From Candidatus Omnitrophota bacterium (GTDB lineage: Bacteria > Omnitrophota > Gorgyraeia > 2-01-FULL-45-10 > JBDRSA01): a stretch of DNA of 21,947 bases. Where the stretch lies: NCBI GenBank assembly GCA_043825275.1, contig JBDRSA010000060.1, positions 1 to 21,947 on the forward strand. Reading direction: 5' to 3'. Made by a program: the position numbers and the translations under genes. Positions within the stretch are counted from its first letter, which is position 1. Every line of letters begins with the position of its first letter. Positions 1 to 21,947 of the stretch are shown one piece after another. The notes beneath the pieces were generated by a model that saw only the letters and a list, made by a program, of their open reading frames with translations, had not been told where the DNA came from and searched no databases.

Positions 1-3000
1 CTTGTGCATTCCCGCTACAGCACAAATACCTTCCCGACGTGGGACCTCGCGCAGCCGTTCAGGTTTCTCGCGCATAACGGTGAGATCAATACGCTGAGAG
101 GGAACGTCAATTGGATGCGGGCGAAGGAAGACCTGCTCACAAGCCCGCTTTTCGGGAAAGATATTGAAAAACTGAAGCCGATCATCGTGCCTGGAGGAAG
201 CGACTCCGCGGGAATAGACAATATTTCAGAACTACTGCTTCTTGCGGGAAGGCCGCTTGCCCATGTCGTGATGATGCTTATTCCGCCGGCCTGGGAACAG
301 AACAAGCTCATGGCGAAACATGAGAGAGATTTTTTCCGTTATCACGCCTGCCTCATGGAACCGTGGGACGGCCCCGCGGCGATCGCGATCACCGATGGGA
401 CAAGGATCGGCGCTGTCCTTGACCGGAACGGCCTTCGGCCGGCGCGATACCTTGTCACCAAGCGGGGCTTGATCGTCATGGCCTCGGAGGTCGGCGTTCT
501 CGATATACCGGCGTCTGATATCGCTTATTCAGGGAGGCTCGAGCCGGGCAAGATATTCTTCGTCGATACGGATGAGGGAAGGATCATCGATGACAGCGAG
601 CTAAAAAGGTCCGTCTCGACACGGAGGCCGTACGGGAAATGGGCGAACGACAAACTCGTTGACCTCGAAAAACTGTCGAAACCAAAAGAGAAGACGGAAA
701 AGGTCGCGGATCTGAGCCCGACGCTGAAAGCGTTCGGGTATACGCGCGAAGACATGAAGTTTATCATCCAGCCGATGGCAGCCGACGGTAAAGAGCCTAT
801 CGGCTCGATGGGGAATGATACGCCGCACGCTGTGCTCTCGAAAAAACCTCAGGTCCTCTACAGCTACTTTAAGCAGCTTTTCGCCCAGGTCACGAATCCC
901 GCGATCGACCCCATCCGGGAAGAGCTTGTTATGAGCCTTGAATGTTTTATGGGTTCGCGGAAGAATCTTCTCGATGAGACGCCTGACCACTGCCGGAAGG
1001 TCTGGTTGAAGCATCCTATCCTGACGAACGAGGAACTGTTAAAACTGAAGCATATCAACGAGAGCGGCTTTAAGACGAAGACGATCTCGATCCTTTTTGA
1101 CGCCTCCGACGAGAAGAATATGACAACCGCGCTTGACCGGATCTGCAGGGAGGCGAAAAACGCGATAAAAAAGAAGTACACATTCATCGTCCTGAGCGAC
1201 CGGAGGGTTACCGGGGAAAAAGCGGCTGTGCCGGCGCTCCTGGCGGTCGGGGCGGTCCACCAATATCTGGTAAAAAACGCGTCACGCTCACAGATAGCCC
1301 TGATACTTGAGAGCGCGGAACCGCGTGAGGTACACCACTTCGCGGTACTCCTGGGGTTTGGCGTAGGATGCGTAAACCCCTATTTGGCGTATGAGGCCAT
1401 CGACCGTTTGATCGAAGAAGAGCGCCTGAAGATCGACCGGAAGGCGGCGGTAAAGAATTACATAAAAGCGGTCAACAAGGGGATCATGAAGGTCCTCTCG
1501 AAGATGGGGATCTCAACGATCCAGAGCTACCGCGGGGCCCAGATATTTGAGGCGGTCGGCCTTCACGATGAGACGATCGAACGCTGTTTCGCGGGAACTG
1601 TCTCGCGGATCGGCGGGGTAGGGATCAGGGAGATCGCCCGGGAGACGATCCTTAGACATCGAGAAGCGTTCCCGAAGCGGGAAGGGGCAGGTGACCTTCT
1701 TGAGACCGGAGGTCTTTATCAGTGGAAATTGGACGGCGAATTCCACCTCTGGAATCCGAAAAGTATCGCCGCCATCCAGGACGCCTCAAAGAAGAATGAC
1801 TACATCCGCTATAAGGACTTTTCCCGGCTGATCAACGATCAATCCGAACATCCGACGACGCTCAGAAGCCTTCTATCCTTCAAAAAAAGAAAACCGGTCC
1901 TGCTATCCGAAGTCGAGCCGATATCATCCATTGTTACGCGCTTCGCTACCGGCGCGATGAGCTTTGGCTCGATCTCGCGGGCGGCGCACGAGTCGCTCGC
2001 GATCGCGATGAATAAGCTCGGCGGGAAGTCGAACACGGGGGAAGGCGGCGAGGACCCGGTCCGGTTCATGACACTCCCCTCGGGAGAGTCCGCCCGAAGC
2101 GCGATCAAACAGGTCGCGTCGGGGCGGTTCGGCGTAACGGCTAACTACCTGGTGAACGCCGATGAGCTGCAGATCAAGATCGCCCAGGGAGCGAAGCCCG
2201 GCGAAGGCGGGCAATTACCCGGACACAAAGTGAGCTCGACGATCGCTAAGATACGCTATACGACTCCCGGCGTGACGCTCATTTCGCCGCCGCCGCACCA
2301 TGACATCGATTCGATCGAGGACCTGGCGCAGCTTATCTATGATCTCAAGAACGCCAATCCGCGAGCGCGTATCAGCGTAAAGCTGGTATCTGAAGTCGGC
2401 GTTGGTACGATAGCCGCCGGTGTGGCGAAGGGTCATGCCGATATGATACTTATTTCGGGCGGCGACGGCGGGACGGGAGCGTCGCCGCGGAGCTCGATCA
2501 GGCACGCGGGGCTCCCCTGGGAGCTTGGACTGTCGGAAACCCACCAGACGCTCGTCCTGAACGACCTTCGCAGCAGAGTGCGGCTCCAGACCGACGGCCA
2601 GATGCGAACCGGACGCGATGTCGCGATCGCCGCGATGCTCGGCGCCGAGGAGTACGGGTTCTGTACCGCCGCGCTCATCGTGCTTGGATGCGTTATGCTC
2701 AGGCATTGTCACCTGAACAACTGTTCGGTCGGGATCGCGACACAGGACGACTTACTTCAGAAGCGGTTCCGGGGGAACCCTGAGCATGTCGTGAACTACC
2801 TCTCCTTTGTAGCTCAGGAGCTTCGTGAGATCATGGCCTTGCTCGGCATCAGGAAAGTCGACGAACTGATCGGAAGGACCGATCTTTTGGAGATGAACAA
2901 GTCGATGCTGGATTGGAAGACGCGAGGGCTTGATTTTTCAAAAATACTCTATAGACCGAAGGTCCCCCGGCCGGTTGAAGCATATTGCACAAAACCCCAG

Positions 3001-3840
3001 GATCACGGCATAGAGACTGTCCTTGACAAGGAGCTTTTGCGTCTCGCGAAGAAATCTCTTGAGCATCGGGAGCCGGTCCGCCTGTCGTTTGATATCAACA
3101 ATGTGAACAGGACGACCGGGACGATGCTCTCGGGCGAGGTCTGCAGGCGCTATGGTGAATGGGGGCTTCCCGAAGACACCATTTATTGCAAATTTAAAGG
3201 CGTGGCCGGTCAGAGCTTCGGCGCGTTCCTCGCGAGGGGCATTACCTTTGAGCTCGAAGGGATGGCGAATGATTATATCGGCAAGGGGATCTCAGGCGGC
3301 AGGATCATCGTATATCCGGGGGCGGGGTCGTCGTATAAGCCCGAAGAGAATATCATTATCGGGAATACGTCATTTTATGGAGCGATAAGCGGTGAGGCGT
3401 ACATCCGCGGGATCGCCGGGGAGCGGTTCTGTATCAGGAATTCAGGAATATACGCTGTTGTCGAAGGAGTGGGCGACCACGGCTGTGAATACATGACCGG
3501 CGGAAGGGTCATCGTGCTCGGGAAAACCGGGAGGAATTTCGGCGCCGGGATGTCGGGCGGGATCGCGTATATTTACGATATTGACGGCGACTTTAAGAAT
3601 AAGTGCAATAGGGACATGGTGATCTTCGATCGAATGAACGAAGACGACAGCATCATGATCAAGAACCTTCTTGTCGGACATGTAAAGACTACCAAGAGCG
3701 ACCGGGCCCGCTATCTTCTCGGCAATTTAGAAAGCGAAATGAAGAAGATCGTCAAGGTCATGCCCATAGAGTACAAGAGGGTCCTGGAAGGTAAACAGGT
3801 CGAGCAGTCTCTGGGTTTAGGCGAGGCTTCGGATGGATAG
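1..3840 (+). CDS. gltB: Glutamate synthase large subunit, 5' end outside window
   Basis: Frame is open to the left edge. Protein has HNGEINTLRGNVNWMRA (class II GATase domain part), central FMN domain GGDGGTGASPRSSIRHAGLPWELGL, 3Fe-4S motif CVMLRHCHLNNC, and a C-terminal GXGXG-type beta-helix domain. Confidence 0.97.
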   Translation, partial: LVHSRYSTNTFPTWDLAQPFRFLAHNGEINTLRGNVNWMRAKEDLLTSPLFGKDIEKLKPIIVPGGSDSAGIDNISELLLLAGRPLAHVVMMLIPPAWEQNKLMAKHERDFFRYHACLMEPWDGPAAIAITDGTRIGAVLDRNGLRPARYLVTKRGLIVMASEVGVLDIPASDIAYSGRLEPGKIFFVDTDEGRIIDDSELKRSVSTRRPYGKWANDKLVDLEKLSKPKEKTEKVADLSPTLKAFGYTREDMKFIIQPMAADGKEPIGSMGNDTPHAVLSKKPQVLYSYFKQLFAQVTNPAIDPIREELVMSLECFMGSRKNLLDETPDHCRKVWLKHPILTNEELLKLKHINESGFKTKTISILFDASDEKNMTTALDRICREAKNAIKKKYTFIVLSDRRVTGEKAAVPALLAVGAVHQYLVKNASRSQIALILESAEPREVHHFAVLLGFGVGCVNPYLAYEAIDRLIEEERLKIDRKAAVKNYIKAVNKGIMKVLSKMGISTIQSYRGAQIFEAVGLHDETIERCFAGTVSRIGGVGIREIARETILRHREAFPKREGAGDLLETGGLYQWKLDGEFHLWNPKSIAAIQDASKKNDYIRYKDFSRLINDQSEHPTTLRSLLSFKKRKPVLLSEVEPISSIVTRFATGAMSFGSISRAAHESLAIAMNKLGGKSNTGEGGEDPVRFMTLPSGESARSAIKQVASGRFGVTANYLVNADELQIKIAQGAKPGEGGQLPGHKVSSTIAKIRYTTPGVTLISPPPHHDIDSIEDLAQLIYDLKNANPRARISVKLVSEVGVGTIAAGVAKGHADMILISGGDGGTGASPRSSIRHAGLPWELGLSETHQTLVLNDLRSRVRLQTDGQMRTGRDVAIAAMLGAEEYGFCTAALIVLGCVMLRHCHLNNCSVGIATQDDLLQKRFRGNPEHVVNYLSFVAQELREIMALLGIRKVDELIGRTDLLEMNKSMLDWKTRGLDFSKILYRPKVPRPVEAYCTKPQDHGIETVLDKELLRLAKKSLEHREPVRLSFDINNVNRTTGTMLSGEVCRRYGEWGLPEDTIYCKFKGVAGQSFGAFLARGITFELEGMANDYIGKGISGGRIIVYPGAGSSYKPEENIIIGNTSFYGAISGEAYIRGIAGERFCIRNSGIYAVVEGVGDHGCEYMTGGRVIVLGKTGRNFGAGMSGGIAYIYDIDGDFKNKCNRDMVIFDRMNEDDSIMIKNLLVGHVKTTKSDRARYLLGNLESEMKKIVKVMPIEYKRVLEGKQVEQSLGLGEASDG

Positions 3841-3861
3841 GGAAGCGAAGAGATCCGATCG

Positions 3862-4089
3862 GTTCATAGTACAAAGTTCATAGTTTGAATTGCGGTTTAC
3901 GGTGTACGGTTAATGGTTTACGGCTAAAAGATCGAAAAAAGAAGCCGATTAGTTCATAGAAAATCAACGTTGAAATCGCGCACATTGCGCTACCGATCGT
4001 TTTTTAGTTTTTATCTCTTTACCGTTCACCGTACACCGTTAACCATAAACCGTGTTAGACTTTGAACTATTGACTATGAACTATGAACT
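3862..4089. repeat. Intergenic nested inverted-repeat element, copy A (7-nt-period arms)
   Basis: Left outer GTTCATA-GTACAAA-GTTCATA-GTTTGAA (3862-3889); left inner CGGTTTA-CGGTGTA-CGGTTAA-TGGTTTA-CGGCTAA (3893-3927); right inner TTTACCG-TTCACCG-TACACCG-TTAACCA-TAAACCG (4018-4052); right outer TTAGACT-TTGAACT-ATTGACT-ATGAACT-ATGAACT (4055-4089). Homologous to 20112-20393. Confidence 0.9.
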
Positions 4090-4128
4090 GCATGGAATTA
4101 CGCGTTTAATACGGCGAACGGAGTTGAG

Positions 4129-5574
4129 ATGGGAGATGTAAAGGGATTCATAAAGGTAGCGCGGCAGAAAGCGCAGTATCGGCCCGTCTGCGAGCGGATC
4201 ATGGATTATAAGGAGATCGCCGTACCGAGAAGCGACGCGAAGTCAAGCGAGCAGGCGTCGCGCTGCATGGATTGCGGCACGCCGTTCTGTCATTGGGGCT
4301 GCTCGGTCGGCAATTTTATCCCTGAGTGGAACGATGCCGTATACGCCGGGCGCTGGAAAGAAGCGTACGAGATGCTCGATTCGACGAACAACCTTCCTGA
4401 AGTGACCGGAAGGATCTGCCCGGCGCTCTGTGAGTATTCCTGCGTATTGGGGATCAACGATGACCCGGTAACGATCAGCGAGAATGAGCTCTCGATCATA
4501 GAATACGCTTTTAAGAATGGATTTGTACAGCCAAGGCCTCCAAAAAAGCGAACAGGAAAAAAAATGGCCGTTATCGGCTCCGGCCCGGCGGGACTTTCGT
4601 GCGCGGCCCAGCTGAATAAAGCCGGCCATACGGTAACGGTATTCGAGAAAGACGATAAGATCGGCGGGATATTGCGCTACGGTATCCCGGATTTTAAACT
4701 TGAAAAATGGATACTCGACCGCCGTATCGCCCTATGGGAGAACGAGGGTGTGCGCTTTACGACGGGTGTGAACGTCGGCGTTGATTATCAGGCGAAAGAG
4801 CTTCTTGAGGAGTTTGACGCGGTAGCTCTGGCGGGCGGATCGCGCCAGCCGCGCGATCTCAGGATCGAAGGGAGAGACCTCAAAGGTATCCATTTCGCGA
4901 TGGACTATCTTATACAATCAAACAGAAGGATCAGCGGGGAGAAGATCCCCGAAAGCCGATTGATTGACGCGAAGGGGAAACGCGTTGTTGTGATCGGCGG
5001 CGGCGATACCGGCTCCGACTGTGTCGGGACGGCCCATCGGCAGGGAGCGGCGTGTGTTGTCCAGGTCGAGCTTTTGGAGCAACCGCCGGAATGCAGGACC
5101 GGTAAACAGCCATGGCCGCTCTATCCGGCGCTTCTCAAAACATCGACAAGTCACCAAGAGGGGGGGGAACGCCACTGGTCCGTGCTTACAAAAAAAATTA
5201 TCGGCGAGAATGGTCGCGTATCGGGGCTTTCGTGCGTTAAAGTGGAATTTTCAAGCAAGAAGGGCCTCTCGTGCCCTATCGTAAAGGAAGTGACCGGTAG
5301 TGCGTTCGATATCGGCGCGGACCTGGTTATTCTGGCGGTCGGCTTTGTCCATCCGGTCCATGACAAATTACTCGCCGACCTGGGCGTCGCCTTTGACGGC
5401 CGCGGAAATGTTAAAGCCGACGACTCTTTTAAGACCGCGAACAAGAAGGTATTCGCCGCCGGGGACATGCGGCGCGGGCAGTCGCTCATTGTTTGGGCGA
5501 TATCAGAAGGCAGGAAAGCGGCGCGGGCTATCGATCTATTTTTAATGGGCTCCTCAAAACTCCTTGATTTTTAG
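4129..5574 (+). CDS. gltD: Glutamate synthase small subunit
   Basis: 481 aa. N-terminal Fe-S region RCMDCGTPFCHWGCSVGNFIPEWND, two dinucleotide-binding motifs (VIGSGPAGLSCAAQL, VVVIGGGDTGSDCVGTAHR), C-terminal AAGDMRRGQSLIVWAISEGRKAA. Confidence 0.97.
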   Translation: MGDVKGFIKVARQKAQYRPVCERIMDYKEIAVPRSDAKSSEQASRCMDCGTPFCHWGCSVGNFIPEWNDAVYAGRWKEAYEMLDSTNNLPEVTGRICPALCEYSCVLGINDDPVTISENELSIIEYAFKNGFVQPRPPKKRTGKKMAVIGSGPAGLSCAAQLNKAGHTVTVFEKDDKIGGILRYGIPDFKLEKWILDRRIALWENEGVRFTTGVNVGVDYQAKELLEEFDAVALAGGSRQPRDLRIEGRDLKGIHFAMDYLIQSNRRISGEKIPESRLIDAKGKRVVVIGGGDTGSDCVGTAHRQGAACVVQVELLEQPPECRTGKQPWPLYPALLKTSTSHQEGGERHWSVLTKKIIGENGRVSGLSCVKVEFSSKKGLSCPIVKEVTGSAFDIGADLVILAVGFVHPVHDKLLADLGVAFDGRGNVKADDSFKTANKKVFAAGDMRRGQSLIVWAISEGRKAARAIDLFLMGSSKLLDF

Positions 5575-5591
5575 AAGCGTTCTGCAAGCCT

Positions 5592-5613
5592 AATAATTAA
5601 GCAATAATTAAGC
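5592..5613. repeat. Perfect 2 x 11-bp AT-rich tandem repeat (AATAATTAAGC)
   Basis: Direct reading: AATAATTAAGC AATAATTAAGC, then AATTTAT, immediately upstream of the -35 box at 5622. Confidence 0.85.
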
Positions 5614-5621
5614 AATTTATC

Positions 5622-5650
5622 TTGACAGTTGTGAGCAAAATGTAGATAAT
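5622..5650 (+). promoter_or_regulatory. Sigma70-like promoter upstream of the NuoE-like gene
   Basis: TTGACA (5622-5627), 17-nt spacer, GATAAT (5645-5650), with an AT-rich upstream region. Confidence 0.75.
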
Positions 5651-5657
5651 ATTGTCA

Positions 5658-5678
5658 TCAACACAACGGATGTGTTGA
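5658..5678 (+). promoter_or_regulatory. Perfect inverted repeat at the expected transcription start (operator or 5' hairpin)
   Basis: TCAACACA-acgga-TGTGTTGA, 8-bp perfect arms with a 5-nt spacer, starting about 7 nt downstream of the -10 box. Confidence 0.6.
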
Positions 5679-5688
5679 CCGGACAAAG

Positions 5689-5724
5689 GCGTTCTGGATC
5701 TCAGAGAACGCTTTTTTTATTTTT
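5689..5724 (+). terminator. Intrinsic-terminator-like hairpin in the leader of the NuoE-like operon (possible attenuator)
   Basis: GCGTTCT (5689-5695) pairs with AGAACGC (5705-5711), followed by TTTTTTTATTTTT. Confidence 0.7.
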
Positions 5725-5748
5725 ACAACATTAAAATTAGGATGGGGC

Positions 5749-6243
5749 ATGGCGACCAAAACAGTGAAAAGAATCAACTCTATTCTCAAGAACAGAGAAA
5801 AGAATCCACGTGAATTGATCGAAGTCCTCCAGGATGTCCAGGCAACTTTTAAGTATCTTCCAGAGCAGGAGTTGCGGATCGTTTCTGAAAAGCTGAATGT
5901 CCCCCTCATCGAAGTCTTCAGGGTCGCAAATTTTTATAAAGCGTTCACTTTGAAGCCGCGCGGCAAGCACCTGGTGACGGTATGCATGGGAACCGCATGC
6001 CACGTTCGGGGAGCGCCGAAGTTTGTCGATGAGGTTCTCGGGCAGCTCAGTATAAAACCGGGCGAGACTACCGAAGACGGCATGTTTACCGTTGAGACGG
6101 TGAACTGCCTCGGCGCGTGCGCTCTTGGCCCGATTGTCGTGCTCGATGGAACGTACCATGACCACATGACTACGGGGAAGCTGCGGGATTTGATTCAGAG
6201 CGTTACAAAGAAGAAGAAAGGTAGAAAGCGACGCCATGGTTAA
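5749..6243 (+). CDS. NuoE/HydC/HndA-like [2Fe-2S] thioredoxin-fold subunit
   Basis: 164 aa, with VCMGTACHVRGAP...VNCLGACALGPIVVLDGTYH, the CX4C...CX3C pattern of this family. Confidence 0.93.
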   Translation: MATKTVKRINSILKNREKNPRELIEVLQDVQATFKYLPEQELRIVSEKLNVPLIEVFRVANFYKAFTLKPRGKHLVTVCMGTACHVRGAPKFVDEVLGQLSIKPGETTEDGMFTVETVNCLGACALGPIVVLDGTYHDHMTTGKLRDLIQSVTKKKKGRKRRHG

Positions 6244-8089
6244 GATTCGGACTTTAAAGGATTTAGAATTTCTAGCTAAAAAAACTCGGGACTTAAGCAA
6301 AAAAAAGGCGATGACGGTCATTCTGTCGTCGGGGACGTGCGGTCAGGCGTGCGGGTCGTTGCATGTCGCTGATAAGCTTCGAAAAGAGATCGCGAGAAAA
6401 AAGCTAGAGAAAAAAGTAAATGTACGGATAACGGGATGCCACGGATTCTGTGAGCAGGAACCGTTGATGGTTGTTGAGCCTGAAAATATCTTTTATTGTC
6501 ACGTCAAACCCGATGATATTTTGGAAATTGTGTCTGAGACACTTCAGCGGGGGAGGGTAGTTGATAGGTTGCTCTATGTTGACCCGACAATAGGTAAGAA
6601 AATAGAAAAGGAAAAAGATATCCCGTTCTATAAAGCCCAGGAAAGGATCGTCCTCGGACAGAATAAACTTGTCGATCCGTGTAATATCCATGACTACGTT
6701 GAGAACGGTGGATATTCGGCATTTATAAAAGCCTTGAATTCAATGAAACCGGAAGAGGTTATCGAAGAAGTTAAGAAGTCGGGGCTCCGAGGCAGGGGCG
6801 GCGGCGGATTTCTTACCGGGAAGAAGTGGGAGCATTGCCGCAAAGCGGAAGGGGAGCCTAAATATGTCATCTGTAACGCGGATGAAGGAGATCCGGGGGC
6901 GTATATGGACAGGAGTGTGCTGGAGGGCAATCCTCACGAGGTTATCGAGGGGATGCTCATCGGCGCGTTCGCGATCGGCGCCCGCCACGGCTACATCTAT
7001 GTCAGGAACGAGTATCCGCTCGCGGTCCAGCACGCTAAATTTGCCGTGCAGCAGGCGGAAGAGCTGGGGCTTATCGGCGATGATATCCTCGGAAGCGGTT
7101 TCTCGTTCGATATCAGGATCGCGCGCGGCGGCGGCGCGTTTGTATGCGGTGAGTCGACCGCGTTGATGGCATCGCTTGAAGGAAAAGTTGGCGAACCGCG
7201 CGCGAAAGATGTCCATACGACCGACAAGGGGTTGCACGACCTTCCCACAAACCTGAATAATGTCGAAACGTGGGCGAATGTGCCGTTGATCATCAAAAAC
7301 GGCGCGAAGTGGTTTTCGTCGAAGGGGACCAAACAGAGTAAGGGCACCAAGATATTCGCCCTGACCGGGCAGATACGTAACACGGGCCTCGTTGAGATTC
7401 CTATGGGGATGAGTTTACGTAAAATTATCTATAAAATTGGCGGCGGTCCGGCAGTAGGAAGGAAGATAAAGGCGGTTCAGACAGGGGGGCCGTCAGGAGG
7501 ATGCCTGCCGGAACGCTTATTTGATCTGCCGGTCGACTTCGAGGCCCTGGACAAGGCGGGTTCGATGGTCGGCTCCGGCGGGATGGTCGTTATGGATGAG
7601 TCGACCTGTATGGTCGACGTCGCGAAGTATTTTCTGAAGTTTCTCATTGACGAGTCGTGCGGTAAATGTGTTCCGTGCAGGGTCGGACTCAGCCGCATGC
7701 TGGAGATCATCACCGACATCACCGAAGGAAGGGGCACGGAAGAGAAATTGGCGCTCCTCGAAGAGACGGCGCGTACCGTGTCGCTTGGTTCGCTCTGCGC
7801 GCTGGGGAAAACCGCCCCGAATCCCGTTCTTTCTACGATAAAGTACTTCAGGACGGAATACGAGTCGCATATCGCCAAAAAGAAATGTACCGCCGGCGTT
7901 TGCAGAGAGCTGATCAGCTACGCGATCGACGCGAAAAAGTGTACCGGGTGCGGCGTATGTCTGCGCGGCTGTCCGCATGGCGCCATTTCCGGGAAGGCGA
8001 AATCGGCGCATTCTATAGACAGAACGCGATGCAGCAAATGCGGCATTTGCAAAGAACAGTGCAGGTTTAACGCTATCGACGTGTTGTAA
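6236..8089 (+). CDS. NuoF/HydB/HndC-like flavoprotein subunit with N-terminal [2Fe-2S] and C-terminal 2x[4Fe-4S] domains
   Basis: 617 aa. N-terminal SGTCGQACGS...GCHGFCEQEP; core SGLRGRGGGGFLTGKKWEHC, CNADEGDPGAYMDR, GAFVCGESTALMASLEG, ESCGKCVPCRVG; C-terminal CTGCGVCLRGCP and CSKCGICKEQC. Overlaps the upstream gene by 8 nt. Confidence 0.94.
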   Translation: MVKIRTLKDLEFLAKKTRDLSKKKAMTVILSSGTCGQACGSLHVADKLRKEIARKKLEKKVNVRITGCHGFCEQEPLMVVEPENIFYCHVKPDDILEIVSETLQRGRVVDRLLYVDPTIGKKIEKEKDIPFYKAQERIVLGQNKLVDPCNIHDYVENGGYSAFIKALNSMKPEEVIEEVKKSGLRGRGGGGFLTGKKWEHCRKAEGEPKYVICNADEGDPGAYMDRSVLEGNPHEVIEGMLIGAFAIGARHGYIYVRNEYPLAVQHAKFAVQQAEELGLIGDDILGSGFSFDIRIARGGGAFVCGESTALMASLEGKVGEPRAKDVHTTDKGLHDLPTNLNNVETWANVPLIIKNGAKWFSSKGTKQSKGTKIFALTGQIRNTGLVEIPMGMSLRKIIYKIGGGPAVGRKIKAVQTGGPSGGCLPERLFDLPVDFEALDKAGSMVGSGGMVVMDESTCMVDVAKYFLKFLIDESCGKCVPCRVGLSRMLEIITDITEGRGTEEKLALLEETARTVSLGSLCALGKTAPNPVLSTIKYFRTEYESHIAKKKCTAGVCRELISYAIDAKKCTGCGVCLRGCPHGAISGKAKSAHSIDRTRCSKCGICKEQCRFNAIDVL

Positions 8090-8187
8090 AAGTGGAGGGA
8101 TGATAGCGTATTAAATACAGTATTGGCCGGGCAATGGAGCCCGACGAGAGTGGTCAAGAAGACTAAGAAGTCGAAATGGAGGCGATG

Positions 8188-8883
8188 ATGCCTGCGTATG
8201 TAACGCTTACAATCGATGGAGCATTCGTGCGGGTACCGCGTAGTACCTCAGTGCTGGATGCGGCCTTAACAAGCGGGATCTGTATACCGCATCTGTGTCA
8301 TATGAATGGCGTTACCCCGATCGGCGCGTGCCGGATCTGTATCGTTGAATTGGTCAAGAACGGCAGATCAAAAGTTACCGCGTCGTGTACGCTCGAAGCT
8401 GAAGAAGGTATGGTTATTCTTGCCCATTCGAAAAAGATACTGCGGGCGCGGAAAAACATCGCGGAAATGCTCGTTGCTGAAGCTCCGAATTCGCGCGCAA
8501 TTCAGGACATCGCTGTCCGATGCGGCGTCAAAGAGGTGCGATATCCTTTTCGCAGGAATGATTGCGTTTTGTGCGGTAGGTGTGTGCGCGCCTGCGATGA
8601 GATATGGCGGTCTAAGTCACTGGGTTTTGTCGGCCGCGGGCCGGAGCGCCATGTCGCGCTGCCGTTCGATAAACGGCCGGAATATTGTAAGCGATGCAAC
8701 GCCTGTATCGATGTGTGTCCGATGACGATCACGCCGTGCTCCGGACCCATGAAGCCGGGCGAAGAGGCCCTGTGCGGGATGTGCGAGTCACAGTTATCGA
8801 TGGCTGAAAAGATCGAAGACACCTGTGTCGATTGCAGACTGGGAGACGGGTTCCATTGCGCGAGAAAAAGTTCTTACAGTTAA
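8188..8883 (+). CDS. NuoG-N-terminus / HoxU / HydA-N-terminus-like Fe-S subunit, no catalytic domain
   Basis: ORF opens at 8176, but GGAGG at 8178-8182 favours the ATG at 8188. Plant-type 2Fe-2S motif (CIPHLCHMNGVTPIGACRIC...C), ferredoxin-like CVLCGRCVRAC and CKRCNACIDVCP, and extra C-terminal cysteines (CGMC...CVDC...C). Confidence 0.85.
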   Translation: MPAYVTLTIDGAFVRVPRSTSVLDAALTSGICIPHLCHMNGVTPIGACRICIVELVKNGRSKVTASCTLEAEEGMVILAHSKKILRARKNIAEMLVAEAPNSRAIQDIAVRCGVKEVRYPFRRNDCVLCGRCVRACDEIWRSKSLGFVGRGPERHVALPFDKRPEYCKRCNACIDVCPMTITPCSGPMKPGEEALCGMCESQLSMAEKIEDTCVDCRLGDGFHCARKSSYS

Positions 8884-8909
8884 CGGCATGATGAGACAAG
8901 GAGAAGAAC

Positions 8910-10502
8910 ATGAATCTGCAGCAACCGAACGCAAATGATGTAACACAGACGGCGAACAGGTCGCGGAATGTCGTCCCTACCTCAGGGCTCTGTACGCGAT
9001 GTATCGACGGATGCCGCGGCAATTGCGAAGTATTCAAAGCAAGCTTTCGCGGCCGCGAAGTGATCTATCCCGGCCCATTCGGGGAAATTACGGCAGGAGG
9101 CGACAAGAATTACCCGATCGATTATTCGCATCTCAATATTCAGGGATATGCCATGGGGGCGAAAGGTTTGCCGAAAGGGGTTGAAGGTAATCCCGATACC
9201 GCGATATTTCCGGCGGTAGATACCGAGACCGAATACGGCTGGGATGAGAAGGTGAAGTTGAGGATCCCCGCGTTTACGGGAGCGCTCGGGTCGACCGAGA
9301 TCGCGAGGAAGAACTGGGAGCACTTCGCGATCGGAGCGGCTATTTCCGGAGTTACCCTTGTTTGCGGTGAAAATGTCTGCGGTATCGATCCAAAACTGGA
9401 GCTCGACAAACATGGCAAGATCAAGAAGGCCCCGGACATGGACCGCAGGATCGAGACGTACCGGCGATTCCACGAGGGCTACGGCGAAATCCTTGTCCAG
9501 ATGAACGTCGAAGATACCCGTCTCGGCGTCGCTGAATACGTCAGCAAGAAGCACAAGCTTGAAACTATAGAGCTGAAGTGGGGGCAGGGCGCGAAGTGTA
9601 TCGGCGGAGAGATCAAAGTCGAGAGCCTCGACCGCGCGCTTGAGCTGAAGAAGAGAGGCTATATCGTTACGCCGGATCCGTCCGTAAAATCGGTTCAGAA
9701 AGCGTATAAGCATGGCGCGATCAGGGAGTTCGAGCGTCATTCACGTCTCGGGTTCGTTACCGAAGAGGCATTTTTTGCGGAGATCAAACGGCTTAGAGAC
9801 ATCGGATTCAAACGTATTACGCTGAAGACCGGCGCCTATCCGATGCGTGAGCTTGCCATGGCGATCAAGTATAGTTCTTTGGCCAAGATAGATCTTTTAA
9901 CCATAGACGGCGCGCCGGGCGGAACGGGGATGAGCCCCTGGCGGATGATGGAAGAGTGGGGCGTGCCTACCTTCTATCTGCAGTCGATGACGCATGAGAT
10001 ATGTGAGCGGCTCGCGAGAAAGGGCATGCGCATTCCCGATATCGCCATAGCCGGCGGCTTCTCAACAGAAGATCACCTATTCAAAGTGCTGTCGATGGGA
10101 GCGCCGTACGTGAAAGCGGTCTGTATGGGAAGGGCCTTTATGATCCCGGGCATGGTCGGTAAGAATATCGGCTACTGGATCGAAAGCAAAGATCTTCCGC
10201 AGACGGTTTCCCGTTTCGGGAAGACGCCGAATGAGATATTTGTCTGCTATGACGAGCTTGCCGAGAAGTACGGGAAGGACATAAAAAATATTCCGCTCGG
10301 GGCCTTGGGAATCTACAGTTTTTCCCAGAAGCTCAAGGTTGGCCTGCAGCAGCTTATGGCCGGCAGCAGGAATTTCAGGCTCAGCACCATTACCAGGAAT
10401 GATGTGATGGCGCTCACCGAAGAAGCAGCGAGAGTATCGGGGATCCCCTTTATTATGGATGCTTTTCGCAAGGAGATGGAGGAGATCGTCGAGGCAAGGT
10501 AA
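8910..10502 (+). CDS. FMN-binding glutamate-synthase-domain (GltS central domain-like) protein
   Basis: 530 aa, good SD (AAGGAGA). LELKWGQGAKCIGGEIK, LTIDGAPGGTGMSPWRM and IAGGFSTEDHLFKVLSMGAPYVKAVCMGRAFM match the glutamate synthase FMN/TIM-barrel domain. Extra N-terminal CTRCIDGCRGNC. Confidence 0.87.
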   Translation: MNLQQPNANDVTQTANRSRNVVPTSGLCTRCIDGCRGNCEVFKASFRGREVIYPGPFGEITAGGDKNYPIDYSHLNIQGYAMGAKGLPKGVEGNPDTAIFPAVDTETEYGWDEKVKLRIPAFTGALGSTEIARKNWEHFAIGAAISGVTLVCGENVCGIDPKLELDKHGKIKKAPDMDRRIETYRRFHEGYGEILVQMNVEDTRLGVAEYVSKKHKLETIELKWGQGAKCIGGEIKVESLDRALELKKRGYIVTPDPSVKSVQKAYKHGAIREFERHSRLGFVTEEAFFAEIKRLRDIGFKRITLKTGAYPMRELAMAIKYSSLAKIDLLTIDGAPGGTGMSPWRMMEEWGVPTFYLQSMTHEICERLARKGMRIPDIAIAGGFSTEDHLFKVLSMGAPYVKAVCMGRAFMIPGMVGKNIGYWIESKDLPQTVSRFGKTPNEIFVCYDELAEKYGKDIKNIPLGALGIYSFSQKLKVGLQQLMAGSRNFRLSTITRNDVMALTEEAARVSGIPFIMDAFRKEMEEIVEAR

Positions 10503-10538
10503 AAAACCGTTCACGCCTGAATTGTCGCGTAATTATAA

Positions 10539-10567
10539 TTGACAATGAGGCCGTGAAGGAGTAGAAT
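10539..10567 (+). promoter_or_regulatory. Sigma70-like promoter upstream of carA
   Basis: TTGACA (10539-10544), 17-nt spacer, TAGAAT (10562-10567). Confidence 0.75.
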
Positions 10568-10575
10568 ACGAATTG

Positions 10576-10636
10576 AGAGAAACAAAGGCGTCCTTTCTAT
10601 ATACAACGAAGTAGAAAGGACGCTTTCTCTTTTGTT
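10576..10636 (+). terminator. Long terminator-like hairpin in the carA leader (possible attenuator)
   Basis: GCGTCCTTTCT (10588-10598) is perfectly complementary to AGAAAGGACGC (10613-10623). Further pairing AGAGAAA (10576-10582) with TTTCTCT (10624-10630), then a T-rich TTTTGTT. Confidence 0.7.
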
Positions 10637-10675
10637 GAGGGTATAATACCGGTTTATGATACCGCAGGGGATCGA

Positions 10676-11779
10676 ATGAATAAGACAAAAAAGGCAAAAA
10701 TAGTCTTCGAAGACGGAAGGACTTTTGCGGGGAGTTCTTTCGGCGCCGGGGGAACCACCTTCGGCGAAGCTGTCTTCAATACCAGCATGTCAGGCTATCA
10801 GGAGATCCTTACCGACCCTTCCTACAAAGGACAGATCGTCGCCATGACCTACCCGCTTATCGGAAATTATGGGGTCAACTCCGAGGACGTAGAGTCGAGA
10901 AGACCGTTTGTTGAGGGTTTTGTCGTAAAAGAGAGAAGCCGCATCGCCAGCAGCTGGCGGAGCGAGCGGACTCTCGATGAGTATCTTGAGGAGAATGGTA
11001 TTATCGGCATCGAAGGGATCGATACGCGGGCGCTCACCCGGCACATCCGTCTTAAGGGCGCCATGAAAGCGGTCATATCAACCGATGATCTTGATGAGAG
11101 AAGACTAAGAAAAGCCGCGAAGAATTCCCGCGGCCTTACCGGGATAGACCTTGTGAAAGAGGTGCGATACGAAAAGATCACGCGCTGGAATAAGAAGGGA
11201 AAATATACGATCGCTGTTCTCGACTGCGGCGTTAAATTCAATATTCTCAGACGGCTTGATGAAATCGGCTGTAAAGTTGTCGTGGTTCCTTCTGACGCGG
11301 ATGCGGCTACGATACTGGATGAAAAACCGGACGGGATCCTGCTTTCGAACGGGCCCGGCGATCCGGCCGGCGTTCCGTATATTGTCGATACCGTCCGGAA
11401 CCTTATCGGGAAAGTACCGATATTCGGCATCTGCTTCGGACATCAGATGCTGGGGCTTGCTCTCGGCGGAAAGACCTACAAGTTAAAGTTCGGCCACCAC
11501 GGCGGGAACCACCCGGTAAAGGACCTGAAGACCGGCCGCGTCGCTATCACCGTCCAGAATCACAGTTTCTGCGTCGATGTCGACACGCTCAAAAAGAGCG
11601 ATATTGAGATCACCCACATCAACCTGAACGACAATACCCTTGAAGGTATGAGGCACAAAAAGCTCCCGATCTTCTCGGTCCAGTTCCATCCGGAATACGG
11701 CCCCGGCCCGCGGGACGCGGTGTATTTGTTCGGCGAGTTCGTAGATATGGTGAAGAAGCATGCGAAGAAGGGTCGATAA
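10676..11779 (+). CDS. carA: Carbamoyl-phosphate synthase small (glutaminase) subunit
   Basis: 367 aa. Class I GATase with GICFGHQMLGLALGGKTYKLKFGHHGGNHP and FSVQFHPEYGPGP; N-terminal CarA domain FNTSMSGYQEILTDPSYKGQIVAMTYPLIGNYG. Confidence 0.97.
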   Translation: MNKTKKAKIVFEDGRTFAGSSFGAGGTTFGEAVFNTSMSGYQEILTDPSYKGQIVAMTYPLIGNYGVNSEDVESRRPFVEGFVVKERSRIASSWRSERTLDEYLEENGIIGIEGIDTRALTRHIRLKGAMKAVISTDDLDERRLRKAAKNSRGLTGIDLVKEVRYEKITRWNKKGKYTIAVLDCGVKFNILRRLDEIGCKVVVVPSDADAATILDEKPDGILLSNGPGDPAGVPYIVDTVRNLIGKVPIFGICFGHQMLGLALGGKTYKLKFGHHGGNHPVKDLKTGRVAITVQNHSFCVDVDTLKKSDIEITHINLNDNTLEGMRHKKLPIFSVQFHPEYGPGPRDAVYLFGEFVDMVKKHAKKGR

Positions 11780-11788
11780 AAGGAAAGC

Positions 11789-11976
11789 CTGTCATTGCGA
11801 GTCCCGCGAAGCGGGGCGAAGCAATCTCCCGAACGAAGCGAGGGGGTCTTTTAGTAATTCTGACAGAGATTGCTTCGTCGCGGAGCTAAGTAAAAGTGGG
11901 GCGCTTCTCGCAATGACGAAGAGGGAAATAACTTCGTCGCGGAGCTAAGTAAAAGTGGGGCGCTCCTCGCAATGAC
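11789..11976. repeat. Dispersed palindromic repeat of the TCATTGCGAG...CTCGCAATGA type with internal duplication
   Basis: 5' arm TGTCATTGCGAG...GCGAAGCAATCTC; complementary 3' arm GAGATTGCTTCG...CTCGCAATGAC. A 45-nt segment is repeated at 11873-11917 and 11932-11976 with one mismatch. Confidence 0.88.
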
Positions 11977-11992
11977 AAATAAGAGCTAAAAA

Positions 11993-13474
11993 ATGCCAAA
12001 AAGAACTGATATAAAAAAGATACTGATCATCGGCTCCGGGCCGATCGTGATAAGCCAGGCCTGCGAGTTCGACTATTCCGGCACCCAGGCCTGCAAAGCG
12101 CTCCGTGAAGACGGGTACAAAGTAGCCCTTATTAATTCAAATCCCGCTACGATCATGACCGACCCCGATATGGCGGATGCGACGTATATTGAGCCGATAA
12201 CGCCGGAAGTCGTCGAGAAGATCATCGAGAAAGAACGGCCCGACGCGATCCTGCCGACGCTTGGCGGGCAGACCGGGCTCAATACGGCCATGAAGATCTG
12301 CGAAATGGGCGTTCTCAAGAAGTACAACGTGAAGATGATCGGCGCGAATTATAATGTTATCAGGAAAGCCGAAAACAGGAACGATTTCAAAAAGGCGATG
12401 CTGAAGATCGGCCTCGACCTGCCGAAGAGCATGCTCGCGCATAGCATGAACGGCGCGCGGAAAGCTCTTAAAAAGATAGGCCTTCCGGTCATTATCCGGC
12501 CGAGTTTTACGCTCGGGGGCACCGGCGGCGGGATCGCGACGACGAAAGAAGAGTTCGAGTATATCGTTGCCCTGGGGCTCAAAAACAGTATGACCAGCGA
12601 GGTCCTGATCGAGGAGTCGATCGTCGGGTGGAAAGAGTACGAGCTCGAAGTGATGCGCGACATAAAAGACAACGTCGTTATTGTCTGTTCGATCGAGAAT
12701 CTCGATCCGATGGGGATCCACACGGGGGACTCGATCACGGTCGCGCCGCAGCAGACCCTGACCGACCGTGAGTATCAGACGATGCGCGACGCGGCGATCG
12801 CGATCATGCGTGAGATCGGCGTCGCGACGGGCGGGTCGAACGTACAGTTCGCCGTGAATCCCAAAAACGGAAGGATGGTCGTTATCGAGATGAATCCGCG
12901 CGTATCGAGGAGCTCCGCGCTCGCCAGTAAAGCGACCGGGTTTCCGATCGCGAAGTTCGCGGCGAAGCTTGCCGTCGGTTATACGCTCGATGAGATACAG
13001 AACGACATAACGAAAGAGACGCCGGCTTCGTTCGAGCCGACGATTGATTACTGCGTCGTGAAGATCCCGAGATTTACGTTCGAGAAGTTTCCCGAAGCGA
13101 AGGATATCCTCGGTATTTCCATGAAATCGGTCGGAGAAACGATGGCGATCGGCAGGACGTTCAAGGAAGCGATCCAGAAAGGATTACGCGGTTTAGAGAT
13201 CGGCCATGTCGGGCTCGACAACAAGAAATCGTTCAGGAAGATACCGGACAGCAAGATGTACAAGCGCCTGAAAGAGCCGAACGCGTCGAGAATATTCTAC
13301 GTAAAATACGCCCTTCAGAGGGGGATGAGCGTCAGGAAGCTCGCGGATATTACCGGTATCGACCCCTGGTTCATTCACAACATTAAAGAGATCGTCGATC
13401 TGGAGAAAAAGATAAAACAGGTTGCCAGTTGCCAGTTGCCAGAAAACAGAGAAAAAAATTCCCGCTGCCGATAG
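11993..13474 (+). CDS. carB: Carbamoyl-phosphate synthase large subunit copy 1, N-terminal half (frame disrupted)
   Basis: 493 aa. [81 protein letters not shown]. Coding similarity to CarB ends at EKKIKQ (13420), followed by 17 novel codons and a stop. Confidence 0.9.
13421..13449. repeat. 29-nt insertion with 3x GTTGCCA tandem heptamers inside carB1
   Basis: AAAACAG | GTTGCCA GTTGCCA GTTGCCA GAAAACAG | AG... The direct repeat AAAACAG occurs at 13414-13420 and 13443-13449. Excision restores frame and expected CarB length. Confidence 0.9.
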
Positions 13475-15231
13475 ACCTTCTAAAAAAGGCGAAGGAATTT
13501 GGGTTCAGTGACTGCCAGATAGCGGAGCTCATTGGTTCAGACGAGCTTGCTGTTCGCGGAGGTCGAAAAAAACTGGGTGTCCAGGCGACCTTTAAACTGG
13601 TCGATACCTGCGCGGCCGAGTTTGAGGCGTATACGCCGTATTACTATTCGACGTATGAATCCGAAGACGAATCGCGCCCTTCGAAAAAGAAGAAGATCAT
13701 GATATTGGGCGGCGGGCCGAACAGGATCGGACAGGGGATCGAGTTTGACTATTGCTGCTGCCACGCTTCGTTCGCGCTGAAAGAGCTTGGTTATGAGACA
13801 ATCATGGTGAACTCAAATCCCGAGACCGTATCGACCGATTACGACACTTCCGACAAGCTCTATTTTGAGCCGCTTACATTTGAAGACGTGATGAACATTG
13901 TCGACAGAGAAAGGCCGGATGGGGTAATAGTCCAATTCGGCGGGCAGACGCCTTTGAATCTCGCTAAAAAACTCCTTGACGCGGGTGTCCCCATAATCGG
14001 CACCTCGGTCAGATCTATCGATAACGCTGAAGACAGGGACAAGTTCGCGAAGCTTATCAGAAAGCTGAAGATCGACCAGCCGCCAAACGGCTCCGCGACC
14101 TCAGGAGAGGAAGCGCTGAAGATCGCGCGGCGGATCGGATACCCGATCCTGGTGCGGCCGTCATATGTGCTCGGCGGAAGGTCCATGAGGATCGTTTATA
14201 ACGATTCGTCGCTGAAAACTTTTATTAAAGAGGCCGCGGATACTTCACGGGAGCTTCCGATCCTGATAGACAAATTCCTTGAGGATGCCGTTGAGGTCGA
14301 CGTCGACGCGATTTCAGACGGAACGATGACCGTTATCGGCGGTATCATGGAGCACATTGAGGAAGCCGGGGTTCATTCCGGCGACTCGGCATGCGTGCTT
14401 CCGCCGCATACGCTGAGCGATGAGATCATCAATACGATACGGGATCATACGATCGCGATCTCAAAAGAGCTTAAAGTCGTCGGCCTTTTGAACATTCAGT
14501 TCGCGGTTAAAAACGATGTGGTATTTGTCCTCGAGGTAAACCCGAGGGCGTCGAGAACCGTGCCGTTCGTCAGCAAAACGATCGGTGTCCCGCTCGCGAA
14601 ACTCGCGGCAAAGGTTATGACGGGAAAGACCCTGCGTGAACTCGGATTCACCAAAGAAAAGCATATTGAACATATTTCGGTAAAGGAATCGGTGCTTCCG
14701 TTCTCAAGGTTTTCAGGAGTCGATATACTGCTCGGGCCTGAGATGAAGTCGACCGGCGAGGTCATGGGTATCGATACTTCGTTCGGCGTGGCCTTCTATA
14801 AAGCGCAGGCCGCGGCTGGACACGTCCTTCCGAAAAGCGGCAAAGTTTTTATCAGCGTCAAGAATGACGATAAGCGCGACGTGGTCTTTCTCGCGAAGAG
14901 ATTATGCGACATCGGATTTGAGATCCTCGCGACAAAAGGGACCGCCAAGGTTTTCAGGTCAAATGCCATAAAAGCAAAAACGCTCGGGAAGATCGGTGAG
15001 GGGCACACCGAACTGCTGGACCTTATCAAAAAGGGTGAGATACATCTTATTATTAATACTCCATCGGGCCAGCGGGGGCAGTCTGACATGAAGCCGATCC
15101 GCAGCCTTGCGGTCCTGCAGGGGATACCGTGCATAACGACGATCCAGGGAGCTCAGGCGACGGTAAACGGCATTGATTCAATAGCGAAAAAAGAACTTAC
15201 GGTCCGATCGATCCAGGAGTATCTTTCTTGA
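13429..15231 (+). CDS. carB: Carbamoyl-phosphate synthase large subunit copy 1, C-terminal half (offset -1 relative to the N-half)
   Basis: 600 aa. [91 protein letters not shown], complete C-terminal MGS-like allosteric domain. TTG at 13429 is only a nominal start. True CarB similarity starts near 13450. Confidence 0.88.
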
Positions 15232-15294
15232 ACCGGGATCCGGCATCCGCTCGGGGGCAGGTTCAAAGTAGATGCGCAATGTCCGTATCCGTGC

Positions 15295-15300
15295 TATAAT
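15295..15300 (+). promoter_or_regulatory. Possible -10 element (TATAAT) upstream of carB2, no good -35
   Basis: Perfect TATAAT in the 122-nt intergenic gap. No convincing TTGACA-like box 16-18 nt upstream. Confidence 0.3.
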
Positions 15301-15353
15301 AATGTGCTGATAAATCATAGAGAATGTTGTTGTTCAATCGAGAAGGAGAGGAC

Positions 15354-18565
<3,212 letters not shown>

Positions 18566-18581
<16 letters not shown>

Positions 18582-20107
18582 TAGCGATCCTTGACTTCGG
18601 AAGCCAGTACACGCACCTGATCGCCAGGCGTGTCAGGGAGTGCGGGGTGTATTCCGAGATCGTGCCGTATACGATCACAAAAAAAGAGCTGCTCGAGAAA
18701 GACCCGAGCGCCCTGATCCTTTCGGGCGGGCCGGCGAGCGTGACCACAAAGAAAGGCCCCCGCTGCGATCGCGAGATCTTCTCGTTAGGTATTCCGGTCC
18801 TCGGGATCTGTTACGGGGCGCAGCTGATGGCGGAGATGCTCGGCGGGAAGGTTAGCGCGGCGCGCGCGCGTGAGTACGGCAAGGCGTCACTGACGATCAA
18901 GTCGAGAATATCACTTTTAAAAGGGGTGGGACAGACCGAGACGGTCTGGATGAGCCACGGCGATAAGATCACGATGCTTCCTTCCGGTTTTCGTATTATC
19001 GGATCGACCGACAACGCGCATGTCGCGGCGATGGAGGATGGATCGCGGAAATTCTACGGCGTGCAGTTCCACCCTGAAGTCGTCCACACGCCGAAAGGAA
19101 AACAGATCTTCGCCAATTTTGTTCATGGGATCGCCGGCTGCAAAGACGGCTGGAACATGAAGTCGTTCGTCAAGAGCCAGATAGGGGCACTGCGGGAGAG
19201 ACTCGGGAACGACAAAGTTCTCTGCGCGTTGAGCGGGGGCGTCGATTCGTCCGTTTTGACGGTGCTCTTACGTGAAGCGATCGGGAAGAACCTCATTGCG
19301 GTCTTTATCGATAACGGTGTTCTCAGGAAAGACGAAGCGCGTCTTGTGAAAGACAGGTTCAAGAACAAATATAAGATTAACCTGAAGCTTGTTGACGCAA
19401 GCGATATATTTCTCAAGCGGCTCAAGGGTGTGAGCGATCCCGAGAAGAAGCGGAAGATCATCGGAATGACCTTTATTTCCGTATTCGAAAAAGAGGCGAA
19501 GAAGATCGGCGCAATAAAGTACCTGGCGCAGGGGACGCTCTACCCTGACGCGATCGAATCGGTATCGCCGACCGGCGGCCCGTCGGCGATGATCAAGAGC
19601 CATCACAATGTCGGCGGACTTCCGAAGCGGCTGAAGTTCACGCTTATCGAGCCGCTCAGGGACCTCTTTAAAGATGAAGTGCGGCTTGTCGGCAAAGAGC
19701 TCGGGTTGCCGGACGAACTTGTGTACCGGCAGCCGTTTCCCGGCCCGGGACTTGCGGTGCGGATCATCGGGTCGATCACCAGGAAACGTCTTGATGTACT
19801 GCGTGAAGCGGACTGGATACTTGTCGATGAGATAAAACGCGCCGGGTTCTATCGGGATCTTTGGCAGTCGTTCTGTGTTCTTCTGCCGATCAAGACGGTC
19901 GGTGTCATGGGCGACCAGAGAACGTATGAGAACGCGGTCGCGATACGCGCGGTAACGAGTGAAGACGCGATGACGGCCAACTGGGCGCGGCTTCCGTATG
20001 ACCTTCTTGAAAAGGTTTCGAACAGGATCATTAATGAGGTGCAGGGCATCAACCGTGTTGTGTATGATGTCTCATCGAAGCCGCCGAGCACGATAGAGTG
20101 GGAATAG
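18566..20107 (+). CDS. guaA: GMP synthase (glutamine-hydrolysing)
   Basis: 513 aa. [60 protein letters not shown]-terminal [18 protein letters not shown]...STIEWE. Overlaps carB2 by 16 nt. Confidence 0.98.
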
Positions 20108-20111
20108 AACA

Positions 20112-20393
20112 GTTCATAGTTCAAAGAGGATGTCCCGCAGGCGAACCATGGACTTTGAACTGATCAGATTACCAGTAGTTGTAAGAATGAAATTACGGTT
20201 TACGGTGCACGGTTAACGGTTTACGGTTAAGATCGAAAAAACAACCGATTAATCCGAAGAAGATCAGCATTGAAATTTGCATATTGCGTTATTGATCATT
20301 TTCAGCTCTTTTTTACCGTTCACCGTACACCGTTAACCGTAAACCGTCTCTGTTCTCCGAACTATGAACTATGTACTATGAACTTTGAACTAA
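20112..20393. repeat. Intergenic nested inverted-repeat element, copy B (7-nt-period arms)
   Basis: Outer left GTTCATAGTTCAAAG (20112-20126); inner left CGGTTTA-CGGTGCA-CGGTTAA-CGGTTTA-CGGTTAA (20196-20230); inner right TTTACCG-TTCACCG-TACACCG-TTAACCG-TAAACCG (20312-20346); outer right GAACTAT-GAACTAT-GTACTAT-GAACTTT-GAACTAA (20359-20393). Confidence 0.9.
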
Positions 20394-20414
20394 ATGGGAG
20401 TTAAGTAGCCAACC

Positions 20415-21788
20415 ATGTGCGGAGTATTCGGGATATTCGACCATAAAGACGCGTCGTTAATGACGTACCTGGGCCTTTACGCGCTGCAGCATCGCGGCGA
20501 GGAGTCCGCGGGGGTCGTCGTTTATGACCGGAAGATCGTCAGACAGCTCAAGGGGATGGGGCTCGTAAGTGAGGCGCTGGACCAGAAGTCCGTCAAGTCG
20601 CTCCGCGGACACATCGCGGTCGGGCATACCCGGTATTCCACGACCGGATCGAGCACCGCGAAGAACATCCAACCATTTCTGGTGAACCACCGCGGGACGC
20701 ATATCGCGATCGCCCATAACGGTAATCTCGTCAATACCGCCTCGCTTCACCAAGAGCTTGAGGAAAAAGGGTCGATCTTTCAGACGTCGATGGACTCTGA
20801 GATCATCGCGCACCTTATCGTCAGGGCGAACGGCGGCGGCCAGAAAGAGGCGGTTGTCAGCGCGCTCTCCCGGCTGAAAGGCGCCTTTTCGCTCGCCCTT
20901 ATGGTCGATGACATGCTCGTCGCTGCCCGGGATTCCGGAGGTTTCAGGCCGCTCTGCCTCGGAAGGCTCGATGGGGCGTATGTTCTGGCGAGCGAAACGT
21001 GCGCGCTCGACCTTATCAACGCGAAGTACGTGCGTAATATCGAACCCGGTGAGATCGTGTTCATTACGAAAAACGGCTTAGAGAGTGTTTTTCTGCCGAA
21101 AGCGAAGCGTCACACCGCCTGCATTTTTGAATACATATACTTTGCCCGGCCCGATAGCGATATTTTTAAGCATAATGTGTATGAGTCAAGAAAGAGGCTG
21201 GGCGCGCAGCTCGCCAAAGAGTTCCCGGCCGACTGCGATCTTGTAATGCCCGTGCCCGATTCGGGGAATTACGCGGCGCTCGGCTTTGCCGAAGAATCGG
21301 GGATACCGCTTGAGCTGGGCCTGGTGCGAAACCACTATATCGGCAGGACGTTCATTCAACCGCTGCAGCACACGAGGGATTTCAGAGTACGGGTGAAATT
21401 AAACCCGGTGCGCGACCTTTTAAAAGGGAAAAGGATCGCCGTTGTAGAGGATTCGATCGTACGAGGAACAACCAGCCGGATCAGGGTCAAGACGCTCAGG
21501 GAGGCCGGCGCGAAGGAGATCCATATGCGCGTCAGTTGCCCGCCGCTTAAGCATCCGTGTTATTACGGCATCGATTTTCCGACCGAGAAAGAGCTTATCG
21601 CCTCGAAGCATACGATCGAGTGGATCCGTGACTTCATCGGCGCCGACAGCCTCAAATATCTGAGCAAAGAGGGCATGTTACGATCGATGTCGCTGCCGGC
21701 AGAAGAGTTCTGTACGGCGTGCTTTGACGGGGACTATCCGGTAACGCCGGAAAGAAGGATGTCCAAGCGCGTACTCGAGAAGAGGTAG
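20415..21788 (+). CDS. purF: Amidophosphoribosyltransferase
   Basis: 457 aa. MCGVFGIF N-terminal nucleophile Cys, LQHRGEESAGVV, GHTRYSTTGSS, VVEDSIVRGTTSR PRPP-binding motif, and a CYYGIDF...C pattern. Confidence 0.97.
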   Translation: MCGVFGIFDHKDASLMTYLGLYALQHRGEESAGVVVYDRKIVRQLKGMGLVSEALDQKSVKSLRGHIAVGHTRYSTTGSSTAKNIQPFLVNHRGTHIAIAHNGNLVNTASLHQELEEKGSIFQTSMDSEIIAHLIVRANGGGQKEAVVSALSRLKGAFSLALMVDDMLVAARDSGGFRPLCLGRLDGAYVLASETCALDLINAKYVRNIEPGEIVFITKNGLESVFLPKAKRHTACIFEYIYFARPDSDIFKHNVYESRKRLGAQLAKEFPADCDLVMPVPDSGNYAALGFAEESGIPLELGLVRNHYIGRTFIQPLQHTRDFRVRVKLNPVRDLLKGKRIAVVEDSIVRGTTSRIRVKTLREAGAKEIHMRVSCPPLKHPCYYGIDFPTEKELIASKHTIEWIRDFIGADSLKYLSKEGMLRSMSLPAEEFCTACFDGDYPVTPERRMSKRVLEKR

Positions 21789-21851
21789 TTCATGGCGGAG
21801 AAAAGAACAAAGATCGTGATGGGAAAGCTATGAAAAAAGAGAGAAGATAAT

Positions 21852-21947
21852 ATGCCGAAATATATTTTTGTTACCGGTGGGGTCATATCGAGTTTAGGGA
21901 AAGGGATAACGTCCGCTTCGGTCGGAAAACTTCTGGAGTCAAAAGGG
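21852..21947 (+). CDS. pyrG: CTP synthase, N-terminal 32 codons (3' end outside window)
   Basis: [32 protein letters not shown] matches the conserved CTP synthase N-terminus. Confidence 0.95.

Follow-up and report, generated by a model that had tools for sequence, protein, structure and literature searches.

Does a four-gene cassette located between gltD and carA in a Candidatus Omnitrophota genome encode an electron-bifurcating enzyme whose catalytic partner is a relative of the glutamate synthase flavin domain? The window analysed here is contig JBDRSA010000060.1 of assembly GCA_043825275.1, 21,947 nucleotides in length. A sequence-only reading of positions 5749-10502 had proposed that NuoE-like, NuoF-like and truncated NuoG-like subunits exchange NAD(P)H and possibly ferredoxin electrons with a GltS-like flavoprotein. 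The gene content and order were confirmed (Table 1). The spacings between the four genes are -8, 86 and 26 nt, against 174 and 173 nt to the flanking gltD and carA genes, with gltB located next to gltD. The alternative start of the third gene, at 8188, is the one used in the sequence-only reading. The same gene order recurs in many unrelated lineages, indicating that this is not a chance arrangement. The promoter-like site in the gltD-bfuC spacer is weak evidence, since the total count of such sites is not above that of shuffled sequences and promoters of Omnitrophota are not characterised; the only other 11/12 match lies in the gltS-like/carA spacer.

Table 1. Features of the bfuCBA-gltS-like cassette and its flanking spacers (window coordinates).
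Coordinates	Strand	Feature	Details
5622..5650	+	Promoter-like site in the gltD-bfuC spacer	TTGACA-17-GATAAT, 11 of 12 matches
5749..6243	+	bfuC, NuoE/HoxE-like thioredoxin-fold [2Fe-2S] subunit	164 aa; Cys79, 84, 120, 124
6236..8089	+	bfuB, HydB-type NuoF	617 aa; N-terminal [2Fe-2S] domain, FMN/NADH site, [4Fe-4S] B1, Cys3His B2/Zn site, C-terminal 2x[4Fe-4S] domain
6881..6913	+	BfuB NADH-site motif	DEGDPGAYMDR, residues 216-226
7127..7165	+	BfuB FMN-site motif	GGGAFVCGESTAL, residues 298-310; Phe rather than Tyr
7868..7903	+	BfuB B2/Zn site	His545-x5-Cys551-x4-Cys556; probable fourth ligand Cys458 upstream, outside this span
7940..8062	+	BfuB C-terminal ferredoxin domain, B3/B4 clusters	two CX2CX2CX3C motifs, residues 569-579 and 599-609
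8176..8883	+	bfuA, short NuoG-N-like subunit	235 aa; [2Fe-2S] and two CX2CX2CX3C motifs; translation may start at 8188
8737..8859	+	BfuA C-terminal Cys-rich tail, candidate zinc finger or docking element	Cys188, 200, 203, 217, 220, 228
8910..10502	+	GltS-FMN-like protein, candidate catalytic (third-substrate) subunit	530 aa
8991..9026	+	N-terminal CX2CX3CX3C motif, candidate [4Fe-4S] entry cluster	Cys28, 31, 35, 39
9585..9596	+	QGAK motif	residues 226-229
9918..9938	+	GGTGMSP motif	residues 337-343; equivalent to GltB GGTGASP (FMN phosphate-binding region)
10539..10567		Promoter-like site in the gltS-like/carA spacer	11/12 match

The first question is whether the NuoF-like subunit belongs to the bifurcating type. 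BfuC matches PF01257 (3e-46), while its HoxE and NuoE NCBIfam hits fall below their cut-offs. BfuB matches PF01512, PF10589 and SLBB, with a weak N-terminal PF01257 hit (residues 22-101) and C-terminal Fer4 hits (residues 563-614). Its best PDB matches, 7t2r_B (3e-227), 8a6t_B and 9mqx_B (1.5e-223), extend over the full length and are bifurcating enzymes. BfuB carries every sequence feature used to separate bifurcating Bfu enzymes from ordinary NuoF/HoxF (Schut et al., 2022). The NADH-site motif is identical to the Bfu form, for example VCNADEGDPGAYMDRS of Cb FeFe, and unlike the non-bifurcating Nqo, Hox and Fdh forms. The core of the FMN-site motif, GGGAFVCGESTALM, matches the Por- and FdhH2-Bfu sequences, whereas non-bifurcating homologs have Tyr at the position occupied here by Phe. 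The spacing of the B2/Zn site equals that of His525/Cys531/Cys536 of Acetomicrobium mobile BfuB, conserved in all 1,558 Bfu sequences; the assignment of Cys458 as the fourth ligand is inferred from its position. Bifurcation itself is predicted from sequence only.

The third subunit, BfuA, matches PF13510 and a Fer4 dicluster and contains no H-cluster or molybdopterin domain. It has no His-ligated cluster, and no H-x3-C-x2-C-x5-C motif was found. Its best PDB match is 9mqx_A (1.5e-33, residues 9-188), the 247-aa WorA subunit of the WorABCSL complex. WorA is a Type-2 BfuA that lacks a catalytic domain and recruits the catalytic module WorSL through a C-terminal Cys4 zinc finger and an adaptor helix (PMC12318220). 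In the Cys-rich tail of the window BfuA, Cys188, 200, 203, 217 and 220 are invariant and Cys228 is nearly invariant in 25 homologs, and a comparable tail, with some shifts in Cys positions, is present in BfuA proteins of the second group of cassettes described below. The equivalence of this tail to the zinc finger of WorA is inferred, and the AF2 model of this part was unusable. A trio with such a BfuA has no third-substrate site of its own, so it needs a partner.

The product of the fourth gene matches PF01645 over residues 286-412 only (51.3 bits, cut-off 20.4), with no NCBIfam hit, no PDB sequence hit and a faint NMO hit. Profile searches reach GltS only weakly. However, local alignment to the GltB barrel encoded in the same window scores 102.5, against 42.6 +/- 7.7 for shuffled sequences, and the AF2 model is a TIM barrel (pLDDT 70), indicating a divergent homolog of the GltS synthase barrel. 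Glu154 (E903 of GltS) is retained, as is Lys229, equivalent to the catalytic Lys972 of Fd-GltS according to numbering mapped through the 1llw/1ofd and 1ea0 alignments. The QGAK and GGTGxSP motifs are invariant in the family. On the other hand, Gln978 of GltS is Glu here, the equivalent of Arg992 is ambiguous, and the top PDB hits of Foldseek are FMN alpha-hydroxy-acid oxidases (TM about 0.5) rather than GltS. The amidotransferase, central and GXGXG domains and the canonical 3Fe-4S motif CX5CX4C are absent. Instead, the protein carries the N-terminal four-cysteine motif, invariant in both paralog groups, whose cluster type is inferred.

Homologs of this protein are 72-89% identical across bacteria and archaea, but the linkage between the trio and the GltS-like gene is asymmetric. 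Of 16 informative metagenome loci with this BfuA, 13 have the GltS-like gene directly downstream, while three carry the trio without it. A paralog group of roughly 50% identity (group 2) is found in bfuC-bfuB-bfuA-gltS order in 9 of 9 loci, in Aminicenantes, Acidobacteriota, Edwardsbacteria, Thermoplasmatales, Methanoperedens and related archaea, and Altiarchaeales. In contrast, only 1 of 69 species-level loci of the window's own ortholog group has BfuA directly upstream. Conserved co-occurrence, on which the sequence-only reading depended, is therefore only half borne out: in this group the enzyme does not depend on the trio, which is an optional electron-input module, and in most genomes it presumably takes electrons from ferredoxin or flavodoxin directly. 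No hydrogenase or dehydrogenase gene is consistently located nearby.

The genomic context is one of nitrogen metabolism. The 146 immediate neighbours of the stand-alone orthologs include 13 GAF-ANTAR, 7 NrpR, 7 GDH, 5 GS, 5 CTP synthase and 6 GATase genes. Other searches found gltBD, carAB and purF nearby, and nifHDK plus PII beside one group-2 cassette. A natural fusion of an FrhB electron-input module to a domain of this family (protein P0340) shows that the domain is an electron-accepting catalytic unit served by interchangeable donors.

Overall, the core of the sequence-only reading is supported, and the four genes most likely encode one soluble complex of the Bfu (HydABC-type) family, with a probability of about 0.55. 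In this reading, BfuB and BfuC form the conserved core that binds NADH at an FMN and exchanges electrons with ferredoxin, while BfuA is a Type-2 iron-sulfur wire handing electrons to the GltS-like protein. The N-terminal cysteine motif of the latter probably binds a [4Fe-4S] cluster that receives electrons from BfuA and passes them to the FMN in the barrel, where a 2-oxo/2-imino acid is reduced. The most likely reaction is the conversion of 2-oxoglutarate and free ammonia to glutamate, because the protein has no glutaminase domain; the use of glutamine/2-oxoglutarate, considered in the sequence-only reading, is not shown. Since this couple is much more positive than NADH, the complex would run in the confurcating direction, with NADH and reduced ferredoxin oxidised together to pull amination forward without ATP. 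The physical assembly, for which no complex model could be made, the electron path, the substrate and the direction are all inferred, and an obligate partnership is not proven. Moreover, the organism already has gltBD, and canonical GltS appears to use free ammonia poorly.

Two alternatives are less likely but remain possible, to a similar degree. First, the genes could be co-regulated without forming a complex, the trio being a free-standing NADH:ferredoxin oxidoreductase that adjusts the ferredoxin pool, and the GltS-like protein a separate enzyme that uses soluble ferredoxin and belongs to the same nitrogen regulon. The frequent occurrence of the window's ortholog group without the trio and the three loci with the trio alone are consistent with this possibility, and an NJ tree shows linkage in three separate subclades of group 1, so it was gained or lost repeatedly. 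However, by the published scheme a Bfu core with a Type-2 BfuA has no third redox partner of its own, and NADH alone cannot reduce ferredoxin. The fixed position of the GltS-like gene immediately after bfuA across bacterial and archaeal phyla and the conserved Cys-rich tail of BfuA also argue against it.

Second, a complex could form in which the GltS-like subunit acts on another 2-oxo or 2-hydroxy acid, an imine or a nitro/N-oxide compound, the nitrogen-gene context being only loosely related. This possibility is consistent with the Foldseek similarity to lactate, glycolate and mandelate FMN enzymes, the partial PF01645 and faint NMO hits, the Gln978 replacement, the unclear Arg992 equivalent and the lack of an NCBIfam assignment. 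Against it, the QGAK, GExxG and GGTGxSP motifs and their spacing are GltS-specific, the neighbours are dominated by glutamate/glutamine enzymes and nitrogen regulators, and FrhB-linked relatives have been proposed as glutamate synthases (PMC3448663). A third possibility, that the trio is an alternative electron donor replacing or supplementing GltD for the upstream GltB and that the GltS-like gene is an unrelated neighbour, is suggested by the gltB-gltD-bfuC-bfuB-bfuA order and by a hit of the BfuA N terminus to the GltD-fusion model PRK12814, but is very unlikely, being contradicted by the absence of gltB and gltD upstream of the trio in seven other loci and in the group-2 cassettes; the 174-nt spacer with a promoter-like site between gltD and bfuC also argues against it.

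Among known systems, the WorABCSL tungsten aldehyde oxidoreductase of A. mobile (PDB 9MQX) has BfuB and BfuC cores of the same architecture, a short BfuA lacking the His-ligated and A5 clusters and any catalytic domain and ending in a Cys-rich tail, and a catalytic module encoded next to bfuA. The partner here is, however, a single FMN/Fe-S GltS-like protein rather than a tungstopterin WorL plus polyferredoxin WorS, and the likely third couple is far more positive than aldehyde/acid. The Bfu family as classified by Schut et al. (2022) comprises FeFe-, NiFe-, Nfn-, Fdh-, F420-, Wor-, Por-, Codh-, Bam-, Mbh-, Nuo- and Rub-Bfu, and shares the diagnostic features of BfuB and BfuC and the modular logic of a third-substrate module attached through BfuA. 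No GltS-type or nitrogen-assimilation partner appears in its text, Table 1 or Suppl. Table 1, and the cassette is not described in the Bfu literature that could be searched. Like Nuo- and Rub-Bfu, it would be a high-potential, confurcation-only case.

The glutamate synthase alpha subunit (GltB/Fd-GltS; PDB 1EA0, 1OFD) shares the homologous FMN barrel, with GAxSxG-like, GExxG, QGAK and GGTGxSP motifs in the same order, and a context of glutamate/glutamine metabolism, but differs in the domains and cluster motif noted above. The putative F420H2-dependent glutamate synthases (FGltS) of methanogens (Kaster et al., 2011; Susanti and Mukhopadhyay, 2012) likewise pair a GltS-type catalytic unit with a dedicated non-GltD electron-input module, FrhB (F420H2) in place of a Bfu trio (NADH plus ferredoxin); FGltS is itself only predicted and was written as glutamine-dependent. 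Finally, the NfnABC/StnABC transhydrogenase (Nfn-Bfu) shares the BfuBC core, and its BfuA is fused (Type 1) to the NADPH-binding GltD/NfnL FAD domain, showing that Bfu cores have recruited parts of glutamate synthase before, whereas here a GltB-type FMN barrel is encoded as a separate subunit.

All large ORFs of the Candidatus Omnitrophota window are located on the + strand and form a string of glutamate/glutamine-using enzymes (gltB, gltD, carA, two carB, guaA and purF) around a four-gene cassette, an unusually dense nitrogen island. The sequence-only reading, which described a NuoE, NuoF, NuoG-N-like and GltS-like cassette placed between gltBD and carA, is correct in its description of the sequence in every point that could be tested. 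The spacings within the four-gene block are -8, 86 and 26 nt, while the spacers to gltD and carA are 174 and 173 nt. Each of these two spacers holds one of the only two 11/12 sigma-70-like matches in the region; however, this is weak evidence, and scans for promoters and terminators give only weak support for operon boundaries. The carB gene adjacent to carA is split, while in the orthologous locus L007 it is a single ORF. The break coincides with a 7-nt tandem repeat (GTTGCCA x3) followed by an A-run, suggesting a slippage frameshift or an assembly error rather than an Aquifex-style split gene. The second carB paralog sits next to the GltS-like gene in other Omnitrophota loci (L001, L026, L032, and L087). 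Coordinates of these genes, and of notable cassettes from other genomes, are listed in the table.

Coordinates of genes in the window and of selected cassettes in other loci (L, locus of the comparative survey; g1, g2, g3, groups of GltS-like paralogs)
Sequence	Position	Feature	Remarks
Window	4-3840	gltB	Cut at the 5' end
Window	4129-5574	gltD	
Window	5749-6243	bfuC	NuoE-like
Window	6236-8089	bfuB	NuoF-like, 617 aa
Window	8176-8883	bfuA	NuoG-N-like, 235 aa
Window	8910-10502	GltS-like gene	530-aa protein with a partial Glu_synthase hit
Window		carA	
Window	11993-15231	Split carB	Two ORFs in different frames, 493 aa and 600 aa, overlapping by 46 nt; break near 13421-13474
Window	15324-18581	Second, intact carB paralog	1085 aa, about 53% identical to the split one; overlaps guaA by 16 nt
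Window		guaA	
Window		purF	
Window	4-21788	Single-strand string of glutamate/glutamine-using enzymes	
L111	465-10892	g2 four-gene cassette followed by nifH, two PII genes, nifD and nifK	Halobacteriota archaeon
L027	4476-11584	Two different GltS-like paralogs with one Bfu trio	
L037	5039-11584	Two different GltS-like paralogs with one Bfu trio	
L101	1251-8948	Two different GltS-like paralogs with one Bfu trio	g3 upstream of bfuC, g1 downstream of bfuA
L103	3649-10340	Two different GltS-like paralogs with one Bfu trio	g3 upstream of bfuC, g1 downstream of bfuA
L112	774-7581	Cassette interrupted by several small inserted ORFs	Edwardsbacteria

The BfuB protein contains all sequence features that distinguish bifurcating BfuB from non-bifurcating NuoF, HoxF and FdhB (Schut et al., 2022, supplement). 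The NADH-site motif xCNxDEGDPGA(F/Y)MDR is represented by DEGDPGAYMDR at residues 216-226. The FMN-site motif G(A/G)GAFVCGE, with Phe where the non-bifurcating homologs have Tyr, is represented by GGGAFVCGESTAL at residues 298-310, matching the Por- and FdhH2-Bfu rows of the published alignment. The B2 site, comprising three Cys and one His (Cys438, His525, Cys531, and Cys536 in A. mobile numbering), corresponds to His545-x5-Cys551-x4-Cys556 with identical spacing, and the upstream Cys458 is the probable fourth ligand, assigned by position only. In addition to the NuoF [4Fe-4S] cluster (Cys475/478/481/521), there is an extra N-terminal [2Fe-2S] domain (Cys35/39/68/72, with a weak PF01257 hit) and a C-terminal 2x[4Fe-4S] domain with two CX2CX2CX3C motifs at residues 569-609. 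The best PDB matches are full-length alignments to the BfuB subunits of the A. mobile NiFe-, T. kivui/A. woodii FeFe- and WorABCSL enzymes (E about 1e-223 to 3e-227; among them 7t2r_B and 8a6t_B), whereas complex I NuoF matches only the central part. The BfuC subunit matches PF01257 (3e-46) and carries four Cys for one [2Fe-2S] cluster. Assignment to the respiratory complex I N-module (NuoEFG) or the HoxEFU diaphorase is not supported, since the NCBIfam scores for NuoF, NuoE, HoxE and HoxU are below their cut-offs, the extra Bfu clusters are present, and no nuo or hydrogenase genes occur in the window.

The short BfuA contains a [2Fe-2S] domain (PF13510) and two ferredoxin-type motifs, but neither a His-ligated cluster (no H-x3-C-x2-C-x5-C motif) nor an H-cluster or molybdopterin domain. 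Its best PDB match is the 247-aa WorA (9mqx_A). In the WorABCSL complex WorA was described as a BfuA without a catalytic C-terminal domain, ending in a Cys4 zinc finger and an adaptor helix that recruits the catalytic WorSL module within 10.7 A of cluster A4. The window BfuA ends in a conserved Cys-rich tail (C188, C200, C203, C217, C220, and C228), but its equivalence to the WorA zinc finger and helix is only inferred, since the AF2 model of BfuA (pLDDT 52) was too poor to use. The absence of the A3/A5 clusters and of a catalytic domain, together with a separately encoded adjacent candidate catalytic gene, corresponds to the sequence and gene-order characteristics of Type-2 Bfu enzymes.

The candidate catalytic protein matches PF01645 above threshold (51.3 bits against a 20.4 cut-off), although only over residues 286-412, while NCBIfam and a PDB sequence search gave nothing. 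A family profile reached GltS only at E = 0.6, and an hhalign comparison to the window's own GltB covered only the C-terminal half. A Smith-Waterman local alignment with the window's GltB barrel was therefore used; it scores 102.5, against 42.6 +/- 7.7 for shuffles, and spans the barrel. It pairs TGALGST with TGAMSFG, GENVCGIDP with GEG-GEDP, ELKWGQGAK-CIGGE with QIKIAQGAKPGEGGQ, and DGAPGGTGMSP with GGDGGTGASP. Mapping of the numbering through the 1EA0 and 1LLW alignments shows that Lys229 of the QGAK motif, probably the catalytic Lys, corresponds to Lys972 and Glu154 to Glu903 of Fd-GltS. Gln978 aligns with the invariant Glu234, and Arg992 aligns ambiguously, with Arg242 or Arg249 nearby. 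The N-terminal Ntn glutamine amidotransferase, central and C-terminal GXGXG domains (PF00310, PF04898, and PF01493) are absent, although all are found in the window's GltB. The CX5CX4C motif of the [3Fe-4S] cluster is also present in GltB and absent here, with only Cys405 in that region; instead, the protein has an invariant N-terminal CX2CX3CX3C. The AF2 model is a TIM barrel of moderate quality (pLDDT 70), with a disordered N-terminus whose first 100 residues are unresolved. Foldseek against PDB returned generic FMN TIM-barrel hits, namely FMN alpha-hydroxy-acid oxidases at TM about 0.5, which fits an FMN barrel but does not identify the substrate.

The GltS-like family is unusually conserved. 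Orthologs of the window protein (group 1) in Planctomycetes, Dehalococcoidia, Thermodesulfobacteriota, Nitrospiraceae, Methanoperedens, Methanothrix, Bathyarchaeia, Altiarchaeales and an Asgard archaeon are 72-83% identical to it. A second group, about 50% identical, is equally widespread, with members at least 70% identical between Methanoperedens and Aminicenantes, Thermoplasmatales, Petrotogales and WOR-3. Each of two homology searches yielded no fewer than 8,000 scored homologs at E <= 0.001, while at 50% clustering only a handful of full-length clusters exist. The family is common in poorly understood anaerobes, including Omnitrophota, Aminicenantes, Dehalococcoidia, Methanoperedens, Methanothrix, Bathyarchaeia and Asgard archaea, and the group-2 cassette occurs in enrichment-culture organisms such as Methanoperedens.

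Conserved co-occurrence of the GltS-like gene with the three upstream genes, which the sequence-only reading set as a criterion, gave a split result. Of 69 species-representative group-1 loci with at least 900 bp upstream, only one (L029) has bfuA directly upstream, and seven of 80 have a short-BfuA trio within 10 kb. Trios near loci L060 and L069 were excluded from the cassette counts because of longer or different BfuA proteins: that of L060 carries the His-ligated cluster motif and a long C-terminal extension, and that of L069 a different C-terminal region. Conversely, of sixteen metagenome loci that encode a 65-81% identical BfuA and extend far enough downstream, thirteen have the GltS-like gene next, while L098, L099 and L102 do not. 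In group 2, all nine loci examined have the order bfuC-bfuB-bfuA-gltS; they come from Aminicenantes, Acidobacteriota, Edwardsbacteria, an unnamed bacterium, Thermoplasmatales, a Halobacteriota archaeon, Methanoperedens, a Methanosarcinales archaeon and Altiarchaeales. An NJ tree shows all of group 2 as cassette-linked, while within group 1 linkage appears in three separate subclades, one of which contains the window. Therefore, in terms of gene neighborhood, the trio depends on the GltS-like gene, but the window's type of GltS-like gene does not depend on the trio. No hydrogenase or other dehydrogenase gene recurs, and gltBD is absent upstream of the trio in the related cassettes, so GltBD is not the conserved partner.

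The genomic context places the enzyme in nitrogen assimilation. Among 146 immediate neighbors of group-1 genes, 13 are GAF-ANTAR regulators, 7 are the archaeal nitrogen repressor NrpR, 7 are glutamate dehydrogenase, 5 are glutamine synthetase, 5 are CTP synthase, 6 are class-I amidotransferases and 6 are GltD-like. A gene of about 230-250 aa occupies the slot directly upstream of the GltS-like gene in loci L009, L011, L013-L015, L017, L018, L024, L025, L031 and L033, and its size and position suggest that these are the GAF-ANTAR hits; in the window this slot holds the Bfu trio. Searches with tblastn revealed gltBD, carAB, purF and guaA in many loci. One group-2 cassette is followed by nifH-PII-PII-nifDK, and another is preceded by GS and an AsnC regulator. 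An 800-aa natural fusion of a 2x[4Fe-4S] ferredoxin domain and FrhB, the F420-binding module, to a GltS-like domain of this family (protein P0340) recalls the putative F420-dependent glutamate synthases proposed from gene context in methanogens, which remain unproven. It shows that this barrel is a catalytic electron acceptor served by interchangeable input modules. No FrhB domain occurs in the window.

It is proposed that electrons from NADH, at the BfuB FMN, and from reduced ferredoxin pass through the BfuBC core and the BfuA clusters to the N-terminal cluster of the GltS-like subunit, then to its FMN, and finally to the substrate. This pathway goes beyond the domain and synteny evidence and is inferred, as is the assembly of the four proteins into one complex, and the substrate is its weakest link. 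In the absence of a glutaminase domain, the simplest substrate is 2-oxoglutarate plus free ammonia. This couple is likely to lie near -0.13 V, well above NADH, and the enzyme would therefore work only in the confurcating direction, like the high-potential Nuo- and Rub-Bfu classes (Schut et al., 2022, Table 1). The extra driving force could allow ammonium assimilation at low concentration without the ATP spent by GS. A bolder and rather unlikely possibility is that the cassette encodes a third, ATP-independent route of ammonium assimilation: a confurcating, ammonia-dependent glutamate synthase driving 2-oxoglutarate amination at very low ammonium in energy-starved anaerobes from Omnitrophota to Methanoperedens. 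The stand-alone GltS-like orthologs, more than 70% identical between bacteria and archaea, would then be its ferredoxin-only form, and nitrogen assimilation would be added to the reactions powered by Bfu-type electron bifurcation.

Bfu enzymes are known to couple NADH and ferredoxin to hydrogen, formate, NADPH, aldehydes and a few other substrates. A GltS-like partner would tie this energy-coupling machinery to nitrogen assimilation and provide a first functional handle on a very large orphan protein family. Neither the Bfu classification (Schut et al., 2022, main text, Table 1 and Suppl. Table 1) nor the later Bfu structural and genomic papers consulted list a GltS-type partner, and full-text literature searches, which do not cover all journals, found no description of such a link. 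While the Bfu principle and the GltS fold are both known, their combination, and the orphan GltS-like family itself, appear undescribed.

Two different GltS-like paralogs often flank or follow one Bfu trio, in a tandem g2-g1 arrangement, with the g2 cassette divergent from g1, or with g3 upstream and g1 downstream, which hints that some complexes may hold two different GltS-like subunits. In Methanoperedens and Altiarchaeales the group-1 gene lies right beside the group-2 cassette. In the Edwardsbacteria locus L112, one of the inserted ORFs, located between bfuA and the GltS-like gene, is a 23S rRNA intervening-sequence protein gene.

Follow-up and report, generated by a model that had tools for sequence, protein, structure and literature searches.

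Splitting of carB1 at a tandem heptamer tract in an Omnitrophota contig, a candidate case of recent replication slippage

We analysed a complete contig of 21,947 nt (the window) from a metagenome-assembled Omnitrophota genome, in which carB1, one of two adjacent genes for the carbamoyl-phosphate synthase large subunit, is divided into two out-of-frame ORFs exactly at a tract of three perfect GTTGCCA heptamers. A sequence-only reading had drawn attention to this break, and its sequence details and coordinates were confirmed. We give an even chance to the explanation that the split is a recent heptanucleotide slippage frameshift in the hypervariable carB1 linker, reversible and buffered by the paralog carB2. 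The lesion is most likely a known kind of event (i.e. ordinary replication slippage) rather than the scar of a mobile element; the slippage mechanism, the ancestral copy number and the loss of function are in each case what we infer to be most likely.

The window carries gltB, gltD, nuoF-like and hoxU-like genes, a 530-aa ORF, carA, the split carB1, the intact carB2, guaA and purF (Table 1), and a search of the full contig against Rfam gave no relevant match. ORF1 of carB1 is 80–86% identical to Omnitrophota CarB and comprises the N-terminal 476 CarB residues (to ...EKKIKQ) followed by a tail of 17 residues, for which no match to the CarB continuation of any relative was found. ORF2 lies in the −1 frame relative to ORF1, and the two overlap out of frame by 46 nt. 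The database protein P0241 is MFH1996013.1 and is 100% identical to ORF2. The annotated start of ORF2 is the TTG of the second heptamer copy, with only a weak AGG upstream as ribosome-binding site, and the C-terminal remainder of carB1 lacks a credible start of translation. A 46-aa ‘representative’ of the ORF1 protein cluster was rejected as an unrelated sequence. For annotators, MFH1996012.1 and MFH1996013.1 (‘carbamoyl-phosphate synthase large subunit’) are the halves of one frameshifted gene.

Table 1. Features of the carA–carB1–carB2 region, in window coordinates
Feature	Position	Strand	Evidence and remarks
carA, glutaminase small subunit	10676..11779	+	NCBIfam TIGR01368, 506 bits; annotated MFH1996011.1; directly upstream of carB1
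carB1 ORF1, 493 aa	11993..13474	+	annotated MFH1996012.1; TAG stop 13472–13474
Left AAAACAG	13414..13420	+	sequence
Heptamer tract, (GTTGCCA)x3 + G	13421..13442	+	Tandem Repeats Finder, contig repeat search
carB1 ORF2, C-terminal ~594 CarB residues	13429..15231	+	annotated MFH1996013.1, 600 aa
Right AAAACAG	13443..13449	+	sequence
A_AAA_AAT in ORF1 frame	13453..13459	+	takes in all but one A of the A7 run 13452–13458
carB2, intact paralogous CarB, 1075 aa	15354..18581	+	NCBIfam NF003671, 1519 bits; own GAAGGAGAGG ribosome-binding site

Read through the junction, the local order is GAG AAA AAG ATA AAA CAG, then three copies of GTTGCCA (13421–13441) and a single G (13442), then a second AAAACAG, and then AG, seven As and TTC. 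The left AAAACAG supplies the codons for K and Q in the ORF1 frame (..A AAA CAG). In frame 0 the right copy is divided as A AAC AG and forms part of E-N-R, whereas the ORF2 frame reads it as AAA CAG (K-Q); it is followed by AGAAAAAAATTC, which contains the A7 run. All heptamer copies are perfect, and Tandem Repeats Finder returned a period of 7, 3.1 copies and 100% matches; the perfection of the copies points to a recent origin of the tract. The 21 nt of the three heptamers encode VASCQLP in frame 0 and are frame-neutral alone, and no stop codon is present in any forward frame of the tract (13421–13442). The tract is the sole perfect tandem repeat in the window with at least three copies of a 4–12-nt unit. 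A contig search for the double heptamer, the 14-mer GTTGCCAGTTGCCA, with up to two mismatches found this site only, where 0.1 were expected in shuffles; the tract is no product of chance.

A net change of +1 or −2 nt rejoins the carB1 frame, and at least four single edits restore one ORF without an internal stop. Deletion of the 29 nt 13421–13449 yields one continuous ORF, as the sequence-only reading had stated, with a length of 1069 aa and a linker of 33 residues. Reduction to one heptamer copy yields 1074 aa (38-residue linker), expansion to four copies 1081 aa (45-residue linker), and extension of A7 to A8 1079 aa (43-residue linker). With A7 as sequenced, 1, 4 or 7 copies are in frame and 2, 3, 5 or 6 are out; an A8 run would instead put 0, 3 and 6 copies in frame. 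Since one copy, four copies and A8 restore the frame equally, the 29-nt deletion is not uniquely ‘precise’, and the idea of a single precise insertion of that length is not supported.

The break falls at about E. coli CarB residues 476–486 (...LEEKVAEVGIT-GLNADFL...) in alignments to E. coli CarB, 1BXR and others, a position inside the oligomerization domain, between the two synthetase halves. The linker was compared across the best 120 full-length homologs (78–81% identity, mostly from Omnitrophota MAGs), all 120 of which are single ORFs of 1061–1122 aa. Where the segment from DPWF to AKxxGF could be measured (∼100 of the 120), it spans 25–69 residues, with very little conservation of its sequence. 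The linker left by the 29-nt deletion had been said to resemble those of other CarB proteins in length. This is correct as far as it goes, with 33 residues lying inside the range, but the 38-, 43- and 45-residue repairs fit as well, and linker length therefore cannot pick one of the four.

A direct repeat of at least 7 nt within 45 nt is found in 18 of 50 intact CarB linkers (36%), and the nearest relatives L081, L083 and L084 have direct repeats of 9–12 nt spaced 21 nt apart, e.g. ACCAGAAAA and AGAAACCAGAAA. The linkers of these three relatives are made up of A-rich, CAG-punctuated words as in carB1: L084 has ACC AGA AAA CAG AAC AGA GAA ACC AGA AAA AAG; L081 has AAG AAC AGA AAA GAG ATA CTG AAA GAA AGA; and L083 has a degenerate heptad array, AGAAACC AGAAACC AGAGAAC AGAAACC AGAAAAG, which encodes NRNQKPE/NRNQKRK. 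A perfect 7-periodic run of at least 21 nt is absent from the loci of the seven nearest relatives (L001, L002 and L081–L085), and no exact heptamer array of at least three copies was present in the 47 CarB linkers screened. The tract sits in a surface loop of low complexity, rich in lysine and glutamine, that is free to vary in length and sequence. In general, CarB has in its DPWF...AKxxGF loop a low-complexity hotspot prone to slippage and, given the variation in its length within the lineage, indels there call for caution and should not be over-interpreted.

carB1 shows no decay and no rate acceleration. In an alignment of 72 intact CarBs it keeps 341 of 341 invariant columns; intact relatives have on average 0.37 private breaks of such columns. 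Its mean distance to 13 outgroups is 0.3728, compared with 0.3739 ± 0.0033 for 60 intact relatives (rank 21st of 61), and ORF1 and ORF2 are otherwise open, with no second lesion. Therefore, the lesion is very young, or expression is not abolished, or the lesion is not real.

By gene order, carB1 is the syntenic, vertically inherited ortholog: gltB-gltD-...-carA-carB-guaA is common to L002, and the order 530-aa ORF-carA-carB is common to L001. The downstream paralog carB2 shares only 53% identity with carB1-type proteins, as against 78% with the second carB of the relative L082 (order carA-carB-pyrG-carB); L083 also has carA-carB-carB. The second carB in L082 and L083 indicates that the two-paralog state is old and that both copies are normally kept. 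The ribosome-binding site of carB2 is strong, and carB2 presumably compensates, making loss of carB1 survivable. As both paralogs have long been retained (each with ∼80% identity to relatives), loss of carB1 is not obviously neutral.

In the history that we favour, a heptanucleotide within carB1 (GTTGCCA/TTGCCAG) would have been amplified by slipped-strand mispairing to three perfect copies. The ancestor would have been an in-frame one-copy allele, and the gain of two copies would have added 14 nt, which moves the frame by −1; alternatively, a four-copy allele may have lost one copy. The outcome would be the 493-aa N-terminal product and a C-terminal remainder, tolerated through carB2, the old intact paralog directly downstream. 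Reversal could take place by gain of one copy, loss of two copies, deletion between the AAAACAG repeats or gain of one A. The one-copy ancestor is favoured because the perfect tract is the only visibly recent event and because one copy is in frame with A7 and supplies the seed. ‘Slippage product’, one of the origins that had been offered for the tract, is accordingly the mechanism with the best support.

Among long simple-sequence repeats, heptanucleotide repeats are reported to be the commonest class in most prokaryotic genomes and have been attributed to polymerase slippage (PMC4679880, summarising earlier work). Against slippage, the three-copy state could be a minority allele or an assembly product, and loss of 1 nt from an ancestral A8 run would be equally simple as the last step. 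Moving from one to three copies needs two slips or a single double one, and a 7-mer present once is rarely duplicated in the first place. A real lesion would be a gene inactivation caught at its first step in an otherwise perfectly conserved gene of an essential pathway, tolerated probably only owing to the adjacent second paralog. Further afield, this instance would have little consequence unless population data show switching.

The A run offers another place for the lesion. Here the heptamers would be in-frame coding sequence (VASCQLP), and the frame would be lost because the run at 13452–13458 is one A short (A7 in place of A8), through either a real 1-nt deletion or an error of base calling or assembly. 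We regard this as unlikely. Restoring A8 gives a single ORF while leaving in place the 21 nt, which are divisible by three, and homopolymer indels are both the commonest frameshift and the commonest sequencing error. The 21-nt-spaced repeats in the linkers of the three nearest relatives also speak for it, as do NRE in the linker of P0096 and KNRKE in that of P0123. However, the contig has nine other A7/A8/G8 runs, all of them in frame within intact ORFs, so that there is no general indel problem in the assembly; the view that the break is not a generic homopolymer artefact was upheld. A 22-kb MAG contig would also be typical of short-read assembly, where homopolymer errors are presumably rare. 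An A8 ancestor is moreover the less parsimonious, since three perfect copies would have to be built up from none, with no in-frame one-copy seed, and a second, unrelated mutation would then be needed, i.e. more events and of different kinds.

The frames used by relatives pull in both directions. L083 reads CCA GA(G/A) AAC AGA in the ORF1 frame: its CCA GAG AAC AGA, for P E N R, is framed like CCA GAA AAC AGA in frame 0 of the window, favouring three copies with A8. In contrast, L084 reads (A/G)CC AGA AAA CAG in the ORF2 frame, and its ACC AGA AAA CAG supports that frame at these bases. On this evidence the last heptamer copy and the second AAAACAG may be old coding sequence, which would favour a one-copy ancestor. 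The CarB frame of L087 gives L-K-Q-V over AAAACAGGTT, a sequence that frame 0 of the window shares and reads as I-K-Q-V. By eye, TGC CTT AAA AAA GAA in L087 resembles the third frame of the last heptamer of carB1. When the four repairs (the 29-nt deletion, one copy, four copies and A8) were aligned globally with relatives as protein and as DNA, they scored about equally, and the differences mostly went with length. Reading the ancestral frame from relatives was rejected as uninformative, this low-complexity DNA giving K/Q/E/R/N peptides in every frame. As the frame evidence from L083 and L084 conflicts and the alignment scores are about equal, the relatives do not single out an ancestral state.

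No same-species match was returned by exact-protein look-ups of ORF1, carA, gltD and ORF2, nor was one found among genome contigs, where the best match was 80%. Two degenerate-codon DNA scans of metagenome contigs with 16-residue peptides gave 0 matches. In protein searches with the repaired CarB1, ORF1 and ORF2, the contig's own ORF2 protein was the only one from the same species.

A single insertion of 29 nt, made up of the 22-nt tract and a duplicated AAAACAG, into ATA AAA CAG AGA AAA AAA TTC had been considered, the AAAACAG pair being the target-site duplication of a mobile element or the footprint of its excision. We find this very unlikely. Removal of the insert is seamless and leaves a 33-residue linker, and identical 7-mers abut both ends of the tract; by a hand estimate from local base composition, a chance match of two specified 7-mer positions has a probability of ∼0.0005–0.02. 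Nevertheless, pairs of 7-mers are ordinary in low-complexity linker DNA, as the 18 of 50 intact linkers attest, and words similar to AAAACAG are repeated in relatives lacking the insert; the AAAACAG pair therefore need not signify a target-site duplication. The in-frame outcome of the deletion also had a one-in-three prior. The 22 nt themselves are a pure direct tandem repeat, unlike the footprint of an element, with neither inverted termini nor a hairpin (single-strand DNA fold −1 kcal/mol, z +2.1), and no other copy of the tract exists in the 21,947-nt contig. We know of no bacterial element that leaves a 22-nt tandem-heptamer footprint. The frame of L084, which would make the last heptamer and the second AAAACAG old, speaks against the insertion too, while L083 supports the other frame.

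Slippage might also have been put to use, with the heptamer copy number toggling carB1 as a contingency locus (1, 4 and 7 copies on; 2, 3, 5 and 6 off) and carB2 providing basal carbamoyl phosphate. The repeat unit lies inside an ORF and is not divisible by three, on and off copy numbers alternate, and with a second paralog present the off state would be viable; pathogens are known to have phase-variable heptanucleotide repeats. We think such a switch very improbable: carB1 encodes a core biosynthetic enzyme rather than a surface or restriction function, and no relative has a comparable perfect tract, the nearest thing being the degenerate heptad array of L083. Known switch tracts are far longer than three copies. 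If true, it would be phase variation of a core enzyme of nitrogen and nucleotide metabolism, with the linker as an evolutionary nursery of such tracts.

There is scarcely any likelihood that the two ORFs are expressed as one protein by recoding, either by −1 ribosomal frameshifting at A_AAA_AAU (13453–13459) or by transcriptional slippage on A7, ahead of the TAG at 13472. The A_AAA_AAT in the ORF1 frame has the form X_XXZ_ZZN, with ORF2 in the −1 frame (PMC4066793), and A_AAA_AAC and A_AAA_AAG are proven bacterial cases of −1 frameshifting (PMC4066793). The 0-frame stop follows four codons past the heptamer, and the gene is undecayed. Against this, no structure near the junction that might stimulate frameshifting scored above shuffles: the fold of 13459–13560 has −31.9 kcal/mol (z −0.92), a value equalled or bettered by 33 of 200 shuffles. 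No GGAGG-like or Shine-Dalgarno-like stimulator is present in the local sequence upstream of A_AAA_AAT, and AAU would probably be a poor A-site codon for re-pairing. An A7 run is short for efficient transcriptional slippage. The two-frame site is also not conserved, every relative examined having CarB as one ORF.

We attach equally little probability to a functional split gene as in Aquifex aeolicus, with the halves working as separate subunits and translation of ORF2 from the TTG in the second of the heptamers. The annotation lists each half as a protein (MFH1996012.1 and MFH1996013.1), neither half is decayed, and in Aquifex aeolicus the CPS genes are split into separate CPS.A and CPS.B, whose isolated subunits are active (PMC6022934). 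However, the carB1 break falls within the oligomerization domain and not between complete units as in CPS.A/CPS.B, the AGG before the TTG is weak compared with GAAGGAGAGG before carB2, and among the relatives there is no split gene whose downstream half is intact. Three candidate natural splits were rejected: the partial P0123 has a 180-N gap, the fragment P0305 a 100-N scaffold gap, and the fragment P0231 ends at the contig end. Of the fragments that begin or end near the linker, L087 alone has an ORF that closes there with a genuine stop codon; as its contig runs on for just 89 nt, it carries no weight as a natural split. A rough tally showed no excess of fragment ends at the linker.

The 341 of 341 invariant columns, the distance rank of 21st of 61 and the otherwise open halves speak against a decaying pseudogene.

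Among known systems, the site is like the A_AAA_AAG sites of dnaX and the IS3 family in having A_AAA_AAN in the upstream frame, a downstream ORF in the −1 frame and a close 0-frame stop. In contrast to these sites, carB1 is without a stimulatory hairpin, a Shine-Dalgarno element or conservation in homologs, and its heptamer ends in U, whereas the cases listed in PMC4066793 are A_AAA_AAG/A/C. With the Aquifex aeolicus CPS it shares a CarB sequence carried on two ORFs, whereas those are separate genes and the ORFs of carB1 overlap out of frame, with a poor downstream start. As in the contingency loci of Haemophilus and Neisseria, a perfect intragenic repeat has a unit not divisible by three, and the copy number sets the frame; heptamers are reported to outnumber the other long-repeat classes in most prokaryotic genomes (PMC4679880; see also PMC2651432). 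The carB1 tract differs from these in having only three copies, in lying within a housekeeping enzyme and in the lack of any relative with a comparable tract or any sign of selection for switching carB1. Compared with a recent frameshift pseudogene of a redundant paralog, both carB paralogs have long been kept, loss of carB1 is not expected to be neutral and there is no second lesion; the likeness is that a single lesion interrupts a conserved gene with the intact carB2 adjacent to it.

Two divergent carB genes, with a mutual identity of 53%, are kept in this Omnitrophota lineage, and in each of the fetched loci the pair adjoins the only carA seen. For the second carB, conservation between the window's copy and that of the relative's locus L082 is 78%. 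A division of labour between the two copies, with one serving arginine and the other pyrimidine supply, is one possibility.

The break in carB1 lies within the linker, a low-complexity loop of variable length, and a carB ORF also ends there in the relative L087, whose N-terminal half is 82% identical. In this locus, the ORF stops at an in-frame TAA, which is followed on the 3′ side by CTAAAACAGGTTTGACTAAAACAAGCC, then by a hairpin with a run of nine T residues and then by AT-rich DNA; only 89 nt separate the TAA from the end of the contig. The sequence TAAAACAGGTT is common to CTAAAACAGGTTTGACTAAAACAAGCC of L087 and to positions 13413–13423 of the window. Truncation of the L087 gene, an insertion or a chimeric assembly could each account for this end. 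In two further relatives (L088 and L086), the assembly is interrupted precisely within the carB linker, which is compatible with strain-level variation in linker length. By a rough count, there was no enrichment of assembly breaks at the carB linker.

Positions of the features in the window and in the loci of relatives (L handles)
Feature	Locus	Position	Detail
Second carB	window	15324–18581	
Second carB	L082	13159–16407	
Second carB	L083	6581–9264	
carB end in linker	L087	3815–3916	in-frame TAA
Assembly break in carB linker	L088	4883–4982	100-N scaffold gap
Assembly break in carB linker	L086	5433	contig end
530-aa ORF	window	8910–10502	between hoxU-like gene and carA
ORF of equal size	L001	429–2021	upstream of carA
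Intergenic element (~230–290 nt), copy 1	window	3862–4095	upstream of gltD
Intergenic element (~230–290 nt), copy 2	window	20110–20397	upstream of purF
Palindromic units	window	11790–11979	carA–carB1 intergenic, type GTCATTGCGAG...CGAAGCAATC
Tandem 55-nt copies (two)	window	11866–11920, 11925–11979	91% identical

The 90% protein cluster containing ORF1, the 5′ part of carB1 (entries P0361/P0362), is ‘represented’ by a 46-aa Logan peptide of unrelated sequence. The grouping is an artefact of clustering, and may be why the contig's own ORF1 protein was missing from the ORF1-based protein search.

Among the palindromic units between carA and carB1, the 55-nt tandem pair lies immediately 5′ of the carB1 start; the units folded no better than shuffled sequences (z −0.08). 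The 530-aa ORF had no NCBIfam match, and its counterpart in size is found in the relative's locus L001.

The two copies of the intergenic element are 78% identical. Their arms are inverted arrays with a heptad period, [TTACGGT]n ... [ACCGTAA]n, bordered by GTTCATA / TATGAAC arrays, and the RNA fold of 20180–20395, in the purF-side copy, reached −54 kcal/mol (z −3.5). No Rfam family matched the element, nor was it found in any fetched relative's locus. It may be a lineage-specific hairpin element, either regulatory or mobile. Heptamer arrays are known in the intergenic DNA of Beggiatoaceae and cyanobacteria (PMC4679880).
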